Source: a virus. From it: DNA of 64,000 nt. The number at the start of each line of letters is the position of its first letter. Positions within the stretch are counted from its first letter, which is position 1. The stretch lies in IMG/VR virus record IMGVR_UViG_3300018414_000007, positions 17,107-81,106 of that record. One strand, given 5' to 3'. Below the pieces are notes generated by a model. The model searched no databases and had not been told where the DNA came from. It saw nothing but the letters and a program-made list of their open reading frames with translations. Made by a program: the position numbers and the translations under genes. Of the stretch, positions 1-64,000 are shown in pieces.

Positions 1-1528
1 CTACAGATTGAGATAAAGTCATATCAACTCCAGCAAACTGATTAAAGTTTGATGTCTGTCCTTGGAATTTACCTTTACCTTCTTCAAATGAGTTTATGAA
101 TGCTATACCAGCTGTATCAAAGTAATACATCCATTTATCAATATCTATACCTTGTGATCTAGGAATTTGTGCAATATCCATAATCATCTTCTTACCTTTA
201 GCTTTAGCTATCTCAAGTTCCATTCTATACATGATGATGTTGTATAGATATTGGTGATGTTTAACTAAGTCTACTAAAGAAGTTGGTTGAGAGTTTCTAC
301 CATTAGATACTGCTCCTACAAATCCAAGTTTACAAAGACTAGGATTATCTATAGTTCTATATTGAATACTCTTAGGTCTAATTCTTGTATAAATAGCTTG
401 ACCTATTTTAGTACCTTCCCATACTTCAGATATCCAAATCCATTCTACAGTTTCTCCATTTTCCTTTACAGGTTTATATGTTTCATCTACTATAGTTTCA
501 GACTTCTCAAGTGTTTGTGGATCATAAGTAGTTAGATAACCTATTTTTCTCATAGACTTCCATTCTACTCTTGTAACTCTTACATAACCACTTCTATGAG
601 TATTATCAAAGCTTGGTCTAGTATAAGAGATAGGAACAATAGGACCAGTAGCTGGACCCATAGGCATTCTAGTTTGACCTGCTACACCTGTTGTACCACT
701 GTCTATTGCAGTTATATCATCCTCTGATAGATCACTACCATAAGTATCTATAACTTCACTAGGAGTACAATACTTAGTATGAGCTCCCCATTGAGAGTCT
801 TCAATAAAGTCTTTATCTGGGTTTTTATCATAATCAAAATCTAATGGATTAACTACTTCACAAATAGGTTCACCATTTTCAATACCAACATAGTAGAACT
901 CTTCAGAAGTAATTAAACTATCTTTAAATCCTTTATTAAATTTATATTCTAGATTTTGTTGTTTTACAAGATATTCAGCTATTCTATTAGCTGTTACTTC
1001 TCTCATATCATTTAGAGAGTATGTAGAGTAATCCTGTAATTGTTTTGGAGTTTGTTGTTGAGGAGGATTAGGATTTTGTATATTAACTCCTTGTTGTTGT
1101 AACTGTCCTACTAGTTCTTGTTCTAAGAAGTCTAGTACTAGTTCTTTCTTTTTATCTTCTATCTGAGATACTGCATCTTCATTTACAGCAACTACTCTAA
1201 AGTTAAAAGGACGCTTAATTTCTTCTCCTTCTAAAAGTTTTAGTTTAGGAGTAATGATATTATAGTTTTGTAACTTAGCTGGAAACTCTTCTTTTAATCC
1301 ATATGGATTAGTAATGTATCTCCAGTCTTCAGGATCTATAATAGAGTTATATAAATCATAATTGATCTTTTTCTTTTGAAAAGAGTTATATCCTACACTT
1401 AATGAGTGTGAAGTAGATAGTCCAATAATGAAGTCTACATTTTGCTTTCCCCACTCTTCATCCTTTTTTGATCTAGGAAGTTTCTGTCTTGGAAAGGAAT
1501 ATGGTAAATTATAATTTATATCTGACAT
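1..1528 (-). CDS. Portal protein (crAss-like), runs off the left edge of the window
   Basis: Not in the ORF track. Read by hand from ATG at 1528: MSDINYNLPYSFPRQKLPRSKKDEEWGK...KINYDLYN...PAKLQNYNIITPKLKLLEGEEIKRPFNFRVVAVNEDAVS, the typical crAss-like portal N-terminus. Directly downstream of TerL. Confidence 0.9.
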   Translation of the reverse strand, partial: MSDINYNLPYSFPRQKLPRSKKDEEWGKQNVDFIIGLSTSHSLSVGYNSFQKKKINYDLYNSIIDPEDWRYITNPYGLKEEFPAKLQNYNIITPKLKLLEGEEIKRPFNFRVVAVNEDAVSQIEDKKKELVLDFLEQELVGQLQQQGVNIQNPNPPQQQTPKQLQDYSTYSLNDMREVTANRIAEYLVKQQNLEYKFNKGFKDSLITSEEFYYVGIENGEPICEVVNPLDFDYDKNPDKDFIEDSQWGAHTKYCTPSEVIDTYGSDLSEDDITAIDSGTTGVAGQTRMPMGPATGPIVPISYTRPSFDNTHRSGYVRVTRVEWKSMRKIGYLTTYDPQTLEKSETIVDETYKPVKENGETVEWIWISEVWEGTKIGQAIYTRIRPKSIQYRTIDNPSLCKLGFVGAVSNGRNSQPTSLVDLVKHHQYLYNIIMYRMELEIAKAKGKKMIMDIAQIPRSQGIDIDKWMYYFDTAGIAFINSFEEGKGKFQGQTSNFNQFAGVDMTLSQSV

Positions 1529-1546
1529 TAAGAAATAATAATTTTA

Positions 1547-1578
1547 CAAAATTAATCAATTTATTTTGAATTTCCAAA
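1547..1578 (-). promoter_or_regulatory. Bacteroidota primary-sigma promoter upstream of portal
   Basis: Minus strand TTTG-N20-TAATTTTG matches the -33/-7 consensus TTTG/TAnnTTTG. Confidence 0.7.
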
Positions 1579-3783
1579 TTAATAATATTGAGGCTTTCTA
1601 TTTACAAATAATTGTCTAGTAAAAAAGTTATCAACTTCATCAACATCTAACTGAGGTTCTTCTACTTGGATCTTGTGCATTTCCAAATCTTGCATCATTA
1701 CAAGCATAAAAGCAATGACTCTATCAAAGTTACCATCTTTATTATAACCTATTAATTCTTTTAATAGAGGTATACTAGGTATCTTAGTTAATTGTAATTT
1801 CCCTGGTTCTAATTCAGTCTTTAACCAATCTCTAGTCATAATCTCTATAGCATCTTTTATTTGGTTAGTCATGTGAGTACCAAATACTCTATCTACTTTA
1901 GTATTAGGAGATATAGACTTTATAATAGCAGGTTGTCTACAAAGTAAATGTAAACTATTCTTTGTTTCAAAATAAGCTTTAATTCCTGGAGTTTGATTTT
2001 CATACAATGCTTGTGCATTATAATACTCTAGTAATCTTCTACACTGTTCATAGAAATCACTAGCAAATTCTGGTCTACCAGTGTATTCAGCTACAAGTGT
2101 ATGATAAGTTTGGTCTGCATTAACAAATCTTTTATATATCATTATAGAACCCATAGAAGAAGAGCTATCAGCTTGATCTTGGTCTATACTATCTATACCA
2201 GCTATATATGTACCATATTGAGGATTCTCAATAGGTTGTTCCCATATTACTACAGCTCCTCTAGGATCTTTAGAATACTTAGTAGGATAGTCACAAGGAG
2301 TTAAATCATGGTCTACTTTAAACATAGCTTTACCATTTTCATCTCTTTGCATCCAACCAGTAGCACCTAATTCTTTTAATCTTCTATTAGATTCTATATT
2401 AGCTAGATGTTCTTTTAGTTCAGCTGTAGGGAATATATTACCTTGTTGTACTAAAAATGCTTCAGATGGAACTACTGGTCTATTCTGTAACTCATCATAT
2501 AGAGGTTGTTTACTTCTACCATTAGCTAGTTTAACTCTTTCATTCTCTAAGAACTTTCTAGCTTGAACTTCATCAGTAACTCCTTCATCATTCTTAAACT
2601 GATTAAGAGTTTTCCAAGCAGGTACAAAATAACCTATCTTACCTTTGTTTTCATACTCATCTTCAAATACTAAACAATCATAAGGTTCAGGATGGTAGAA
2701 CACTTCTTTAACAGCTTCAGTACTACCTCCAGCCATATCACCACCTGTACCAAACATCCATATAGTACCAAACTTTTCTGAACCATTCATAGTACATTCT
2801 TTTAATTGACCTAGAGCTAATAAGAGATTACCCATAAAACCAATCTCTTCTAAAGCTACAAATCCTGGTCTTGTTCCATTGGCAGCCATAGGATTGTCTG
2901 CAAATGACCTATGATGAATCATAGACTTCGACCCTTTCTTTACCCAGTTATTACCTATCTTTTGATCATACTCAGCTACAACAGTTTTACCAGATTCCCA
3001 AGAGCCTGAGAATTTCTTTAAGAAAGGAGCAGGATAATATCTATCACCTAACTCCATTCCACCAGTAAGATTCTCTAGTCCTAGTCTAACTTTCTTAAGT
3101 AAACCAGAACTATATTTAGTATCAATAGCTCCTACTAGAGTTTCACTCTTAGCTTCTTTTAAATCACTATAAGAGAATACTCCATCATGTAAGAAGTTCC
3201 AAGCTATAAGATTAGCTGCAAAGAAAGATTTACCACCACCTCTAGCTTCTATATCAACAACATTCTTAGCATTGTTATACATAAGAGGTCTACCAAGATC
3301 TTCTTTATGATTCCATCTTAAGTAGTCTCTAGCTTCAACATAATTAACTGGAACATATCTTTTAGGTAAACTACGAGCTTCTCCTAATCTAATATCATCC
3401 CAAGGTTCTATCTGAATTTGTTTACATTCAAACTCATCATAGAATAACATTGTATCTTTTAATGACCTATCACAAGTATTGTAATGGTCATATTCAAAAC
3501 CAGAGAAACCTCTAGCTTCCATAAAAAGATATCCTTTCTCCCATTCTAAATCTCTGAGGAAAGGATGATCTATTACCTTATTTTTACTATTCTTAGTTTT
3601 ATTTAATTCTATCTTCCAATGGTTAATGTATTGATATACAGGTCCAGGCATATACTTACCACCAGACCAATAACCTTCAATACATCTCCTTCTCTCCTCT
3701 TTCCAGAAAGTTCTATAGTCTAAACTGAGAGGATTTAACTTCTCAATCTTTTGTTTGAAATTAGAATTAGATACATAACTCAT
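1579..3783 (-). CDS. terL: Terminase large subunit
   Basis: Walker A-like EARGGGKS, Walker B VALEEIG, motif III FGTGG, RNase H-like nuclease YIAGIDSID and C-terminal GNFDRVIAFM. Adjacent to portal. Confidence 0.95.
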   Translation of the reverse strand: MSYVSNSNFKQKIEKLNPLSLDYRTFWKEERRRCIEGYWSGGKYMPGPVYQYINHWKIELNKTKNSKNKVIDHPFLRDLEWEKGYLFMEARGFSGFEYDHYNTCDRSLKDTMLFYDEFECKQIQIEPWDDIRLGEARSLPKRYVPVNYVEARDYLRWNHKEDLGRPLMYNNAKNVVDIEARGGGKSFFAANLIAWNFLHDGVFSYSDLKEAKSETLVGAIDTKYSSGLLKKVRLGLENLTGGMELGDRYYPAPFLKKFSGSWESGKTVVAEYDQKIGNNWVKKGSKSMIHHRSFADNPMAANGTRPGFVALEEIGFMGNLLLALGQLKECTMNGSEKFGTIWMFGTGGDMAGGSTEAVKEVFYHPEPYDCLVFEDEYENKGKIGYFVPAWKTLNQFKNDEGVTDEVQARKFLENERVKLANGRSKQPLYDELQNRPVVPSEAFLVQQGNIFPTAELKEHLANIESNRRLKELGATGWMQRDENGKAMFKVDHDLTPCDYPTKYSKDPRGAVVIWEQPIENPQYGTYIAGIDSIDQDQADSSSSMGSIMIYKRFVNADQTYHTLVAEYTGRPEFASDFYEQCRRLLEYYNAQALYENQTPGIKAYFETKNSLHLLCRQPAIIKSISPNTKVDRVFGTHMTNQIKDAIEIMTRDWLKTELEPGKLQLTKIPSIPLLKELIGYNKDGNFDRVIAFMLVMMQDLEMHKIQVEEPQLDVDEVDNFFTRQLFVNRKPQYY

Positions 3784-3983
3784 TACTGTTTAAAATAACC
3801 TGATGGTACATGGAGTGTTGTGACTATTTCTATATTACTATCATCTTCTTTATAGTACATACTAAGGTCTCCTTTTTCAGTATCATCTATAAACTCTGTT
3901 TTAAAATTAGTAGGCATCTTATAATTAATATCTTCCTTTATAATTTGTACAAAGTCTTCTGGTAATTTTAGTTCTTTTTCCAT
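3783..3983 (-). CDS. Hypothetical protein (66 aa, likely start MEKELK)
   Basis: The ATG at 3983 avoids overlap with the upstream gene and fits the tight operon packing. Confidence 0.6.
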   Translation of the reverse strand: MEKELKLPEDFVQIIKEDINYKMPTNFKTEFIDDTEKGDLSMYYKEDDSNIEIVTTLHVPSGYFKQ

Positions 3984-3984
3984 A

Positions 3985-4515
3985 TTATATATCTTCACTA
4001 TCTGCAAGTGACAACTCATGTCCACCTTTAGTTGCACCTACATTCTTTTCTTTACTTAATTCTTCTTGTATAATTTTAAATGTCTTAAATATCTTTTCAG
4101 TACCTACAGACATTTTATCTATCTTATCAAAGTTATCTAAATCATATTCAGTATCTCTGAGGAACTTAGTTCTTTTATCTAGAGTTTCTAACCACTGTCT
4201 TAAGTGTCTTTTAGCTGGAGTATCTACAAGTTTCATAATCATTTCTATAGCAGGATTAATCATCTTAAGATTCTTATTATAGAAATCTTTATCTTTAAGA
4301 TAATCTTTACCTACTATAGAAACTCTTTCTTCTAGTTCTAAATTATAGAATCTAGAATCTAAATCAAAGCAAGCTACTATAAACCACATAACATCAGATG
4401 ACTTAGTTTTAAACTCTTTCTGTATAGTCTTAAACTCTTCAATCTTTTTAAACTCTGGATACATTTCCCAGAAGTTATACTCAGGATCTATAATATTAAA
4501 TACTTTGTCTGTCAT
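3985..4515 (-). CDS. Hypothetical protein upstream of TerL (candidate small terminase)
   Basis: 176-aa helical ORF in the packaging operon. Function inferred from position only. Confidence 0.55.
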   Translation of the reverse strand: MTDKVFNIIDPEYNFWEMYPEFKKIEEFKTIQKEFKTKSSDVMWFIVACFDLDSRFYNLELEERVSIVGKDYLKDKDFYNKNLKMINPAIEMIMKLVDTPAKRHLRQWLETLDKRTKFLRDTEYDLDNFDKIDKMSVGTEKIFKTFKIIQEELSKEKNVGATKGGHELSLADSEDI

Positions 4516-4711
4516 TCTTATTCTTTATGTAGTTTTCAACTCTTCTAGGTTTGACACCAAATACACCTAAATGATGTAATCTAATTGCTTGAAATTCTCC
4601 TTGCTCCATAGTATCTCTAACAAATTCAAATTGAGATCTAATCACCCTTTCAATTACTTCTTCATCTAGATTATATTTACTCGCTAGAACTGTTAGTATC
4701 TTCTGATTCAT
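4496..4711 (-). CDS. IHF/HU-like DNA-binding protein
   Basis: LASKYNLDEEVIERVIRSQFEFVRDTMEQG...IRLHHLGVFGVK resembles the HU/IHF helices plus beta-arm start. Such genes are typical next to TerL in crAss-like phages. Confidence 0.7.
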   Translation of the reverse strand: MNQKILTVLASKYNLDEEVIERVIRSQFEFVRDTMEQGEFQAIRLHHLGVFGVKPRRVENYIKNKNDRQSI

Positions 4712-4982
4712 TTTGATGTCTTTTAATATAATCTTTTAAATCAGTAAATGAAGTCTCTCCAATATGACTAATCATAAATGTAACTCTATTACCTTCTGAA
4801 TCTACACAACTCTTCCAGATTCTTTTATAATCTATTCCTTTAGTAATTGCACTATATCCTAAGTATAAGTAATCTGTTTTACTTAATGGATAAATAAGTG
4901 TATCATATTTTTTAGCATAAGGAGATTTCTTTTTTGCTGGTTTAAATCCAATGCTAATTATTTGTTCTCTTGTAATGGACAT
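4677..4982 (-). CDS. Hypothetical protein
   Basis: 101-aa ORF in a contiguous operon. Confidence 0.6.
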   Translation of the reverse strand: MSITREQIISIGFKPAKKKSPYAKKYDTLIYPLSKTDYLYLGYSAITKGIDYKRIWKSCVDSEGNRVTFMISHIGETSFTDLKDYIKRHQNESEDTNSSSE

Positions 4983-4983
4983 A

Positions 4984-5184
4984 TTAATCCTTTAATTTAA
5001 TTCTAAGTTTTAATGTATATTTATTATTCTTAACTATAATTTCTTTATCTAGAAACTCATAAGCATCTTCTCTATCTAGATAATTAGTAAGAGTCTTAAT
5101 CATAGTATTCTCTCTATCAAATAACTCATCAAGTGAATTGTAACTAATTGTTATTATTTTTATATATTCTTTTGTATCTTCCAT
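4984..5184 (-). CDS. Hypothetical protein
   Basis: 66-aa ORF with 1-2 nt spacing to its neighbours. Confidence 0.6.
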   Translation of the reverse strand: MEDTKEYIKIITISYNSLDELFDRENTMIKTLTNYLDREDAYEFLDKEIIVKNNKYTLKLRIKLKD

Positions 5185-5186
5185 TA

Positions 5187-5576
5187 TTAATCTTGTATTG
5201 TAAATTTAAATTCATTAATATACTCTGTACCTACCTCTGGTATCTGTACAAATAATCTAGGATTAATTGTAAGAGCTCTTACATTATCATCTGTTTCTCT
5301 TTTAACAAATACACCTTTATCTGTTAAAGATTTGATGTAGTTATTTAAATTATAGATAGAAATGCCCAATGCCTCTGCTATGATTTTACGGTTAGCAGAG
5401 GAGAAGGTAATAGCTTCTTGTTGATTGGGTGTCAACTCATTGGGAAGACTAGCTAGTGTATTTGTGAAGTGCACTAAGATTGCTAGTTCTTGTTTGGATA
5501 GATTGAGTATAAAGTTTATTGATTTGTAGAAATTTGTATAAAAATCTTTTCTACTAATTGTTTTTTTAAATATCAT
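5187..5576 (-). CDS. Winged HTH protein (RepL/MarR-like)
   Basis: NLSKQELAIL...RKIIAEALGISIYNLNNYIKSLTDKGVF...INPRLF shows a wHTH pattern with a RepL-like INP motif. Confidence 0.7.
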   Translation of the reverse strand: MIFKKTISRKDFYTNFYKSINFILNLSKQELAILVHFTNTLASLPNELTPNQQEAITFSSANRKIIAEALGISIYNLNNYIKSLTDKGVFVKRETDDNVRALTINPRLFVQIPEVGTEYINEFKFTIQD

Positions 5577-5594
5577 ATTTATATTTTAACTTTG

Positions 5595-5668
5595 TAGCGG
5601 GAGTTTGACTCGAACAAACAATACTTAGGATAATGAAACCTACCAGCCTACCCAGGCTTGTTCCCGCA
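5595..5668 (-). tRNA. Degenerate tRNA(CAT), initiator-Met-like
   Basis: Minus strand TGCGGGA-AC-AAGC..GCTG-G-TAGGT TT CAT TA TCCTA-AGTATT-GTTTG TTCGAGT CAAAC-TCCCGCT-A. Mismatches at 1:72 and 31:39; no encoded CCA. Confidence 0.7.
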
Positions 5669-5829
5669 ATATTTAAAGTAAGCTCCTGCTCCTGGATAAA
5701 GGAATTAAGCAGTATTTGCTGCACTTACTTATTAATTTTATTTATCTTTCTTTAGACCTGTGTATAATGCTAGTATAAATAAACCTCCACCTACTCCAAC
5801 AAATACACACAGTTCTAAAAGATGTTCCA

Positions 5830-6111
5830 TTACAAATTTTCTATTAGTTCAATTAATTTCTTTTCAGCTCTTTCTCTAGCTTTATCCATTAAAATTGGAA
5901 CTTGGGTATTACCTAAGAATTTTTTCTTCCCAATATTAATTGGATCTGATTCATATTCTGGCATAAGTATCATTGTACCTAATGCTTTAACTACTGCTTC
6001 AACTTCTTGTGGAGATGAGTGTCTTATATAATTTGATGGTACTGTTCCTTGGTATACACCACTAAATGAATCACTTTTCATACTTTCTATTGCTATTTCT
6101 TTTCCTGCCAT
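5830..6111 (-). CDS. Hypothetical protein
   Basis: 93-aa ORF on the coding strand of this block. Confidence 0.6.
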   Translation of the reverse strand: MAGKEIAIESMKSDSFSGVYQGTVPSNYIRHSSPQEVEAVVKALGTMILMPEYESDPINIGKKKFLGNTQVPILMDKARERAEKKLIELIENL

Positions 6112-6192
6112 AATTCTTCTTTTAAATCTTCTAAGAATTTCTTCTTAGCTTTTTCTGTTTTTAATTCTAAATATATATCTAATTCTTTATCT

Positions 6193-6774
6193 TTAAGCAA
6201 TCTCTTTGAGTGGTAAACCACTTTGTTTTCTAACTTCATCTACTGTTACTAAGTACTGAATGTACTTCTTTTTATTTACATCTGCTGTATTAGGCATTAA
6301 ATAAGCTTGTATAATATCATTACCAAACTTAATTACTTTCCAACAGAATGTAGGTATAACAAACTTACTCTCTATTAATCCTTGATTACCAAAACTACCA
6401 CACCATACTTCTACTTGTTTATCTTCTAATGCTAGAGCTCTAGTATCTTCTTCTAAAGCTTTCCAAGTAATCCTATTTAAGTGAGGATGTTGAGGAGCCA
6501 TATTAGTATAATAGAAAGATTCATCTTCGTCTTCTTTATTATCTTCACTATCCTTTGCAGGACAATTATGACCTCTATCCCATTCACTACTATTCCATAC
6601 TTGATCTACTTCTTGTAGTTCTGGATCAGCTTTAAAGTCATCTGCTCTTTCTACACTTGTAGAACCAGGAGTTAGCTCTTCTTTAGTTTCTATCCAATGT
6701 ACTAATATAGGATAATGCAGATCAGTATCATAGTTAGTAGTATAATGATTATGTTGTATTATTACTATTCCCAT
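6193..6774 (-). CDS. DNA/RNA non-specific endonuclease (NucA/EndoG beta-beta-alpha-Me family)
   Basis: WDRGHNCPA, ESFYYTNMAPQHPHLNRITWKALE and IPTFCWKVI motifs. Confidence 0.92.
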   Translation of the reverse strand: MGIVIIQHNHYTTNYDTDLHYPILVHWIETKEELTPGSTSVERADDFKADPELQEVDQVWNSSEWDRGHNCPAKDSEDNKEDEDESFYYTNMAPQHPHLNRITWKALEEDTRALALEDKQVEVWCGSFGNQGLIESKFVIPTFCWKVIKFGNDIIQAYLMPNTADVNKKKYIQYLVTVDEVRKQSGLPLKEIA

Positions 6775-6775
6775 A

Positions 6776-7399
6776 TTATAATTTACTTAAGTCTGTACCA
6801 TTAAAATAATCTAAATCAAACTCACCACCTATTTCTTTACCATCAATAGTACCATACTGACTATACTGCCAGAAATCCCATTTAGAATAACCTTTAGGTA
6901 ATCCAGGTTCAGTCTTTTGATAAGAAGCTAACCATAGATAGTTATTAGGCCAAGCCATATTATTTAGATACTCAGCAAAGAAGTTTTTATAACTATAGAT
7001 AACTACTTTCCTTTTTGTTGCTGCTTGTACTAAATCTATCCATTCATCTATTAATTGGATGAATCCTTGTTTATTTTTAGTTATTTCAATATTTAAATCT
7101 GCTGGTACTTGATCTTCTACATCTAGCATAGGAGGAAGTACATTTGGTTTAGAGAAATCAATATCTAAACTTAAGAAGTTATCAGCTTGAGATTTAGCAT
7201 CTGCATTAACTGTTAAGAAGTGATAAGCTCCTCTATATATATCTTTAGTCTTTAAGTATTGCCAATAAGTATTAAACTTAGGATCTCTAAAACCATTTCC
7301 TTGTGTAGCTTTACAATAGACAAACTTAATGTTTGGATCCAGCTTAGTAAAGTCTACTGTATTATTGTGACTAATGTCTATTCCTTTTATATAACTCAT
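6776..7399 (-). CDS. Endolysin, glycoside hydrolase family 25 muramidase
   Basis: GIDISH, KATQG, RGAYHF, LPPMLDVE, WDFWQYS and DLDYF motifs. Confidence 0.93.
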   Translation of the reverse strand: MSYIKGIDISHNNTVDFTKLDPNIKFVYCKATQGNGFRDPKFNTYWQYLKTKDIYRGAYHFLTVNADAKSQADNFLSLDIDFSKPNVLPPMLDVEDQVPADLNIEITKNKQGFIQLIDEWIDLVQAATKRKVVIYSYKNFFAEYLNNMAWPNNYLWLASYQKTEPGLPKGYSKWDFWQYSQYGTIDGKEIGGEFDLDYFNGTDLSKL

Positions 7400-7400
7400 A

Positions 7401-7577
7401 TTACTCTTTTATTCCATATTTTTCTTCTGCAATCTTTTTAAATCTTTCTACTAACTCTGTATCAGTAGGATTTAAACTCTCTTGCTTCTTTAGTATCTCT
7501 TGCATATAAGCTAGAGCTCTACCATTACTCCTTAACTGACTTTTACCTCTAGTCTTTCCAAATAAATTTCTACTCAC
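7401..7577 (-). CDS. Small basic hypothetical protein (58 aa)
   Basis: Read by hand from GTG: MSRNLFGKTRGKSQLRSNGRALAYMQE...YGIKE*. Fills the gap between neighbouring genes. Confidence 0.55.
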   Translation of the reverse strand: MSRNLFGKTRGKSQLRSNGRALAYMQEILKKQESLNPTDTELVERFKKIAEEKYGIKE

Positions 7578-7784
7578 CTAATTAATTATAAAATCTTTAT
7601 ATCTTTTTCTAACTATATCTGAAGCTTTCTTTTCAGACATCTTAGAAGCATTCATTAAATCTATTACCTCATTATCATAACTCTGATAGATTCCTAGAAG
7701 TTGATTAATAATAATATTCATATCATAATCATTTATAGGAAGATTCTCATTCTTCATAACAAGATAGAATCCATCTTGAATCAT
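7578..7784 (-). CDS. Hypothetical protein
   Basis: 68-aa ORF coupled to the upstream gene. Confidence 0.55.
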   Translation of the reverse strand: MIQDGFYLVMKNENLPINDYDMNIIINQLLGIYQSYDNEVIDLMNASKMSEKKASDIVRKRYKDFIIN

Positions 7785-8161
7785 TATACTAGTCTACAAG
7801 GTATATCCAAATCTTCACTAAGGTAATAAGCAGCACATACTCTATGATATCCATCTGCAATAATTAAAGTATCATTAGAACCTCTTACTAACAGTACTGG
7901 TGATAACTTCTTACCTTTATTTACCTTCTTTATATTCTCTTTAACATGTTGATTAGAACTAGGTAGCAATTCTAGCTTACTAGCTCTTAGTATATCTTTA
8001 GCTTTCTTCTTTATAGTTCTAGTAGTCTTAAGATACTCAACAATTACATCTACAACTTCAGATTCTTTAATTAACTCTAAATAATCTGCAGCAGCAGGAT
8101 AATCATGTTCCTCTGGGTCTTTTAACCAAATACTTTTATTCCTTTTTAATTCCTTTGACAT
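7784..8161 (-). CDS. Stand-alone ParB/Srx-like domain protein
   Basis: LSPVLLVR...LIIADGYHRVCAA is the ParB/Srx GxHR motif. Confidence 0.75.
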   Translation of the reverse strand: MSKELKRNKSIWLKDPEEHDYPAAADYLELIKESEVVDVIVEYLKTTRTIKKKAKDILRASKLELLPSSNQHVKENIKKVNKGKKLSPVLLVRGSNDTLIIADGYHRVCAAYYLSEDLDIPCRLV

Positions 8162-8294
8162 CTAATAATCTTTTTAAAAAATCTATCAACATAGATCTTT
8201 CTATTTCCATTCTAGGAGATATATTACTATCACTAATAACAATATATTCTTTTTCTAGAATAACTTTATCATCTATACTTAATTTAATAATCAT
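8136..8294 (-). CDS. Hypothetical protein (likely start MIIKLSIDD)
   Basis: ATG at 8294. The tracked TTG start lies inside a structured leader. Confidence 0.45.
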   Translation of the reverse strand: MIIKLSIDDKVILEKEYIVISDSNISPRMEIERSMLIDFLKRLLDVKGIKKE

Positions 8295-8326
8295 AATATT
8301 AATAATAGAGAGGTTTCCCCATTTAT

Positions 8327-8450
8327 AGGACAACCTTGGCTTAACTAGTCTTAGAAGCAGTCATACCTCTCAAAACCCATAATGATTGGGGCATCTCTAT
8401 CAACCTTTTAGCCTTATTCCAATCCAACTAATCCTAGTTAAGTTGCTCTT
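8327..8450 (-). ncRNA. Candidate structured RNA or 5' leader
   Basis: 9-bp CTTAACTAG/CTAGTTAAG stem (8340-8348/8434-8442) enclosing GATTGG/CCAATC and an AGAGGTA-TGAC-TGCTTCT hairpin, right after a promoter. Confidence 0.45.
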
Positions 8451-8460
8451 TATATAAGTA

Positions 8461-8492
8461 CAAATGTAAGTAAAATAAATGACAATTCCAAA
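8461..8492 (-). promoter_or_regulatory. Bacteroidota primary-sigma promoter
   Basis: TTTG-N20-TACATTTG on the minus strand. Confidence 0.72.
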
Positions 8493-8493
8493 T

Positions 8494-8871
8494 TTATTTT
8501 ATTATATTTTTATTATATTCTAATAGAACTGTTTTATCTATTATATTAATCATCCAGTCTAATAACTCAAATGGTTCTACACATTCTTCTATAAATAAAA
8601 CTCTAGGCAGTATACCATTTAATCTATCTTCTTTCCACATTTTAATATGAAGATTAATACTACCCTTTGTTTTTAAAAGTGTTCTTAGTAAATTAGGATG
8701 TTTAGTAGGCTTTAACTTTCCTTGTGAATCAAATAAAAAGAAAGCCTTTTTACCATCTATTCCTTTAGTATCATACTCTATATCTCTATCTAATCTACCA
8801 TCAAAATCAAATGTGTGTCTAAACTTTAAATACCAATTAAAGTCTCTATTGAAGTTATCACTATACTTCAT
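8494..8871 (-). CDS. Hypothetical protein
   Basis: 125-aa ORF, first gene downstream of the promoter at 9000. Confidence 0.65.
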   Translation of the reverse strand: MKYSDNFNRDFNWYLKFRHTFDFDGRLDRDIEYDTKGIDGKKAFFLFDSQGKLKPTKHPNLLRTLLKTKGSINLHIKMWKEDRLNGILPRVLFIEECVEPFELLDWMINIIDKTVLLEYNKNIIK

Positions 8872-8999
8872 AAAAAATTTTAAAAATTTTAAAAAAATGT
8901 TTGTGGTTAATCTTTATATCTACCCTATTATCATTACCCCATCCTAACATTTGACCTGATTATACCGGGTTGTTTCTTATTAGGTGGAAGTGATTTCTG

Positions 9000-9031
9000 C
9001 AAATATAAGAATTCTTTTTTACAATTGCAAA
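9000..9031 (-). promoter_or_regulatory. Bacteroidota primary-sigma promoter at the strand switch
   Basis: TTTG-N20-TATATTTG on the minus strand. Confidence 0.72.
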
Positions 9032-9066
9032 TTAATCAATTAAATAATTACTCAAACATTAAACAC

Positions 9067-9384
9067 ATGAACAAGATTAAATCTTTATTTGTTTTCAACA
9101 AGGTTGATAACAATGGTAATGCAAGGACAGTTGCTTGCATCAATGGTGATACATTCATCAATGCTAAATGGTTAGCAAGTCAAACTGAATTAACTATTGC
9201 TTCATTACCACTATTGGTAGGTAGTAGCATAGAAGTTGAATACTTTGTTGAAGGTGAAGTATTGCAAGCTGCAGAAGGTGATATAGCTGAAAAGCTTTGC
9301 ACCAAGAATAATACTATAGTTAAAAGCTTTAGTGTTGAGTACAGCATTGCACTTACAGTTGCTAAAATGTATAAAGCTGCATAA
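9067..9384 (+). CDS. Early hypothetical protein (MNKIKSLF..., 105 aa)
   Basis: ATG at 9067 follows the recurrent AATTAATCAA...TTACTCAAAC leader. Confidence 0.7.
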   Translation: MNKIKSLFVFNKVDNNGNARTVACINGDTFINAKWLASQTELTIASLPLLVGSSIEVEYFVEGEVLQAAEGDIAEKLCTKNNTIVKSFSVEYSIALTVAKMYKAA

Positions 9385-9399
9385 TGATGCAATTAACAT

Positions 9400-9432
9400 T
9401 AGGAATAAGTGTCATAGTGATGCTTATTCCTA
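9400..9432 (+). other. 15-bp hairpin (processing or termination site)
   Basis: TAGGAATAAGTGTCA-TAG-TGATGCTTATTCCTA just after a stop codon. Confidence 0.55.
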
Positions 9433-9502
9433 TTATACTTGCAATCAAGGATGAGAGAAAAGACAAACAGTCTAAATGGTATAAAGAGAATAGATGATTA
9501 AA

Positions 9503-9610
9503 TAAACTAAAGGTAAGCATAAAGGTTAAAGTTAGCTCTGCACTAAAGTAGCTAATTAGGTATCTAACTGCTGGTATTCTCGATGAATACTATTGCTTAT
9601 CTTTAGTTTA
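9503..9610 (+). ncRNA. Stem-closed multibranch RNA candidate
   Basis: 17-bp TAAACTAAAGGTAAGCA/TGCTTATCTTTAGTTTA closing stem; internal TTAGCT/AGCTAA and TGGTATTC/GAATACTA hairpins. Confidence 0.5.
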
Positions 9611-9710
9611 ATATCTTATGTAAAAGAGTGTTAATTGAGTACTCTCTATCTCTCAGCACTATTTCTCACTAATCAACTTATCAGTTAACTTACACTAATT
9701 CATTATTATT

Positions 9711-10004
9711 ATGGCTAATCAAGAGTTTAATCCTTCTGAAAATAGTATAATATTACTATCAGTTTTAAAGTATATTACAGGTGAAGTTGTTCAAATAAAT
9801 AGAACAAATAGAACAATTTACCTTAGTAATAACACTCATTGGAATGCTCATACATTTCATCAAAACGTTCAATTATTAAGAATGTTTATGAATAGAGAAA
9901 TATCTATTGACCCAACTATACAATTAATGCAAAATGCAGTAAAGTCAACAATAGATGCTATGAAAAAGCAATGTCCAATGAAAGTTATATCTTTAATAAA
10001 ATAA
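9711..10004 (+). CDS. Hypothetical protein
   Basis: 97-aa ORF with ATG start. Confidence 0.6.
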   Translation: MANQEFNPSENSIILLSVLKYITGEVVQINRTNRTIYLSNNTHWNAHTFHQNVQLLRMFMNREISIDPTIQLMQNAVKSTIDAMKKQCPMKVISLIK

Positions 10005-10159
10005 ATATATTACTTCCTAATGGTAAATACAAAGGACAATCTGTTTCTTATGTATATTCAATTCATCCAAGCTATATTAAATGGTATTTTGACCATGTTA
10101 AAGAGCTTAATGAATTCATTGAATTGCAAAGAAAATACGACAGTAAACAAGGTGATTAA
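9971..10159 (+). CDS. Small protein with GKYKG motif (DUF3820/ExoX C-terminal-like)
   Basis: LPNGKYKGQSVSYV...PSYIKWY pattern. Confidence 0.55.
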   Translation: MSNESYIFNKINILLPNGKYKGQSVSYVYSIHPSYIKWYFDHVKELNEFIELQRKYDSKQGD

Positions 10160-10208
10160 TTTCGCCTTTAACTAATCATTTTATTAACCTATTTTAATTA
10201 TCAGCATT

Positions 10209-10400
10209 ATGTACCTTTTATTACTCCTAATAATACTATCAGTAATACTCTTTTACTTAGTATTTAAGACAAACAAGATTAAAAAGTCTTATCAATATAA
10301 TAATTATAAGATTGATAAGGCTAAGAATACACCTGTTTATACAAAGACTAAAGACCTTTGTAGAAGAGGAATGCATCATTCATTTAAGTTTAAATACTAA
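10209..10400 (+). CDS. Small membrane-anchored protein
   Basis: N-terminal hydrophobic helix followed by a basic tail. Confidence 0.5.
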   Translation: MYLLLLLIILSVILFYLVFKTNKIKKSYQYNNYKIDKAKNTPVYTKTKDLCRRGMHHSFKFKY

Positions 10401-10404
10401 ACTT

Positions 10405-10596
10405 ATGGCAAGACAAGAATTACATAAATGTTCTATATGTGGTAAAACATATGATATTCAAAAACATGAGTTTTGTCCTAAGTGTGGAGAAAATGAAAAA
10501 GAATGGAAAAAAACACATTCAATGCTTAGTAATTTGAGTAATAACTTCATTGATGAAATGGAGTCTTTTCATGGATTTCAAGAAGTATTTGATTAA
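10405..10596 (+). CDS. Zn-ribbon protein
   Basis: MARQELHKCSICGK...FCPKCG from ATG at 10405. Confidence 0.6.
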   Translation: MARQELHKCSICGKTYDIQKHEFCPKCGENEKEWKKTHSMLSNLSNNFIDEMESFHGFQEVFD

Positions 10597-10632
10597 AATA
10601 CTACAAAGAACTTTATAAATTACATTCAGATT

Positions 10633-10852
10633 TTTCAATTACTACTGGTAGTAAGTATAATTGAAATTAGAGAGAGTAGTTTATATTGAATAGGATTCTA
10701 AAGTTGATTATACAGTCTTAAGTAGACTTAGACTACAAACTTCTTGCCTATTATTTAAATGCATAACACGATAAAGAGGAATAATAAACTATCTAGTTAA
10801 TAACCAATTGCAACAGGTGAAAACTAAAAGGATGTGATAGCAGCCTCTTTAT
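10633..10852 (+). ncRNA. Three consecutive structured elements
   Basis: Hairpin 10633-10666; AATAGG/CCTATT-closed element 10689-10752; ATAAAGAGG/CCTCTTTAT-closed element 10771-10852 with nested CTATC/GATAG and TAGTT/AACTA helices. Confidence 0.45.
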
Positions 10853-10882
10853 TAAATTAAATTGAAATCAAATTAAATAACT

Positions 10883-11020
10883 ATGATACCTACAGTAATA
10901 CTTTTAATTATTCTATTTGCATTGTTAATCAATATCTGTACAAATACAGATTGGAAACAAGAGAATGAAGATTTAATAACTATTTGGAAATGGTTATTTA
11001 AATCAAAAATATTGAAATAG
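10883..11020 (+). CDS. Small membrane protein (45 aa)
   Basis: Read by hand: MIPTVILLIILFALLINIC..., with an A-rich leader. Confidence 0.5.
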   Translation: MIPTVILLIILFALLINICTNTDWKQENEDLITIWKWLFKSKILK

Positions 11021-11085
11021 TATAGATAACAATGCTTCTCAATTAGGCACGGTTAATTGAGTATACTATTTTAAAGAACTTCATT

Positions 11086-11267
11086 TAACTCTTCAAACTT
11101 GTACAAAGGAGTTATCTTATAGAAGCAGAGATTAGTTGCAAATAATCTTTGCAGTACAAGTGTGGTGCACATCATCAAAACGAGAAAGAAAAGATCATTT
11201 AAAAAAGACTATTATGTAGAAAACGGCATGAAGAGCCCTTAATAGTCGAAAACTTAGCTTGTGTGCA
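11086..11267 (+). ncRNA. Candidate pseudoknotted RNA
   Basis: Stem TAACTCTT/AGGAGTTA whose loop ACTTGTAC pairs with GTACAAGT (11154-11161); further stems 11125-11152, 11166-11267 and 11207-11247. Confidence 0.5.
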
Positions 11268-11313
11268 GAGCTATTTTATTAATTAATCAAACAAATTACT
11301 CAAACTTAAAACT

Positions 11314-11451
11314 ATGCAAATAGAAATCTTTAACCATATTAGTCTAGGACAGGTATGGAATGTGAAACAGCGTGGAACTAAAATGTATTGTAGAACTGTT
11401 TCAGATAATATACAATACAAAATTAATCTAATTGATTTAATTGATTACTAA
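11314..11451 (+). CDS. Small hypothetical protein (45 aa)
   Basis: Read by hand: MQIEIFNHISLGQVW..., after the conserved AATTAATCAA leader. Confidence 0.55.
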   Translation: MQIEIFNHISLGQVWNVKQRGTKMYCRTVSDNIQYKINLIDLIDY

Positions 11452-11452
11452 T

Positions 11453-11671
11453 ATGTGGTATTTTGTTTTAATATGTATAGTAATATTTCAAGGATATATT
11501 ATTTATAAACAATACAGAATAATTCAGTTAGATAATAAATTACATGAATTAGCGGATCAATGTGCTGAATTAGCAGAATTATTCAGACCAAAAGATAACT
11601 CATTACCAATAAAATCAACAGGATATTATAAAACTGATGAAAATGGTAAATTAATATTTGTTGAACATTAA
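11453..11671 (+). CDS. Small membrane-anchored protein
   Basis: MWYFVLICIVIFQGYII N-terminal transmembrane segment. Confidence 0.55.
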   Translation: MWYFVLICIVIFQGYIIYKQYRIIQLDNKLHELADQCAELAELFRPKDNSLPIKSTGYYKTDENGKLIFVEH

Positions 11672-11676
11672 AATAT

Positions 11677-11755
11677 TAAGGGTAATAGCATCGTTCTTTT
11701 CCATTTTGCGTTTTTGTGAACTTTTATTTAACATCTAAAAAGTCTATTACCCTTA
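11677..11755 (+). ncRNA. Stem-closed small RNA candidate
   Basis: Perfect 12-bp TAAGGGTAATAG/CTATTACCCTTA stem enclosing a pyrimidine-rich loop. Confidence 0.45.
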
Positions 11756-11771
11756 TTTAAAACTTAAAATT

Positions 11772-11957
11772 ATGGTATCAATAACAGTATTAACAATAGG
11801 ATTTTTATTCTTTCTATCCTATATATATTTAATGACAACTCCTACACCAAGAAAACATTGTGATAGATGTGGTAGAGAGTTAAAAGAAAGACATTATGGA
11901 AATATCTATTATTGGATATGTCCTATTCATGGTATAAAAGAAACTAAAGTTAAATAA
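11772..11957 (+). CDS. Membrane-anchored Zn-ribbon protein
   Basis: Transmembrane helix followed by CDRC...CPIH. Confidence 0.55.
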   Translation: MVSITVLTIGFLFFLSYIYLMTTPTPRKHCDRCGRELKERHYGNIYYWICPIHGIKETKVK

Positions 11958-11958
11958 T

Positions 11959-12150
11959 ATGAAATGGTTTAAAGCAATAACAACAATTTTAATACTTATA
12001 TGTATTATGGTTGGAATCAATTGGTTTGTTATATCCATTAATAGTATTAAGCGAGGTATCAATAAACCAAGAATTGATACAGTATTAACTATAAGAACTA
12101 TTAGACATTATAGAGATACTGATACAGTAATATTAAAACATTTAAATTAA
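11959..12150 (+). CDS. Small membrane protein
   Basis: N-terminal transmembrane helix; operon packing. Confidence 0.5.
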   Translation: MKWFKAITTILILICIMVGINWFVISINSIKRGINKPRIDTVLTIRTIRHYRDTDTVILKHLN

Positions 12151-12155
12151 ATTTA

Positions 12156-12359
12156 ATGGCATCAAAACAAGAACAATTAGAATTAGACTTTCTAAAAGTG
12201 AAAGTTAGAATTGTAAGAGATATTACTGATTGTTCTACATTTGAACAATTAGATGAATATATTCATAATGTAAACAAAATATTTGATATAACCTCATTCT
12301 TAGACAAAAATAAAGCGAGTCATAAAGAGATTGGTAATGTTGAAATATTAGAAGAATAG
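12156..12359 (+). CDS. Hypothetical protein
   Basis: 67-aa ORF. Confidence 0.55.
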   Translation: MASKQEQLELDFLKVKVRIVRDITDCSTFEQLDEYIHNVNKIFDITSFLDKNKASHKEIGNVEILEE

Positions 12360-12392
12360 TAAAGATCCAGGGAAATACTGTATGGAAACAGT

Positions 12393-12480
12393 ATAATAGT
12401 AGGTGAAGGTTTCACCTTAAATGAAGTTATCTTGAAGAGACTAACGACTCTTTAAAGAGAATTAATCAGCCTACTATTAT
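12393..12480 (+). ncRNA. Stem-closed multibranch RNA candidate
   Basis: ATAATAGTAGG/CCTACTATTAT 11-bp closing stem enclosing three small hairpins. Confidence 0.45.
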
Positions 12481-12520
12481 TATTTTAATTAATCAAATTT
12501 ACTACTCTAAACAATAAACT

Positions 12521-12718
12521 ATGACAGATGAAATAGTACAATCAAATGTAAGAGCATATAATGTAGTCCAACAAGGATATAGTGATGATGCTTTAAAGGT
12601 AAGAGAGTCATTAGGTAAAGACTTTACTGATATTCTATTTAGGAAGTTGTGTACTTTATCTAAATTAGAAAGAATTGAAGTAATAACTAGTCTTTCTAAA
12701 GTTATTAACAAAATTTAA
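12521..12718 (+). CDS. Hypothetical protein
   Basis: 65-aa ORF preceded by the conserved leader. Confidence 0.6.
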   Translation: MTDEIVQSNVRAYNVVQQGYSDDALKVRESLGKDFTDILFRKLCTLSKLERIEVITSLSKVINKI

Positions 12719-12728
12719 CCAATTTATT

Positions 12729-12902
12729 ATGAAATATAAATATTTTATATATAATATAAATGGTACTTTATTATATGAATCAATGTGCTCATATAAAGAA
12801 CCATTAGCATTAAAATTAGCTGAAAAGCATTGTTTAATATCACAATTAAATGGTAATAAAGGTGCATATAGCAAATTAATGCCAGAAGGAATTGCAGTTT
12901 AG
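12729..12902 (+). CDS. Hypothetical protein (57 aa)
   Basis: Read by hand: MKYKYFIYNINGTLLYES...GIAV*. Confidence 0.5.
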   Translation: MKYKYFIYNINGTLLYESMCSYKEPLALKLAEKHCLISQLNGNKGAYSKLMPEGIAV

Positions 12903-12934
12903 TTAGGAGTAATTACTGTAATTTGATTAGTTTT

Positions 12935-13029
12935 TAATATAGTGGGAGACAGTGGTGCAAAGCCATTCTTGCCAAGGTTGAAACCCAGTCTTGGTTAGTA
13001 GTATAACAGTTATTACGCCTACTATATTA
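12935..13029 (+). ncRNA. Circularly permuted, anticodon-less tRNA-like RNA
   Basis: Order: anticodon-stem 3' strand, variable loop AGAC, T-arm AGTGG-TGCAAAG-CCATT, acceptor 3' CTTGCCA, linker hairpin, acceptor 5' TGGTTAG, TA, D-arm GTAT-AACAGTTA-TTAC, G, anticodon-stem 5' strand. Confidence 0.7.
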
Positions 13030-13193
13030 TTTTATTTAGCTTACCTAACAATAATTATTATGAAACCAGAAAATTTTGCGATAGTGAATGGTGTAATAGT
13101 TTCAGATGAAGATGCAATCATTTGGGATTTTCAATAAATAGGATATAAGTATATATCCTGCATTTGTAAGCGTATTGGATGTATAAAATATCC

Positions 13194-13349
13194 CCTAAGA
13201 TGATGGAACATAAACAGAACTATACGTATTCCCCAAGAATATAGTCCTTCTGTTAGGCAAACATGAGCATTTAGATTTAATGCTTGGGAACTATAGGAAA
13301 ATCTCGACGATATAACTATCCCTTGAAGGTTCGTACCCTTCTCTTAGGA
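13194..13349 (+). tRNA. Expanded (156 nt) tRNA-Leu-like gene with inserts in D-loop, anticodon loop and variable arm
   Basis: Acceptor CCTAAGA/TCTTAGG plus A73; T-arm GAAGG-TTCGTAC-CCTTC; D-stem ATG/CAT with GGC; anticodon stem AGCAT/ATGCT; variable stem GGGA/TCCC. Confidence 0.7.
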
Positions 13350-13423
13350 CTATTCTATATGATAGGATATAGAGTATGAAGTTAACACAAATTATCTACA
13401 AACAAATTTAAATTTAAAACAAA

Positions 13424-13954
13424 ATGAATAAAAGATTTTTAACAGGCTTTGCTATGATGCATTTAGCCGCTGATGCTGCTTCTCAAGGTGGAAATAGCAA
13501 TGAATTAACTAAAGAACAAGTTAAACAAATCATTGAATCTCGTAAAATTGTTACAGAACCTGGTCAATATCAGGCTAAAGTAACTAATGTTACTCTTTAT
13601 ACAAGAGAAGATGATACATTAGTACAAATCAATAACTTTGATTTGATGACTCCTTGGAATCTATCTGAAGCAAAGCGTTTGTATAAAGAAGGAGAGTATA
13701 CTGAAGCTGCAAGCCAAAAGCTCTCTAACAATTCAAGAGTAGGTACTGATTTCTGCCCTAAGAAAGGAGATATTGTAAATGTTGTATTAGATATAATTGC
13801 TACTAAGAATCAACCAAATGGTGTTCTTTTGATTAAAGCAATTATGCCTCTTGAAACAAAGAAAGCATCTGCTGTATCTTTTGGTTTTGATGATGAAACT
13901 GAAGAAGTTAATTTAGCAACTGAAAAAGCAGTTGAAGAACCAGCATTAACTTAA
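13424..13954 (+). CDS. Hypothetical protein (acidic C-terminus)
   Basis: 176-aa ORF with a strong A-rich initiation region, followed by a hairpin. Confidence 0.7.
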   Translation: MNKRFLTGFAMMHLAADAASQGGNSNELTKEQVKQIIESRKIVTEPGQYQAKVTNVTLYTREDDTLVQINNFDLMTPWNLSEAKRLYKEGEYTEAASQKLSNNSRVGTDFCPKKGDIVNVVLDIIATKNQPNGVLLIKAIMPLETKKASAVSFGFDDETEEVNLATEKAVEEPALT

Positions 13955-13966
13955 TTGTAAACCTAA

Positions 13967-13994
13967 TAGTAGTAGAGCCTATCCTCTACTACTA
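13967..13994 (+). terminator. 11-bp hairpin after the gene
   Basis: TAGTAGTAGAG-CCTATC-CTCTACTACTA; weak U-tract. Confidence 0.45.
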
Positions 13995-14009
13995 ATTTAA
14001 ATTAAAACT

Positions 14010-14192
14010 ATGAAATCAAAAGCATTTGGAATAACATTTTTAATATTGTTATTCTTGTTACATCTCATACCACTTATTATATATATTATATCAAGAAATA
14101 TCAATACTCTTAGTATGTATGCTGGTCTTTTAGTACTTGATATAATTATAATAACAATTTGCGATATGAATGGTTTATTTACTGATTATTAA
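14010..14192 (+). CDS. Small membrane protein (2 TM)
   Basis: Two hydrophobic segments. Confidence 0.55.
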   Translation: MKSKAFGITFLILLFLLHLIPLIIYIISRNINTLSMYAGLLVLDIIIITICDMNGLFTDY

Positions 14193-14203
14193 CCTTAATT
14201 AAT

Positions 14204-14680
14204 ATGAAATTAAAACAAAAATCTTGGTATGCTTGGTATTATCAGAACTTTTATGGTGAAGATTTACCAGTATCTTTATGTGTATTCTTTTGGAAAGAAT
14301 TACTAGCAATAATACTATTTCCTATTACATGGCTTAATGTTATATTTAATTACAAAAAACAAGACTACGATAGACTTCCTATTGGATTAACTATTGCATT
14401 ACATTGTGTAGGAATAGGAGTTGGGTTATTAATTACAATTCCATTACATCTTAAAAATCCAATACATTTACTTTGGGTAGGTATTCCCGGTTTAATTTTA
14501 TTAGCAATATTAATTGGTATCGTAGTAGGAGTAGGTTTTGTATTATATCAATTAGTTGGATTTATATCTAGATTATTTTATAAATATAAACCTGCTTATA
14601 AAGAACCTAAACCCAGTTGGTTTAAAGAAGGTATAAAAGCATTCTTTGGTAAATATTGTCCTAAAATAGATTGGTTATGA
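14204..14680 (+). CDS. Membrane protein (about 3 TM)
   Basis: SWYAWYY...LPVSLCVFFWK, hydrophobic helices, C-terminal KYCPKIDW. Confidence 0.7.
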   Translation: MKLKQKSWYAWYYQNFYGEDLPVSLCVFFWKELLAIILFPITWLNVIFNYKKQDYDRLPIGLTIALHCVGIGVGLLITIPLHLKNPIHLLWVGIPGLILLAILIGIVVGVGFVLYQLVGFISRLFYKYKPAYKEPKPSWFKEGIKAFFGKYCPKIDWL

Positions 14681-14832
14681 TTTATAGACTTATTATAATA
14701 CTTTCAGTATTATTCTTTGCTATGCACAATAAAATAACTATTGGAGAATTTTATATTATCTGGTGTATATTATTAGTAGATCTAATAAAAATAATGATGA
14801 ATATGGAAATAATGATTATTTCTATTAAATAA
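14677..14832 (+). CDS. Small membrane protein (51 aa)
   Basis: Read by hand; ATGA overlap with the upstream stop. Confidence 0.45.
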   Translation: MIYRLIIILSVLFFAMHNKITIGEFYIIWCILLVDLIKIMMNMEIMIISIK

Positions 14833-14837
14833 GGTAA

Positions 14838-14909
14838 GGTCCTGTAGTTCAACGGATAGAACGGGAGATTTCTAATCTCTAGATAATGGTTCGATTCCAT
14901 TCAGGACTA
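14838..14909 (+). tRNA. tRNA-Arg(TCT)
   Basis: Canonical cloverleaf GGTCCTG-TA-GTTC AACGGATA GAAC-G-GGAGA TT TCT AA TCTCT-AGAT-AATGG TTCGATT CCATT-CAGGACT-A. Confidence 0.95.
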
Positions 14910-14930
14910 CAATTAATCAAATTAAATAAT

Positions 14931-15164
14931 ATAAAAATAGAATTAGAACAAACAACAAACAATACTGTACCAATTAAAATATCAGTTACAATAGAAACTC
15001 AAGAAGAATTTGATAGTATATCTAATTTTACAGGATGTGTTATTGTAAATGATTTAATAGATACTATTGAAAGACCTGCTGTAAAACAATTTTTATCAGT
15101 AAAGTCAAGAAAAACTATTATTGCAAACTTTTTACAAGGATTTTGGAAAAAACTAGTGTTATGA
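14931..15164 (+). CDS. Hypothetical protein, probable ATA start
   Basis: The tracked ATG (14886) lies in the tRNA T-arm. The in-frame ATA at 14931 follows the AATTAATCAA leader. Confidence 0.45.
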   Translation: MKIELEQTTNNTVPIKISVTIETQEEFDSISNFTGCVIVNDLIDTIERPAVKQFLSVKSRKTIIANFLQGFWKKLVL

Positions 15165-15997
15165 AAAAGTATAAATTAATTAAAGAATATCCGGGTTCAC
15201 CTAAACTGGGAACTATAGTAGAACATGAAACTAAATGTGTATGTCCTAATTATAAAGTTAGTATAAATCAAGAAACTTGGATATTTGCAGAATCTAGTAT
15301 ACAGAATTTCCCTGAATTTTGGAAAGAGATAATAGGAAAAGAATATGAAATATTATCTTTTAAAATTAATGAGGATATATATAGTCATGTAATTATACTA
15401 AATAAAACTCGAAAAGGATTTATGAATACATTAAACGGTTTATATTTATATGAAGAACAACTATTAACCAATAATGACTATAAAATATATTCAGTAAAAC
15501 GTTTATCAGATGGAGAAGTGTTTACTATTGGTGATGGTATTAAATCTACTGAATGGTCTAAAAAAGATGATCAAGATATAATTACAAATATATGCATTTG
15601 TACTGAAGATCATAGTAAAGTATTTGGAAATTTAAAACCAAATAAAATAATTTTACAAACAGAAATAACTTGGCAATGTAATTTAGAATCTGCAATTAAA
15701 GTTAAAAAACCATTATTTACTACAGAAGATGGAGTAGATATATTTGAAGGTGACACATTTAGTATAGTTTATTCTGATTTTTCTACTCATTACAATGTAA
15801 CCTTTAAAAATCTTATTAAACCATTTTGTAAGGTATTTTCAACAAAAGAAAAAGCAGAAGAATATATTTTATTAAATAAACCTGTTTTAACTTATAATGA
15901 TATCATTAATATTACTCAATTTATAACAGCAGTAGAAAGAGCGTGTGTATTAATTCAAACTGAAAAATTACTAAAACAAAAACTTAATATTAAATAA
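15161..15997 (+). CDS. Hypothetical protein (MKKYKLIKEYPGSP...)
   Basis: ATG at 15161 overlaps the upstream stop; contains SVKRLSDGEVFTIGD and LFTTEDGVDIFEGD segments. Confidence 0.7.
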   Translation: MKKYKLIKEYPGSPKLGTIVEHETKCVCPNYKVSINQETWIFAESSIQNFPEFWKEIIGKEYEILSFKINEDIYSHVIILNKTRKGFMNTLNGLYLYEEQLLTNNDYKIYSVKRLSDGEVFTIGDGIKSTEWSKKDDQDIITNICICTEDHSKVFGNLKPNKIILQTEITWQCNLESAIKVKKPLFTTEDGVDIFEGDTFSIVYSDFSTHYNVTFKNLIKPFCKVFSTKEKAEEYILLNKPVLTYNDIINITQFITAVERACVLIQTEKLLKQKLNIK

Positions 15998-15998
15998 C

Positions 15999-16376
15999 AT
16001 GAATGCAACAATAACAACTGGAATAATTTTATTAGCTACATTAATAGCTATTAATTTAACTTGTATAATAATCAATCATTTTGTAATTAAAGCGGAAATA
16101 AATGATATATTAGACAAGGATTTAAGAATAGATTTACTTCAATCTCTTCAACCTATTTATAAAATATTCTTTAAAAGGGTAATAATCTCAGCAAATACAG
16201 ATTATTTTAGTTGTAAAGAAGATTATATAAGATATTCAAGTTATTTAAATATTGAAGGATTGCAAGAAGATTTAAATAATTTTTATCATAAATCCAGAAG
16301 AAAAGAACATACAGATTATGAGTTATTTAATGAATTTAAAGAAAAGAAAGTTTTAGAAGTAGAAGAAATGTTTTGA
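15999..16376 (+). CDS. Membrane-anchored hypothetical protein
   Basis: N-terminal transmembrane segment. Confidence 0.6.
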   Translation: MNATITTGIILLATLIAINLTCIIINHFVIKAEINDILDKDLRIDLLQSLQPIYKIFFKRVIISANTDYFSCKEDYIRYSSYLNIEGLQEDLNNFYHKSRRKEHTDYELFNEFKEKKVLEVEEMF

Positions 16377-16403
16377 TTTTTCAATTATTTTATCGTATTT
16401 TTG
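16372..16403 (+). promoter_or_regulatory. Bacteroidota primary-sigma promoter
   Basis: TTTG-N20-TATTTTTG. Confidence 0.7.
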
Positions 16404-16423
16404 TATAATATTCCAATTATTTA

Positions 16424-16852
16424 ATGTATGAAATTAAAGACTTTACTAATCTCTTTACCTCTACTAAGCTATCTGAACTATTAATATTAGCAATTCTAGT
16501 ATTTTTAGGTGTTGCTGCAAGAATTAGTATAGATATTGAGATTAGTAAAAAGTCTTTTAAACAGATTAAATTTTTTCCTAGATATTTCTTAGCATTAGTA
16601 TTATCTTATGTTATTGAATTATATTTAGTGGAACATGAAGATGCAAGAAAATATTACGCAGAAATTATAATATTATTTTGTATCTTTGTAAATGATCTTA
16701 TTAAGTTTGTACTTAATAACACTGGTAGAATATTTATTTATATTTTAAGTGCCTTTACTAAAGGTGTATTTGATTTAAAGAAGTTTCTTGCTAAATCTGA
16801 GAATAATGGAAACAAACCAATAAATAAAGAATTTGATAATAAAGAAGAATAA
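16424..16852 (+). CDS. Membrane protein (holin-like topology)
   Basis: 3-4 hydrophobic segments and a charged C-terminal tail. Confidence 0.6.
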   Translation: MYEIKDFTNLFTSTKLSELLILAILVFLGVAARISIDIEISKKSFKQIKFFPRYFLALVLSYVIELYLVEHEDARKYYAEIIILFCIFVNDLIKFVLNNTGRIFIYILSAFTKGVFDLKKFLAKSENNGNKPINKEFDNKEE

Positions 16853-17298
16853 TGTATTATGCAGGACAATTAATTGATATTTCTCTATGGTCTTGGTTAC
16901 TTCTTATAATGATTAAGAGAGTAATATGTAGAGGCTTTGATATAAGATTAAATACAATAGTAACAGCTTTTAAACAACATAGCTTTATATCTATTACAAG
17001 AGAAAAACTTCACAATCTAATCAAGAATCATCATTACTATAGTGAAATATTAATATTAATTGCATCAGCATTAATGGTAATAAGTATAAGTAACGACTTA
17101 TATTTATACAGTCATAATCTTATAGATAAGATACAAACACTAGATATATTTAAACAATTAGTATTTAGTAAACTTATTAGTATAGGATTAATTTTTAAGT
17201 TTAGACGATCTCAGCCTAAACTATTCAGTAACATAAAGGAGGAAATCAAAGATGCATACAATAAAATTGTTTCTCCCTTTTCAGAAGCAGTTCATTGA
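16852..17298 (+). CDS. Membrane protein
   Basis: Three hydrophobic segments; coupled to the previous gene. Confidence 0.6.
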   Translation: MYYAGQLIDISLWSWLLLIMIKRVICRGFDIRLNTIVTAFKQHSFISITREKLHNLIKNHHYYSEILILIASALMVISISNDLYLYSHNLIDKIQTLDIFKQLVFSKLISIGLIFKFRRSQPKLFSNIKEEIKDAYNKIVSPFSEAVH

Positions 17299-17404
17299 CC
17301 TTGGAGAAGGTAAAGATTTAGAAGCAACTGCAATACAATCACAGAAAAAACTTTTAGAACAAAATATATTATCTTGGATAATATACATACGTAATGAGGA
17401 TTAA
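17252..17404 (+). CDS. Small hypothetical protein (50 aa)
   Basis: Read by hand: MHTIKLFLPFQKQFIDLGEG..., preceded by AAAGGAGG. Confidence 0.4.
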   Translation: MHTIKLFLPFQKQFIDLGEGKDLEATAIQSQKKLLEQNILSWIIYIRNED

Positions 17405-17418
17405 TAGTCCTCTTTTTT
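17396..17418 (+). terminator. Intrinsic terminator
   Basis: GAGGATT-AAT-AGTCCTC followed by T6. Confidence 0.7.
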
Positions 17419-17429
17419 ATTTTATATAT

Positions 17430-17564
17430 ATGAGTAAATCAAGTAGAAAAAGAAAAGCACAGAGGAGATTAGACTCTAAGATGGGTAATTATGATAAATT
17501 TGGAGGTAAGTCTCCTTATAGTGGTCATAAATTAAATAAACCAGGAAGTAAACAAATTAAATAG
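17430..17564 (+). CDS. Small very basic protein (44 aa)
   Basis: Read by hand: MSKSSRKRKAQRRLDSKMGNYDKFGGKSPYSGHKLNKPGSKQIK*. Ends 2 nt before the next ATG. Confidence 0.6.
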   Translation: MSKSSRKRKAQRRLDSKMGNYDKFGGKSPYSGHKLNKPGSKQIK

Positions 17565-17566
17565 AA

Positions 17567-18091
17567 ATGGGATCAACAATTTTAAATAATATAACAGACA
17601 CACCTTATTATATAAATTGGTTAAAAGATCAAGATTTTGTACAAAATTTCCATAAAACAATTATAAATCAAAATACATACCAATCACAAATAAATAATAC
17701 TATGGCAAAAGCAGTAAAAGAAGAAGGAGAACCCGCTCCTTCAGAAGAAAATAAAGGTAAAAAATGTTTTAGAGATTTAAAAATAGGTGATGAATATTAC
17801 CAAACAATACCTACTACTGGTATGTTATCAGTTATTAAAGTAACTTCTTTAGTTAAGTATGATGATAAAAGAGTTGTAGTTAATGGTAGTCATACAGTTA
17901 ATTTTGAGAATACACTACACAACGCAACTACTTTTATAGTATATTTAGATAAAGATGAAGCTGAATTTTCTATTATAGAAGGTTTAGAAAAGAAATTAGA
18001 ACAAGAGGTAAAAGATCTTGTGATAAGAGAACAATCTTTAAAAGAAAAAACTCAAAGACTTGAAGAATTAAAAAATAAATTTAAAAAATAA
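17567..18091 (+). CDS. Hypothetical protein with C-terminal coiled coil
   Basis: 174-aa ORF; an internal start (MAKAVKE) is also possible. Confidence 0.65.
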   Translation: MGSTILNNITDTPYYINWLKDQDFVQNFHKTIINQNTYQSQINNTMAKAVKEEGEPAPSEENKGKKCFRDLKIGDEYYQTIPTTGMLSVIKVTSLVKYDDKRVVVNGSHTVNFENTLHNATTFIVYLDKDEAEFSIIEGLEKKLEQEVKDLVIREQSLKEKTQRLEELKNKFKK

Positions 18092-18114
18092 AAACAAATA
18101 AAACTTTCATTAAC

Positions 18115-18438
18115 ATGGAAAAAAATAATAACTCTATATTCTTCTTCTATCCAGATGCAGAAGAAGGTCAACCAAGAAAAGTAATTGCTGGAGTATTTAA
18201 CTCTAATACTAATACTCTTATAATTGCTAAATCAGAATGTTCTCCTAAAGACAACTTCTGTAAAGATAAAGGTAGGAAGATTGCATTAGGTAGAGCCTTA
18301 TGTAATAGAGAAATTAAAGTTAAAGAGTATAAAGGTAAACAATCTAAAACAAATAAAAATTTGTTACCAAGAATCTTTAACTTAGAATCTGCTGAAAAAC
18401 CACAACAAAAATTCATTCAAATAGCAAAATCACTTTAA
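18115..18438 (+). CDS. Hypothetical phage protein
   Basis: Contains a CSPKDNFCKDKGRKIALGRA motif of the type common in small phage proteins. Confidence 0.7.
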   Translation: MEKNNNSIFFFYPDAEEGQPRKVIAGVFNSNTNTLIIAKSECSPKDNFCKDKGRKIALGRALCNREIKVKEYKGKQSKTNKNLLPRIFNLESAEKPQQKFIQIAKSL

Positions 18439-18439
18439 C

Positions 18440-19159
18440 ATGGCTAGGCTACAAGATATAGAAAAAATAATAGATAACTACGAAGAGAAGTTAAGAAAAG
18501 AAAAGCCTTTAAAAGCGTATAGTCATAGTAACAATTCTCTTGAATTAGAATCTGTACCTTATAATAAAACAGATTTAAAAAGCTTTATCATAGACTTCTT
18601 TAAAGACAATCATGGATACAATCCTAAACCTTGTTTTGCTAGAACTATTCAAACTAGAGAAGGGAAAGAAGAAACAACTAGTAGAGGACAAAGAAGAACT
18701 GCTGGAGATATATTCAGGTTTGCATTAAGATATTATTCTGATGATATTACTTTATATGATGTTATGGAAATATTATATGATTTAGTACAAAATGAATATA
18801 AATTTCAGACTCCTAACAGTAATAGTGATTATGCTACTCTTTATATGAATATTTGTAGTACTATTTATAGAAGGGTATTTAATTTATCACCTGGTTATAA
18901 AGGAAAATATAAATTTGATTCTAGTAATCAATATTATACTGATACTAGCACTAGTTCTATTAGAAATGAATTTCATATATTTGGATCTGATTACACTTTA
19001 CTTTTTGATACTAAAGAAGGTAAGGAATTAGTTTCAAGTAAACGTAATGAAATTGTTATTCCTGCTAATATGACTAGTGAAGAGCTAGATAGGTTAGTTA
19101 TGGAAAAACTAAAAAAATTGAAATCTCCAATAAAATTGGATAAAGTAGGTTATTTCTAA
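18440..19159 (+). CDS. Hypothetical protein
   Basis: 239-aa ORF. Confidence 0.7.
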   Translation: MARLQDIEKIIDNYEEKLRKEKPLKAYSHSNNSLELESVPYNKTDLKSFIIDFFKDNHGYNPKPCFARTIQTREGKEETTSRGQRRTAGDIFRFALRYYSDDITLYDVMEILYDLVQNEYKFQTPNSNSDYATLYMNICSTIYRRVFNLSPGYKGKYKFDSSNQYYTDTSTSSIRNEFHIFGSDYTLLFDTKEGKELVSSKRNEIVIPANMTSEELDRLVMEKLKKLKSPIKLDKVGYF

Positions 19160-19160
19160 A

Positions 19161-19195
19161 CTATCTCCTCCAATAAAGCGTTAAAAAGGAGGTAG
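19161..19195 (+). promoter_or_regulatory. Hairpin sequestering the polA Shine-Dalgarno
   Basis: CTATCTCCT (19161-19169) pairs with AGGAGGTAG (19187-19195). Confidence 0.6.
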
Positions 19196-21085
19196 ATTAT
19201 AGAAAGTAAAATAAATTTTGTAGGTCCAGAGGATTTATACAAAGAGGAAGGTAATCAACTATATGATCTAAAATCTATAGAAGATTGCCTTTCTTGGTTA
19301 AAGACATTATCATCAGTATCTTTAGATACAGAAACAGAAGGATTTTTTAATTTTAAGAATAAAATTATAATGCTTCAGTTATCTGACGGTAAAGAAGTTT
19401 GGGTGATAGATGTAAGAGGAAAAGAATACTATAATAAGTTAAAACCTGTATTAGAAAGTATTTTAGTATTAGGTCAAAATTTAAAGTTTGATTACAAATT
19501 CTTAAAATTTGAAGGAATAGAACTAAATAATATATATGATACATTCTTAGCTGAATGTGCTTTAACTAACGGTCTTACTGAAAGGCAATTAGGATTAGGA
19601 GCTATTGCTAAGAAGTATTTAGATGTTAATTTAGATAAATCTGTTAGAAATCAATTTATAGGATTAGAAGGTAAACCCTTTACATTCAAACAAATTATAT
19701 ATGGTGCAGAAGATGTACTGTATTTACATAAAATAAGAGAATTACAATTACAGAAAGCAGCAGAGTTAGATCTAGTAGATTATATACTATTAGAATGTCA
19801 AGCTTGTCTTGCAATCAGTGATATTGAATATAATGGTCTTGGATTTAATCCTCAAGCTTGGTTAGATTTAGCTAAAAAGGTAAATAGTAATATACCTCAG
19901 CTAGAATTAGAATTAGATCAGTTTATATTATCTGAACCAAAGAAGTATTATAAGTTTATTAACCAAACTCCTCAATTAGATATATTTGGAGGTGAAAGTA
20001 GAAGAGTATTAGTTGAATGGAGTAGTCCTACACAAATGCTTAAGCTACTTAAAGTAGTCTTAAATGATCCAAATTTAGAAAAGACTGAGGAAAAAGAAAT
20101 TGCTAAATATCAATTTGATTATCCATTTATTAGTAAATTCATAGATTATAAGAAAGAAGCTAAACTTGCTTCTACTTATGGTGAAGATTTTATTAAGTAT
20201 GTTAATCCTGTTACAGGTAGAATCCATAGTGATTTTTGGCAGATTCTAGTTACTAGTAGAGTTAGTTCTAATAATCCTAATTTACAAAACCTTCCAGCTA
20301 AAAATGATTATTTAAATTGTTTTGTAGCAGATAAAGGTAAGAAAATAATAGGTATAGATTACAAAGGACAAGAAGCAAGAATAGCTGCTTGTTTTAGTAA
20401 AGAAGCTACTTGGTTAGATGCTATTAAAGATGATAAAGACTTACATGGTGAAGTTGCTAAGCTTATGTTTAATATTACAGATGCTGAAGTAAGAAATAAA
20501 CCAGATTTTCTTAGAGGTAAATCTTATAGAGATATAGCTAAGAATATTAACTTTATGGCTTTATTTGGTGGTACTAAATGGAAGTTAAGTAAAATGCTTT
20601 TGTGTAGCTTAGATGAAGCTCAGGATCTATTAGACAGATACTTTTCTGCAACTAAGAACTTACAAGTATATTTAAATAAATGTGCTTCTTATGGCCTTAA
20701 AAGAGGTTATATAAGAAGTGGTAAACCATATAGTGCTATTAGATGGTTTGAGAATTGGAAAGAAAATTTAGATATTTATAAAGACTCTAAAATTATTGGA
20801 GAAATTACAAGAAACTGTTTTAATAGTCCAATTCAATCTACTGCAGCTATTACTACTAAATTAGCATTAATTAAACTAAGAGATTATATAAAAGATAATT
20901 CTTTGTCTAACAAAGTAAAGATTATTCATGTAGTTCATGATGCAATATATACTGAAGTAGATGATGATATTTGTAATGAATTTGCAGAAATTCAATCAAA
21001 TATAATGAAAAAGGCTGGTAAAGTATTCATACAAGATTTAATTATGGATACAGATATAACCATAGATATATATTGGAAAAAATAA
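19196..21085 (+). CDS. polA: DNA polymerase family A with 3'-5' exonuclease; non-AUG (ATT/ATA) start
   Basis: The frame is open from 19196 and includes ExoI DTET (19325). ExoII GQNLKFD, ExoIII YGAEDV, SSNNPNLQN, motif A IDYKGQEARI, motif B RDIAKNINF, motif C VHDAI. Confidence 0.92.
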   Translation: MIESKINFVGPEDLYKEEGNQLYDLKSIEDCLSWLKTLSSVSLDTETEGFFNFKNKIIMLQLSDGKEVWVIDVRGKEYYNKLKPVLESILVLGQNLKFDYKFLKFEGIELNNIYDTFLAECALTNGLTERQLGLGAIAKKYLDVNLDKSVRNQFIGLEGKPFTFKQIIYGAEDVLYLHKIRELQLQKAAELDLVDYILLECQACLAISDIEYNGLGFNPQAWLDLAKKVNSNIPQLELELDQFILSEPKKYYKFINQTPQLDIFGGESRRVLVEWSSPTQMLKLLKVVLNDPNLEKTEEKEIAKYQFDYPFISKFIDYKKEAKLASTYGEDFIKYVNPVTGRIHSDFWQILVTSRVSSNNPNLQNLPAKNDYLNCFVADKGKKIIGIDYKGQEARIAACFSKEATWLDAIKDDKDLHGEVAKLMFNITDAEVRNKPDFLRGKSYRDIAKNINFMALFGGTKWKLSKMLLCSLDEAQDLLDRYFSATKNLQVYLNKCASYGLKRGYIRSGKPYSAIRWFENWKENLDIYKDSKIIGEITRNCFNSPIQSTAAITTKLALIKLRDYIKDNSLSNKVKIIHVVHDAIYTEVDDDICNEFAEIQSNIMKKAGKVFIQDLIMDTDITIDIYWKK

Positions 21086-21103
21086 ATATTAAATTAAAAA
21101 ATA

Positions 21104-22747
21104 ATGCAAATAAGAAATAAAAAAAGAAAGGCATTAGAAGCAGAAATACAAAGAGAAAAAGACCCCAACTTTAACCCTGTAGAACATATAGTAGTAAACT
21201 CATTAGAGTATATTTTTGGTAAAGATCCTTCTGAATGGGGGATTTTATGTAAACCAATTGAAACTGTAGTTTCATATATGTGGGAAGAAAAGAAAAGAAA
21301 GCCTTTACATAAAAGGTTAAAACCTAAAAAGAATTTTCCTACTAATAGTCCTTCTACTAGTTTTGAACCAGTAAGCGTAACTTTTAGTTCAGGAACATCT
21401 ACAATAATATCTTCAACACCTAGTTGGGAATTAACAGAATCTTCTGATCAAGAAGAATCAATTGTAGATATTGAATTTGATGGAGAAGAATCTACTTCTA
21501 TTACTGATCATGGTGTAATTACAGCTACTGATGCACAAAAATTTAATTACTATACTCATGATGCTAAGTTGTCAAATCTTAATCTTGGAGAATTACAAGA
21601 GTATATAAATATATTATATAAGTATATTAATAAAGCTAACCAAAGAATAGAGCATTATAGTAATATAATGTTAACTAGTCCTAATCCTGCAATTAATGAA
21701 TTAAGAAACAGTTCAATTTCAAATAGAGACGAACTTCTTAATAAATTAAATCTTATTAAAATCTATATAAGTAATTTTAAAGAAAGTGTTGTTAAACAAC
21801 CATTAGAAGAGATAAATAAAAAGGAATCTTTTAATGATAAGATTAAACAGGGATTTAGATCTTTTTATTCAGCTACACTTGGATATCCTACTGTTATAAA
21901 GGGTTATATAATCAATGATAAAATATTTACTAATAATAGTGAATTAGCTTTATATGCAAGTACTAATAAAATACTTTGGGATCTTACAAAAATGATTTTA
22001 AGGGTTTCAAGATTCAATTATGAAACAAATGAAATTGAAACTAAAACTAAAATTGTTTCATTTAAACCTTTAAGTAAAGTTAAAGAAAGTTTAATACTTT
22101 CAGTACTACCTTTATTAGTAGATTTTAAAATCTGTTCATTTAAAAATAGTAACAATTTCTTTAATGATAAGATAGATAGAGAAAAGTTTCTTTATACTAA
22201 AACTCCATTTTGGAAAGTTAAAACAGTTAAATCCTTAATTGGTAAAAACAGATTAAGTAATTCCGTAGTTTCTATTGAAAATCCAGATAAAGGAGATGAA
22301 ATTTACTTTTTATTAGGTGATTGTAAAGTAGAAAATAAAGAACTTTGTGGTTATAGTATACCAATGGATAAGACTATAACTATAAATTCTATAGTAAAAG
22401 TAAAGGATAGTAAAATATCTAAATATAATTTAAAACAAGTAACAAATACAGAGGCTGAAGTTATCTCTATTAAACCAAATTCTTCTAGTAAAAAGATATC
22501 TAAGAATTCTAATAATCATAGATTGGATATTATAACTATTAGAAATAGATTTAAAGAGATGAAAGTCTATGCACAAGATCTAAAATTTATTAAAAACAAA
22601 TCAATTAAAACAAATGACAGCAGTATTAAAAAAGAAAGTGGTAATAAAGAGCCTTACCACGGAATCTCCAAAGACTGGTTTGAAAGTACAATCCAAAATA
22701 TCTACCAAAGTGAGTACATCCAATACACATCCAGTCCAAACTTCTAA
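21104..22747 (+). CDS. Large hypothetical protein
   Basis: 547-aa ORF; its 3' end overlaps the next gene. Confidence 0.7.
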   Translation: MQIRNKKRKALEAEIQREKDPNFNPVEHIVVNSLEYIFGKDPSEWGILCKPIETVVSYMWEEKKRKPLHKRLKPKKNFPTNSPSTSFEPVSVTFSSGTSTIISSTPSWELTESSDQEESIVDIEFDGEESTSITDHGVITATDAQKFNYYTHDAKLSNLNLGELQEYINILYKYINKANQRIEHYSNIMLTSPNPAINELRNSSISNRDELLNKLNLIKIYISNFKESVVKQPLEEINKKESFNDKIKQGFRSFYSATLGYPTVIKGYIINDKIFTNNSELALYASTNKILWDLTKMILRVSRFNYETNEIETKTKIVSFKPLSKVKESLILSVLPLLVDFKICSFKNSNNFFNDKIDREKFLYTKTPFWKVKTVKSLIGKNRLSNSVVSIENPDKGDEIYFLLGDCKVENKELCGYSIPMDKTITINSIVKVKDSKISKYNLKQVTNTEAEVISIKPNSSSKKISKNSNNHRLDIITIRNRFKEMKVYAQDLKFIKNKSIKTNDSSIKKESGNKEPYHGISKDWFESTIQNIYQSEYIQYTSSPNF

Positions 22748-23558
22748 AATTCCTACTTATCGTCCACAAGTAAGAAGTAGACATCCTTCACATAATGGAT
22801 TAAGGACATTATTAGCTAAATTACCTTTTAAATCTTTAATTAGATTTGGAAGTACTACCGAAGTAAATGATGGTATAAAAAGAGTAGAACTTAATTCTCC
22901 TGAAGCTATTAGAAAAAGTAGTAATAAACTACTTATGAAACAAAGCTTCTCTGAAGGTAATGTTAAAACAGCAGATTGGACTAATCAAGTTGCTAATGTA
23001 CCTGCAATTACAGAAAACTGGAAATATAAGTGTGTAATCAAAAAGCATTTTGGTAGTAGAGGTGAAGGTAATACTTTAGTATCTACTCAAAAGGAGTTTG
23101 ATTTGTTTATGAAGGGTAAAAGTGCTTCTGAATATATATTTGAGAGATTCTATAATTATGATAGAGAATACAGACTTCATGTAAATGAAGATGGTTGTTA
23201 TTATACTTGTAGAAAAGCATTAAAATCAGATACTCCAGAAAGCTCTAAATGGTTTAAAAATGATAGTAATTGTGTTTGGTATTTAGAAACTAATCCAAGC
23301 TTTGATAAACCAGTAAATTGGGATAGTGTTGTTAGTCAGAGTGTTAAAGCTCTTAAAGCAGTAGGATTAGACTTTGGAGCAGTTGATTTGAGAATTCAAT
23401 CAGCTAAAGATTCAAAAGGTAGAGTTAGGGAAGATCCTGACTTTATTGTAATTGAAATTAATAGTGCTCCAAGTTTGAATGATAGTGAAAGTATTGTATT
23501 TGCTAAATACTTAGAAGTACTTCCTACCATGTTAAAGAAAAAGTTTTTAAAAAGTTAA
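22614..23558 (+). CDS. ATP-grasp peptide/amide ligase
   Basis: SNKLLMK, FGSRGEG, REYRLHV, LDFGAVD and IEINSAP motifs. Confidence 0.9.
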   Translation: MTAVLKKKVVIKSLTTESPKTGLKVQSKISTKVSTSNTHPVQTSKIPTYRPQVRSRHPSHNGLRTLLAKLPFKSLIRFGSTTEVNDGIKRVELNSPEAIRKSSNKLLMKQSFSEGNVKTADWTNQVANVPAITENWKYKCVIKKHFGSRGEGNTLVSTQKEFDLFMKGKSASEYIFERFYNYDREYRLHVNEDGCYYTCRKALKSDTPESSKWFKNDSNCVWYLETNPSFDKPVNWDSVVSQSVKALKAVGLDFGAVDLRIQSAKDSKGRVREDPDFIVIEINSAPSLNDSESIVFAKYLEVLPTMLKKKFLKS

Positions 23559-23570
23559 TATAAAAGAATA

Positions 23571-24383
23571 ATGAATAAACATAAAAATTTTAAAGTATTT
23601 GTAGTAGGATTTAATACTGGCTACGCTAGGTGGATACAAGGTGAACTTGCTAAAAATATGAAAGAGGCTGATGTTGTTCTGTTTACAGGGGGAGAAGATA
23701 TTTCTCCCTCTTTATACGGAGAAACAGCTGGAAGACATACATTTCCCTATGATAGACCAAATGGTCAATTACCTTTAAGAGATGAATTTGAGGTAAGGAA
23801 TTATAAAGAAGCGTTAGAGTTAGGTAAACCTATGTGGGGTACTTGTAGAGGTGCTCAATTGTTATGTGCTTTAGCTGGTGGTAAATTAGTACAGGATATG
23901 AGTCATCATAGTTCTCATAAATTGTATTTCTATGATAATGAGTATGAGTGTGTAAGTAATACTTTACATCACCAAATGCAATATCCTTACACTATGAAAG
24001 ATGGTGAAGACTATAAAATCTTAGCTCATGCTATAGGTCAGAGCCCTTACTTCTTAGATGGTAATGATAAACCTCTTATTATGCCTGAAACAGTGAAAAA
24101 ACAAGGATATGCTAAACCTCTTATTAAAGAACCAGAGTTTGTATATTATCCTAAAATTAAATCTTTAGGTATACAAGGACATCCTGAAATGATGTCTACT
24201 AATAGTGATATGGTTTTAGTATGTCATGCATTTTTAAATCTTTTGATAGAGGATAAGTTAAATGATGCTCTCCTTTTAAATATTCCTGTTAAATCTATTA
24301 TAAGTAGAGCTTGGGATTTTAATTTTACAAAAGAAGAAAATGCATTATTAAATCAAATTAAAGAAGTCCCTATCGAGGTATAA
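23571..24383 (+). CDS. Class I glutamine amidotransferase / peptidase C26
   Basis: FTGGEDISP, GTCRGAQLL (nucleophile Cys), NTLHHQ and GIQGHPE (His-Glu). Confidence 0.9.
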   Translation: MNKHKNFKVFVVGFNTGYARWIQGELAKNMKEADVVLFTGGEDISPSLYGETAGRHTFPYDRPNGQLPLRDEFEVRNYKEALELGKPMWGTCRGAQLLCALAGGKLVQDMSHHSSHKLYFYDNEYECVSNTLHHQMQYPYTMKDGEDYKILAHAIGQSPYFLDGNDKPLIMPETVKKQGYAKPLIKEPEFVYYPKIKSLGIQGHPEMMSTNSDMVLVCHAFLNLLIEDKLNDALLLNIPVKSIISRAWDFNFTKEENALLNQIKEVPIEV

Positions 24384-24384
24384 A

Positions 24385-25014
24385 ATGAAAGAAGTAACAA
24401 TAGATAATATATTAGAGATTTTAAAAGAAGATATAGCAGGTTTAACTGAAGATAATAGAGAATCTACTATAGAAAAAATACAGTCTTATTTAATTAAATT
24501 TAGTTTCTTAACAAAAATTCCAAATATATTATTTGTTTATGGAAGCTTAAGAAAAGGAGAATTTAATTTTAAAAAGATTCAAGAAACTTTTGGGGAAAAT
24601 AGTATAATACATCTTTATCCTACAAGAGCAGATTATATGACTCTTTATGATTTAGGTGATTATCCTGTAATGATGAAGGCTAAAGGAACTTATCATACAT
24701 TTGGTGAATTAGTTTACTGTACTGATGAAGTAGTTGAAGTTATTAAACAAATGGAGTTAGAAGCAGGTTATCTATATGATACTTGTAATATATGGATTGA
24801 AAATAATAATAATCCATCTACAAAATATAGATTAATAAGTGTTCCTACTTATGTAGCAGGACCTCGCCTTAAAGATAAAATTTTCTTAAATCCAAGTACA
24901 TATCCAAGAATTACTTGTGGAGACTGGAAAAAGTATTTAAAATCTGTAGAAATAGAAGATACAAGAACTGATTTAGAAAAATTGCAAGAATCTTATTTTG
25001 GTTATTGCTACTAA
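24385..25014 (+). CDS. Gamma-glutamylcyclotransferase (AIG2-like)
   Basis: LFVYGSLRKGEFN, LYDLGDYP, GELV, LEAGY and ITCGDW motifs. Confidence 0.88.
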   Translation: MKEVTIDNILEILKEDIAGLTEDNRESTIEKIQSYLIKFSFLTKIPNILFVYGSLRKGEFNFKKIQETFGENSIIHLYPTRADYMTLYDLGDYPVMMKAKGTYHTFGELVYCTDEVVEVIKQMELEAGYLYDTCNIWIENNNNPSTKYRLISVPTYVAGPRLKDKIFLNPSTYPRITCGDWKKYLKSVEIEDTRTDLEKLQESYFGYCY

Positions 25015-25029
25015 ATTAAATATATATAA

Positions 25030-25869
25030 ATGAAAATAAAAATTGATAATTGGAAAATAGGTTCTGATCCAGAAGTTTTCCTTCATAATAAAAGTACAAA
25101 AGAAGTAGTATCTGCAATTCCCTTTATTCCGGGAGATAAACATGATCCATACCAAATACCTACATTACCAGAGGGTCATATGATTCAAACTGATAATATA
25201 ATGGTAGAGTATTGTTTACCTCCTACAAGTGATTATAGGGCTTTAATTAAGTCTTTTAGAGACTGTATAGCATATACTAATAATACTATACCAAGTGAAT
25301 TAGAAGTGGTTGTTAAAGCTTCTGCAAATGTAAGTGAACAATACTTACAAGATGAACAAGCTAAAAGATTTGGATGTGATCCAGATTTTAATGCTTGGAC
25401 AGATGATTTAAACAATCCTCCTAATAGTGATACTAATCTTAGAACTTGTGGTGGTCATATCCATATTGGCTATGATAATCCAGACTATGAACTTTCAAAG
25501 AAATTAATTAAAGCGTTAGATATATTTTTAGGTGTTCCATCTATTCTTTTAGATCCTGATAAAGATAGAAAGAAAATGTATGGTAAAGCTGGTGCACATA
25601 GGTTAAAAACTTATGGTGTAGAATATAGAGGTTTATCTAATTTCTGGTTGGCAGAAGAAGAATTAACTCAGTTAGTATTTAATGGAGTTAGAATGGCCAT
25701 TGCTATGATTAATAGTTCTGAATCTTACTTAGATAAGATGAGTGATACATTACAGTTAAAGATTCAAACTTGTATTAATACAGGAGACGAAGAGTTAGCT
25801 CAACAACTTGTACATCAACTTAGTTTATCTAGTTTATTGGCTGGTTCTACTAAAGTATATATTGACTAA
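25030..25869 (+). CDS. phiEco32-like COOH-NH2 ligase (type 2)
   Basis: IGSDPEVF, DNIMVEY, FGCDPDFNAW, RTCGGHIHIG, YGKAG and GVEYRGLSNFW motifs. Confidence 0.9.
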   Translation: MKIKIDNWKIGSDPEVFLHNKSTKEVVSAIPFIPGDKHDPYQIPTLPEGHMIQTDNIMVEYCLPPTSDYRALIKSFRDCIAYTNNTIPSELEVVVKASANVSEQYLQDEQAKRFGCDPDFNAWTDDLNNPPNSDTNLRTCGGHIHIGYDNPDYELSKKLIKALDIFLGVPSILLDPDKDRKKMYGKAGAHRLKTYGVEYRGLSNFWLAEEELTQLVFNGVRMAIAMINSSESYLDKMSDTLQLKIQTCINTGDEELAQQLVHQLSLSSLLAGSTKVYID

Positions 25870-25880
25870 TTAAAGAAACT

Positions 25881-25951
25881 TAAGAGTAGTGATAGCCTTG
25901 AGTTCGCTTTAGTTACTAATTTATTGGTAGCCTCCGGCTATCCTACTTTTA
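25881..25951 (+). ncRNA. Structured element upstream of the GATase start
   Basis: TAAGAGTAG-T-GATAGCC/GGCTATC-CTACTTTTA closing stem; inner GTTACTAA/TTGGTAGC hairpin. Confidence 0.5.
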
Positions 25952-25968
25952 AATTAAATAAAACAAAT

Positions 25969-26000
25969 ATGTGTGGATTAATATTTTGATGTGTGGATTA
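25969..26000 (+). repeat. Duplicated GATase start ATGTGTGGATTA (MCGL) x2
   Basis: Exact 12-bp direct repeat at 25969 and 25989, giving mini-ORFs MCGLIF* and MCGLYSLSLY*. Confidence 0.85.
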
Positions 26001-26015
26001 TATTCACTATCTTTG
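25985..26015 (+). promoter_or_regulatory. Bacteroidota promoter for the HNH gene
   Basis: TTTG-N19-TATCTTTG, ending 5 nt before ATG 26021. Confidence 0.65.
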
Positions 26016-26020
26016 TATTA

Positions 26021-26551
26021 ATGAAAATATGTAAAAAATGTAATGTTGAAAAATCTCTAGGAGAGTTTCACAAAGATAAAAGAACTAAGGATGGATTATA
26101 TAAATGGTGTAAATCTTGTAAAAAAGAGTATGATTTAATATACAGAAAAACAGATAAAATTCAAAATTTATATAAGTCTAAAGAGTATAGAAATAGAAAA
26201 AAGGAATATAAAAAATGGAGAGATATGACTGATCCAAGAGAACAACTTTTAATATCTGCTAAAGCTAGGGCTAAAAAGTATAATATACCTTTTAATTTAA
26301 CTATAGATGATATAGAATTAAGAGCTTATTGCCCTTTATTGGAAATTAAATTAGAAAGAAAACAATATGGAAAGGTGGGTTCATTTAATCCAAATTCCCC
26401 TTCTTTAGATAGAATAATTCCTAGTTTAGGTTATGTAAAAGGAAATATAGAGGTAATTTCAATGAAAGCAAATATAATGAAAAATAACGCAAGTATAGAA
26501 GAATTAAAAACATTTGCGAATAATATATTAAGGTGGTATGATTATGATTAA
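26021..26551 (+). CDS. HNH-type homing endonuclease with N-terminal Zn finger
   Basis: CKKC...CKSC, then CPLL and SPSLDRIIPSLGYVKGNIEVISMKAN. Confidence 0.85.
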   Translation: MKICKKCNVEKSLGEFHKDKRTKDGLYKWCKSCKKEYDLIYRKTDKIQNLYKSKEYRNRKKEYKKWRDMTDPREQLLISAKARAKKYNIPFNLTIDDIELRAYCPLLEIKLERKQYGKVGSFNPNSPSLDRIIPSLGYVKGNIEVISMKANIMKNNASIEELKTFANNILRWYDYD

Positions 26552-28142
26552 AATAATATTAATATTAGCATTTATAAATTATTTGCTATACTTCCTTAAT
26601 GGAAGAAAAAAGACTAATTTAGCTCTTTGTGGCTTAATTGGTTACTCTGGACAAGAGAACTATAATATAGACAAAATAAGGTTTCTAATGCTATGGAATA
26701 GTGTAGAAAGAGGTAAAGATGCTACAGGCATATATACCCCCTCAACAGGACTTATAAAAGATAATGAACCTGCTGGTAAGTTTCTATTTCAAAGTCATTT
26801 TAAAAAATTAGTTGATGATAATCAATTAATAGCTCATGTAAGAGCTAAAACAATTGGAGCAAATTTAGTTAAAAACGCTCATCCATTTGATGAAGAGAAT
26901 ATTGTATTAGCTCATAATGGTACTTTAGTTGACTATGTAGCGTTAGCATCCAAATATGATATGAAAGCTCTTAATTGGGATGTAGATTCTCAAGTATTAT
27001 CTTTTGGTATTAATAGAGCATTTAATGCTGAAACTACTTTAGATAACTTAAATATTGAAACTTTAAGTGAATATAAAGGTGCTGCTGCTTTACTATTTTA
27101 TAGTAAAAACTTAGATATGATATTTGTATTTAAGGATAAAGAGAGACCTTTATTTTATGGGTATGATCTTGATGGAGGAATGTATATGTCTTCTATTGAA
27201 GAGTCATTAAAAGCTGCAGGATTATTTGAAATTAAAGCGTTTACTGATAATACTTTGTATGCTATTGATCATGGTGAAATTGTAAAGACTTGGGTTTATA
27301 AAACCTATGCTGAACTTAATAAAACAGCTTATGTTGGTAAAGTTCGAGGGAGGGAACCAGGTCAGAGATTCCCAAAGTTAAAAAAAGGGGAAAGAGGAAT
27401 AGACATCACAAATGGAACCACTAAAGCATATTGGTTCTTAGATATGTGGCTATATTCTAATACCCAAACATGGAATCATCAAAGAGGAATCTATGGTAAG
27501 TTTGCTGAAATGAAAACTGGAAGGTTTTATTTAGTAACTGGATTCTATGCTGAAGATATAATGTTTGTTCAGGTAAAAGATGAGAATGGAAATGATGGAA
27601 TGGCAGCCTTAAGTTCATTTGATATAGATAGGTGTATTCCTCAACCTGAACAGTTATTTAGAATAACGGCTCCCCTTGTTGCTAAAAAGACAAAACAAAA
27701 ACTTTGGGAAAAAGGACAAATAGTTGAATTGATGAGTTATGATATAACAGAAGGATCAGTTTCTTTCTGGTCTGATTCAGAAAATGCAGAATACGAAATT
27801 CCTATGAAGTGTTGTAAACCATTAACACCTCAAGAAGTTATAGATTTCTGCTTAGAAACAGAAGATCCTAAAGATAAAGGAACTAAAGAACCATTACTTA
27901 TTCAACCCGCTCCTGAACCATCACCTTTTATAGAAAATACACCTGAGCCTGAACCTTTAGGAGATTTCATATCAACTCCAGTATTCTTGGGAGCTTTGGA
28001 ATTAATTGAAAGTGGATTAGGTAAATTAGAAGAAAAGTATGATGAAAATGGAGATTTAACCCCAGAAATTAATGCTATACGTATGGACATCACAAATTGC
28101 AAAGATAAGACATATCTTGACAACTTACTGGTACATAATTAA
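26538..28142 (+). CDS. Class II (Ntn) glutamine amidotransferase; catalytic Cys at 26628
   Basis: CGLIGYSG, RGKDATG, AHVRAKT, NAHPF, HNGTL and VDSQ motifs. Confidence 0.88.
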   Translation: MIMIKIILILAFINYLLYFLNGRKKTNLALCGLIGYSGQENYNIDKIRFLMLWNSVERGKDATGIYTPSTGLIKDNEPAGKFLFQSHFKKLVDDNQLIAHVRAKTIGANLVKNAHPFDEENIVLAHNGTLVDYVALASKYDMKALNWDVDSQVLSFGINRAFNAETTLDNLNIETLSEYKGAAALLFYSKNLDMIFVFKDKERPLFYGYDLDGGMYMSSIEESLKAAGLFEIKAFTDNTLYAIDHGEIVKTWVYKTYAELNKTAYVGKVRGREPGQRFPKLKKGERGIDITNGTTKAYWFLDMWLYSNTQTWNHQRGIYGKFAEMKTGRFYLVTGFYAEDIMFVQVKDENGNDGMAALSSFDIDRCIPQPEQLFRITAPLVAKKTKQKLWEKGQIVELMSYDITEGSVSFWSDSENAEYEIPMKCCKPLTPQEVIDFCLETEDPKDKGTKEPLLIQPAPEPSPFIENTPEPEPLGDFISTPVFLGALELIESGLGKLEEKYDENGDLTPEINAIRMDITNCKDKTYLDNLLVHN

Positions 28143-28152
28143 AGAATATATA

Positions 28153-29805
28153 ATGTTAGAAGAGATAAAAACAAAAGAAGAATTAAAAAACAAAAAAGAT
28201 TTTCTTTTAAAGAACCCATTTCATCCTAATAAGTTTATATACGCCGAAGAAGGAGAATCTCCTAAAGAGATTGTAATAATTAATGGAAGAGGATATGATG
28301 TAGATAAAAGTAATTTATCAGAAGATTTTTACCATCCTGGGTATTTCTTTTTGGCTGGAACAGGAGCAATGCTTGCGTTTGTTACTGCTACTAAAGCTAG
28401 AAGAGTGTTTGATCCAGAAAACCCTGAAACCTGGTGTCAAATAGTTTCTGAGTACAAACCTTCTAAAGAAAGGTATAAGAACGTTGAAACATCTGATTAT
28501 GAAACTTATAATGCTTCTCTTAAAAAGATTATTTCACAAGCTTATGGTGAATTAAAACCAGTATCTAATACAGAAGAGGAGTTATTAAACTTAAGTTTTG
28601 TAAAAGGAACTGTTAATCCTGATTTTTGGTTTCCTTTACAAGAAAAACAACATTTAGACAAGATGTTACCTTATAAAAAGTTTGAAAATATATATCACAA
28701 GGTTGATATAAATGATCTTGAGCATCAAATGAGATCTCAAGGATACCCAGAAGAAGAAATAAAGAAAAGAATAACAGAAGCTTTACAAAAGAATATTTTG
28801 TATGGTGTTGACTCTTTAACTTACACAGCTTTTGAAGGAATAAGATTTACATTTGGTGTTGAAATTGAGACTTGTATTGGAAGACTTGATGATGATCAAA
28901 TTAAATTTTTAAATGTTAAAGCAGTTCATGATGGTTCTCTAAGAGATAAAAATGGTAATACTCCTGGTGGAGAATATGTTACTGGTGTATTAACTGGAGA
29001 TGCTGGATTGACTCAATTAAGTGACTTATGTAGAGCTTTGTCTTCTAAATGTAGAGTAAATGCTCAGTGTGGAGTTCACGTTCATGCAGGAAGTTTAAAT
29101 TGGAATAGAGAAGATATTGTTTATTCTTATATTTTAGCAGAAATGTTAGAAGATGAGTTATTTATGATGCTTCCTAAATCAAGAAGAAGTAATACTTACT
29201 GTAGAAGATTAACTGAACTTACTTTAGATAAAGTTCCTTTGTTAAAAACAGCAGTTAGATCTGAATATAATATTCTTATAGATACAATCTATAATGATAT
29301 TTTGAAAGAAGTAACTCAAGTTAAAAATAAAGGTAAAATATATTCTGGAGTAGAAGAAGGAGTAGAAGAACCAATAATTGCTAGTGGGATTTATAACAGA
29401 GAAAAGCAACATCCAAATGGAGCTAAATGTGGTTATGATAAATCTGCACAAAGATATTGTTGGTTAAACTATGTTACTCTTATGTATAATACTAAAGGGG
29501 GTAAAAATAGTAACACTTTAGAGATTAGAAGTCATAGTGCTACAATGAATTTCAAAAAGATAAAGAATTGGATTAAGATTTTCTTTGCTTTTTGTAAGTA
29601 TGTAGAAACTAGTAAATCTAAGATTAGAAAAGGAAATGTAACTCTTGCTCATGTAATTAAAAAGGCATATCCTAAAACTGGAGATAAACTTCTTAAGTAT
29701 ATTGAAGAAAGAAAACAAGTGTTTAATTCTCATGATGAGTCTGTAGATTATGTAGAAATCTCAGAAGAAAGAAAGACTATAAAGGAGATAGTAGCAGCAG
29801 AATAA
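28153..29805 (+). CDS. Putative amidoligase (Amidoligase_2-type)
   Basis: TFGVEIET, HDGSL, GGEYVT, CGVHVH, RYCWLN and TLEIRSHSAT motifs; likely start MLEEIK at 28153. Confidence 0.88.
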   Translation: MLEEIKTKEELKNKKDFLLKNPFHPNKFIYAEEGESPKEIVIINGRGYDVDKSNLSEDFYHPGYFFLAGTGAMLAFVTATKARRVFDPENPETWCQIVSEYKPSKERYKNVETSDYETYNASLKKIISQAYGELKPVSNTEEELLNLSFVKGTVNPDFWFPLQEKQHLDKMLPYKKFENIYHKVDINDLEHQMRSQGYPEEEIKKRITEALQKNILYGVDSLTYTAFEGIRFTFGVEIETCIGRLDDDQIKFLNVKAVHDGSLRDKNGNTPGGEYVTGVLTGDAGLTQLSDLCRALSSKCRVNAQCGVHVHAGSLNWNREDIVYSYILAEMLEDELFMMLPKSRRSNTYCRRLTELTLDKVPLLKTAVRSEYNILIDTIYNDILKEVTQVKNKGKIYSGVEEGVEEPIIASGIYNREKQHPNGAKCGYDKSAQRYCWLNYVTLMYNTKGGKNSNTLEIRSHSATMNFKKIKNWIKIFFAFCKYVETSKSKIRKGNVTLAHVIKKAYPKTGDKLLKYIEERKQVFNSHDESVDYVEISEERKTIKEIVAAE

Positions 29806-31397
29806 TGTGTTTATTAATCGCAGTAAAGTCAGGAGTAGATAAGTCTAGTGACATCCTCTTTGACGCTATAAGAACAGGAGCTACTACTAATACAGATGGA
29901 ATTGGGTATGCATTTAAAAAAAGCAAACAAAATAAAATTTGGATTAGTAAAGGTTTTCAAGATGTAGATAAATTCATTACAACTCTACAAAAGAAGCACT
30001 TAAAACCAGAAGATGAACTTATTGTTCATTTAAGAATTGGTAATAAGGGTGCTAAAACTGTTGAAATGAATCATCCATTTGTTATATCTGATGATGCTGA
30101 TACAATTTTATCTAATGATGAATATGTACAGCTTCCAGTACTTGCACATAATGGTACTTTTCATAGTTACTCCATAACTAATAGTCAACTATCAGATACA
30201 TTCTATTTTACTAAAGACTTTATGTCTATTCCAGAAATACAAAGTCTTCTGAAAAGAGATACAGATACTTTTAAAAGAATCTTTACTTCTACACTGGGAA
30301 TTAATAGACTAGCTCTATTATTCCCAGATAATACTCCACTAATAACACTTGGTAACTTTATTGAATCAGAAGGATATTTATTTTCTAATGAATCATATAA
30401 GAAAAAGGTGTATAATGTTGGAGGATATGAAAGTTGGGATGATGAAAGGTATGCTACTAGTCGTGGTGGTGGACAAAATATATCTGATGGATGTTGGCAA
30501 AATGGAGTGTACCACAGTGGAAGTAAATACCCAGTAACACATTCTAGTATTCCAATTAATACTCCACATAAAGATACTAAATGGTTAGATAGAGATGATG
30601 AAGATGAAGATGTTGTTATTGCTAATAAGAAGTTTTGTAAAGTAGGAGAAAGAAAAAGAGATGTTAGGGGCTTTTTACAAGCTGATCCTAAGTTTGATAT
30701 TATTCCTCCAACAACTCCATTTTGGTGTATATTTAACAAAGCTACTAAACAATGGTATGATTCAACTGAAGGAAATATAGCTTATGTACCTCGTGCATAT
30801 CCTGTTAATCAGTTTGATAGAACATTCTTTACTCCAACAGTATTTAACTATACTCATTTCACCTATTATAGTCCAATAGGAGATTCAATAAAAGGGATAA
30901 ATCCTACAAAAAGATATCGTATTTATAACTTTGATTCTAGAGATCCTAGAGGAGCTACTTCAAAAGGTGTACATTTAGTTAATGAAATAAATTCTTATAA
31001 AAATGGTGAACCTCTTTATGGTACAACTGTTAGATCTTTGTGGTTAACTACTGAATCTTTAGTAGAACTATTTATACCTCAGTTAGAATCACCAAAACTA
31101 ACATTAGCTTATAGAACTCTCTATAGACTTATGCATAGATTTAGCACCCCTTCTAAGAATTTAATGAATGCTACTGAGAAAGCTATCAGAGGAGCTGAAA
31201 AGAATGGAAAAGAATCTAATATTAACTTTAAGAATCAACAAGGATTAGAGTTATTAGGATTGAAGTTATTCTATAATTATTTATTAATAGACCTTCTTCC
31301 TTTTGATCAAGCTAGATTGAAATTTCTTGAAGTTCAAGATTTAACTCCAGACAATACAGTTTCTTATAAAGAAGCTTTAGAAGCATTAAATAATTAA
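29805..31397 (+). CDS. Second class II (Ntn) glutamine amidotransferase
   Basis: N-terminal MCLLIA, NTDGIG, HLRIG, HPF, HNGT and SDT motifs. Confidence 0.88.
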   Translation: MCLLIAVKSGVDKSSDILFDAIRTGATTNTDGIGYAFKKSKQNKIWISKGFQDVDKFITTLQKKHLKPEDELIVHLRIGNKGAKTVEMNHPFVISDDADTILSNDEYVQLPVLAHNGTFHSYSITNSQLSDTFYFTKDFMSIPEIQSLLKRDTDTFKRIFTSTLGINRLALLFPDNTPLITLGNFIESEGYLFSNESYKKKVYNVGGYESWDDERYATSRGGGQNISDGCWQNGVYHSGSKYPVTHSSIPINTPHKDTKWLDRDDEDEDVVIANKKFCKVGERKRDVRGFLQADPKFDIIPPTTPFWCIFNKATKQWYDSTEGNIAYVPRAYPVNQFDRTFFTPTVFNYTHFTYYSPIGDSIKGINPTKRYRIYNFDSRDPRGATSKGVHLVNEINSYKNGEPLYGTTVRSLWLTTESLVELFIPQLESPKLTLAYRTLYRLMHRFSTPSKNLMNATEKAIRGAEKNGKESNINFKNQQGLELLGLKLFYNYLLIDLLPFDQARLKFLEVQDLTPDNTVSYKEALEALNN

Positions 31398-31403
31398 AAT
31401 AAA

Positions 31404-31435
31404 CTTGTAAATTAAAATAAAAAACATTAAATTTG
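31404..31435 (+). promoter_or_regulatory. Bacteroidota-type promoter
   Basis: CTTG-N20-TAAATTTG immediately before ATG 31437. Confidence 0.55.
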
Positions 31436-31436
31436 T

Positions 31437-31697
31437 ATGGAAAATTTAGCATCAATCCTTATTGGTATAGCATTAATTGCAGCAGGAATACTGTCTTATT
31501 GGTTATTTAAACCAAAAGATAAGAAGTCTATAGATAGTAATACACCTATTGAAGTAGATGAAAAGAAAGCTGAAGTAACTGAAGCAATTGTGACAAAACC
31601 AAAGAGAGTGTATAAGAAAAAAGTAGCAAAAGAAGAGGAGATTAGTGGAGAAGGAGAAAGTTTACCAAGTACAACAGAAGGAGGACAGCAATCTTAG
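31437..31697 (+). CDS. Small membrane-anchored protein
   Basis: N-terminal transmembrane helix and a charged tail. Confidence 0.6.
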   Translation: MENLASILIGIALIAAGILSYWLFKPKDKKSIDSNTPIEVDEKKAEVTEAIVTKPKRVYKKKVAKEEEISGEGESLPSTTEGGQQS

Positions 31698-33540
31698 TAA
31701 TAAGATTCTATCTGATATTGTAGTATTTAACAAATATGCAAAGTATATTCCAGAACTTAATAGAAGAGAGTCTTGGGAAGAGATAGTAACTAGATATGTA
31801 AATATGCTTACAGATAAATATCCACTCTTAACAGAGGAGATATTAGTCAAAAGTAAATTTATATTTGAAAAGAAGGTATTACCTTCTATGAGAGCATTAC
31901 AATTCGCTGGTATTCCTATTGAAAGGAATCCTAGTAGAGTATATAATTGTGCTTACTTACCAGTTGATGATTACAGAGCTTTTAGTGAAGCTATGTTTTT
32001 ATTATTAGGTGGTACAGGAGTAGGATATAGTGTACAATTTGCTCATATAGAAAAATTACCAGAGATAGTTAAACCAACTAAAACTAAACGTTACTTAGTT
32101 AGTGATAGTATAGAAGGTTGGGCAGATTCCATTAAAGCTCTTATAAAGAGTTATCTGGGATATACTAATGCAAAGCCAAGATTTGATCTTTCTGATATTA
32201 GAAAGAAAGGAGCTAGGTTAATAACTGCTGGAGGTAAAGCTCCAGGTCCAGAACCACTAAAGACTTGTTTGTTTCAAATTGAAACATTACTAGAAAGGAA
32301 AGAAAATGGGAGTAAACTAACAGATGTAGAATGTCATGATATTATGTGTTATATTGCAAATGCAGTATTAGCAGGTGGTATTAGAAGAGCTGCAATGATT
32401 AGTTTATTCTCATTTGATTCCGAAGCTATGCTTACTAGTAAAACAGGTAATTGGTGGGAATTAAATGAACAAAGAGGTAGAGCAAATAACTCTGCTGTAA
32501 TTGTTAGAAATAGAATAAACAAAGAAGATTGGGATAGAGTTTGGAAGATAATTGAAAATAGTAATTCAGGAGAACCTGGAGTCTATTTTACAAATGATGC
32601 TAATTGGGGTACTAACCCTTGTTGTGAAATAGCATTAAGACCATTTCAATTTTGTAATCTTACTGAAGTAAATGTATCTGATGTTGAATCTCAAGAAGAT
32701 TTAAATGAGAGAGTAACAATAGCTGCATTCTTTGGTACACTTCAAGCAGGATTTACAGATTTCCATTATCTAAGAGATATATGGAGAAAAACAACTGAAA
32801 AAGAAGCTCTGATTGGAGTAGGTATGACTGGAATAGGTTCTGGTCAAGTATTAAAATATGATTTAAAAAGTGCTAGTAAAGAAGTTAAAAAAGAAAATGC
32901 AAGAGTATCTGATATTATATCTATCAACTCTGCAGCTAGGTGTACAACAATTAAACCTTCTGGGACTAGTAGTTGTGTACTTGGTACTTCTAGTGGAATT
33001 CATGCATGGCATGATACTTATTATCTCAGATCTATTAGAGTTGGTAAAAACGAGTCTTTATATACTTATTTAAGTATATATCATCCAGAACTAATAGAAG
33101 ATGACTTTTTTAAACCAGAGACACAAGCAGTAATAAGAATTCCACAGAAAGCTCCTAAAGGTTCTATATTAAGAACTGAAAGTGCTTTAGACCTATTAAA
33201 TAGAGTAAAGAAATTTAATCTTGAGTGGGTTAAATCTGGTCATAATAAAGGTAGTAATACTAATAATGTATCAGCTACAATATCAATTAAACCTGAAGAA
33301 TGGGTAGAAGTTGGTGAATGGATGTGGAATAATAAAGAGACATTTAATGGATTAAGTGTATTACCATATGATAATGGTAGTTATATCCAGGCACCCTTTG
33401 AAGTAATAACTGAAGAGGAATACAATAAGAAATTTGAAACACTAAAAAATATAGATTTAACAAAAGTAATAGAACTAGATGATAGTACACAGCATTCTCA
33501 AGAAGCTTCTTGTGCAGGAGGACTATGTGAAGTTACTTAA
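31645..33540 (+). CDS. nrdJ: Class II (B12-dependent) ribonucleotide reductase
   Basis: YNCAY, LLGGTGVGYSV, GGIRRAA, GTNPCCEI, FCNLTE, TIKPSGT and C-terminal CAGGLCE. No small subunit present. Confidence 0.93.
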   Translation: MEKEKVYQVQQKEDSNLSNKILSDIVVFNKYAKYIPELNRRESWEEIVTRYVNMLTDKYPLLTEEILVKSKFIFEKKVLPSMRALQFAGIPIERNPSRVYNCAYLPVDDYRAFSEAMFLLLGGTGVGYSVQFAHIEKLPEIVKPTKTKRYLVSDSIEGWADSIKALIKSYLGYTNAKPRFDLSDIRKKGARLITAGGKAPGPEPLKTCLFQIETLLERKENGSKLTDVECHDIMCYIANAVLAGGIRRAAMISLFSFDSEAMLTSKTGNWWELNEQRGRANNSAVIVRNRINKEDWDRVWKIIENSNSGEPGVYFTNDANWGTNPCCEIALRPFQFCNLTEVNVSDVESQEDLNERVTIAAFFGTLQAGFTDFHYLRDIWRKTTEKEALIGVGMTGIGSGQVLKYDLKSASKEVKKENARVSDIISINSAARCTTIKPSGTSSCVLGTSSGIHAWHDTYYLRSIRVGKNESLYTYLSIYHPELIEDDFFKPETQAVIRIPQKAPKGSILRTESALDLLNRVKKFNLEWVKSGHNKGSNTNNVSATISIKPEEWVEVGEWMWNNKETFNGLSVLPYDNGSYIQAPFEVITEEEYNKKFETLKNIDLTKVIELDDSTQHSQEASCAGGLCEVT

Positions 33541-33551
33541 TACATAAAATT

Positions 33552-34103
33552 ATGAATTCAAGTCCAAGACTGAAATTTAGTTCTTTCATGAGAAGAACAC
33601 CAAAAGTAACAACAGTTACAACTCCTACAGTAACTACAGAAAGAAGGAGAAGATCAGCATTAATGGAAGAAACTCCTGCACAACAAATAGTTGAGAAAAA
33701 GGAAGAACCAAAACCAGTTAAAAAGGTTAAATTAGAAGTTACAGTAAAAGAGACTTCTTATGACATTTATGAATGTGGTACAAAATCATTGGGTAGATTA
33801 TGTAGTGTTTATCCCAGTCCTACAAACAATTGTCAAATTCAATCAATTTCTGGTATAGATTATGTTTTAGCTAATTTAAATACAGAAGATACTATTACAT
33901 TTCTTCATGAAGTTTATGAGAATACAGCTATGAAAACATTATTTCTAGTAGATGTATCTTCTCCTTATTTAAAAAGGATAGAAGCTATATTTGAACCTAG
34001 TGAAATGTTAGTTAAAGCTCCTTATATTAATAATACAGGGAGTAGTATGTGTTTATACCTTCTTCAAATAAAACAAATGTTGGAAAGAAGAGATTTAATA
34101 TGA
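33552..34103 (+). CDS. Hypothetical protein
   Basis: 183-aa ORF. Confidence 0.65.
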   Translation: MNSSPRLKFSSFMRRTPKVTTVTTPTVTTERRRRSALMEETPAQQIVEKKEEPKPVKKVKLEVTVKETSYDIYECGTKSLGRLCSVYPSPTNNCQIQSISGIDYVLANLNTEDTITFLHEVYENTAMKTLFLVDVSSPYLKRIEAIFEPSEMLVKAPYINNTGSSMCLYLLQIKQMLERRDLI

Positions 34104-34312
34104 TTGATAAGAGAACGTTTAATAGACTTAAAAATTATTATTTTTCATTATATGAGATAGAACAAGAGCTAAGTGAAGCTCAATATCCCCAAAAATCTAC
34201 TATTAATGTAGATGAATATGACTTTTTAGAGTCTTTAAAGAGTAGACAAACTGATCAAATTGATAAAATAAAACAATTACTAGATGAATATAAAAATTCA
34301 GAAAGCACATGA
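34100..34312 (+). CDS. Hypothetical protein (likely start MIDKRTF)
   Basis: ATGA overlap with the upstream stop. Confidence 0.55.
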   Translation: MIDKRTFNRLKNYYFSLYEIEQELSEAQYPQKSTINVDEYDFLESLKSRQTDQIDKIKQLLDEYKNSEST

Positions 34313-34712
34313 GGATGCAATCATCCCAAAATATCAAACTAAAGGAGCTGCAGGATTTGATTTTCATGCAATAGAGGATTTTACTCTATTAGAAGGACAA
34401 ACAAGTCTTATTAAAACAGGATTAGTTTTTGAAGTTCCAGAAGGTTATGAATTACAGATTAGATCAAGGAGTGGTCTAGCTTTAAAGCACGGTGTATTTG
34501 TATTAAATGGTCCGGGTACTATAGACTCTGATTACAGAGGAGAAGTAGGTATTATTTTAACAAATGCAGGTAAGAATTTTACAATTAAAAAAGGAGACAG
34601 AATTGCACAAGGAGTAATTAACGCAATTATACAAGCAGAGTTTGAAGAGGCTTTAGAAGTTTCAGAAACTGGTAGAGGTAAAGGTGGTTTTGGTAGCACA
34701 AAATTAAAATAA
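34284..34712 (+). CDS. dut: Trimeric dUTPase
   Basis: AAGFD, RSRSGLA, GTIDSDYRGE, RIAQ and RGKGGFGST: the five dUTPase motifs. Confidence 0.96.
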   Translation: MNIKIQKAHEDAIIPKYQTKGAAGFDFHAIEDFTLLEGQTSLIKTGLVFEVPEGYELQIRSRSGLALKHGVFVLNGPGTIDSDYRGEVGIILTNAGKNFTIKKGDRIAQGVINAIIQAEFEEALEVSETGRGKGGFGSTKLK

Positions 34713-34714
34713 TT

Positions 34715-34966
34715 ATGAATAATGTAATTGAAGTATCAAAGAAAAGAACTCCTTTAGATGAGGTAGAACTCTGGCTAGGAGTTGCTAAAGCTAGATTTGC
34801 TTATGAAATTAAAGATATGACTAGTTTACAATTATCAAACTTTCTGAATAGACAGTTTAGTATCAATTGTAGAGAAAGTGATATCTTTCTTTTATATGAA
34901 CCTACCGTTGATGAAATGGAAATAGATCTAGTAGCTCAGTTTAGTGCAATGGGTCTTTATTATTAG
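34715..34966 (+). CDS. Hypothetical protein
   Basis: 83-aa ORF. Confidence 0.6.
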   Translation: MNNVIEVSKKRTPLDEVELWLGVAKARFAYEIKDMTSLQLSNFLNRQFSINCRESDIFLLYEPTVDEMEIDLVAQFSAMGLYY

Positions 34967-34974
34967 AATGTAGA

Positions 34975-35211
34975 ATGATTACAAACAAAACAAAATGTAA
35001 AACTTGTAATGGAACAGGTAGAGTTATAGACACTATTATTCCAGGACGAGTAGATGAATTAAAATTATGTCCAGTATGTGAAGGATTAGGAGTTCCTTTA
35101 AGAACTATTGTAGAAGATCAATTTGATGAATCTGCAGAGATTGAAGGAACACTCTTACATAATGATGATGTTGGATATATAGATTTTGAAGAAGAGGATT
35201 ACGAGTTTTAA
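34975..35211 (+). CDS. DnaJ-type Zn-finger protein
   Basis: CKTCNGTG and CPVCEGLG repeats. Confidence 0.7.
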   Translation: MITNKTKCKTCNGTGRVIDTIIPGRVDELKLCPVCEGLGVPLRTIVEDQFDESAEIEGTLLHNDDVGYIDFEEEDYEF

Positions 35212-35219
35212 AAAAATAA

Positions 35220-35903
35220 ATGAAATTTGAGATAGATATAGAGAGATTAATAGATGAAGGAGTAAAACTCCATCAATTCTTTTTATGTCAATTAGTATAT
35301 CAACAAGACAGTAAAATATTAAACTATTACTTAGAACAATTTGGTACTTTTTTAGATAAAAATGATTTTGAATTTTTAGTAAGTAATGAATATTTAGGTT
35401 TACATAATCCACAAAAAGGATATGTATTCAGTAATCTATTTATTACTAAGAAATTTATAAATAAGTTTATTGAAAAAGAAGTTAAATCAAAATTGGAACA
35501 AGAATCAGTTGAAGATTGGATTGATTTGTGGTATAATTTATTTCCTAAAGGAGTAAAATCAGGAGGTTATCTTGTCAGAAGTGATAAGAATGGCTGTCTT
35601 AATAAGATGAAGAAATTCTGTAAGAAGAATCCTGATTTTACTAAGGAGATAATCTTAAAAGCTACTAGTGATTATATAGATTATTATAGAATGAGGAATT
35701 GGAGTTATATGACTTCAGCTCATTATCTAATATATAAGAATGATATATCACTATTAGCAGGTCAATGTGAGATGATACTAGACAAAATAAATTCTGGTAA
35801 AGAAGTAAATCTAAAAATAGAACAATATAAAATTGATTCTAAAGATAAAGATTATTTCTCAGAAACAGATATATTTGGTAGTAACATGATGGATAGATTG
35901 TAG
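35220..35903 (+). CDS. Replication-module protein upstream of the helicase
   Basis: 227 aa with WYNLFP...KMKKF...ILKAT; position suggests an initiator or loader. Confidence 0.6.
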   Translation: MKFEIDIERLIDEGVKLHQFFLCQLVYQQDSKILNYYLEQFGTFLDKNDFEFLVSNEYLGLHNPQKGYVFSNLFITKKFINKFIEKEVKSKLEQESVEDWIDLWYNLFPKGVKSGGYLVRSDKNGCLNKMKKFCKKNPDFTKEIILKATSDYIDYYRMRNWSYMTSAHYLIYKNDISLLAGQCEMILDKINSGKEVNLKIEQYKIDSKDKDYFSETDIFGSNMMDRL

Positions 35904-35911
35904 GGAGGAAA

Positions 35912-37048
35912 TTGACAGGAGAAGTAACAAGTTCTTCATATTACCGTAAAGTAATAGAAGACATAAAAAATAACAAGAAAAGAAGGTTAGAAGGAAAACT
36001 AAATTGTATACCTTGGAGAAGTTTTCCTAAATTATGTACAAAAATTCCAGGTATAGAACAAGAACAATATGTTATTGTTACAGCAAATAGTAAAGTAGGT
36101 AAGACTCAACTTGCAGATTTTCTATATGTATTAGAGCCATATAAGTTTATTAAGGATAATCCTGATTGTGGTATTAAGTTAAAGATATTTTATTTCTCTT
36201 TAGAAATTAGTAGAAAGAAGAAACTAATATCTCTATTAACAAATAAGATTTATAATGAAACTGGTAAAATAATTGATGCTCAGAATATTAATTCTAAGTT
36301 TGATAATTATATACTAGAAGATGATATAGAACAATTAATAGAAAAATATATACCCTATTTTGATGAGTTCGAGAAAACTGTATCTATTATTGATAATATT
36401 AGGAATCCTTTTGGTATTTATAAGTATATGCGAACCTATGCGGAAACTCATGGTAAGTATGTTAAAAAGGAAATAGAAATAATAGATGAATATGGAAATG
36501 TAAAGAATGAACTAGTAAATGATTACTATGTTCCAAATGATCCAGATGAATATGTAATTGTGTTAACTGACTCAGCTAACTTATTAGCTCCTGAGAATGG
36601 AGGTAATTTGCATCAAGCTATGAGTAAGTTTAGTAGTGATTATTGTCTTCATATGAGAGATAAATGGAAGTACACAGTAGTTAATATACAGCAACAAGCT
36701 GCAGAACAAGAGAAACAACAATTTAATAACTTTGGTGGTTCTATCACTAATAAACTAAGACCATCAGCAGATGGATTAGGTGATAATAAGCTAACTGGTA
36801 GAGATTGTAATCTTATGTTTGGTTTATTTGCTCCACATAGATATGAAATAAAAACATATAATGGCTATGATATTGAAAGATTAAAAGACAATTATAGAGA
36901 ATTAAATGTTTTATTTAATAGAGATGGTGGTGGATTTTTTACAGATGACTTACTATTTAGTGGTGCTGTAAATCATTTTGAAGAAGCTCCTAGAGAAATC
37001 AGAGGAGATGAAGAATATAGTAAATTGTTAAAAAGGATAAGGAGTTAA
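35912..37048 (+). CDS. DnaB-like (SF4) replicative helicase
   Basis: Walker A ANSKVGKT, FSLEIS, IVLTDSANLL, NIQQQ and NRDG motifs; TTG start. Confidence 0.85.
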   Translation: MTGEVTSSSYYRKVIEDIKNNKKRRLEGKLNCIPWRSFPKLCTKIPGIEQEQYVIVTANSKVGKTQLADFLYVLEPYKFIKDNPDCGIKLKIFYFSLEISRKKKLISLLTNKIYNETGKIIDAQNINSKFDNYILEDDIEQLIEKYIPYFDEFEKTVSIIDNIRNPFGIYKYMRTYAETHGKYVKKEIEIIDEYGNVKNELVNDYYVPNDPDEYVIVLTDSANLLAPENGGNLHQAMSKFSSDYCLHMRDKWKYTVVNIQQQAAEQEKQQFNNFGGSITNKLRPSADGLGDNKLTGRDCNLMFGLFAPHRYEIKTYNGYDIERLKDNYRELNVLFNRDGGGFFTDDLLFSGAVNHFEEAPREIRGDEEYSKLLKRIRS

Positions 37049-37660
37049 GTGAGAGAAGAAGAAGTAATGATAATGAGTGATACTAGTAGAGACTTAGTAA
37101 TTCAAAAAACTAACCAAGATACAATGTTGCAAGAAGCACATACTTGGGTTAAGAGTGGATTATTGCCTGCTAATATCAAAACTCCAGAGCAAGCTGTAGT
37201 AATAGCTCTGAAGGGTAAAGAATTAAATCTACAGACTATGGCATCATTTGAAATGATTGATGTTATAATGGGTAAACCTTGTCTAAAGCCTAAAGGAATG
37301 GCAGCTTTAGTAAGAAAAGGTGGAGTAAAAACTAAAACCATCAAAGACTTTGAACCTGTTTATAATGAAGAGGGAAAGAAAGTAGATATGGAAACTGTTA
37401 TCAGATTCTATAGAGATGGTATTGAAGAAGACGTAAAATATACTTATATGGATGCTTCTAATTTAGGTTTAACTTCCAAAGATAATTGGAAGAAACAACC
37501 TGGGGTTATGATGTATTGGAGGTGTTATAGCAAAGGAGCTAATAGAGTTTGTCCAGACTTGATTGGAGGATTATATACAACAGAAGAATTAGCATCCTTT
37601 ACAGCAAATGCACCAGAAATCATCTTAACAGAAGATGGAGAATCTGTAGTAGTACAATAA
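37049..37660 (+). CDS. RecT/Bet-like single-strand annealing protein
   Basis: WKKQPGVMMYWRC...CPDLIGGLYTTEE motif; GTG start. Confidence 0.75.
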   Translation: MREEEVMIMSDTSRDLVIQKTNQDTMLQEAHTWVKSGLLPANIKTPEQAVVIALKGKELNLQTMASFEMIDVIMGKPCLKPKGMAALVRKGGVKTKTIKDFEPVYNEEGKKVDMETVIRFYRDGIEEDVKYTYMDASNLGLTSKDNWKKQPGVMMYWRCYSKGANRVCPDLIGGLYTTEELASFTANAPEIILTEDGESVVVQ

Positions 37661-37666
37661 ATAATA

Positions 37667-37828
37667 ATGAAAGTTGATAAAGTAGAAATAGCTAAAGAAG
37701 TATTAAGAGAAATGAAGATTTCATTTTGTAATGATATAGATGATAATGAATGGTATATTAGTACAGATGAAGATCATATAATTAATGCTATGTTAGTATT
37801 TTTAGAAAAAGTAAATAATTTAAAATAG
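37667..37828 (+). CDS. Small hypothetical protein (53 aa)
   Basis: Read by hand: MKVDKVEIAKEVLRE... Confidence 0.5.
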   Translation: MKVDKVEIAKEVLREMKISFCNDIDDNEWYISTDEDHIINAMLVFLEKVNNLK

Positions 37829-37836
37829 ATAGATAA

Positions 37837-38388
37837 GTGAACGAGGTAATGACAGAAAATAATAACGTAGTAGATTTTAGCCAAGTAGTAGAACCTACAA
37901 ATACTAATAAACCAGCAGTAAAAAGAGTATCTAAAGGTGCTCAAGTATTAACAATTACTGCTATTGAAGATACAATGAGTAGAGGTGGAACTCCAGGTTT
38001 TGCTGTAACTTTTGCAAATGTAGAAGGAGCAACTTTTCCACATACATTTTGGAATACACCAAAAGCAGTTGTAAGGATTCAAAATTTAGTAACAGGTTTT
38101 ACTGGTGAAAAACCTACTGGTAAAATGGATACAGCATCTTTAAGTGCAGCTTTAGTAGGGCAATCCTCAAACTGTATTGTTGATGCTAATATCAAATTAA
38201 ATGAAAGTAATGGAAAGGTATACAGAAATGAATATCCTACATTAAGATATAGTGGTTTTGCTAATAAAGTAACTCCATTTAAAGATTCTGATGCAGTAGT
38301 TAATGAACCAGCAGAACTTGGAAGTGTAACTTCTAATACTGTATTAGGAGTTATGGATCAACCAGATAATGGAGGACTTCCTTTTTAA
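37837..38388 (+). CDS. Probable ssDNA-binding protein (DUF669-like)
   Basis: Beta-rich core and C-terminal DNGGLPF tail; next to the annealing protein. Confidence 0.65.
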   Translation: MNEVMTENNNVVDFSQVVEPTNTNKPAVKRVSKGAQVLTITAIEDTMSRGGTPGFAVTFANVEGATFPHTFWNTPKAVVRIQNLVTGFTGEKPTGKMDTASLSAALVGQSSNCIVDANIKLNESNGKVYRNEYPTLRYSGFANKVTPFKDSDAVVNEPAELGSVTSNTVLGVMDQPDNGGLPF

Positions 38389-38402
38389 AATGGTAAGTTA
38401 AA

Positions 38403-38434
38403 TTTGTAATTACCGTTTTAATTTAGTATCTTTA
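38403..38434 (+). promoter_or_regulatory. Bacteroidota-type promoter for the second HNH gene
   Basis: TTTG-N20-TATCTTTA, 3 nt before the ATG. Confidence 0.55.
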
Positions 38435-38437
38435 TAC

Positions 38438-38977
38438 ATGAAGAATTGTATCATATGTAAAGAAGTACAGCCATTAGATAACTTTTATAAACATAAGGGT
38501 ATGTCTGATGGCTTACTTAATAAATGTAAGTCTTGTTGTAAAAATCAGAGTAAGAAAAGAGAAAAGTTTCTAAGATTAAATAATCCTGAATGGGTTAAAA
38601 AGGATAGAAATAGGTGTAGATTAAAATTTCATAGGCTTAGTAAAAATTGGAAACAGCCCTCTGTAGAAGTTAAAAGAAAGAGAAATATGAATTATAAAAA
38701 GAATTATCCAGAAAAATATGCTGCTCATTTAGCTTGTAAAAATTTAATCAAAGGAGATTCAAGTAATCACTTACACCATTGGTCTTATAATGAACAACAT
38801 TATACAGATTGTATTGAACTAAATTCTGAATGTCATAATTATGTACATAGATTTATCATATATGATCAAGAGTATATGATGTATAGAACTATAGATAATA
38901 AACTTTTAGATACAAAGGAAAAGCATTTGGATTATATAAATCAATGTTTTAAAGACAATTTAATTAATAAACTTTGA
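38438..38977 (+). CDS. HNH endonuclease with N-terminal Zn finger
   Basis: CIIC...CKSC and HLHHWSYN...ECHNYVH. Confidence 0.8.
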   Translation: MKNCIICKEVQPLDNFYKHKGMSDGLLNKCKSCCKNQSKKREKFLRLNNPEWVKKDRNRCRLKFHRLSKNWKQPSVEVKRKRNMNYKKNYPEKYAAHLACKNLIKGDSSNHLHHWSYNEQHYTDCIELNSECHNYVHRFIIYDQEYMMYRTIDNKLLDTKEKHLDYINQCFKDNLINKL

Positions 38978-39993
38978 TCGTAGATTTTGATAGTATACCT
39001 TTAACAAGTGCTGAGGATTTACTTAGTAAGGTTTCTGAAAAAGAAATCTATGAGTACTATCTTGGAGAATCTATTAAGGAAGGACGAGCTTATACTTGTC
39101 CTTTCCATAAAGATAACACTCCATCTTTAAGCTTCAAATTGATGCCTAGTGGTTTATTATATCACAAATGCTTTGGATGTGGAGAGGGAGGAAGTGCAAT
39201 TAACTTTGTAAGTAAATTAAAACATTTGTACTCAACCAGAGATGCAATAAGCCTAATACAGAGAGATTTAAACTTGGGTTTAGGAGGACCTGTAAGTTCT
39301 TCTACTACTCCTAGAGAAAGAGTATTAAATACGGGCTTTACTACAGAGGATAATACTGTTATTATACCAGTGAAACAATCTTTCACTCTAGCTGATTATA
39401 GATATTGGCAGCAGTATTATATATCTCTTAACATGTTACTAAAGTATAATATAAGTAGCTGCAAGGAAGTATATATCAAAAGAATCAAAGAAAATAGTCT
39501 AGCTTTATTTGCAGTGTATTCTAATACTAATCCTATTTATTGTTATGAGATAGGAAACAAATATAAGATTTATAGACCGTTAAATCCTACCAAATCATTT
39601 AAATGGCTTAGTACCTGTAAAGCCATTGATATACAGGGGATGGAACAATTACCTTCTAAAGGTGATTTGCTTATTATAACATCCTCAATGAAAGATCTAC
39701 TTGTACTCAAACTATTTGGATATAATGCTATAGCATTAGGAGGAGAAGGTAATAGAATATCTGCAAAAATTCTAGACTATCTCTATGCCTGTTTTAATAA
39801 AATTATTGTATTTTATGATAATGATGAAGCAGGATTAAAGTATGGAGAAAAGTTTGCCTCTGAGATAGAGTCTAATTACATTTATATTCCAACAGAATAT
39901 AGTGATACAAAAGATATCTCAGATTTTATTAAAAAGTATGGAAAAGAACAGACGGGAAGTTTGCTCAAAAATTTAATTAATGATAGTAAGTAA
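38974..39993 (+). CDS. DNA primase (CHC2 Zn finger plus Toprim)
   Basis: CPFHKDNTPS...KCFGCG, IITSSMKD, FYDNDEAG and KDISD motifs. Confidence 0.9.
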   Translation: MIVDFDSIPLTSAEDLLSKVSEKEIYEYYLGESIKEGRAYTCPFHKDNTPSLSFKLMPSGLLYHKCFGCGEGGSAINFVSKLKHLYSTRDAISLIQRDLNLGLGGPVSSSTTPRERVLNTGFTTEDNTVIIPVKQSFTLADYRYWQQYYISLNMLLKYNISSCKEVYIKRIKENSLALFAVYSNTNPIYCYEIGNKYKIYRPLNPTKSFKWLSTCKAIDIQGMEQLPSKGDLLIITSSMKDLLVLKLFGYNAIALGGEGNRISAKILDYLYACFNKIIVFYDNDEAGLKYGEKFASEIESNYIYIPTEYSDTKDISDFIKKYGKEQTGSLLKNLINDSK

Positions 39994-40615
39994 TGTTAAC
40001 AAGGAGTCAATTGAAGAAAAGACAGTTAAGGACAAAGAGTATCAGTTACTTAAGAGGACTGAAATCCCCTTTAGTGAATATGTCCAAGTCTCAAAGAAAA
40101 GAAGACCAGTACCATATATAAAAGGAAGATGTAGACTTCCTAAAAGATATCAGGATAAAACTTTGTATGATTTTAATGCAAAAGGTTATCTTGCAGTTAT
40201 AGCTACAGGAGAAGTATTAGTATCTAATACAAAGACTGTAGGAACTCCTAGAATAAAGAAAGTAAATGGTCAAAACATATATAATGGTAATGTTAGTAGA
40301 CAAGCAAGAGCGAGTCTAGTAAAAGGATTACATGAACAATTTGGTAGATATATCAAAGATATAGAACCAATTCAAGATATTAAGCATTTTCCTTTAGGAT
40401 TACATCTACATTTTAAAGTGCATGATAAAGGAAATCTTAATTTAGATAATGATAATAGGTGGATTTGGAGAAAGGCTATTCAAGATACAATGGTACAAGA
40501 AGGTATAATTCCAGAAGATAATCCATATGTTATTTGGGAAAACTTAGAAAGAACAATACTAATATCTCCAGAAAAGGAGCCATCATTAGTAATAGAAATT
40601 TGGGGATATGCGTAA
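39980..40615 (+). CDS. RusA-like Holliday junction resolvase
   Basis: NLDNDN...KAIQDTMVQEGIIPEDN matches the RusA catalytic D/K/D spacing. Confidence 0.65.
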   Translation: MIVSNVNKESIEEKTVKDKEYQLLKRTEIPFSEYVQVSKKRRPVPYIKGRCRLPKRYQDKTLYDFNAKGYLAVIATGEVLVSNTKTVGTPRIKKVNGQNIYNGNVSRQARASLVKGLHEQFGRYIKDIEPIQDIKHFPLGLHLHFKVHDKGNLNLDNDNRWIWRKAIQDTMVQEGIIPEDNPYVIWENLERTILISPEKEPSLVIEIWGYA

Positions 40616-41423
40616 TTTAGCAATATTAGATGCAGATTTTTTATTATTTAGTTGTACTGCTGGAAATAAAGTATTAGATTCTGAAGGTGATCCTATAAGA
40701 GAAGATAATAAATTTGTATATACAGATAAAACCTTAGAAGAGGTTTTTAAGGCTGCTGACGTCACTATTAGTAATTTACTAGATAAGTGTTCAGCTGATT
40801 ATTATTGTGGCTTCCTAGGGGCTTGTAAGAGCTTTAGAAAGGAAATCTATCCAGATTATAAAGCCAATAGAAAAGATTTTGAAAGACCAAGATTTTATAG
40901 AGAGTTAATAAACTATTTATATGATACTTGGAAATTTATAGGTACTACTGATGGTCTTGAAGCAGATGATGCTGTTAATATAGTTAAGAATAATTTTAAA
41001 AATGACTATAACTGTATAATTGTATCATCTGATAAAGACTTGATTAAGTGCATTGAAGGAACTTATTTAAATCCAAGAGATTTAAGTATAGTTGAAACAG
41101 ATAATACAGAAGCCAGAAGAAGTTTCTGGAAGAGTATGATAACAGGAGATCCTATTGATAATATCAAGGGTTTACCTGGAAAAGGTATTGTTTATGCAAA
41201 TAGTGTAATAGATTTTTGTGAAGAAAAGAAGGAGAATTATGCTATTGAAGTGCTAGATAGATACATTAGACAGTTTGGTGAGGAGGATGGAATAGAAGAA
41301 TTTAGAAAAAACTATAAATGTTTGAAAATATTAGATAATTTTCGTAACTTTGTTTTGCCGACATTGCGAAGTTGGGAATTATCTTTTACTAAATCTTCTA
41401 AATTAGATTTGGAAGGAGTTTAA
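40608..41423 (+). CDS. 5'-3' exonuclease (T7 gp6/PolA N-terminal-like)
   Basis: LDADFL, YKANR, LEADDAV, SSDKDL and GDPIDNIKGLPGKG motifs. Confidence 0.92.
   Translation: MRNLAILDADFLLFSCTAGNKVLDSEGDPIREDNKFVYTDKTLEEVFKAADVTISNLLDKCSADYYCGFLGACKSFRKEIYPDYKANRKDFERPRFYRELINYLYDTWKFIGTTDGLEADDAVNIVKNNFKNDYNCIIVSSDKDLIKCIEGTYLNPRDLSIVETDNTEARRSFWKSMITGDPIDNIKGLPGKGIVYANSVIDFCEEKKENYAIEVLDRYIRQFGEEDGIEEFRKNYKCLKILDNFRNFVLPTLRSWELSFTKSSKLDLEGV
41321..41352 (+). promoter_or_regulatory. Internal Bacteroidota promoter
   Basis: TTTG-N20-TAACTTTG inside the 3' end of the exonuclease gene. Confidence 0.55.
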
Positions 41424-42028
41424 TGAATAAAAACGAGGAGGCAGAAACATTTAATTTAAGGGACCAAATCAGTCCTAAAGAAGCATATGTTCCTAAAAAG
41501 AATAAATCATGTTTCTTTGTATTACCATTATTAGGATATCCTAGTTATTGGTATTATGGATTAATAAACTGTTACTTAAGAGATAATATAAATAAACCTG
41601 AACTTGGTTATAAGATTTTCTTAAATCTATCAAATTATGATAAAAAGGTATTAAATATACATGAGTTTAATCAATTCTATCAATTAGAAGATAAGACTTA
41701 TATGTATGTATTTGATATACCTAAGAGATTTGAAGATGATTATTATAAATTTTGTGAAGGTAAATATTCTAAAATTTCACCTGAAGCTAAAACATTAATT
41801 TGTAAGCTGAGTGGGATTAAACCAGTTACAGAAAGTGTTGTACACAAAGTATTGTACAAAACTTCAGATATGAAACAAAGAATAGAAGAATTAATAGGTG
41901 AGATATTACCAATGGAAGCTGAAGTATATTCAGTACCCAATTTAGATAAAGAAACATATTCTATTTTTAAAATTAGAAATAGTAATATAGTTAAAGCAGT
42001 GGAGGATGAGGTAAGTGAAAGAGGATAA
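41423..42028 (+). CDS. Hypothetical protein (crAss-like replication block)
   Basis: FVLPLLG...LINCYL...MYVFDIP...GKYSKIS. Confidence 0.7.
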   Translation: MNKNEEAETFNLRDQISPKEAYVPKKNKSCFFVLPLLGYPSYWYYGLINCYLRDNINKPELGYKIFLNLSNYDKKVLNIHEFNQFYQLEDKTYMYVFDIPKRFEDDYYKFCEGKYSKISPEAKTLICKLSGIKPVTESVVHKVLYKTSDMKQRIEELIGEILPMEAEVYSVPNLDKETYSIFKIRNSNIVKAVEDEVSERG

Positions 42029-42347
42029 ATTCTTTAAATTTGTTGATTGGAGAGTAAAACAAATAGTTACTGTTCTAGCAAGTAAAGGAAAAGAATATAG
42101 TACAGAAGATAATAAACTGCATAATTTTGATAAAGCTTCAATTAAATCTGGAAAGATTAGAGAAGAAGTAATTAAAGATTTTATGTTAAAACATGAAATT
42201 AGTGTAGATGATATTATTGATAATATTAAGGAAGGTAAACTTCCAAGTAAAAGTTTAGTAGCTGAAAAAGTAGGAGATATAATTAACTATTATATTCTAC
42301 TAGAAGCTTCAATATATGATAGAATAGATAAGGAGGTGAATGGATAA
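42015..42347 (+). CDS. Nucleotide-modification-associated (DUF1599/Nmad1-like) protein
   Basis: LASKGKEYS...LHNF...K..DIINYYIL pattern. Confidence 0.65.
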   Translation: MKEDKFFKFVDWRVKQIVTVLASKGKEYSTEDNKLHNFDKASIKSGKIREEVIKDFMLKHEISVDDIIDNIKEGKLPSKSLVAEKVGDIINYYILLEASIYDRIDKEVNG

Positions 42348-43224
42348 GGAAAGAGTAAGAAAGTTTTTATTAGCTAATAGAGGATATTTAAAGAAAGGAG
42401 CTAATACTGTATCTATAAGAGTCTTTGGAGTAAATACTTCAGATAAAGTAGATTTAGTTAAATTAGTACAACAAGAAATTAGGAGAGGAACTAAAGTTAA
42501 AGTAGAAAAAGCCATAGAATTAGAGGAAAAACCTCAAAAAGCTTCTTTTAATATTAACAGTTATAAGAATCTTGATATTCTAGTTGTAGGAGATTTACAT
42601 GCACCTTTTGCTCTACCTGATTATATTGAATGGTGCTATCAACTTAGTAAAGAGTATAAAACAAATAAAACTATCTTTATAGGTGATGTAATAGATTCAC
42701 ATAGTTGGAGCTATCATGAACATGATGTAGATGGTTTAAGTGTAGGACATGAATTAGATGCTGGTATTAGACAACTAAGAGTAGCATATAAAATGTTTCC
42801 TGAAGTTGATATAACTCTTGGAAATCATGATTTACTTATTGCTAGGAAAGCTAAAACAGCTGGATTATCAAGAAGGTTTATTAGAGATTTAGGAGAAGTA
42901 TTAGAAGCACCTAAAACATGGAATTTTGTACATGAAGTTAAATATCATGATGTTAATTATATTCATGGTACAACTGGTAATGCTTTTACAAGAGCTAAGG
43001 ATAGTAGAACAAGTACAGTGCAAGGTCATTTACATAGCCAAGCATTTGTACAATATAGTGTTTCTGAAAAAGATGCAATTTTTGGATTGCAAATAGGATG
43101 TGGTGTAGATCATCATAAATATGCATTTGAATATGCTAAACCTATGACTAAGAAACCAATAATTAGTGCAGGAGTTGTTCTTGAAAATGGAACACTTCCT
43201 ATTTTAAGATTAATGAAATTATAA
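42340..43224 (+). CDS. Calcineurin-like metallophosphoesterase
   Basis: GDLH, GDVID, GNHD, IHG and GHLH motifs. Confidence 0.88.
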   Translation: MDKERVRKFLLANRGYLKKGANTVSIRVFGVNTSDKVDLVKLVQQEIRRGTKVKVEKAIELEEKPQKASFNINSYKNLDILVVGDLHAPFALPDYIEWCYQLSKEYKTNKTIFIGDVIDSHSWSYHEHDVDGLSVGHELDAGIRQLRVAYKMFPEVDITLGNHDLLIARKAKTAGLSRRFIRDLGEVLEAPKTWNFVHEVKYHDVNYIHGTTGNAFTRAKDSRTSTVQGHLHSQAFVQYSVSEKDAIFGLQIGCGVDHHKYAFEYAKPMTKKPIISAGVVLENGTLPILRLMKL

Positions 43225-43226
43225 AT

Positions 43227-43412
43227 TTGAAAAAGAGTACAACAGGATATAAAGGGGTTTCCCAACAAACAGGAAAAAAGAAGAGATATGAGGCGTATTT
43301 TACAACTCATAATAATGATAAGACTAAGACAATCAAATATTATATTGGATTGTTTGATACACCACAATTAGCTCATATAGCTAGAATAAATTATATAGAT
43401 AGTCTTAAATAA
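43227..43412 (+). CDS. Stand-alone AP2-domain protein
   Basis: STTGYKGVS...YEAY...YIGLFDTPQLAHIAR. Confidence 0.75.
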   Translation: MKKSTTGYKGVSQQTGKKKRYEAYFTTHNNDKTKTIKYYIGLFDTPQLAHIARINYIDSLK

Positions 43413-43424
43413 ATATAAACATAC

Positions 43425-43449
43425 AGGGAGGTCAAAAGCCTCCCTTTTT
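43425..43449 (+). terminator. Intrinsic terminator
   Basis: AGGGAGGT-CAAAA-GCCTCCCT followed by a T-run. Confidence 0.8.
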
Positions 43450-43460
43450 AATTTAATAAG

Positions 43461-43673
43461 ATGTTAGAAATTGAATCATTATCTTCTATAGCAGAAACAA
43501 AAGTAGAAAACATTGAGAAGGAGTTATCTTCAAGACAAAAAACAATTTTAAAAAATAGAATTGAAAAGAACTCTAAAATTACTTTAAAAAGAGCAGTTAA
43601 ACAACTAGGTAAAAGAAGAGTTAATAAAATTATAAAAGCAGTTAGAACTGTTATAAATAATAAAAATATATGA
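43461..43673 (+). CDS. Small basic protein
   Basis: 70 aa, K/R-rich helices. Confidence 0.6.
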   Translation: MLEIESLSSIAETKVENIEKELSSRQKTILKNRIEKNSKITLKRAVKQLGKRRVNKIIKAVRTVINNKNI

Positions 43674-44467
43674 TAGACACAGCAGAACTAGATGAACTAG
43701 TTATGAACAAAATATTAGGTAAGCCTAATAAAGTAATTATTCCTAAAGATGTAAAGGTTATAGATTCTTTTAGAAGAAAGGGATTAAATGAAGGAAGAGA
43801 TCATGGCTTAGGTTATTCTATATTACATAAAGAGTCAGATACTGAATTTAAAGCGTTAATGGCATTTACAGCCTGTAAAGATTACTTAAATGATTTTGTA
43901 TATGTAGAAACAACTGGTAAATCTCTTAGTAGTATTTATGGATTTAAACATAATTATACTGGATTATTAAAAGGTAAAGAACATTTCTATCTTGGTTTAA
44001 GACCTTTAAACTATTTACACGGTTCTAAGTATTCTGGTTTTGAAGCAGTTAGTAATTCATTAAAAGATAATAATTCTAATATTATTAAGTATTTAAATAA
44101 TCTTGAAGATAAATTTAAAGTTAATGGAAGAACAACATTTGAAACTTATACAGATGACATATTAATTCTGAAAGTTCCAATGTTTTGGATAAAATTTCCT
44201 TTTATGTTTAGTTTATATGGATTATTAGTAAGATGCTTTTTAAATATAACTAAAGAAGAATTAGAAAAAGATCCAATTACAACTATTAATGACAAGAAGT
44301 CAACTGTAATAGTTGGAGATAACTCTTTATTAAGTTCTTTAAAAAACTATTTAGACTCTTTAAATCCTGATAAATTATTAGATTATCAATATCCAACAGA
44401 TCCAAATAGTAGTTATATACATAATTTTGGGATTATTGGAAGATTAAATACAATAAAGAAAAAATGA
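43670..44467 (+). CDS. Hypothetical protein (possibly amidoligase-cluster associated)
   Basis: 265 aa with CKDYLND...LKVPMFW...SLYGLLVR...IHNFGI. Family resemblance is from memory only. Confidence 0.6.
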   Translation: MIDTAELDELVMNKILGKPNKVIIPKDVKVIDSFRRKGLNEGRDHGLGYSILHKESDTEFKALMAFTACKDYLNDFVYVETTGKSLSSIYGFKHNYTGLLKGKEHFYLGLRPLNYLHGSKYSGFEAVSNSLKDNNSNIIKYLNNLEDKFKVNGRTTFETYTDDILILKVPMFWIKFPFMFSLYGLLVRCFLNITKEELEKDPITTINDKKSTVIVGDNSLLSSLKNYLDSLNPDKLLDYQYPTDPNSSYIHNFGIIGRLNTIKKK

Positions 44468-44574
44468 AATACATATTAAGAAAAATGTACTGGGCTTTTA
44501 CAGAAGGATTAGCTGCAGGAATAGGATTTATTATTGGTCTTTGGATTACAATGAAAATATTTACACTTATTTAA

Positions 44575-44757
44575 ATGTCAGAAAAGATTAAAACATTGAT
44601 AGATTTCCAAGCAGCATCATTTGATAGAACAGCTTACATAGAAATAATAGGAGATGAAGTAGTTTATGATGTATCAGATGGAGAATATGGTCCTTGTTAT
44701 TTTTCATTGAAAGAATTAGAAGAAAAAATTAAAGAACATAAGGAGAAATTAAAGTAA
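44575..44757 (+). CDS. Hypothetical protein
   Basis: 60-aa ORF coupled to the next gene. Confidence 0.55.
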   Translation: MSEKIKTLIDFQAASFDRTAYIEIIGDEVVYDVSDGEYGPCYFSLKELEEKIKEHKEKLK

Positions 44758-45284
44758 TGAGTACATTTTTTATAGGATGTCTCCATTTTGGTCATGAATG
44801 GATGGCTAAGCATAGAGGTTTTACATCCTCTAAAGAACATGACGAAAATATTATTAATAATTGGAACAAAACTATTAGTAAAAATGATATAACTTTTATA
44901 CTTGGAGATATTACCATGGAAACTACTGAGTTTTATCCATATTTAGATGAACTTAAAGGTAGAAAAATAGTAGTTCTTGGAAATCATGACAATTGGAAAC
45001 ACACTAGAGAATTATTGAAGTATGTAGAAAGCGTAGCAGGAATGATAGATTATAAGGGTTATGTATTAACTCATTGCCCTATTCATCCAGTAGAAATAAG
45101 TTTTTGTAGAGGTAATATTCATGCTCATATACATGAAAATAAACTTTTAGAAGTAGAGTATTTATCTCGTTATGGAGATCCTGGATCAATAATTGAGCCT
45201 ACATTATTTAAATATATTAATGTAGATGCTCAGCAAATAGGTTATACACCATTAGCATTAGAGGAGATAAGAAAAAATGAATAA
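44757..45284 (+). CDS. Metallophosphoesterase
   Basis: GCLHFGH (Cys in place of the usual Asp), LGD, GNHD, THCP and HAHIH motifs. Confidence 0.85.
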   Translation: MSTFFIGCLHFGHEWMAKHRGFTSSKEHDENIINNWNKTISKNDITFILGDITMETTEFYPYLDELKGRKIVVLGNHDNWKHTRELLKYVESVAGMIDYKGYVLTHCPIHPVEISFCRGNIHAHIHENKLLEVEYLSRYGDPGSIIEPTLFKYINVDAQQIGYTPLALEEIRKNE

Positions 45285-46041
45285 AATATGGATAATAGGT
45301 GATATTCACGGAGCATATAAAGCTTTATTGCAATGCATTGAAAGAAGTAAATTTGATAAAGAAAAAGATACTCTAATTCAATTGGGTGATATTGCTGATG
45401 GATGGGATCAAGTTTATGAATGTATTGAAGAACTTTTAACTATTAAAAACTTAATTTCTATTAAAGGTAATCATGACCAATGGTTTTTAGAATGGATAAA
45501 TGAAAGTAGACATCCTACTCTTTGGACACAAGGAGGTTATGGTACTCTTGTTTCTTATTGTAAACACTTAGATAAAGAGTATCATCAAGGAATGTATTCA
45601 TGTATTACTAGCCTTCTTCCAGAAGATCTTCCTATTACCCATATTAATTTTTTTAAGAATCAACTACATTATTATGTAGATAAGAAAAATAATTGTTTTG
45701 TACATGGAGGATTTGATAGAAATTATCTTATAGAAGATATAGATTATTTAGATCCTTCTAGTTTATGGTGGGATAGAGATTTATGGAATAAAGCATTATC
45801 TCATCATAATTTTGATCAACCTAAACTTGTTACTAAAAATAATTTTAAAGAAATTTTTATAGGACATACTACTACAAGCACTTGGGATAAATCATTTAAA
45901 CCAATGAGTGCTGCAAATGTTTGGAATTTAGATCAAGGAGCAGGATGGGAAGGTAAATTAACTATTATGAATTTAGAAACAAAAGAATATTTTCAAAGTG
46001 ATATAGTAAAAAAATTATATCCTAATCAAAAGGGAAGGTAA
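45277..46041 (+). CDS. Ser/Thr protein phosphatase (lambda NinI-like)
   Basis: GDIHG, LGDIADG, KGNHD, VHGG, GHT and LDQGAG motifs. Confidence 0.88.
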   Translation: MNKIWIIGDIHGAYKALLQCIERSKFDKEKDTLIQLGDIADGWDQVYECIEELLTIKNLISIKGNHDQWFLEWINESRHPTLWTQGGYGTLVSYCKHLDKEYHQGMYSCITSLLPEDLPITHINFFKNQLHYYVDKKNNCFVHGGFDRNYLIEDIDYLDPSSLWWDRDLWNKALSHHNFDQPKLVTKNNFKEIFIGHTTTSTWDKSFKPMSAANVWNLDQGAGWEGKLTIMNLETKEYFQSDIVKKLYPNQKGR

Positions 46042-46043
46042 AA

Positions 46044-46220
46044 TTGAAAAAATTATATAATTACGTATTTCATTACAATCCACTTAGTAAGAAATGGGCT
46101 GCTATCCCAAGAGATAAGTATGATGAGTATTGGAATGATTACACTAGTAGAGTCAAAAATGGAGTATTATATGCAGATAATTGCCAAACCCTAATTGATT
46201 TTATTATCAATAAAAAATGA
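46044..46220 (+). CDS. Small hypothetical protein (58 aa)
   Basis: Read by hand from TTG: MKKLYNYVFHYNPLSKKWAAIPRD... Confidence 0.55.
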   Translation: MKKLYNYVFHYNPLSKKWAAIPRDKYDEYWNDYTSRVKNGVLYADNCQTLIDFIINKK

Positions 46221-46516
46221 GAGTAGAAGTAAGGAATCAAGGATTTGCAGTTCCATATCTTGAAAATGTACCCAAATGGATTCCTCAAGGAGACTCTGTT
46301 GTATTAAGTAAAGAGTGGTTTAAATACCATAAAGATACAAAAAGTCTTTTAGCTCTAAAGAAAGATCAGACAGGATTACCTCCTGGAATTCATGAAGCTA
46401 GATTAGTATTTCAAAAATATGATGTTAATCTAAGACAATGGGTAGAAATAGAAAGTCCTAGAGAAGTTAATGATCAAAGGGATTTTTGGAGACTAATCTT
46501 TATAGAAAAAGAATGA
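46217..46516 (+). CDS. Hypothetical protein
   Basis: 99-aa ORF. Confidence 0.6.
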   Translation: MRVEVRNQGFAVPYLENVPKWIPQGDSVVLSKEWFKYHKDTKSLLALKKDQTGLPPGIHEARLVFQKYDVNLRQWVEIESPREVNDQRDFWRLIFIEKE

Positions 46517-46566
46517 TTCTATTTGTATTAATTTGGACTTGTATCCTTGAAATTTTATGGTTAAGT

Positions 46567-46597
46567 ACTAGCTGGAGTAATAAATATTCCAGCTAGT
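46567..46597 (+). terminator. 13-bp hairpin
   Basis: ACTAGCTGGAGTA-ATAAA-TATTCCAGCTAGT. Confidence 0.55.
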
Positions 46598-46610
46598 TTA
46601 AAAATTAAAT

Positions 46611-46910
46611 ATGGGTTATAGATTAGCTAATATAGACAAAGTATTGCTTATAAATTTTGTAAAACATATTGATGGTAACTTAGTTTATAATACAATTAAT
46701 AACATAACTACTGTTAAACTAAAATTTAATAAAAAGTCTTTTGAATTAAATTGTAAGTTTTATAATTTAGATAAGATACAAAGTATAAATATGTGTGATG
46801 CATTTAATTATACAACAGGCTTATTTGGACATAAGAATTATCAATTCAATAGGGACACTTTAAATAGTATTATAAAAACTTATAATGATGCAATAAAAGT
46901 AGCTAGTTAA
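46611..46910 (+). CDS. Hypothetical protein
   Basis: 99-aa ORF, last plus-strand gene. Confidence 0.55.
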   Translation: MGYRLANIDKVLLINFVKHIDGNLVYNTINNITTVKLKFNKKSFELNCKFYNLDKIQSINMCDAFNYTTGLFGHKNYQFNRDTLNSIIKTYNDAIKVAS

Positions 46911-46927
46911 TTCCAGCTACTTTTTTT
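46895..46927. terminator. Bidirectional terminator between convergent blocks
   Basis: AAAA-GTAGCT...AGCTAC-TTTTTTT. Confidence 0.7.
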
Positions 46928-46940
46928 AATCTGCGGGGAA

Positions 46941-49900
46941 TTACTTGTTGTCAATAGCTTGTTTAGTAGCTGAATAAACCTTTTCAGGTATATTTACTAT
47001 AGGCAATGCTTTAGCAAGTTTAACTGCTATCTTACTATGACCTTTATGTATTCCTGTTTTATAAGTACCTTTACCTTCAATTGTTTGAGCTACTGCTTGA
47101 CCTAAATCTGCAAAGTCCATTAAAGTTTTAAATGCTGGTATGGGCTCTCTTATTACTGCTTGGAATGAGTAAGGATTGTAGAAGAAAGTTAAATCTCCAG
47201 ATACTCTAGTAGTAGAATTTAATAAGAATGTTAATGCAGCTTTCTCTTTATCATCATCATGATACAATCCATGAAGCATTGCTTTCATAGCTAATGCAGC
47301 TCCCCAAAGAACAGGAATAAAAGCTAACTCATAAGCATTCATTCTTAAGTTTCTATTATCTATACTATCAGCATTTTCATCAGTAGTAAATGCCTTGTAC
47401 ATATCTTTGATTAAAGGAATAACGGCTAAGTGACTTAGTTTATAACTTAAGTATCTACCTTTCTGTATATCTCCAGATAGAGTTTGATACTCTTTACCAA
47501 ATCTTACAGAGATAGATCTTGGAAGCCACTTCCTCATAGTAAGAAGGTTTCTCAATATGTACTTCTGAGAAGCCATAGTAGCATCACCATAATCACCATG
47601 TACAGCTGTAACTACAGATTGAATATGAGAACTCATCTCTAATCTCTTTCTATCATCATCGTAAGGATTAGGACCAAATTGATCTGTTTTCCATTCACCT
47701 TTACCATCAAATGCATCAAATAAATCATGTTCAACTCCAGACAAATCTGTTACTTTCTCTTTCATAAGTACAGATATACCTGTTTGATGCTGAATAAAAT
47801 CTTCAGTTTTATTTACAAGTACATAAGGAGTAGCTTCAGCTAATGGATTATTAATACTTGGTAATTTAAACTTACCAAACTTAATCTCTCCTAACTGCTG
47901 TCTCATATCAAAATATTCAGCTAATGCTTTAACTTTAGAATGAGCTTCAGTCCAAGGTAAACTAGCTTCTAACATATAACCAAAGGATTTAATATTCTCT
48001 CTTTCACCATATGCTTTTCTATCACCTGCATAGATTGTATTAGATAATACTCCCCATATAACACGACCAATAGAAGATACAGGATTTAAACCTAATGCTT
48101 TTAATCTAGTATAAGCAGATACAGTATCAACAACTTTACTACCTGTTAAAGCTCTAGTTTCTGTAACTGGTTCTCCTTTAGCATTAAGTGTAGTTCTTTT
48201 GATTGTAGCATCTGGATTAGCTCCAGTATGTTCTACACCTCTATCATACAAGAAAGATTCTAACATATAGTTAGATTGAGATGTAATATTAGGAGCTCTA
48301 CCTGGACTTTCATCTAAGATAGGAGTACCATCATCATCTGTAACTATTTGATCTGAAGTATTAACTTTATAAGCAGGTTGTTTCTGAGTTAATTCTTTCA
48401 TCATTTGTAAATAAGGTTCTATCTCATTTTTATGATTAAGCATAAACTCTTGTAATTTAGCAGCTAATAATACTCTACCTAAGTCATATGATTTATCTGC
48501 TGGGTTCATAACATTACTCATCATATAAACAGGTATAGACTCATTAGGAAGACCATTTATATCTAAGCTATTAGTGTTAACAGTAGATTCTAATTTAGTT
48601 GTTACAGAGTCTGTAGCAAGCTGTTGGATAGCTTTAAATGCACCTTTGAAGTCTCCTTCTAACATTCTATCCATATAGTCTTTCTTTACTTCGGGTATAT
48701 AGTTAGATTCATTACCATAAAGTTTAGCCATAGATCTAAATTGAGAGTCTAGTTCATTATAAACTTTCATCTCTACAGAATCTTCACCAAATGCTTTTAA
48801 AGCAGTATATCTAGGATCTATCCACTTACTATTAGGAGTACTAGTAACATAGTCTTTATACTTATTTCTTTCTTCTTTAGATATGTAAGAACCTTTCTTA
48901 ACCTTAGCAATATATTGATCTGGATTATGAGAAGCAGTCCATTGTTTAAACTTAGCATAATCATGAGTACCTTCTTTATTCCAATCAGGTAATTCAGATT
49001 TTAACTGCTCAACATCAGCATTATATCTTTCTTTATCCTCTTCTGTAATCTTTACATCCCAATCTGTTCTATCATACTTCTTTTTAGTCCAGAACTCATG
49101 TTTATATTTATTAAGAAGTCTACCTGTAGGATTACCATCTTTATCTAATTGTAATACTGCATTGTAGTTTTTATATTTCTTTTGAAACTCTTTAAATACA
49201 GGAACTATTTTATCTTGGTATTTAGAAAAATCATCATTAGTTTTTAACTCAGCTTTTCTAATTACTGTTTGCATAGCTTGTAATTTAGGACTACTAGAAT
49301 ACATAGCAGATTCAAATGTAGATTCCATATTACCTACATCTTTGTTAGGTTGATTAAATACTTTACCTAAATCAACATTAGGATTAATATCAGTACCAAA
49401 GTAATAAGATAAAGTCTCTAATTTCTTTTTATCTAATTCATTATTTAAATCAATTGATTTTCTAACAATATCATCTAAGTTTTTATTTTCTTCAGCAAAA
49501 GCTTCATTATAAGTAATATAGTTTCTTATATTAGCATACCAAGATAAATATCTTTTAGTTTCATCTATATCATAAGCAGACATTCTTCCAGGTCTATTCA
49601 TAATAGTTTCAATAGAAGCTAACTTATCTTTAGCTTGAGCAGTAATTATACTAACTGTATTTTCAGCTTTAATCTGTTTGATTTGATTATTTATATCTTC
49701 TACTTTAGCTTGTAATCCAGGATTCTTTGCATAATTAGGATTAGATTGAAACTTGTTTCTAATATCATATAATCTCTTTAAAGACTTTTCAATAATTCTT
49801 TCTTCTTTAGACTTAGGCATAACTGGTTTAGGATCTATATCATATAAAGGAGTTCCACCTTTAGTAAATACTCTAAGAACTCTTTTACCATTTTCCCAAG

Positions 49901-52900
49901 CTAAATCTATTTTAATATTATTATATTTAGAATTCTTTTCCATAGCAGATTTAATCCTATCAAAATGAGGAGCTGTTAGTGGTTTACCATCATATAAATG
50001 ATACTTATTTAAGAACTCAGTTTTGGCATCTTTAGGAGCTAAATCATTCAATGAATCTGGATTTGTTAAAAGTTCTGAGAAACCCTCTTCAAATACCATA
50101 TTACTTGGTATAGGAAACTCACTAAACATCTTGGCCATTTCTGGATTTCCATAACCATTAAGGTTTTTACCAGCTCCATTATAAGCAACTAAAAAGTCTT
50201 TATCAGGATGTTGATTAGCATATTCATAAAGCTTTTGTATTTGAGATACTATTCTTTCTCTAGACACACTAGGATGTTTATCTTTAGTTAAATCCTTAGT
50301 TACAATAGCATAGGATTGTCCTTGTGGACCTTCTGCTTGACCATACTTAGCACCTGCAAATCTAGATGCAAATAAAGCAGCTCCCATACCATGTCTACCT
50401 TGAGTATTACTACCAAATACAAATACTTGATTAGGTTCTAATTTAGTAATTTGTCCTTCATAAGTTTTTACTTGTGGTGTATTAGGAGTTTCTTCTTTAG
50501 TTTCTTCAACTGATTTCTCTCTACCACCTAAATCTAAAGTAGTATTATATAATGCATCATAGTCATTTTTATAAGATTCATTTAATCCAAGAAGATTAGC
50601 TACAGCTTTCCATAATTTATCCCAGAAGTTGTTATCTTTTAACTTAGCTACAAAATTCATATCTGTTAATCCAGCTACAAACTCATGTATATTAGTTAGT
50701 GGATAAAATTCTGATTTATTATCCATAAACCACATCTTATCTTCATCAGATACTTGTTGTCCATTTCTGAGTTTCTCAGTAATATCTTTAAACTTTTGTA
50801 ATCCTTCTTGATCTGCAATTCTGTTATACTGATTAAATAATATTTTAATCTTATCTACAGATTTCTTATCTTCTGGAGACAACTTGTCATAATTATTTAT
50901 TTTGTATGCTGTAATGGCATGAATCATCTCATGAAGTATAGTCTTACTAATAGAGTTAATAGGATCTGTTGATCTATTTAATGCATTATCAATATTAATT
51001 GATATTGTATTATTAACATATGATCCAGCAACTCCTTCTCTAGATAAATTTGTATCTATCTTTAGATTAGGAAAGTTAACTAATACTCTCTTTAAATCAT
51101 TAGCAATATTAGCAAACTCCTTATTAGGACCATTAGCTATTGTAGTTAATGTAGATTCAGGATTATTATTATCTAAATTAAAGTGTTTAGTTAAGAAATT
51201 CTTATCTACAATTTGTACAGCTTTATCTGACTTAGTTAAATTATCATCTTGAGACTTATCTTCTTCTATCCTATTAGTGATTTCTCCTGGAATAGGAAGA
51301 TTAGCTTGATTATTTTTAAAGATACTATATTGACCTTCTTTAGCTGAAGCATTATATTCATCTATACCATCAGCTCCAAGTAAATCTATTCTACTATAAG
51401 AGCTTCCTAAAGGAGTAGACTTACTTATTTTATAAAGCATAAAGTCTTTAGCTTCTCTATCATATACACTCATATAAGTAGGATATGTAAGATTACCATA
51501 ACCATCTGGTACAAGATAACTACTTCTACCATCCATAGTAAATCCTTCTAATCTTTTATAATCATGTATATCCTTACTCTTTGGATCAAATGCAGAAGCT
51601 TTACTAGGATTATGTTGAAAGAATTGTTCTATAGCATTAGCTAATACATTAACTTGAGGGTCTCTAAGATTCTTATCTATTTCATGTAATTTATCACTAA
51701 ATCCATGCTCTTCTAATATATCATAAGGAATGAACTTAGCAATAGAACTAGGTCCTTGCTTAGCTCCAGTAAGTACAAAATAATTTACTAAATCTTTAGC
51801 AAGTTGTTTTTCTTCCTCTGTACCTTTATGATACATTCTATAGTAAGATAACATTGCTTCACTAGTATCACTAGTATTGGCTGCTGGTGTATTTAAAGCT
51901 TCTAATCTAATAGGATCAGATGTGCCTTTACCTCTTCTTACAAGAAGTCTCTCACTCAGCATATTTTTTTTACCTGCGGGAGTTTGAGTATAAGCTTCCC
52001 ATCTATTACCCAATGCTTGTGAACCAAATAGTAATCTATTTCTTTCTACATTAACATCTTCTATACCTAATAGATTGCTATGACTATATATGTAAGATTT
52101 GAAAGAATCATACATACTCTTTAAGTCCTTAGCATTGATTTCAGATCTATCAGCTTTACCCATTTCTTGAAGTACACTCTGAACATTAGATATGTAATCT
52201 CCAGTTTCATATGGAAGTATGTTAGAACCTATACCAAGAGCTTTATAAAGAACATCTGTAGCTTTACTAATAGTATTGTTTTGGAATAAATTCTCTGCAT
52301 TAATAATATCAGAAGTGTACTTAACAATATCAATATTATTAGCTTTAACTTGTAAGTCTACAAATCTAGTACCTAATCCATTAGTATCAACATTAATAGC
52401 ATTTTGTAGCATTCTAATAGACTTAGCCATATCCTTAATTTTAAGGAACTGATCTAAAATAGCTATTTGATTTTCATTAGTAGGATTTTTTAATTCCTCT
52501 TTTAATTCATCTATTGAGAATATATATTTAGAACTATTGTCTACTCCACCAGAAATGTATCCATGTAAACTTTCATCTTCTTTATTAGTTGTTGGATATT
52601 TTTCTATCTTAAGTTTTTGTAGAACTTCTAACTGTCTTTGAGCATTTGACTTAAATACAGGATTAGTTATATCATTAGCATTACTTAGCTCATTTACATA
52701 ATCTCTAAGGATAGGTTGAGATAAGAAATAACCAATATGATTTTCATCAAATCCAGCTAATAGAATAGTACCAGCTACATCCATAGTTAATGGATTAATA
52801 TTTAAATAACCAAGTAATTGTTCTTTAGCATTATCTACTGAAGCAGATTGTAAATATTGTACTACAGTAGAAGGAGATTTGTTTTCAATAAATCCTTTAC

Positions 52901-55900
52901 CATATAACTTATTACCTCTAACTATCTTATTGTCAATTTTAAAATCAATTGATTTATCTGTTGGTAAAGCTAATTTAGCATCTTGAGCAGCTCTAATAAA
53001 GGTACTAAACAAAGAGAATATACCCCTACCTGCTATACCATCATTATTGTTTTTATGAAACTCATTTTGTTTGATAGTACTAAAGAAGTGATTATCTGAA
53101 TCTAAATTCTGAATATACTTAATTTCATCAGCTAGTTTAGGTAAATCACCATAACCATTAGGTTCAAGAATCTTAGGAAGTAGATCTACATCCTTATATC
53201 TGTCTTCATAGTATTGTATAATAGAGTTATCTATTTGTTCATCACTAAATTTGGATATATCTGTATCTACAAGATTACCTTTTAAATCTCCATTCTCATC
53301 TACAGAAGTACCAGATTTAAAGTTACCTTCAATCTTAGAGAATTTATTACCATCAAATTTATAATGGTATCTGTACATAAATAATTTATCTACGTCAAAG
53401 TCAGAACCCATCTGAGCTACAATTTCAGCAGGAACAATAGCTAAATCTCCTACAGTCTTAGGTAAGAAACCTTTAACTTTAAAACTCATCATAGAGTTAT
53501 AACCTTGTGTAGGAATTCTAATACCTATAGTAGTAAGTAAGTTCTCAGGTAACCTATCTGTATCTAATGTACCATCTTCTTTTAAGAATTTAGTCATATC
53601 AATAAGTTTACCATCTTTACCAGTAAACCAACTAGGTACTAATATTTCAGCTTGTAAAAGAACTGTACCATCTTCACTTTTTCTAATATAATTAAGTGTA
53701 GTATCATTTGGATTAACCCAAACAATACTATCTTTAGCTTGAGCATTCAATTGATCTAAAGTTCTTAATCTGCTAAATCCAGCAGAAGAACCTTGTATCT
53801 TACTAAATCCAGGAAGTTCAGATTTAATAACTCTATTAGTAAATAGACTATTTAGAATAGACTCTAATCTACTACTACTATTATTAAATCCTAAAGGTAT
53901 TTTAAATCTTTGTACACCATCTACAGTTTCAATCTGTAAACCATATACATCATTTACATTATAATTTCTACTACTAGCTTCTTCAATTAGAATCTTTTGT
54001 AATTTACTAAGGTCCTTAATCTTAACGCTACTACCATCTGTTTCAGCTCCTATATCTTTTAATAATCCTTTAAGAGCTCTATTCATCTTCTCTATATGAA
54101 GATTTTCATATATTTGTTTAGCATCTTTACCAGATACAGGTGAATCAAATAAATGTAATGTATGGTCATCATCAACATCAAGAAGAATAAGTTTTCTACC
54201 TTGAGTACCTTCATTTACAGTAGAGTGACTCTCTGGACTATGATAAGGTACTTCTTGTTGTATTCTAAATCCATCCCTATCTAATGTAATAGCATTCTTA
54301 GATAAGTCTAAATCATCTCTAATAACACCCTGACTAGATTCAGTTTGTACTATGTTACTAATAGGTAAACCTAATTTAACACCAGACTCATATACAGCTC
54401 TATCTACTTTAGCTGTTTCCATAGCTACTCTAAGCTTATCTATTTCTAAACCTTTAGTAAGGGCTGGAATTAATGGGAAAGAAGATGTCTTAATATAGTA
54501 CATTCTATCTATACCCATAGACTTATCTACCATAGTACCAGCATATACTGGTTTCATAGGTTGTAAGATTAAATCTATATCTGATTCATTAGAACCACCA
54601 TCTATTAATCTTTTACCTGCCGCTTCAAGTTCTGGAGTTAATTTACCATAAGCTTTCATAACAGCTAAATGTTCAGCAAGAGTAGTATATTCTTGAGCAT
54701 CTGCAGGATTCATATTTTTATAAGCTTCTGCTCTTTCTTTAATTACTTCTTGGTACTTATCAAATAGTTTAGAAGTATACTTTAAGTCTTTTAAGAATAC
54801 AGTAGTATATTGAGGTTTATCAAATAAACCATCTAATCCAGGAGCAACATCTTTAGCTAACCTTTTATTATAGTTAATCCAAGTCTTATCTATATTACTT
54901 TTACCATGTAATGCTGGATCCCCTGATATTAATTGAGTATAGTTGAAGTGAGATATAAACTGATTAATAGCATACTCAGCAGCAAATGCAGCTAACTTAT
55001 GTTTATCATCTGTAAAGTCTCCAAACTTCTTATCAAAAGATTTATCATAGAAAGGAGTATCTTTTTCTAATAGACCTAATTGTTTCCAGTATTTAACTTG
55101 TTTTCTAATTAAATCTTCAGTAAACTTCTGTATTTCTGGAGTAACAATTCTTTCTAATGTTTGAGCATCAATAGTTCTTAATCTGCCCTTTTCATCAAAT
55201 AGTTCTTTATTCTTATTTAAGAAATCATAAACAAGGAATTTTTCTCCCATACCAAAGTGATATCCTTGTAATAGTCTATCTTGAAATTCAGGATTTTCTT
55301 GTTGAGATTGTACTTCTCTTATTCTGTTATATTCTGCAATAAATGGTGCATATAAAGCTCTTTTAGCTGCATCATTCTTTACTACTAAAGAACCTTCATT
55401 CAGTTTAACTGGAATTTTAGGAACTTCAATAACCATAGGAGTAGGTTTATCTGAATAGATTGGAGCTAAGAACATACTATTAGGTCTACCTTCATTTTGA
55501 TAGTTAGATATTCTAGTAAATTCTTTCTCTTTATTATTCATCTTACTAAACACTTTATTAGGTTGATTAGTTTCATTACTTCCTAATGAGTCAAGTGGAT
55601 GTATAACAAAGTTTTGTCTAAATGCTGGATCAGATACATATTTATTACCCCAAATAGAATTAGCAGCATAAGTTGTTGTTAACTTATTGTTAATAAATTG
55701 TAAACCCTTCTCTTCATTCTTCAGTCTATTAAAGAATTTAGATACCATAGTATTATTAGTAATAGAGTATCTAGGTTTACCATCTCCTCCTACATATGAA
55801 GATTCATATAAGAAAGGATTAGTAATATTCTCTAATCTAGCTAATTGAGTTAAAGCTCTGGTTTCAGATATAAATGGATTGTTTAATTCTAATTTACTAT

Positions 55901-58900
55901 CTTCTTCTTCAGCTACATCACCAATTAAATTTTCAGTTGGAGTATAACCAGCAGATAGTCTTTTAAATATTAGTGATACATAATCTTTTAAGAAGTTTTC
56001 TGCACTAACTTTCTTACCATTTATTTTAGTACCTTTTTTAAGTAAGTTATCTATTGTGTTTATAGACAAGTTAATACCAATAGCATCTAAACCATTCTTT
56101 AATCTTTTAGCATTATCTGTATTCTTAGAATCAAATGTTTTCAAGAAGTTATTAAATGAGTCATTAAACTCTTTACCTCTTTTAGTATCAACTACATAAT
56201 TACCATGACCATCATCTGTAACTACACTTGAATTCTTAAATTTATCATACCAACTATCCATCAAGATGTTATTAGCACCTTGTCTGTTAGTTCCAAATAC
56301 TCTAATAGTTCTTCTTGCAGTCTTATCTGCATAACCTATTTTAACAGTTACTGGACTTCTTTGATCTTGAGAAAATGCTACTACAAACTGATTCTGAATA
56401 GATGTATCTGGATCATTCATAATAGTTTGAAGAATAGTAGAATACATAGGGTTATTAACAGCCAATTCTGTTATTGTAGGAATAATTTCATCAGCAGATA
56501 AACCAGTTAAAACTCCTTGTAAAGAAGTCCAAACTTTATCTAAATCCATCATTTCTCCAGTACCTAAGAAGTTAGCAACAGGTTCTAATTTACCATCAAC
56601 TAATTCTACTTTAGGTATTAAAGATAACTTAAGTTTCAAATGAGCACTAGCTGTATCTTTAGTAGACTTCTGATCTACATCTAATGTATAGTCTCTTCTA
56701 TAATCTGCTTCAGTACCAACAAAATTATCTTGAGGATGCTCATCATCTTCAATAGGTTGAATATCTGATTTATCATCTTCAGAAGGAATATCAGGAGTAT
56801 TATTAACTACAAATGTTTTAGTTACTTTAACACCAATACCTTTTAAAGATTCAATAGTTTTTTCTTTAAATTTATCCCAATTATCATCAATATCTTTAAA
56901 CTTTTGAATAAGATTATCATATTGATTATTTGTATTAATATCTGGATCAGAGTAAAATTCTCTACTATTATCCATAACATCTCTAGCATAATCAAATAAG
57001 TCATCTACTGTAGTATAACCTTCTTTCTTACCTTCTTCAATAGCCCAGATAATAGATTTAATAACTGTTCTTTGTTGACTATCTGAAAACTTATCTAAGT
57101 TAACAAATAGTTTATCCATAACAGAGAAGTTAGGATTTATAGGAGTAAGATCATATAATTTATTAGATATATTATAATCTATATTTTTAAATGGGGCTCT
57201 TTTTAAGTTATAAGCAACGTCTTCATTACTATTAGTTTCTTGAAAGGTAGGAAAAAGAAATCTTTTATCTAGTACTTTACCAGCATATGCAAATGACATT
57301 AACTCATCATGTACATCTGAATTATAATTGAACTCAGCTTCCTTATAAGCCCAAGCTATATTAGCAGCAGCTTTTATTTCAGTTTCACTTAATTCTGGAT
57401 GGAGTTGTTTTAAAATATTAAGTAATATTTCCTGCTGACCTTTCCAGTTAGGACTATCTTTAAACTGTTCAGAAGCTGCTAGATGTTCAAATACATCCAT
57501 CTTAATATTTCTAGATGGAAGATACTTAACTTCTCCTTCTGCATATGGTCTAATAAAAGGTTCACCAAATTGATCACTAGCAATAGTATTAACTAATCCA
57601 AGTACTTGTCTAGCATAAATAGCAACTGCATCTTTGTTACCTAATTTTTTTATATCCTCTTCTAAATTTTTAAATAAACTATTAGTTTCATCACTATTTA
57701 GAATAGGATTAAGATCATCTAATGGAATATCTTTAATAGGAAGTTTTGGAAGAACTGTTTTAGTTTTCTTTTTACTTTTTTCTTCAACTTCTATTGGTTT
57801 TTCTTCTTCTATAGTTGGTTTTGTTTCTTCTGTATTAGGTTCTTTAACCTCTTCATTATTATTAGAAGTGATTTGTTTAGTTTCTTTTTCTACACTATTA
57901 GATATACCTATAACTGGTTGAGCTGTAAAAGCATACTCATTACCATCTATATGTACTCTTCTTAAATTAGTAGTAACAGCAGAGTGTTCATCTAAATAAT
58001 GTTGATAGCTGGGATTTTCTTTTTGTTGAATAACTCCATCATTATCTAAACTATAAGAGTAGTAAGGGTCTTTACTATTTAAATCTTTCAAACCAAAAGA
58101 GAAATACCTTTCAGCTAATTTATTAGCTAATTCATCTCTAGTAGCTTGATTATTAATAATATCATTTAAAGAATATTTATCTCCATCTAAACTACTCAAG
58201 TAAAGATTATCTTTAAATAATTTAAATACAGTATTAACTTGAGCATCTGATTTAGAAGAACTATACATAATTCTATTAATAAAATCAGTTACATCTTTAA
58301 AGTTATTAAAGTTAAACTCTGATATATTATTTATAGATTGTTTTTCTTTATCAGTTAAATTATCTTTCTTAGCAAATAATTTAATAGCTTCTACAATAGT
58401 CTTAGCATTACTTAATCCTATTTTATTAACTTTCATAGGATAAGCTATGTAAGAACCTTCTTTACTACTTGGAACAATAGAATACATAAATCCATTATGT
58501 AAAGTATCTGGGTTAATTATTTCTCCATCACTAAAGCTATTACCAGAAGTGTCTGTGTATAAATCACCTGCATCAGCAGCTATATCAGTATTAACCACTC
58601 TAACAATACCTAACTTAACTCTATCAGCTAATTTAGTACCATCTCCTAAAGCTTTGAATAAACTTTTCTGGTTTTCAAATTTATCAGAGATTAAATAACC
58701 TGGAGATTTAGAAGTAATAGAACCTTTAAATTTACCATCTTTGTTATCAAATATAAATTGTCTTAAAGTTAAATTATCAGCTAAAGCCTGTTCTTTAAAT
58801 TCATCTGCTACTCTTTTCTTTATATTGCTTTGAGTAGGAATATATGAAATTATTTTACCTTCCTCATTTTTAATAGCAATAGGAAATTCATTAACATCAT

Positions 58901-61900
58901 TAATAACATTTGTATATTTGTTGTCTCCAAACTCTTGAGTTCCTCTTTCATTCATCTCAGCAAAAGTAGGTACTTCAATAGAAACATTGTCTCCTACTTT
59001 ATAATGATTTGCAGAGAATAACTTTGGATCAACAAATTTGTTAACTTCTACATTTCCTTTGTCATCAAATGTATCATATATCTTTCCAGTAATGGAATTA
59101 GAATCTTCATCATAGTTTCCTATTTCAACTTTATCAATAGCTAAGTAAGCCATAGCATTACCTATAGTTCTTTTAGTATCTAAACTAATGATATTAACTT
59201 CACTATCTATATGATTAAAATGTTCTAATGAAACTTGTTTTACTAATTGATGTTCAGGACTAGTAATTAAATCTCTATTAGCTTTTAAATCTTTATTCTT
59301 TTCAATAGTAACTACAGCTGTTTCTTCTGGAGTTAATACTTCTGTACTAGACTCATTTGTAGCCTCTACAGGAGACTTTTCTACTTGAGTAGTATTAGTA
59401 TCTACTGAAGTATTATTAGTTGATTGTGAGGCTTCTTTAGTAGGTGTAGAAGGGATTTCTTCTTCATCATCCCAATCTTTAGTAGCACCATTACCTATAG
59501 GTTCATCTGTTTGAACATTCTGAGCTTTAGTTAAAGTCTCTTTAATGTTCTTTTTCTTAGTATCTTCTTCAGCTTTATCTTTAATATCTTTTAACTTATC
59601 TTGAACTTCAGCTTGCTGTTTATCTTTAATAAGCTGTTGAGCTTGTTCAAACTGTCTTTGACCTTCTTGAGTAAATAGATGATTATATACGTCTAAGTAA
59701 TCTTGTCTTTTTTGTCTAAGCTTCTGAGTATCTTGAAGTAATTGAACAATCTTATCACCATTTAAAACAGCAGCTGTAGGATTAACTTTTTGCAAGTTCT
59801 CCCAAGCCATTTGTTCTGGAGATTTTAATTCTGATTTATTTTTTAATTCTGCTTGATATTGAGATTTTTCAGCAGGAGTAGTGTCAGGATGATCTATTAA
59901 TTTCTTTAATGTATCAATTTCTAAGCCTAATTGACTTGAAGGAATATCAGAAGAATATCTTAAGTTAGTAATAACTCCATCAGACAATTGAGCTAATTGC
60001 TCATTCATCTGTTTTTCCCTAACATCTAAATTCTTAGCAGCAGCAATAGAATGAACTAAGTGATCTCTTAAATCATCATTATCTCCTCTATATACATCAT
60101 CAGCTATCTTCATAGCTTGTTTTGTATTCTCTGCTCTAGCTAAAAACTGATTAGTAGTATCTAACTGGAATTTAATCTTCTCCATATCAGTTGCTTTATC
60201 AGCAGCTTCATCTCCTTTAAAACTAGAATAGAATTCATCTGGAGATAATTTCTTCATATGATCTACTTCATCTAGTAAGTCTTGATACAGATTATTTTTT
60301 ATTCTACTACTTACATAACTATGGATTTGATCATCCTTAGCATTCTGAAAATTAAATATATCTCCAGCAGCAAGAGCAGCATCTTGGTCTTTTTGTAAAC
60401 TATGGTTTTCTACTAAAGTATCATAGTTAGCTTTAGCAGTTTTGAAGTAATTAGTATGTTGATTAAGGTCATTAAGTACTTTACCTATCTTACGTTCCTC
60501 TTCAGCTCTTTCATCAAAGCTTCCTTTAACACCACCAGTCCATAAAGGTAATTTTTCTTTACCTATTACATTACCATTAGCATCTGTAACATCTTTAAAA
60601 CCATATTTACCTAAAGGATTATTCTCACCTAATGGAGATAAAATACCTCTTCCTGGAGCCCCTAAAGCACCTATAATCATACCCATACCTATATTATTCC
60701 AACCTTCTTTAGTTGTATAGGTTTCAGCAAGTTTCTGTGCAAATGTAGTTAATAAATCACTGGTATTAGCCTTAGCTTCTTCATCATTCTTTCTATCCCA
60801 AAATTCTCTAGCAGTATTAGAAATAGTACCTTGTATACCAAACTTAGTAGATTCTTCAAATGGTTTAGTAAGACCTGTAGTTATATTATCTAATATAGAA
60901 TGTTTACCATTATTAGCTAATTTAAATAGACCACTTTCAGCATCTTTTACTATAGCACCTTCAGCAATTTTAGATGTTTCATGACCTAATCCAAATAGTT
61001 TAGGAAATAATAGTAAGTTAGTACCACCTACTAAAGCTAAGTTACCTAAGTAAGTAAATAAACCTGCTTTAGATAATCTATCATCTATATCATCTTTAAC
61101 AGATTGAGGCATATCCTCTCCAGGATGTTGCTTTTGATAATCATCAATCATCTTCTCTCTAAGTTCCATAGTAGCTTGTCTAGCTTCTACTATACCTTCA
61201 TAAGAAGCACCCATAGCCAAGTGTTTAATACTTGTACCTAAGTCTCCTGCAAGAGAAATTCCTTTTGTAGCTAATGAAGTTAATTGTGCTGTTGCTTCTG
61301 ATGCTTCTGCTCCTTCACTTAAATATTTCATAAACTTAAGTGCTCTTGGAACTAATGTTTCAGAACCTAATCCAGAAGTAGCAATTTCAGATAATACAGC
61401 TCCTGCCATGAAACTGGCTGTATCAGTTGCTTCATCTGTAAATTGGGTAGGATGGAGAAATAACTTCTGTAAGATATTATCATCCTTATAATCTGCGCTC
61501 TTATATACATGGAAGATATCATCTAATTTCTTATTACCAGAATCTACTGCATTAATAAATGAATTATCCCAAATCTTAGTAATATCTCCTTGTGCTATAG
61601 CATCACCAACACCATATACAGTACCTGCAATATTACCAACTGTAGATAAGAATGTCTTACCTAAAAATTTAGCTGTAGCATCTCCTAAAGCACCAATAGT
61701 ACTTTGATTTTGAGCCCTTTCATCTTCTAAATTTGGAATATCTGATTCATAAACACTCTTATCATCCAAGTCACTAGGTTGATACTGATTACCTACATAA
61801 TCAGCTGTACCTGTATCTGCAATTCTAGGAGTCTCAGAATAAGACTTAGAAAGATTAGGAATGCTAGATGGATCTACACTACCATATGAACTAAGAGGTA

Positions 61901-61958
61901 GGTTATTACTATCCAAGGGAGCTTGAGGGTCTACATACCTTGAAGATTTCTTAGCCAT
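46941..61958 (-). CDS. Giant virion (cargo) protein containing the crAss-type DNA-dependent RNA polymerase, a zincin protease and an extra domain
   Basis: 5005 aa. RIPTQG...GSDFDVDKL catalytic loop (53388-53402), ADAQEY and QPMKPVY motifs; HEMIH (50919-50933) with downstream HEFVA; VFVFGSNTQGRHGMGAA domain near 50.1-50.45 kb. Confidence 0.9.
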   Translation of the reverse strand: MAKKSSRYVDPQAPLDSNNLPLSSYGSVDPSSIPNLSKSYSETPRIADTGTADYVGNQYQPSDLDDKSVYESDIPNLEDERAQNQSTIGALGDATAKFLGKTFLSTVGNIAGTVYGVGDAIAQGDITKIWDNSFINAVDSGNKKLDDIFHVYKSADYKDDNILQKLFLHPTQFTDEATDTASFMAGAVLSEIATSGLGSETLVPRALKFMKYLSEGAEASEATAQLTSLATKGISLAGDLGTSIKHLAMGASYEGIVEARQATMELREKMIDDYQKQHPGEDMPQSVKDDIDDRLSKAGLFTYLGNLALVGGTNLLLFPKLFGLGHETSKIAEGAIVKDAESGLFKLANNGKHSILDNITTGLTKPFEESTKFGIQGTISNTAREFWDRKNDEEAKANTSDLLTTFAQKLAETYTTKEGWNNIGMGMIIGALGAPGRGILSPLGENNPLGKYGFKDVTDANGNVIGKEKLPLWTGGVKGSFDERAEEERKIGKVLNDLNQHTNYFKTAKANYDTLVENHSLQKDQDAALAAGDIFNFQNAKDDQIHSYVSSRIKNNLYQDLLDEVDHMKKLSPDEFYSSFKGDEAADKATDMEKIKFQLDTTNQFLARAENTKQAMKIADDVYRGDNDDLRDHLVHSIAAAKNLDVREKQMNEQLAQLSDGVITNLRYSSDIPSSQLGLEIDTLKKLIDHPDTTPAEKSQYQAELKNKSELKSPEQMAWENLQKVNPTAAVLNGDKIVQLLQDTQKLRQKRQDYLDVYNHLFTQEGQRQFEQAQQLIKDKQQAEVQDKLKDIKDKAEEDTKKKNIKETLTKAQNVQTDEPIGNGATKDWDDEEEIPSTPTKEASQSTNNTSVDTNTTQVEKSPVEATNESSTEVLTPEETAVVTIEKNKDLKANRDLITSPEHQLVKQVSLEHFNHIDSEVNIISLDTKRTIGNAMAYLAIDKVEIGNYDEDSNSITGKIYDTFDDKGNVEVNKFVDPKLFSANHYKVGDNVSIEVPTFAEMNERGTQEFGDNKYTNVINDVNEFPIAIKNEEGKIISYIPTQSNIKKRVADEFKEQALADNLTLRQFIFDNKDGKFKGSITSKSPGYLISDKFENQKSLFKALGDGTKLADRVKLGIVRVVNTDIAADAGDLYTDTSGNSFSDGEIINPDTLHNGFMYSIVPSSKEGSYIAYPMKVNKIGLSNAKTIVEAIKLFAKKDNLTDKEKQSINNISEFNFNNFKDVTDFINRIMYSSSKSDAQVNTVFKLFKDNLYLSSLDGDKYSLNDIINNQATRDELANKLAERYFSFGLKDLNSKDPYYSYSLDNDGVIQQKENPSYQHYLDEHSAVTTNLRRVHIDGNEYAFTAQPVIGISNSVEKETKQITSNNNEEVKEPNTEETKPTIEEEKPIEVEEKSKKKTKTVLPKLPIKDIPLDDLNPILNSDETNSLFKNLEEDIKKLGNKDAVAIYARQVLGLVNTIASDQFGEPFIRPYAEGEVKYLPSRNIKMDVFEHLAASEQFKDSPNWKGQQEILLNILKQLHPELSETEIKAAANIAWAYKEAEFNYNSDVHDELMSFAYAGKVLDKRFLFPTFQETNSNEDVAYNLKRAPFKNIDYNISNKLYDLTPINPNFSVMDKLFVNLDKFSDSQQRTVIKSIIWAIEEGKKEGYTTVDDLFDYARDVMDNSREFYSDPDINTNNQYDNLIQKFKDIDDNWDKFKEKTIESLKGIGVKVTKTFVVNNTPDIPSEDDKSDIQPIEDDEHPQDNFVGTEADYRRDYTLDVDQKSTKDTASAHLKLKLSLIPKVELVDGKLEPVANFLGTGEMMDLDKVWTSLQGVLTGLSADEIIPTITELAVNNPMYSTILQTIMNDPDTSIQNQFVVAFSQDQRSPVTVKIGYADKTARRTIRVFGTNRQGANNILMDSWYDKFKNSSVVTDDGHGNYVVDTKRGKEFNDSFNNFLKTFDSKNTDNAKRLKNGLDAIGINLSINTIDNLLKKGTKINGKKVSAENFLKDYVSLIFKRLSAGYTPTENLIGDVAEEEDSKLELNNPFISETRALTQLARLENITNPFLYESSYVGGDGKPRYSITNNTMVSKFFNRLKNEEKGLQFINNKLTTTYAANSIWGNKYVSDPAFRQNFVIHPLDSLGSNETNQPNKVFSKMNNKEKEFTRISNYQNEGRPNSMFLAPIYSDKPTPMVIEVPKIPVKLNEGSLVVKNDAAKRALYAPFIAEYNRIREVQSQQENPEFQDRLLQGYHFGMGEKFLVYDFLNKNKELFDEKGRLRTIDAQTLERIVTPEIQKFTEDLIRKQVKYWKQLGLLEKDTPFYDKSFDKKFGDFTDDKHKLAAFAAEYAINQFISHFNYTQLISGDPALHGKSNIDKTWINYNKRLAKDVAPGLDGLFDKPQYTTVFLKDLKYTSKLFDKYQEVIKERAEAYKNMNPADAQEYTTLAEHLAVMKAYGKLTPELEAAGKRLIDGGSNESDIDLILQPMKPVYAGTMVDKSMGIDRMYYIKTSSFPLIPALTKGLEIDKLRVAMETAKVDRAVYESGVKLGLPISNIVQTESSQGVIRDDLDLSKNAITLDRDGFRIQQEVPYHSPESHSTVNEGTQGRKLILLDVDDDHTLHLFDSPVSGKDAKQIYENLHIEKMNRALKGLLKDIGAETDGSSVKIKDLSKLQKILIEEASSRNYNVNDVYGLQIETVDGVQRFKIPLGFNNSSSRLESILNSLFTNRVIKSELPGFSKIQGSSAGFSRLRTLDQLNAQAKDSIVWVNPNDTTLNYIRKSEDGTVLLQAEILVPSWFTGKDGKLIDMTKFLKEDGTLDTDRLPENLLTTIGIRIPTQGYNSMMSFKVKGFLPKTVGDLAIVPAEIVAQMGSDFDVDKLFMYRYHYKFDGNKFSKIEGNFKSGTSVDENGDLKGNLVDTDISKFSDEQIDNSIIQYYEDRYKDVDLLPKILEPNGYGDLPKLADEIKYIQNLDSDNHFFSTIKQNEFHKNNNDGIAGRGIFSLFSTFIRAAQDAKLALPTDKSIDFKIDNKIVRGNKLYGKGFIENKSPSTVVQYLQSASVDNAKEQLLGYLNINPLTMDVAGTILLAGFDENHIGYFLSQPILRDYVNELSNANDITNPVFKSNAQRQLEVLQKLKIEKYPTTNKEDESLHGYISGGVDNSSKYIFSIDELKEELKNPTNENQIAILDQFLKIKDMAKSIRMLQNAINVDTNGLGTRFVDLQVKANNIDIVKYTSDIINAENLFQNNTISKATDVLYKALGIGSNILPYETGDYISNVQSVLQEMGKADRSEINAKDLKSMYDSFKSYIYSHSNLLGIEDVNVERNRLLFGSQALGNRWEAYTQTPAGKKNMLSERLLVRRGKGTSDPIRLEALNTPAANTSDTSEAMLSYYRMYHKGTEEEKQLAKDLVNYFVLTGAKQGPSSIAKFIPYDILEEHGFSDKLHEIDKNLRDPQVNVLANAIEQFFQHNPSKASAFDPKSKDIHDYKRLEGFTMDGRSSYLVPDGYGNLTYPTYMSVYDREAKDFMLYKISKSTPLGSSYSRIDLLGADGIDEYNASAKEGQYSIFKNNQANLPIPGEITNRIEEDKSQDDNLTKSDKAVQIVDKNFLTKHFNLDNNNPESTLTTIANGPNKEFANIANDLKRVLVNFPNLKIDTNLSREGVAGSYVNNTISINIDNALNRSTDPINSISKTILHEMIHAITAYKINNYDKLSPEDKKSVDKIKILFNQYNRIADQEGLQKFKDITEKLRNGQQVSDEDKMWFMDNKSEFYPLTNIHEFVAGLTDMNFVAKLKDNNFWDKLWKAVANLLGLNESYKNDYDALYNTTLDLGGREKSVEETKEETPNTPQVKTYEGQITKLEPNQVFVFGSNTQGRHGMGAALFASRFAGAKYGQAEGPQGQSYAIVTKDLTKDKHPSVSRERIVSQIQKLYEYANQHPDKDFLVAYNGAGKNLNGYGNPEMAKMFSEFPIPSNMVFEEGFSELLTNPDSLNDLAPKDAKTEFLNKYHLYDGKPLTAPHFDRIKSAMEKNSKYNNIKIDLAWENGKRVLRVFTKGGTPLYDIDPKPVMPKSKEERIIEKSLKRLYDIRNKFQSNPNYAKNPGLQAKVEDINNQIKQIKAENTVSIITAQAKDKLASIETIMNRPGRMSAYDIDETKRYLSWYANIRNYITYNEAFAEENKNLDDIVRKSIDLNNELDKKKLETLSYYFGTDINPNVDLGKVFNQPNKDVGNMESTFESAMYSSSPKLQAMQTVIRKAELKTNDDFSKYQDKIVPVFKEFQKKYKNYNAVLQLDKDGNPTGRLLNKYKHEFWTKKKYDRTDWDVKITEEDKERYNADVEQLKSELPDWNKEGTHDYAKFKQWTASHNPDQYIAKVKKGSYISKEERNKYKDYVTSTPNSKWIDPRYTALKAFGEDSVEMKVYNELDSQFRSMAKLYGNESNYIPEVKKDYMDRMLEGDFKGAFKAIQQLATDSVTTKLESTVNTNSLDINGLPNESIPVYMMSNVMNPADKSYDLGRVLLAAKLQEFMLNHKNEIEPYLQMMKELTQKQPAYKVNTSDQIVTDDDGTPILDESPGRAPNITSQSNYMLESFLYDRGVEHTGANPDATIKRTTLNAKGEPVTETRALTGSKVVDTVSAYTRLKALGLNPVSSIGRVIWGVLSNTIYAGDRKAYGERENIKSFGYMLEASLPWTEAHSKVKALAEYFDMRQQLGEIKFGKFKLPSINNPLAEATPYVLVNKTEDFIQHQTGISVLMKEKVTDLSGVEHDLFDAFDGKGEWKTDQFGPNPYDDDRKRLEMSSHIQSVVTAVHGDYGDATMASQKYILRNLLTMRKWLPRSISVRFGKEYQTLSGDIQKGRYLSYKLSHLAVIPLIKDMYKAFTTDENADSIDNRNLRMNAYELAFIPVLWGAALAMKAMLHGLYHDDDKEKAALTFLLNSTTRVSGDLTFFYNPYSFQAVIREPIPAFKTLMDFADLGQAVAQTIEGKGTYKTGIHKGHSKIAVKLAKALPIVNIPEKVYSATKQAIDNK

Positions 61959-61961
61959 ATT

Positions 61962-63869
61962 TTAGTCTCCTTTTATTTTATTGTTATTAACTATTTCTGT
62001 AAATAGTGATGTCTTTTCTTCATTTTCTATTCTAGAAAGAGGAATTGGAATTGGTTTACCTACATCTCTTCCTGTCTTAGGATCTACTTCTTGGAATATT
62101 CCTCCTCCTGCAAGCTTACCATTTTGATTCTGTTTAAATGGAATCATTCTACCTACATGACCAGCAATAGCATAAGGAATGGGTTCTTGGTTAGGATTAG
62201 TTAAAATAGTTTGTGGTTTTCCACCTACATTAACTTTAACTTCTTGTAAATTCTTTGGATCAAAATCTTGTATATAGTTTTCTATTGATTTACTTCCAGT
62301 AAATTTCTGTTGAATCTGATCTGGTAGTGGTGAATAATAATTAGTACCTTTATTACTAAACTGAGTAAATCCATTTAATGGTCCTAATGTTTTAGGACTA
62401 ATACCAGCGATTTGAATATTTTTAACTTCATTATCTTTAGTATTATCTGAACTACTTGAAGTTTGAATTTCATCTAATTCTTTTGGATCTGTCACTTTAG
62501 CTAATTGACCATTTGTTAATTTATATACTTCTCCAGTACTAATTTGTCTTCTAGCAACATCTGCCATAACATCATTTAATTTTTTATTATCAGTACTAGT
62601 TACTTTATAATTAGCTCTATCAAAATCACTAATTAAATTTTTATACTCAGTTAAAACTTGTTTAGCTGTACCATGACCTGGGGAATAACCTAATAGTTTT
62701 CTAGCAGTAGCTAAAGTATTAACTTCATTTTCATCATAACCTCCTGGAACTTGAAGTTTAGTATTTGCAGATCCTATACCTAAAGAAGACAATCCTGATT
62801 TATTACTAGAATAATCTACTGGAACAGCATCTTTGAATTTAGCTCTATTTTCAGGTGTATCTTCTATAAATCTAGAACCATGATTTAAATTACCTTTATC
62901 ATCTAAACCATCTAGAATTTTCTGTACTTGTAAACTTAATTGTGAATTAGGTGTACTTTGATCTTGACCATCTGATCCCTTTCCTGTTGGGGTTATAGCT
63001 TTGCTATAATCAAGTAATTGAAAAGGAGGAGTAGAAGTACCTAATAAAGCTTTCTTTTTGTCTTCTTCTTCTTTATTAAACTTCCATTTTTCCCAATCTA
63101 ATTTTTGTTGTTCCATATATAATGGATCGTTAGATTGTTGTAAATAGCCCATACCAGCATCTATATGATTTTTAACCTTAGCAATTGCTTGGTCATCATT
63201 TAATCCTTGCTGTTTATAATAATTAATACCTTCTTGTACATCTTGACTATTAGTGTTAAGAGTACCATCTTGGTTATAATAAGATTGACGTACAGTATTT
63301 AATGCATCTATATTAGACATATGTCTACCATCAGACTTCATAATATGCTCTTTATCTTTAAATGCATTATTAATATTCTGATCAAAGTTAGTAGCTCTCA
63401 AATCTCCAGGATTAGATAAGAAATTACCTTGAGAGTCTTTTCCTGTAAAATTAGGATTAGAATCTATGTACTTAATACCTTTAGCATCTAATTCATCTTT
63501 GATGCTTTGTTTCTTCTTTAAAGCTTCATTAGCTGACTTAATAACTTGAAGTCTAGGATCAGCAGCAAATTGCATATTTAATCTTCTTGCTTCTTGTTCA
63601 TACATAGGATCAGAAGTATTACCATGATACTTATCAAGTAAAGCACCTTGTTGGGATCTATAGTCATTAGCAAATTGATTTATAAAGTCTTTATGAGCAG
63701 GAGCTAAAGCTTCAGCACTAGATAATCCAGTTTGAACTTGATCATTCTGAGCTTGAGCTAAATCTCCCCTTGATTGAATTGCTTGTGCTGCTTGGTACAT
63801 AGATTGTAATGGAAGAGGAACATATTGCTCTAATGTATTATTTACAGGCGAGCTATACTCATTAATCAT
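61962..63869 (-). CDS. Probable virion cargo/ejection protein
   Basis: 635 aa, N-terminal QYVPLP motif, Q/N/D-rich, immediately upstream of the RNAP gene as in crAss-like cargo clusters. Confidence 0.7.
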   Translation of the reverse strand: MINEYSSPVNNTLEQYVPLPLQSMYQAAQAIQSRGDLAQAQNDQVQTGLSSAEALAPAHKDFINQFANDYRSQQGALLDKYHGNTSDPMYEQEARRLNMQFAADPRLQVIKSANEALKKKQSIKDELDAKGIKYIDSNPNFTGKDSQGNFLSNPGDLRATNFDQNINNAFKDKEHIMKSDGRHMSNIDALNTVRQSYYNQDGTLNTNSQDVQEGINYYKQQGLNDDQAIAKVKNHIDAGMGYLQQSNDPLYMEQQKLDWEKWKFNKEEEDKKKALLGTSTPPFQLLDYSKAITPTGKGSDGQDQSTPNSQLSLQVQKILDGLDDKGNLNHGSRFIEDTPENRAKFKDAVPVDYSSNKSGLSSLGIGSANTKLQVPGGYDENEVNTLATARKLLGYSPGHGTAKQVLTEYKNLISDFDRANYKVTSTDNKKLNDVMADVARRQISTGEVYKLTNGQLAKVTDPKELDEIQTSSSSDNTKDNEVKNIQIAGISPKTLGPLNGFTQFSNKGTNYYSPLPDQIQQKFTGSKSIENYIQDFDPKNLQEVKVNVGGKPQTILTNPNQEPIPYAIAGHVGRMIPFKQNQNGKLAGGGIFQEVDPKTGRDVGKPIPIPLSRIENEEKTSLFTEIVNNNKIKGD

Positions 63870-64000
63870 TTATAAACCTCCATTTAAATCCACCAGAAGT
63901 TTTTAATATTCCATGACAAACCATACTTATTCCAGTTCTATCTGTATTAGTTTCTCTTGAAGCCTGACTTATAGATCTGAATATATTTACAATATTATTG
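63862..64000 (-). CDS. C-terminus of a NUMOD1-domain (homing endonuclease-associated) protein, partial
   Basis: Read by hand: NNIVNIFRSISQASRETNTDRTGISMVCHGILKTSGGFKWRFIND*. Confidence 0.8.
   Translation of the reverse strand, partial: NNIVNIFRSISQASRETNTDRTGISMVCHGILKTSGGFKWRFIND

What the first reader, a model, noticed from the sequence alone, without database searches (positions are those of the whole stretch)
22614..31397. Seven-enzyme peptide/amide ligase cluster (phiEco32-like) in a crAss-like phage
Seen: contiguous ATP-grasp ligase, class I GATase/C26, gamma-glutamylcyclotransferase, COOH-NH2 ligase, Ntn-GATase, amidoligase and a second Ntn-GATase, placed between polA and nrdJ. Known: similar clusters were described computationally in phiEco32-like phages, and the product is uncharacterised as far as I know. 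Inference: three ligases plus glutamyl-removing enzymes look like a reversible glutamylation/amidation or small-peptide pathway. Candidate targets are the cell envelope (superinfection exclusion), a nucleotide, or a protein. A speculative link: RimK-type ATP-grasps glutamylate the bS6 C-terminus, which in Bacteroidota helps hide the anti-SD, so this cluster could enable the SD-led genes.
Basis: partly seen in the sequence, partly recalled or inferred. Interest (0 to 1): 0.75.

Follow-up and report, generated by a model that had tools for sequence, protein, structure and literature searches.

The report
Phage gamma-glutamyl amide-ligase gene module
A freshwater crAss-like phage carries an intact copy of a gene module, already known from many phages, that joins and cuts glutamate-type amide bonds, but what the module makes is still unknown.

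Summary
Window 22614-31397 encodes seven enzymes on the + strand with intact catalytic residues: ATP-grasp ligase, C26/class I amidotransferase, gamma-glutamyl(amine) cyclotransferase, COOH-NH2 ligase, Ntn amidotransferase, Amidoligase_2 and a second Ntn amidotransferase. An HNH endonuclease gene (26021-26551), not mentioned in the finding, interrupts the row.

It is not new as a kind. The same module lies in phiEco32, in LUZ24-like phages and in the crAss-like phages phi14:2 and cr108_1. Its marker ligase matches 318 deposited phage records. In 54 viral loci with full context, the ATP-grasp, COOH-NH2 ligase, first Ntn amidotransferase and Amidoligase_2 co-occur in 49. Nine literature searches found no experimental product.

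My reading: three ATP-dependent carboxylate-amine ligases work with enzymes that break gamma-glutamyl amides. These are PuuD/SpuA-like, YtfP/GGACT-like and PurF/GlmS/EgtC-like. Together they build and trim a gamma-glutamyl amide on an unknown amine during replication.

The ribosomal bS6 idea is not supported. The ATP-grasp is no closer to RimK than to other ATP-grasps, and most carriers infect Proteobacteria.

By-product: the first Ntn enzyme starts with a mobile hydrophobic leader linked to the HNH gene. An earlier scan note on this same window gave the lead for that.

The parts
22614..23558 (+). ATP-grasp carboxylate-amine ligase (AG), 314 aa, with a basic N-terminal tail and a conserved N-terminal motif (RSRHPSH)
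   Evidence: phrog_2599, 5.8e-36. Invariant or near-invariant K105, K143, E185/R187/H189, D253, E281/N283 in 33 sequences. PDB profile hits PurD, PurK, cyanophycin synthetase and Ddl.
23571..24383 (+). Peptidase C26 / class I amidotransferase-fold gamma-glutamyl hydrolase (C26), 270 aa
   Evidence: PF07722, 5.2e-17. Invariant C92, H204 and E206, read by me as the Cys-His-Glu triad, in 27 sequences. Best PDB relatives: Lin1909 (2e-19), 7d4r 'probable glutamine amidotransferase' (9e-12) and PuuD (2e-9).
24385..25014 (+). Gamma-glutamyl(amine) cyclotransferase, AIG2/GGACT type (GG), 209 aa
   Evidence: PF06094, 8.2e-13. Y52-G53 invariant and E124 near-invariant. PDB profile: YtfP 2e-24, YkqA 8e-16, AIG2-like domain-containing protein 1 7e-7.
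25030..25869 (+). phiEco32-type COOH-NH2 ligase (CN), 279 aa; the marker gene of the module
   Evidence: PF14395, 2.4e-16; phrog_3815, 8.5e-70. 40 invariant columns in 26 sequences. 2457 proteins at E <= 1e-5 in the large protein collection.
25969..26021 (+). Two overlapping truncated Met-Cys-Gly-Leu pseudo-starts (25969-25989 and 25989-26021); probably remnants of an older start of the Ntn gene
   Evidence: Read. The 12-base word occurs exactly twice in the window, both here. L011 has a like remnant at the same distance from its Cys codon (658 vs 659 bases).
26021..26551 (+). HNH / endonuclease VII-type homing endonuclease gene, 176 aa; an insert, not a pathway enzyme
   Evidence: phrog_1035, 1.6e-32, and phrog_3322, 2.6e-32. 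Absent at this place from the nearest relatives L004 and L005. No group I intron by Rfam.
26538..28142 (+). Class II (Ntn) glutamine amidotransferase-fold enzyme (N1). It has a 30-aa hydrophobic leader (26538-26627), catalytic Cys at 26628 and a poorly conserved C-terminal half.
   Evidence: PF13522, 1.6e-12. Invariant C31, R102, N127-G128 and D150 in 30 sequences. PDB profile: PurF 3e-20 and GlmS 6e-14, with the Cys aligned to chain residue 1. Leader statistics.
28072..29805 (+). Amidoligase_2, a glutamine-synthetase-like carboxylate-amine ligase (AL). Likely true start is 28153. The catalytic domain runs from about residue 255.
   Evidence: PF12224, 1.6e-12. Invariant E264, E266, H336, H338, R461, E484 and R486 in 32 sequences. 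The model (pLDDT 73) hits YbdK, gamma-glutamylcysteine synthetase, glutamine synthetase and PafA.
29805..31397 (+). Second class II (Ntn) amidotransferase-fold enzyme (N2), 530 aa. It starts Met-Cys. The Ntn domain is residues 1-203, followed by a disordered linker and a helical C-terminal part.
   Evidence: Invariant C2, R77, N116-G117 and D131 in 13 sequences. Model residues 1-203 are confident. Foldseek: GlmS glutaminase domain 5.5e-6, EgtC 1.5e-3, PurF.

Best explanation
This is an intact copy of the widespread, essentially phage-restricted phiEco32/LUZ24-type amidoligase module. It sits among the DNA replication and nucleotide-metabolism genes.

It combines three ATP-dependent carboxylate-amine ligases: an ATP-grasp, a GCS2-type COOH-NH2 ligase and a GS-type Amidoligase_2. 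With them are enzymes that bind a free glutamyl head group and break its gamma-amide bond: a GGACT-type cyclotransferase, a PuuD/SpuA-type C26 hydrolase and one or two PurF/GlmS/EgtC-type Ntn domains.

Most likely the module makes and then trims gamma-glutamyl amides on a cytoplasmic amine-bearing acceptor, in several steps. In this reading the glutamyl group serves as a temporary activating or protecting group, or glutamine serves as the nitrogen donor.

Shown: the genes, their intact catalytic residues, their co-inheritance and order, and their family relationships.
Inferred: the chemistry.
Unknown: the acceptor and the product. My rough split is free amine, polyamine or nucleotide-linked small molecule about 0.35; peptidoglycan precursor about 0.25; protein about 0.2; DNA base about 0.1; other about 0.1. 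It is not a RimK-type modifier of ribosomal protein bS6.
For: - Family assignments and conserved catalytic residues.
- Co-inheritance. Of 54 viral loci with at least 6 kb upstream and 7 kb downstream of the marker ligase, AG is present in 49, C26 in 47, GG in 31, N1 in 53, AL in 53 and N2 in 11. All six core genes are present in 29 and all seven in 7.
- Order. Neighbour pairs with a gap under 400 bases, counted over all 80 loci: N1-AL 65, CN-N1 55, C26-CN 45, AG-C26 21, AL-N2 18, GG-AG 16. L004 and L005 have exactly the window's order.
- Gamma-glutamyl chemistry. The C26 profile is nearest to Lin1909, 7d4r and PuuD, ahead of carbamoyl-phosphate and GMP synthetase amidotransferase subunits. The GG profile is nearest to YtfP, YkqA and AIG2-like domain-containing protein 1. 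N1 and N2 keep four invariant residues that I equate, from recalled PurF/GlmS residue roles, with the nucleophile Cys, the Arg and Asp that hold glutamine, and the oxyanion Asn-Gly. The AL model's best fold matches (YbdK, GCS, GS, 1-naphthylamine GS, PafA) are enzymes that activate the gamma-carboxyl of glutamate. That last property is established knowledge, recalled.
- Phage restriction. 318 of 50,697 phage records. Only 32 loci in genomes of 185,579 species; nearly all of these are MAG contigs and 25 of the 32 carry further module genes.
- Context. Flanking families are Sak4-like ATPase, UDG, PD-(D/E)XK nuclease, DnaB-like helicase and DUF1064. In the window they are polA, class II RNR, dUTPase, helicase, RecT-like protein, primase, RusA-like resolvase and exonuclease.
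Against: - No product, substrate or expression data exist. No RNA run is listed.
- AL and CN have no solved relative by sequence. AL's fold matches are weak (E 1e-3 to 0.1, TM 0.2-0.38).
- The 'ligase plus hydrolase' pairing rests only on gene adjacency. The gene order differs in LUZ24-like and phiEco32-like phages. GG was detected in only 31 of 54 loci and N2 in only 11 of 54, so these are dispensable or were missed.
- N1 and N2 could be true ammonia donors rather than hydrolases of gamma-glutamyl amides.
- N1 must lose its 30-aa leader to be active, and this is not shown.
- The genome-collection and viral-contig scans used two short peptide patterns, so the counts are lower bounds and are not comparable in depth.
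Confidence: 0.6

Rival explanations
1. Peptidoglycan-precursor modification. The ligases add or amidate residues on the stem peptide of cytoplasmic or lipid-linked precursors. This would block superinfection or prepare the wall for lysis. I read this proposal only as quoted in a 2025 phage paper, which credits Hardies et al. 2013.
For: - Passages of PMC11945000 call the LUZ24-type gene set a 'putative peptidoglycan modification module' able to make three unusual peptide linkages.
- Stem peptides contain a gamma-linked glutamate and carboxylates that are amidated by glutamine-dependent enzymes. MurT/GatD and AsnB-type enzymes are examples (recalled).
- The AG profile also matches D-Ala-D-Ala ligases at 2e-5.
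- 21 of 73 N1 genes have a membrane-helix-like leader.
- The Atlas structural neighbours of the N1 C-terminal half are SH3-type domains, the first being an NlpC/P60 endopeptidase cluster. TM is only 0.24-0.34, so this is a lead and no more.
Against: - No Mur-ligase, transpeptidase, flippase or signal-peptide protein appears among the recurrent neighbours, which are replication genes.
- I could not read the original paper: PMC3754069 is not held.
- The hydrolases resemble enzymes acting on gamma-glutamyl amines, not muropeptide amidases.
- The N1 leader must be cut off for activity, so it cannot anchor the mature enzyme.
Confidence: 0.2
2. Glutamine-dependent amidation. C26, N1 and N2 are glutaminase subunits that hand ammonia to the neighbouring ligases. 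The ligases turn carboxylates into amides on a nucleotide, a cofactor or a DNA base (hypermodification).
For: - N1's glutaminase domain is closest to PurF and GlmS, which are true amidotransferases.
- N1-AL are neighbours in 65 of 80 loci and C26-CN in 45 of 80.
- Passages of PMC8989533 report amidoligase and amidotransferase genes associated with thymidine-hypermodification genes in viral contigs.
- The module always sits among replication and nucleotide genes. In Leptolyngbya phage Lbo-JY46 it follows a PRPP synthetase gene.
Against: - PHROG scans of 20 neighbouring + strand ORFs between 13.4 and 41.4 kb, and of the 10 ORFs of the cluster region, found no hydroxymethylase, 5-hmdU DNA kinase or aGPT-Pplase-like protein.
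- N1 and N2 have no synthase domain of their own, and their C-terminal halves are poorly conserved.
- The cyclotransferase has no role in an ammonia-transfer scheme.
- The PRPP synthetase neighbour is a single case.
Confidence: 0.15
3. Protein modification. The ATP-grasp (and other ligases) add glutamate or short peptide tags to a host or phage protein, and the hydrolases reverse it. The first reader's bS6/anti-SD idea is a special case.
For: - Passages of PMC4431377 argue that phage ATP-grasp ligases of another clade may modify host proteins.
- PafA, a protein-tagging ligase, is among AL's fold matches.
- GGACT acts on epsilon-(gamma-glutamyl)-lysine (recalled).
- AG carries a basic N-terminal tail in the window and in L006, L055 and L073.
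Against: - AG is not specifically RimK-like.
- Carriers infect hosts across Proteobacteria, Bacteroidota and Cyanobacteria, so a Bacteroidota-specific ribosome role does not fit.
- No tag-like small protein recurs in the module.
- The residues that I read as holding a free glutamyl head group (see the main explanation) fit small gamma-glutamyl compounds as well as, or better than, protein tails.
Confidence: 0.1
4. Synthesis of a glutathione-like low-molecular-weight thiol or gamma-glutamyl cofactor tail. This would support the phage ribonucleotide reductase or folate-dependent nucleotide synthesis.
For: - The enzyme kinds mirror the gamma-glutamyl cycle (recalled): a GCS-like ligase, an ATP-grasp synthetase, a cyclotransferase and Ntn/C26 gamma-glutamyl hydrolases.
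- AL's top fold hits include YbdK and glutathione-synthesis enzymes.
- An RNR gene lies within the fetched flanks in 31 of 83 loci, and directly downstream in the window.
Against: - The module is common in phages of E. coli and Pseudomonas. These hosts already make glutathione (recalled).
- No glutaredoxin was found next to it in the ORFs scanned.
- The RNR proximity may only reflect the shared replication module.
Confidence: 0.05

Closest known systems
phiEco32 gene set phi32_77 to phi32_88 (Escherichia phage phiEco32, NC_010324) and the LUZ24-like / UFV-P2 set
   Same: It has the same families: COOH.NH2 ligase, amidoligase, Ntn 'aminotransferase', ATP-grasp labelled 'S6 glutaminyl transferase' and gamma-glutamyl cyclotransferase. 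It lies next to primase/helicase. CN is 35% identical over 76% of the query.
   Different: The gene order differs (CN, AL, N1, AG, GG). There is no second Ntn paralogue in the annotation. The hosts are Proteobacteria and the virus families are different. Function is untested there too, as far as my searches show.
Cellulophaga phage phi14:2 g037-g041 and uncultured phage cr108_1 (both Crassvirales, Steigviridae, Asinivirinae)
   Same: These are crAss-like phages with GG-AG-CN-N1-AL (phi14:2) or AG, C26, CN, N1, AL (cr108_1). In both the module lies between the primase and UDG genes in the replication module. The components are already labelled in GenBank.
   Different: No N2 is annotated and there is no HNH gene before N1. 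AL is only 26% identical to the window's. The window and its relatives L004 and L005 add C26 and N2 and have the order AG-C26-GG-CN-N1-AL-N2.
Gamma-glutamyl-amine pathways of bacteria: PuuA/PuuD in E. coli and the PauA/SpuA type in Pseudomonas (pathway roles recalled)
   Same: A GS-like ligase makes a gamma-glutamyl amide on an amine and a C26 hydrolase later removes the glutamyl group. The window's C26 profile hits PuuD at 2e-9. AL's fold hits include GS-like amine ligases such as 1-naphthylamine GS.
   Different: Those are catabolic host pathways with oxidation steps between ligation and hydrolysis. No oxidoreductase recurs in the phage module. The phage has three ligases of three folds. No sequence-level orthology of AL or CN to PuuA was found.
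Ergothioneine EgtA/EgtC and butirosin BtrJ/BtrG (gamma-glutamyl as a temporary group; pathway roles recalled)
   Same: A ligase adds a gamma-glutamyl group that is later removed by a class II amidotransferase-fold hydrolase (EgtC) or an AIG2-type cyclotransferase (BtrG). The N2 model matches EgtC at E 1.5e-3.
   Different: None of the other enzymes of those pathways (sulfoxide synthase, methyltransferase, carrier protein, PLP enzymes) is present. The resemblance is in logic and is not evidence of membership.
RimK, the bS6 poly-glutamate ligase
   Same: It has the ATP-grasp fold and adds glutamate. RimK is the source of the inherited PHROG/GenBank label.
   Different: The AG profile scores RimK entries at E 2e-3 to 1e-2, against 1e-8 for PurD and PurK. 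No RimK Pfam model hit at E 0.01. AG has its own conserved N-terminal motif.

Membership tests
phiEco32-type phage amidoligase module | PF14395 COOH-NH2 ligase present above Pfam's cut-off | tested here: met
   60.2 bits against a cut-off of 25; phrog_3815, 8.5e-70.
phiEco32-type phage amidoligase module | Co-located Amidoligase_2, Ntn amidotransferase, ATP-grasp and AIG2/GGCT genes | tested here: met
   All are present within 8.8 kb on one strand. The same set is in phiEco32, phi14:2 and UFV-P2. AG, CN, N1 and AL co-occur in 49 of 54 full-context loci.
phiEco32-type phage amidoligase module | Carried by tailed phages inside the early/replication gene block | tested here: met
   The terminase matches crAss-like phages. 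The neighbours are replication genes.
Class II (Ntn) glutamine amidotransferase domain (N1 and N2) | Nucleophile Cys plus conserved Arg, Asn-Gly and Asp for glutamine binding and the oxyanion hole (residue roles recalled from PurF/GlmS) | tested here: met
   N1: C31, R102, N127-G128 and D150 are invariant in 30 sequences, and the Cys aligns to residue 1 of PurF and GlmS chains. N2: C2, R77, N116-G117 and D131 are invariant in 13 sequences, with fold hits to GlmS, EgtC and PurF.
Class II (Ntn) glutamine amidotransferase domain (N1 and N2) | The Cys must be the free N-terminal residue of the mature protein | tested here: inconclusive
   N2 starts Met-Cys, so ordinary Met removal suffices. N1 has 30 residues before the Cys and no Met next to it. 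Self-cleavage is plausible, by recalled analogy with the B. subtilis PurF propeptide, but it cannot be tested with these tools.
Peptidase C26 / class I amidotransferase | Cys-His-Glu catalytic triad in the nucleophile-elbow and His-x-Glu motifs | tested here: met
   G90, C92, G94, H204 and E206 are invariant in 27 sequences. Pfam 62.8 bits against a cut-off of 20.5.
AIG2 / GGACT gamma-glutamyl(amine) cyclotransferase | N-terminal Tyr-Gly-Ser-Leu-type motif and catalytic Glu (roles recalled) | tested here: met
   Y52 and G53 are invariant; L55 and E124 are at least 90% conserved in 25 sequences. Pfam 49.4 bits against 22.8. YtfP at 2e-24.
Glutamine synthetase / GCS carboxylate-amine ligase superfamily (AL) | GS-like catalytic fold with conserved metal- and phosphate-binding Glu, His and Arg | tested here: met
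   Amidoligase_2 at 48.3 bits against a cut-off of 22. E264, E266, H336, H338, R461, E484 and R486 are invariant. The catalytic part of the model has pLDDT 90 or more. The top Foldseek hits are all from this superfamily, but they are weak (E 1e-3 or worse).
RimK (ribosomal protein bS6 glutamate ligase) | Closer to RimK than to other ATP-grasp families | tested here: not met
   RimK entries score E 2e-3 to 1.3e-2 against 1.2e-8 for PurD and 4e-8 for PurK. No Pfam RimK-type model hit at E 0.01.
RimK (ribosomal protein bS6 glutamate ligase) | Acts on the C-terminus of bS6 | not testable with these tools
   This needs proteomics of infected cells.
Intron-borne homing endonuclease (group I intron) for the HNH insert | Group I intron RNA core around the endonuclease ORF | tested here: not met
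   No Intron_gpI match in window 25800-26750 even at E <= 10. The same tool finds a group I intron inside the AL gene of L064 at 50.8 bits.
Thymidine hypermodification gene clusters (5-HMUDK / aGPT-Pplase type) | dUMP hydroxymethylase, 5-hmdU DNA kinase and aGPT-Pplase genes near the amidoligase genes | tested here: not met
   None was found among the 30 window ORFs scanned with PHROGs between 13.4 and 41.4 kb. Small ORFs and the rest of the genome were not scanned.

The most novel reading that the evidence does not exclude
In this module the gene of the first Ntn amidotransferase has been invaded at its very first codons by a cassette made of an HNH homing endonuclease gene and a short hydrophobic leader. 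The cassette cuts off the old Met-Cys start, leaving Met-Cys-Gly stubs upstream. It keeps the enzyme alive by giving it a new start codon and a propeptide that ends exactly before the catalytic Cys, which the Ntn enzyme must cleave off itself. This would be a protein-level counterpart of a self-splicing intron or intein. Leader-only alleles, which differ from near-identical sister phages by an indel of about 70 to 100 bases, would be the cassette after loss of the endonuclease, or its footprint spread by recombination.
Probability: 0.4. Interest if true: 0.65.

Novelty: new member of a known kind. Interest (0 to 1): 0.42.

Why it matters
The module is one of the larger conserved enzyme sets of tailed phages whose product is unknown. 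It has six or seven enzymes. It is found in hundreds of cultured phages of E. coli, Pseudomonas and Vibrio and in crAss-like phages, yet it is almost absent from cellular genomes. This implies a phage-specific biochemical need during replication.

This window adds three things:
- a seven-gene variant in a freshwater crAss-like phage;
- evidence that the non-ligase enzymes are all of the gamma-glutamyl-amide-cleaving kind, which narrows what to look for (gamma-glutamyl amines, release of 5-oxoproline);
- a clear argument against the ribosome idea.

The open question is best attacked in phiEco32 or LUZ24, not in this uncultured phage. The window itself therefore adds little testability.

If the mobile leader on the Ntn enzyme is confirmed, it would show a new way for a selfish endonuclease gene to sit inside an essential reading frame without an intron or intein.

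Tried and rejected
- Near-identical DNA in deposited phages: none found.
- Close relatives of N1 in viral contigs by peptide patterns: none. Relatives were then reached through an alignment of CN homologues.
Gene contexts of the closest CN homologues (77-78% identical, P0004-P0007) could therefore not be seen.
- Sequence-profile searches of solved structures with AL and CN gave nothing usable.
- Complex prediction of AL (160-577) with N1 (31-534): no verdict, score 0.00. This counts neither for nor against binding.
- Sequencing runs: no RNA holder is listed. There were two DNA rows, one of which may be the source sample.
- Group I intron around the HNH gene: rejected.
- Reading the pseudo-starts as a 5' exon: considered, because joining them to the body would restore Met-Cys-Gly-Leu-Ile-Gly. 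Rejected as unnecessary, because 19 leader-type genes have neither an HNH gene nor a pseudo-start.
- Atlas search with the N1 C-terminal half: only weak SH3-like structural neighbours (TM 0.24-0.34).
- PRPP synthetase as a recurrent neighbour: seen once and not among the recurrent flanking families.
- Papers not held: the 2009 amidoligase survey and the phiRIO-1 paper. What I say of them comes from citations in other papers and from recall.
Annotation tables of crAss-like phage surveys may already list this module.
- Rows dropped: L001-L003 (two GenBank records and the window's own locus) were left out of the 80-locus counts. N1 genes shorter than 200 residues after the Cys were left out of the tree, so 71 of 73 were kept. 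Short ORF fragments were left out of the alignments by length cut-offs, and only part of each family was aligned: 30 of 64 N1, 32 of 66 AL, 33 of 64 AG, 27 of 81 C26, 25 of 49 GG, and 13 of 13 long N2, in each case counting the window.

Full report
WHAT IS THERE. The window is bases 17107-81106 of an 81-kb viral record. Its large terminase resembles those of Cellulophaga phage phi14:2, Flavobacterium phage FpV4 and Bacteroides crAss-like phages, so 'crAss-like' is right.

Between 22614 and 31397 the + strand carries eight ORFs:
- ATP-grasp ligase, AG (phrog_2599, 5.8e-36)
- Peptidase_C26 / class I amidotransferase, C26 (5.2e-17)
- GGACT/AIG2 cyclotransferase, GG (8.2e-13)
- phiEco32-type COOH-NH2 ligase, CN (PF14395, 2.4e-16; phrog_3815, 8.5e-70)
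- an HNH/endonuclease VII gene (phrog_1035, 1.6e-32)
- class II (Ntn) amidotransferase, N1 (GATase_6, 1.6e-12)
- Amidoligase_2, AL (1.6e-12)
- a 530-aa protein that starts Met-Cys, N2. It has only a sub-threshold GATase_4 match and no PHROG.

The class II ribonucleotide reductase follows at 31645. PolA lies at 19370-21085. A 547-aa ORF without any family match lies between polA and AG.

ARE THE ENZYMES INTACT? Yes. I aligned each protein with relatives from 80 viral loci.
- AG keeps the two ATP-binding lysines, the Glu-x-Arg-x-His stretch and the Glu-x-Asn metal site. It also has a family-specific N-terminal motif.
- C26 keeps Cys92, His204 and Glu206.
- GG keeps the Tyr-Gly motif and Glu124.
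- CN has 40 invariant columns.
- AL keeps two Glu, two His, two Arg and a further Glu.
- N1 keeps Cys31, Arg102, Asn127-Gly128 and Asp150. A profile of it aligns that Cys to residue 1 of PurF (3e-20) and GlmS (6e-14).
- N2 keeps Cys2, Arg77, Asn116-Gly117 and Asp131. Its model is confident for residues 1-203 and matches the GlmS glutaminase domain (5.5e-6), EgtC and PurF.

HOW COMMON IS IT? CN has 2457 relatives at E <= 1e-5 in the large protein collection.

I called ORFs in these 80 loci and labelled them with profiles grown from the window's proteins. 54 loci have at least 6 kb upstream and 7 kb downstream of CN. Among these, AG is present in 49, C26 in 47, GG in 31, N1 in 53, AL in 53 and N2 in 11. 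All six core genes are present in 29 and all seven in 7.

The commonest order is (GG) AG C26 CN N1 AL (N2). L004 and L005 match the window exactly. Neighbour pairs over all 80 loci are N1-AL 65, CN-N1 55, C26-CN 45, AG-C26 21, AL-N2 18 and GG-AG 16. Recurrent flanking families are replication and recombination genes.

Among deposited phages, CN matches 318 of 50,697 records. These are mostly Pseudomonas (121) and Escherichia (94) phages, then Vibrio, Aeromonas, Proteus, Salmonella and others. The crAss-like phages cr108_1 and phi14:2 are among them. Their GenBank annotation already names most of the parts.

In one genome for each of 185,579 species the same patterns found only 32 loci. Nearly all are MAG contigs and 25 carry further module genes. 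The module is therefore essentially a phage property.

WHAT IS KNOWN? I read the following as passages.
- A LUZ24-like genome paper lists amidoligase, glutamine amidotransferase, ATP-grasp, a PF14395 protein and an AIG2 protein side by side (PMC3890496).
- A TC6 paper names them in a figure legend (PMC6209634).
- A 2025 paper calls the set a 'putative peptidoglycan modification module', citing Hardies et al. 2013 (PMC11945000).
- The thymidine-hypermodification paper notes amidoligase and amidotransferase genes next to hypermodification genes in viral contigs (PMC8989533).

The 2009 survey of amidoligases and the phiRIO-1 paper are not held. I know the survey from citations and from recall. 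Nine searches found no experiment on the product and no text on the module in crAss-like phages. Supplements were closed.

HOW DOES IT MOST LIKELY WORK? The three ligases belong to three folds that all activate a carboxylate with ATP and join it to an amine.

AL's model (pLDDT 73; catalytic part 90 or more) finds only glutamine-synthetase-superfamily enzymes, all weakly: YbdK, gamma-glutamylcysteine synthetase, glutamine synthetase, 1-naphthylamine GS and PafA. In the characterised members the activated group is the gamma-carboxyl of glutamate (established knowledge, recalled).

The four other enzymes all recognise a glutamyl head group.
- The C26 profile is nearest to Lin1909, 7d4r and PuuD, ahead of the amidotransferase subunits of carbamoyl-phosphate and GMP synthetases.
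- GG is nearest to YtfP, YkqA and AIG2-like domain-containing protein 1, which I take to be human gamma-glutamylamine cyclotransferase (recalled).
- N1 and N2 keep the residues that I equate with those holding the alpha-amino and alpha-carboxyl groups of glutamine in PurF and GlmS (recalled).

I therefore read the module as a multi-step path in which gamma-glutamyl amides are made on an amine-bearing acceptor and later cut. The cut is made by hydrolysis or by cyclisation to 5-oxoproline. Alternatively the amidotransferase-fold proteins give ammonia to the neighbouring ligases. The steady N1-AL and C26-CN adjacency fits either version. A complex prediction for N1 with AL gave no verdict.

The acceptor is unknown. 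The replication-module context, the absence of envelope genes among recurrent neighbours and the amine-type hydrolases make me lean to a soluble amine, polyamine or nucleotide-linked compound. The peptidoglycan-precursor proposal remains a serious rival.

THE RIBOSOME IDEA. The label 'ribosomal protein S6 glutaminyl transferase' is inherited annotation. The AG profile scores PurD and PurK at about 1e-8 and RimK entries at 2e-3 to 1e-2. The module is most frequent in phages of Proteobacteria. Inside the cluster only two starts have an SD-like word at usable spacing. I give this link under 5%.

In the window the catalytic Cys is preceded by 30 residues: a hydrophobic helix, then a few basic residues. 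There is no Met next to the Cys.

Upstream of the HNH gene stand two overlapping Met-Cys-Gly-Leu stubs (25969 and 25989). My reading differs.
- 21 of 73 N1 genes have such a leader of 24-36 residues. The other 52 have Met directly before the Cys.
- All invariant catalytic residues are kept in the 12 leader-type sequences I aligned.
- On a tree of 71 glutaminase domains the leader needs at least 13 gains or losses, and at least 9 are forced by well-supported branches.
- Near-identical sister phages differ at exactly this spot by an indel of about 70 to 100 bases (L073 vs L081 and L067 vs L063).
- Only the window and L011 have an HNH gene directly before N1. Only these two keep a Met-Cys-Gly stub, 659 and 658 bases before the real Cys codon.
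- Rfam finds no group I intron here, though it does find one inside AL of L064.

So the gene is probably whole. It would be translated from a new start, and the enzyme would have to remove the leader itself, as some class II amidotransferases do with their propeptides (recalled: B. subtilis PurF). That the HNH gene and leader form one mobile cassette is my inference, at about 0.4.

VERDICT. Interest is moderate, because the open question is old and better attacked in cultured carriers.

Noticed in passing
window 25969-26630; L011 11931-12590; L073 vs L081; L067 vs L063: The first Ntn amidotransferase has either a Met-Cys start (52 of 73 genes) or a 24-36 aa hydrophobic leader ending right before the Cys (21 of 73). 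The leader flips at least 13 times on the tree. Near-identical phages differ here by an indel of about 70 to 100 bases. Only the two loci with an HNH gene directly upstream also keep a truncated Met-Cys-Gly pseudo-start 658-659 bases upstream.
   Followed up: partly
L064 13010-13459: A group I intron (Rfam RF00028, 50.8 bits) splits the Amidoligase_2 gene of a related phage into ORFs of 299 and 112 aa.
   Followed up: no
L016, L044, L061, L063, L064, L074 (coordinates): In six related loci the C26 gene is split into two ORFs by an HNH-type gene on the opposite strand. Rfam found no intron there at the gathering threshold. The module seems to be a hot spot for homing endonucleases.
   Followed up: partly
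window 21104-22747: A 547-aa ORF lies between polA and the ATP-grasp gene and overlaps the latter by 134 bases. It has no Pfam or PHROG family. Its only homologue among the loci is in L004, at the same place. It may belong to the module in this clade or to replication.
   Followed up: partly
window 22614-22790 and relatives L006, L055, L073: The ATP-grasp protein has a Lys/Ser/Thr-rich basic N-terminal tail in some phages. A nearly invariant N-terminal motif (RSRHPSH) precedes the ATP-grasp core in most of the 33 aligned sequences. Its function is unknown.
   Followed up: no
window 25881-25951: A long inverted repeat (stem about 13 bp) lies in the spacer between the COOH-NH2 ligase gene and the pseudo-starts. 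I did not fold it.
   Followed up: no
15 of the 80 viral loci, for example L022 8572-9369: A further conserved ORF family of about 265 aa, without a Pfam match, sits between the ATP-grasp and C26 genes (20 ORFs in 15 loci, 15 of them inside the module). It is absent from the window. cr108_1 and phiEco32 also have unnamed ORFs inside the module.
   Followed up: partly
L002 (Leptolyngbya phage Lbo-JY46) 147-9721: In this cyanophage the module follows directly after a PRPP synthetase gene and a SNO-type amidotransferase gene. It is a single case.
   Followed up: no

Follow-up and report, generated by a model that had tools for sequence, protein, structure and literature searches.

Class II (Ntn) amidotransferases work through a cysteine that has to be the free N-terminal residue of the mature protein. 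How such an enzyme can be made from a gene whose start has been separated from its body by a homing-endonuclease gene is the question raised by one locus of a freshwater crAss-like phage. The locus lies in a 64,000-nt stretch of the IMG/VR virus record IMGVR_UViG_3300018414_000007, and this whole stretch is called the window below. A sequence-only reading had proposed that the activity is rescued by splicing of a minimal element, by ribosomal bypassing, or by an element-supplied propeptide that is removed by Ntn autoproteolysis. The features that it described, i.e., two short open reading frames (stubs) resembling the enzyme start, the HNH ORF, the in-frame ATGs and the Cys codon at 26628, were all confirmed at these positions (Table 1).

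The enzyme body, its putative stranded start and the HNH gene

The frame that opens at the Cys codon encodes a glutaminase domain of the class II (Ntn) type, ~230 aa long, followed by a beta-rich part and by C-terminal helices. Pfam matched the enzyme to GATase_6 with 48 bits (cutoff 27; E 1.6e-12) and to GATase_4 with 23.8 bits (cutoff 23), the PHROG matches were 4736 and 18128 (both 'aminotransferase'), and Foldseek returned E. coli GlmS and PurF as the best structural matches (E ~1e-11, probability 1.00), with B. subtilis PurF among the best as well. The AlphaFold2 model has a pLDDT >90 across much of the N-terminal domain, and its first strand runs from residue 30, directly after Cys29, in a block of pLDDT 94. 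Position 1 of the PHROG profile aligns to residue 30 of the enzyme ORF, and all 30 listed tblastn matches begin with the Cys, the first residue of the query. Invariant columns, the Cys being the first of them, are common to leader-bearing and leaderless forms of the family, and Met directly precedes the Cys in 53 of the 55 leaderless homologues (Leu or Val in the remaining two). Family, predicted fold and Cys alignment place the enzyme among the class II (Ntn) amidotransferases, and it looks functional, judging by its 534-codon open frame, the invariant columns that it keeps and the confidently predicted Ntn fold. The amidotransferase belongs to an amide-ligase gene cluster common to crAss-like and phiEco32-like phages, and it is widespread among phages.

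Upstream of the enzyme body, the stem-closed element marks the original intergenic region. Its core, gagttcgctttag, recurs upstream of the amidotransferase in two related loci (L003 and L004), the fold of 25870-26030 has a z of -4.95 that was equalled by 0 of 200 shuffles, and a terminator-like site is present at 25926-25942. The A-rich stretch that follows has comparable counterparts directly 5' of ATG-TGY in leaderless relatives, and the first 15 nt of stub 1 equal the start of such relatives, e.g., ATGTGCGGATTAATAGG in L007. The stop codon of stub 1 overlaps the next ATG (TGATG), where stub 2 begins; stub 2 lies within the spacer of the promoter-like site, its own stop overlaps the HNH ATG (TAATG), and weaker look-alikes of it were seen by eye at the same place of the alignment in L069 and L005. 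The MCGL N-terminus had been counted three times in the earlier reading; two copies hold (25969 and 25989), and the third, at the enzyme body, amounts only to TGTGGcTTAAT. Allowing up to one mismatch, ATGTGTGGATTA occurs exactly twice in the 64-kb window, with 0.40 occurrences expected and at least two reached in 5 of 100 shuffles. The real support for the stubs as remnants of a start is comparative, coming from the related loci described below, rather than this repeat count.

Bacteroidota promoters follow a -33/-7 consensus, TTTG-N19-TAnnTTTG. The host promoter that had been proposed ahead of the HNH gene is absent from the plus-strand sites of a sigma-70 scan, but the sequence fits the Bacteroidota form. 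This motif has 8 sites in the window against 2.74 expected, a number reached by 1 of 100 shuffles. TA[TC][CAT]TTTG is found 4-30 nt 5' of the HNH ATG in seven of the nine HNH-bearing loci described below, and the full -33/-7 pair in five of them.

The HNH protein matched PHROG 3322 'endonuclease' (2.1e-32), 1035 'endonuclease VII' (1.2e-31) and 3118 'HNH endonuclease' (7e-9), and its tblastn matches in GenBank phages are annotated as HNH endonuclease. Because Pfam gave no match, even at E up to 10, and a 28-sequence profile gave none among PDB sequences, endonuclease activity is assumed from the PHROG matches and the GenBank annotation. The gene is single copy in the 81-kb virus record. Among the HNH matches listed (best 120 of 340), 47 relatives have 52-78% identity. 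More distant relatives, of 46% identity or less, sit in other genes, e.g., those of ribonucleotide reductase and DNA polymerase.

Table 1. Features of the amidotransferase locus, with positions counted in the window
Feature	Position	Strand	Basis or remark
Stem-closed intergenic element with terminator-like hairpin	25881..25951	+	COOH-NH2 ligase gene upstream, amidotransferase locus downstream
A-rich translation initiation region of the presumed original leaderless amidotransferase start	25952..25968	+	Read directly
Stub 1, ATG TGT GGA TTA ATA TTT TGA (MCGLIF, stop)	25969..25989	+	Putative stranded original start
Promoter-like site, TTTG-N19-TATCTTTG, Bacteroidota -33/-7 type	25985..26015	+	Motif match
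Stub 2, ATG TGT GGA TTA TAT TCA CTA TCT TTG TAT TAA (MCGLYSLSLY, stop)	25989..26021	+	Second copy
Predicted HNH / endonuclease VII-like gene (176 aa) of a free-standing homing endonuclease	26021..26551	+	PHROG, annotated GenBank relatives; ATG 26021, TAA 26549-26551
Leader (putative propeptide), MIMIKIILILAFINYLLYFLNGRKKTNLAL	26538..26627	+	30 aa if read from ATG 26538, 28 aa if read from ATG 26544
Amidotransferase proper, catalytic Cys (CGLIGYSG...) to stop	26628..28142	+	Pfam, PHROG, AlphaFold2, Foldseek; opens TGT GGC TTA ATT GGT

Leaders, stubs and HNH genes at related loci

In the window the leader ATG overlaps the 3' end of the HNH gene. The leader is composed of a membrane-helix-like run of ~19 residues, a basic patch and a short linker ending in L-A-L, after which the catalytic Cys follows; a helix is predicted at leader residues 2-19 with low confidence, and residues 1-27 of the AlphaFold2 model are of low confidence too. 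Among the best 120 of 244 amidotransferase hits, 65 homologues have such a leader directly before the Cys, in an open frame in phase with it, and mostly without an HNH gene. In IMG/VR, leader state was scored for the nearer 28 loci (L003-L030), the other 37 (L031-L067) being more distant. Eleven of the 12 leader-bearing loci examined there are HNH-free, and the cultured crAss-like Cellulophaga phage phi14:2 encodes a leader-bearing enzyme, gp051, without HNH. The sequence-only reading had staked its rescue on there being no HNH-free relatives with the same leader; taken literally, these 11 loci and gp051 are such relatives. Since the leader is common without HNH, it is better seen as a common pro-sequence than as a one-off repair.

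Leader composition was analyzed for 65 leaders of 20-40 aa, 63 of them from database hits together with those of L005 and L069. Their best 17-residue hydropathy averages 2.32 (minimum 1.70), compared with 0.47 in 506 control peptides. Lys and Arg cluster in the last 12 residues (2.20, versus 0.17 before), 51 of the 65 leaders have Leu at position -2, and 29 have Tyr at position -1. Enzymes that are nearly identical can differ in leader state, which switches at least 20-30 times on the tree. For L004-L006, pN and pS are 0.16 and 0.29 in the leader and 0.19 and 0.51 in the body, values derived from differences that are too few and too saturated to be informative. Judged from these alignments, the leader is a constrained peptide and the putative normal or common pro-sequence of about half of this enzyme family.

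Two other roles for the sequence before the Cys were rejected. Bacterial lipoprotein and secretory signals have a positive N-region, then a hydrophobic core, and at the end either the lipobox L-[AS]-[GA]-C or A-x-A; in the leaders the Lys and Arg residues follow the hydrophobic run, which is the wrong side for such a signal, and the lipobox is missing, and a secretory or lipoprotein signal was dismissed. A non-AUG start directly before the Cys was discarded as well, with ATG, GTG, TTG, CTG or ATH preceding the Cys in 0 of 21 leader-bearing loci. As this codon is never start-like, only proteolysis could expose the Cys. In contrast, the annotated CDS of phage SU10 (phiEco32-like, Kuravirus) begins with ATT directly before TGT, an arrangement in which no propeptide is needed, whereas here the start lies 28-30 codons upstream and the leader would have to be removed.

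At nine loci with available DNA, the gene directly 5' of the amidotransferase encodes a relative of the HNH protein (46-100% identity), namely in the window, L005, L069, L212, L214, L216, L217, L218 and L219. This arrangement is present in one of the 28 IMG/VR loci (L003-L030), and eight loci were obtained by an HNH-based search; predicted HNH genes were found to be patchy at one genomic site among related genomes. The enzymes are leader-bearing at all nine loci, and in seven the HNH stop codon either overlaps the ATG of the leader or lies right next to it. Furthermore, a stranded ATGTG[TC] stub is present within 220 nt upstream of the HNH gene in seven, with L005 and L219 having the HNH gene and lacking a stub. 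As a control, stubs were present in 0 of 11 HNH-free leader-bearing loci, and the background is 0.11 per 220 nt. The stubs, each ending at a stop codon, read MCGLIF/MCGLYSLSLY, MCGLRKHK.., MCGILMIR, MCGII, MCGILIKNFI, MCRNH and MCK, and an A-rich stretch precedes each of them (read by eye, unscored). The enzymes of the eight other loci are 26-52% identical, and all frames are open.

In the protein database, HNH and amidotransferase hits were paired indirectly, by an identical length of their longest contigs, using the 120 best of 244 hits for the enzyme and the 120 best of 340 for the HNH protein. Among these best hits, 7 of 64 leader-bearing enzymes and 0 of 55 leaderless enzymes have an HNH partner (Fisher p 0.011), and in IMG/VR the HNH gene is likewise beside the amidotransferase in 0 of 16 leaderless loci. 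In five of the seven contig-matched pairs, the HNH C-terminus and stop can spell the start of the partner's leader over 7-14 nt; off-diagonal pairs agree at the junction over 0-4 nt, save for two pairs with a shared junction. The comparison shows the predicted HNH gene linked exclusively to leader-bearing alleles among the loci compared. Its absence beside leaderless alleles is the only hint that the protein may cleave empty sites and that occupied sites may be immune.

No close relative of the window was found by blastn among GenBank phages or by a single-protein peptide-pattern scan of viral contigs, and a degenerate stub-promoter-HNH DNA pattern had no match in viral contigs. A metagenome scan with the HNH alignment gave no HNH-plus-amidotransferase locus among the matches listed. 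The one public run that contains window DNA, a DNA run that is probably its source, showed the HNH-bearing form alone, with no empty-site joints.

Histories of the HNH gene, the leader and the enzyme body

In the HNH tree the window protein groups with P0122 (76% identity, support 98/97), the partner of amidotransferase P0014, and the leaders of the window and P0014 are 71% identical. The window enzyme body groups with P0002-P0008, a clade other than that of P0014. With groups chosen after the trees had been seen, AU tests rejected window+P0014 for the enzyme body (p 1.7e-6) and window+P0125 for HNH (p 0.022). Across ten HNH-linked loci, HNH similarity was correlated with enzyme-body similarity (Mantel rho 0.71, p 0.0004), and there was no significant correlation between leader and HNH similarity (rho 0.08). 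The idea that leader and HNH travel together in general was given up as unsupported by the latter value; joint travel is clear only for the window-P0014 pair. Judging by the Mantel results, most of the HNH-enzyme association seems to be due to vertical descent, and it is chiefly this pair that speaks for the horizontal step. For the window, the trees show a conflict between the history of the predicted HNH gene and that of its host gene, indicating that HNH and leader moved horizontally relative to the enzyme body.

Explanations for the apparently displaced start

Based on the stubs, the stop/start overlap of HNH gene and leader, and the different histories that the trees give for HNH/leader and enzyme body, we consider it probable that a cassette of promoter, HNH gene and leader entered a leaderless amidotransferase allele within its first codons, resulting in a self-cleaved pro-enzyme. 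Such a cassette would carry a Bacteroidota-type promoter of its own, then the free-standing HNH-type gene, and at its 3' end a tail coding for the hydrophobic leader. The old start, i.e., the A-rich region and ATG TGT GGA TTA, would have been stranded upstream as one or two dead mini-ORFs, and the enzyme would now be translated from the ATG overlapping the HNH stop codon, an overlap that makes translational coupling to the HNH gene probable. The product would be a pro-enzyme in which a membrane-helix-like segment, a basic patch and a linker precede the catalytic Cys, and intramolecular autoproteolysis at the X-Cys bond would then produce the free N-terminal Cys; by analogy with propeptide-bearing PurF-type amidotransferases and with other Ntn enzymes, which mature in this way, Ntn autoproteolysis would be the most likely route of maturation. 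Among the rescues proposed earlier, the element-supplied propeptide with autoproteolysis is the sole one that fits the comparative data. The core of the earlier idea, a leaderless start displaced by the HNH gene and a new start and leader arriving with it, is upheld for this genome by the stubs, the overlap and the trees, with the leader redescribed as a common pro-sequence of the family. Since it is regular in about half of the family, the cassette would use a maturation route that the family already has, and since it is common without HNH, the leader may be older than the cassette.

Alternatively, the leader could be old in the enzyme lineage, with the HNH gene settled in intergenic space, the stubs as unrelated recombination debris and nothing rescued. 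The abundance of HNH-free leader alleles in IMG/VR and the example of gp051 fit this history, as do L005, where the leader behind the HNH gene has an initiation region of its own and a stub is lacking, the stubless L219, and the way in which HNH similarity tracks enzyme-body similarity. However, stubs at most HNH loci and at none of the HNH-free leader loci form the pattern that cutting and displacement of a leaderless start should leave, they lie just behind A-rich stretches resembling leaderless starts (by eye), and the nearest relative of the window HNH and leader differs from that of the enzyme body; we regard an old leader with a bystander HNH gene as unlikely. It is also conceivable that the leader is not self-cleaved, and that a host or phage protease removes it or that it stays as a membrane anchor without a free Cys, e.g., on a non-catalytic or differently catalytic subunit of the seven-enzyme cluster. 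Its hydrophobic run followed by Lys and Arg resembles an N-out/C-in membrane anchor, the Leu at -2 and the frequent Tyr at -1 could form a protease recognition site, and model confidence is low for the residues concerned (1-27). Nevertheless, the Cys and the invariant glutaminase columns are equally kept in leader-bearing and leaderless forms, flips of the leader between near-identical enzymes are hard to square with two modes of action, and the site is unlike the lipoprotein box, with charges on the wrong side for export. This fate of the leader appears quite improbable.

An insertional pseudogene, in which the HNH insertion inactivated an amidotransferase that is now decaying, would agree with the separation of the original start from the body. 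It is very hard to reconcile with an intact 534-codon frame carrying all family-invariant residues, an arrangement kept with open frames at eight other loci and a conserved leader architecture, and we give it little credence. The remaining proposal was that the stranded MCGL start and the body are brought together, either through RNA splicing by a minimal element or through ribosomal bypassing. Group I introns follow a 5' exon ending in U and end in G, and group II introns have the boundaries GUGYG...AY; checked by hand, no junction restoring ATG TGT GGC obeys either rule. Rfam gave no family above chance for 25700-26900, intron families being absent even at E up to 10, and only ~115 nt lie outside the HNH ORF. 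The short hairpins pointed out before the Cys do not stand out, as ~100 nt of this region fold with a z of -1.37 and 16 of 200 shuffles fold as well. Direct repeats, TGTGGATTAAT and TGTGGcTTAAT, do flank the insert, and T4 gene 60 is a case in which a homing-endonuclease element can carry a bypass signal (10.1101/2022.08.31.505936). Stubs vary in length and sequence and are absent at two loci, however, whereas an in-frame leader is always present, in phase in the 65 of 120 homologues counted above; a bypass would have to cross a gap of ~640 nt from stub 1 to the Cys codon, with a complete conserved 176-codon gene inside, whereas programmed bypassing of the gene 60 type spans ~50 nt between matched take-off and landing codons. 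Neither splicing nor bypassing finds support as a rescue, and joining of the stranded start to the body is extremely unlikely.

The proposed cassette shares features with several known systems. In inteins and group I introns, inserted endonuclease material is removed after transcription or translation and is hence harmless. The window would likewise hold a selfish endonuclease that is made harmless inside a coding region, but here the endonuclease is a separate protein, nothing is spliced, and an N-terminal peptide would presumably be cut off by the catalytic nucleophile of the host protein, not by a splicing domain of the element. Known PurF propeptides are short and not hydrophobic. In the PurF-type glutamine PRPP amidotransferases that have a propeptide (Bacillus subtilis, plants), the N-terminal extension ends at the catalytic Cys, as it does here; the extension of the phage enzymes differs in that it is 23-33 aa long, resembles a membrane helix, and has a basic patch as well as the conserved Leu at -2. 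It also differs in being present or absent among near-identical genes and, in the window, in being fused to a homing-endonuclease gene, and its processing is presumed. PurF-type extensions are described as being removed autocatalytically, which in the case of the plant enzyme also took place in E. coli (PMC7056826).

In Aeromonas phage Aeh1, the free-standing HNH-family gene mobE splits nrdA, and insertion-derived sequences become protein tails required for enzyme function (Crona et al. 2011, PMC3045599). Both cases combine a free-standing HNH gene within a coding region and a new protein tail from the insertion; in Aeh1 two polypeptides reassemble via their tails, whereas here just 2-5 codons are severed at the start, and the new N-terminal tail would presumably be shed through the enzyme's own chemistry. 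The T4 gene 60/mobA cassette involves a 50-nt ribosomal bypass (Manning and Atkins, 10.1101/2022.08.31.505936). Both elements would repeatedly insert at one site of an enzyme gene and carry a device that keeps the gene expressed; in T4 this device is recoding over 50 nt, in contrast to the window, where there is no sign of bypass and the device would be a new start with a propeptide.

At title and abstract level, the literature yielded no description of an amidotransferase gene with an endonuclease at its start, nor of a propeptide of hydrophobic character in this enzyme family. Homing endonucleases survive in genes by means of introns, inteins, split genes that reassemble, or a ribosomal hop. 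The window and the eight parallel loci point to a further route, in which the start is cut off and a new start with a self-removable peptide is supplied. In addition, they reveal that an amidotransferase widespread among phages has a pro-sequence that resembles a membrane helix and is very labile, and since phi14:2, with its leader-bearing gp051, is a cultured phage, both the removal of the leader and the endonuclease target are open to bench testing. That target is probably the leaderless ATG-TGT-GGA-TTA region. It is possible, although we put this forward tentatively and at somewhat less than an even chance, that the locus represents a new lifestyle of a homing endonuclease in coding sequence, which uses no intron or intein, inserts between Met and Cys, relies on Ntn self-cleavage by the host protein and supplies a leader that destroys the target, giving immunity, and that may tether a zymogen. 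If so, leader-bearing alleles would be immune and would persist after loss of the endonuclease; destruction of the target by the leader would explain why about half of the alleles have a leader and why its state has flipped 20-30 times or more. The membrane-helix leader may then make the enzyme a membrane-tethered zymogen that times the seven-enzyme amide-ligase pathway of crAss-like phages.

Organization of the interrupted amidotransferase locus

The window belongs to a virus record of 81,106 bp, and the single public run with DNA of this locus carries the label freshwater metagenome. A co-oriented gene row encodes a Peptidase_C26 / class I amidotransferase, a gamma-glutamyl cyclotransferase and a phiEco32-type COOH-NH2 ligase, followed by the HNH/leader-amidotransferase locus, an Amidoligase_2 protein and another class II amidotransferase, whose start is a normal Met-Cys. 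The sequence-only reading had proposed that an HNH gene cuts the first amidotransferase from its own MCGL start, and re-reading of the window sequence confirmed its exact positions for the A-rich stretch, the two MCGL starts, the HNH gene and the Cys-bearing ORF. We refer to the stranded ATG-TGT mini-ORFs upstream of the HNH gene as stubs, and to the N-terminal extension before the catalytic Cys as the leader. The stop of the second stub is overlapped by the ATG of the HNH gene, and the HNH stop in turn overlaps the leader start region.

Features of the window and stubs of related viral loci (L numbers; asterisk, stop codon)
Feature	Locus	Position	Strand	Sequence or remark
Stem-closed intergenic element	window	25881-25951		between COOH-NH2 ligase gene and amidotransferase locus
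Stub 1	window	from 25969	+	ATG TGT GGA TTA ATA TTT TGA (MCGLIF*); preceded by A-rich stretch
Stub 2	window	from 25989	+	ATG TGT GGA TTA TAT ... TAA (MCGLYSLSLY*); ATG overlaps stub 1 stop
HNH gene	window	26021-26551	+	176 codons; stop 26549-26551
Leader-enzyme ORF	window	ATG 26538 or 26544 to 28142	+	Cys region TGT GGC TTA ATT GGT at 26628
C-terminal half of enzyme	window	27320-28142		ORF residues ~260-534
TTTG-N17-21-TAnnTTTG sites	window	1547, 8461, 9000, 16372, 16677, 25985, 41321, 61703		
Stub	L069			MCGLRKHK..*
Stub	L212	2440		MCGILMIR*
Stub	L214			MCGII*
Stub	L216			MCGILIKNFI*
Stub	L217			MCRNH*
Stub	L218			MCK*

Directly 5' of the HNH ATG lies TTTG-N19-TATCTTTG, which we take to be the Bacteroidota -33/-7 promoter form. 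Eight sites of the TTTG-N17-21-TAnnTTTG type are present in the window versus 2.74 expected, and this enrichment fits a Bacteroidota host and putative host-polymerase promoters. The stem-closed intergenic element folds strongly (z -4.95), and its conserved core, gagttcgctttag, recurs in two related viral contigs (L003, ~3860-3930; L004, ~3850-3915). The COOH-NH2 ligase gene upstream of HNH in viral locus L005 appears as two ORFs (2209-2664 and 2920-3342), possibly through a frameshift, a break or an error of assembly. A short conserved frame (..KYFDxLPxDxxxVAS*) after the ligase stop, overlapping the intergenic region in L005 (3340-3388), L007 and L008 (alignment columns 215-266), could be a small gene in its own right or provide an alternative C-terminus.

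The HNH gene product has no Pfam match and no PDB sequence match; it matches PHROG endonuclease, endonuclease VII and HNH families as well as genes that carry the annotation HNH endonuclease in numerous phages, and is by sequence a candidate HNH-type homing endonuclease. The protein database contains 47 relatives at 52-78% identity, and others of lower similarity lie within other genes. Those in L071 and L072 (37-39% identity; ~880-3850) lie between ORFs of 592 and 82 aa that possibly represent one replication gene split by the endonuclease.

The protein encoded downstream is, from its Cys on, a glutamine amidotransferase of class II (Ntn) with a match to Pfam GATase_6; the PHROG profiles start at the Cys, as do 30 of 30 GenBank phage matches among those listed. 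In an AlphaFold2 model built with 17 homologues the Cys opens the first strand of an Ntn domain modelled with confidence, and the best structural matches of the model are E. coli GlmS and PurF, the listed Foldseek alignments spanning 233-312 columns, which is the length of the N-terminal domain. The C-terminal half was confidently modelled as a beta-rich part followed by three helices and matches no family of either Pfam or PHROGs.

Distribution and lability of the leader

Among the best 120 of 244 enzyme homologues, 65 are extended N-terminally of the Cys in CG[LI][IV]GFSG, by 23-33 residues in 63 of them and by 13 and 55 residues in the remaining two; the other 55 are leaderless, with an M-C start or, once each, L-C and V-C. 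The 28 IMG/VR loci examined comprise 12 leader-bearing and 16 leaderless ones, and both forms have the same invariant residues in the glutaminase domain. Judged by these sequences, the leader is not a one-off of the window. It is also present in the cultured crAss-like Cellulophaga phage phi14:2, whose annotated gp051 carries MTIIEIILVALFIHTVGFFLTKKRRINNVIS before CGLFGW... and has no endonuclease upstream. The phi14:2 leader (L210, 1408-1500) is hydrophobic and 31 aa long, and gp051 is annotated as 'glucosamine-fructose-6-phosphate aminotransferase'.

Leader sequences vary between clades and keep a common plan. When 65 leaders of 20-40 residues were scored (63 homologues plus the viral loci L005 and L069), hydropathy of the best 17 residues averaged 2.32, with a minimum of 1.70, compared with a mean of 0.47 for 506 control peptides from all window frames. 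K/R residues are concentrated in the last 12 positions, Leu occupies position -2 in 51/65, and position -1 is Tyr in 29 and a small residue in 22. Given the positive charges behind the hydrophobic run, the leader does not conform to the signals of lipoproteins or of export.

On a FastTree tree of 122 enzyme bodies with leaders removed, in which some long branches were flagged, leader state requires 30 changes, at least 20 of them forced by strongly supported branches alone. Near-identical amidotransferases differ in leader state or type (P0057 versus P0059; P0058 versus P0052 and P0055). Leaderless L007 and leader-bearing L008 and L010 are very similar in DNA on both flanks (columns of the full three-row alignment average 92% identity), and the replaced segment between these flanks ends exactly at the Cys codon. 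Leader and body similarities also disagree in several pairs, such as L003-L004, with bodies 79% and leaders 62% identical in DNA. These state switches and mismatches mark the 5' end of the amidotransferase gene as a recombination hot spot.

Association of HNH genes, leaders and stubs

Searches with the HNH protein and the HNH alignment identified eight further DNA loci (L005, L069, L212, L214, L216, L217, L218 and L219) with an HNH relative (46-64% identity) directly 5' of the amidotransferase. All nine enzymes, window included, are leader-bearing, and in 7/9 loci the HNH stop and the leader ATG overlap or adjoin (gaps of -77 to 0), the gap being +6 in L218 and +17 in L005. A stranded ATGTG[TC] start precedes the HNH gene by at most 220 nt in seven of the nine, by eye behind an A-rich stretch, and is severed after 2 to 5 amidotransferase codons; no such stub occurs within this distance in L005 and L219. 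HNH-free leader-bearing loci have a stub in 0/11 cases, with a background of 0.11 per 220 nt. Like the window, L212 has two ATGTGT starts before its HNH gene (2440-2490; second at 2469), and insertion may repeatedly yield duplicated stubs as a by-product.

In the protein database, seven HNH relatives pair with amidotransferase hits, the pairs being set indirectly by exactly equal longest-contig size. All seven partners are leader-bearing (7/64 leader-bearing versus 0/55 leaderless; Fisher p 0.011). In 5/7 pairs the HNH C-terminus and stop can also encode the start of the partner's leader over 7-14 nt, as at the junction of ..WYGNN* with MVTIK..., compared with 0-4 nt for mismatched pairs except two that share one junction.

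Proposed maturation of the enzyme and history of the cassette

In all 21 leader-bearing loci inspected the codon before the Cys is not a possible start, so the Cys would become N-terminal only via proteolysis. Splicing and ribosomal bypassing had been offered as other routes of rescue. No intron family was detected at E up to 10, no boundary restoring ATG TGT GGC fits the boundary rules of group I or group II introns (checked by hand), and the hairpins reported before the Cys are not above chance (z -1.37). Bypassing found no support; the gap would be ~640 nt and holds a conserved gene. Intact frames in nine loci make a pseudogene unlikely. Under proteolytic maturation, transcripts would begin at the cassette promoter or farther upstream, termination on the HNH ORF would be coupled with translation of the leader-enzyme ORF (ATG 26538/26544 versus stop 26549-26551), and the Cys itself would cut off the leader. 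PMC7056826 describes for PurF-type amidotransferases a short propeptide that is 'autocatalytically cleaved' and also removed in E. coli, a precedent by which self-removal may be envisaged in the window. Based on the hydrophobicity of the leader and the positive charges behind its hydrophobic run, one may speculate that it is an N-out/C-in membrane tether freed by cleavage. In Escherichia phage vB_EcoP_SU10 (L211, 1470-1503) the homologous CDS is annotated from an ATT directly before the Cys codon TGT, with a small inverted repeat and a GGTGG ribosome-binding site in front of it. A start so placed solves the N-terminal-Cys problem in a different way.

Among the HNH matches listed, the nearest to the window protein is P0122 (76% identity, with support of 98 and 98/97), which presumably adjoins amidotransferase P0014. 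The window leader shares 71% identity with the P0014 leader and 52% with the P0007 leader, whereas the enzyme body groups with P0002-P0008 from its first residues on. With groups chosen post hoc from trees already seen, a window+P0014 clade was rejected for the enzyme body (AU p 1.7e-6), and a window+P0125 clade of HNH proteins more weakly (AU p 0.022). Together with the stubs, these affinities indicate that the window genome once had a leaderless allele, whose start gave way to a promoter-HNH-leader unit of P0014-like origin. Over ten HNH-linked loci, HNH similarity tracks body similarity (Mantel rho 0.71) and leader similarity does not track HNH similarity (rho 0.08); these results and the post hoc choice of AU groups count against simple free mobility. 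The leader is probably older than the cassette, as L005 has HNH before a leader with its own initiation region and no stub. In the most economical history, an HNH gene would have settled in front of a leader-bearing allele, and the HNH-leader composite would then have invaded leaderless alleles, cutting near codons 2-5 and leaving stubs behind. Later HNH loss or recombination would have produced the many leader-bearing HNH-free alleles alongside leaderless ones.

Our literature search returned no paper on the stub-HNH-leader arrangement or on a hydrophobic leader of amidotransferases. The published systems that come closest include nrdA of phage Aeh1, split by mobE and rescued at the enzyme level by tails that the insertion made (PMC3045599), and the mobA / gene 60 bypass cassette (10.1101/2022.08.31.505936). 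Inteins and introns with endonucleases are also among the closest analogues. Phage phi14:2 offers a ready experimental system for leader removal. The window cassette would be a free-standing homing endonuclease neutralised by the host enzyme's own self-processing.
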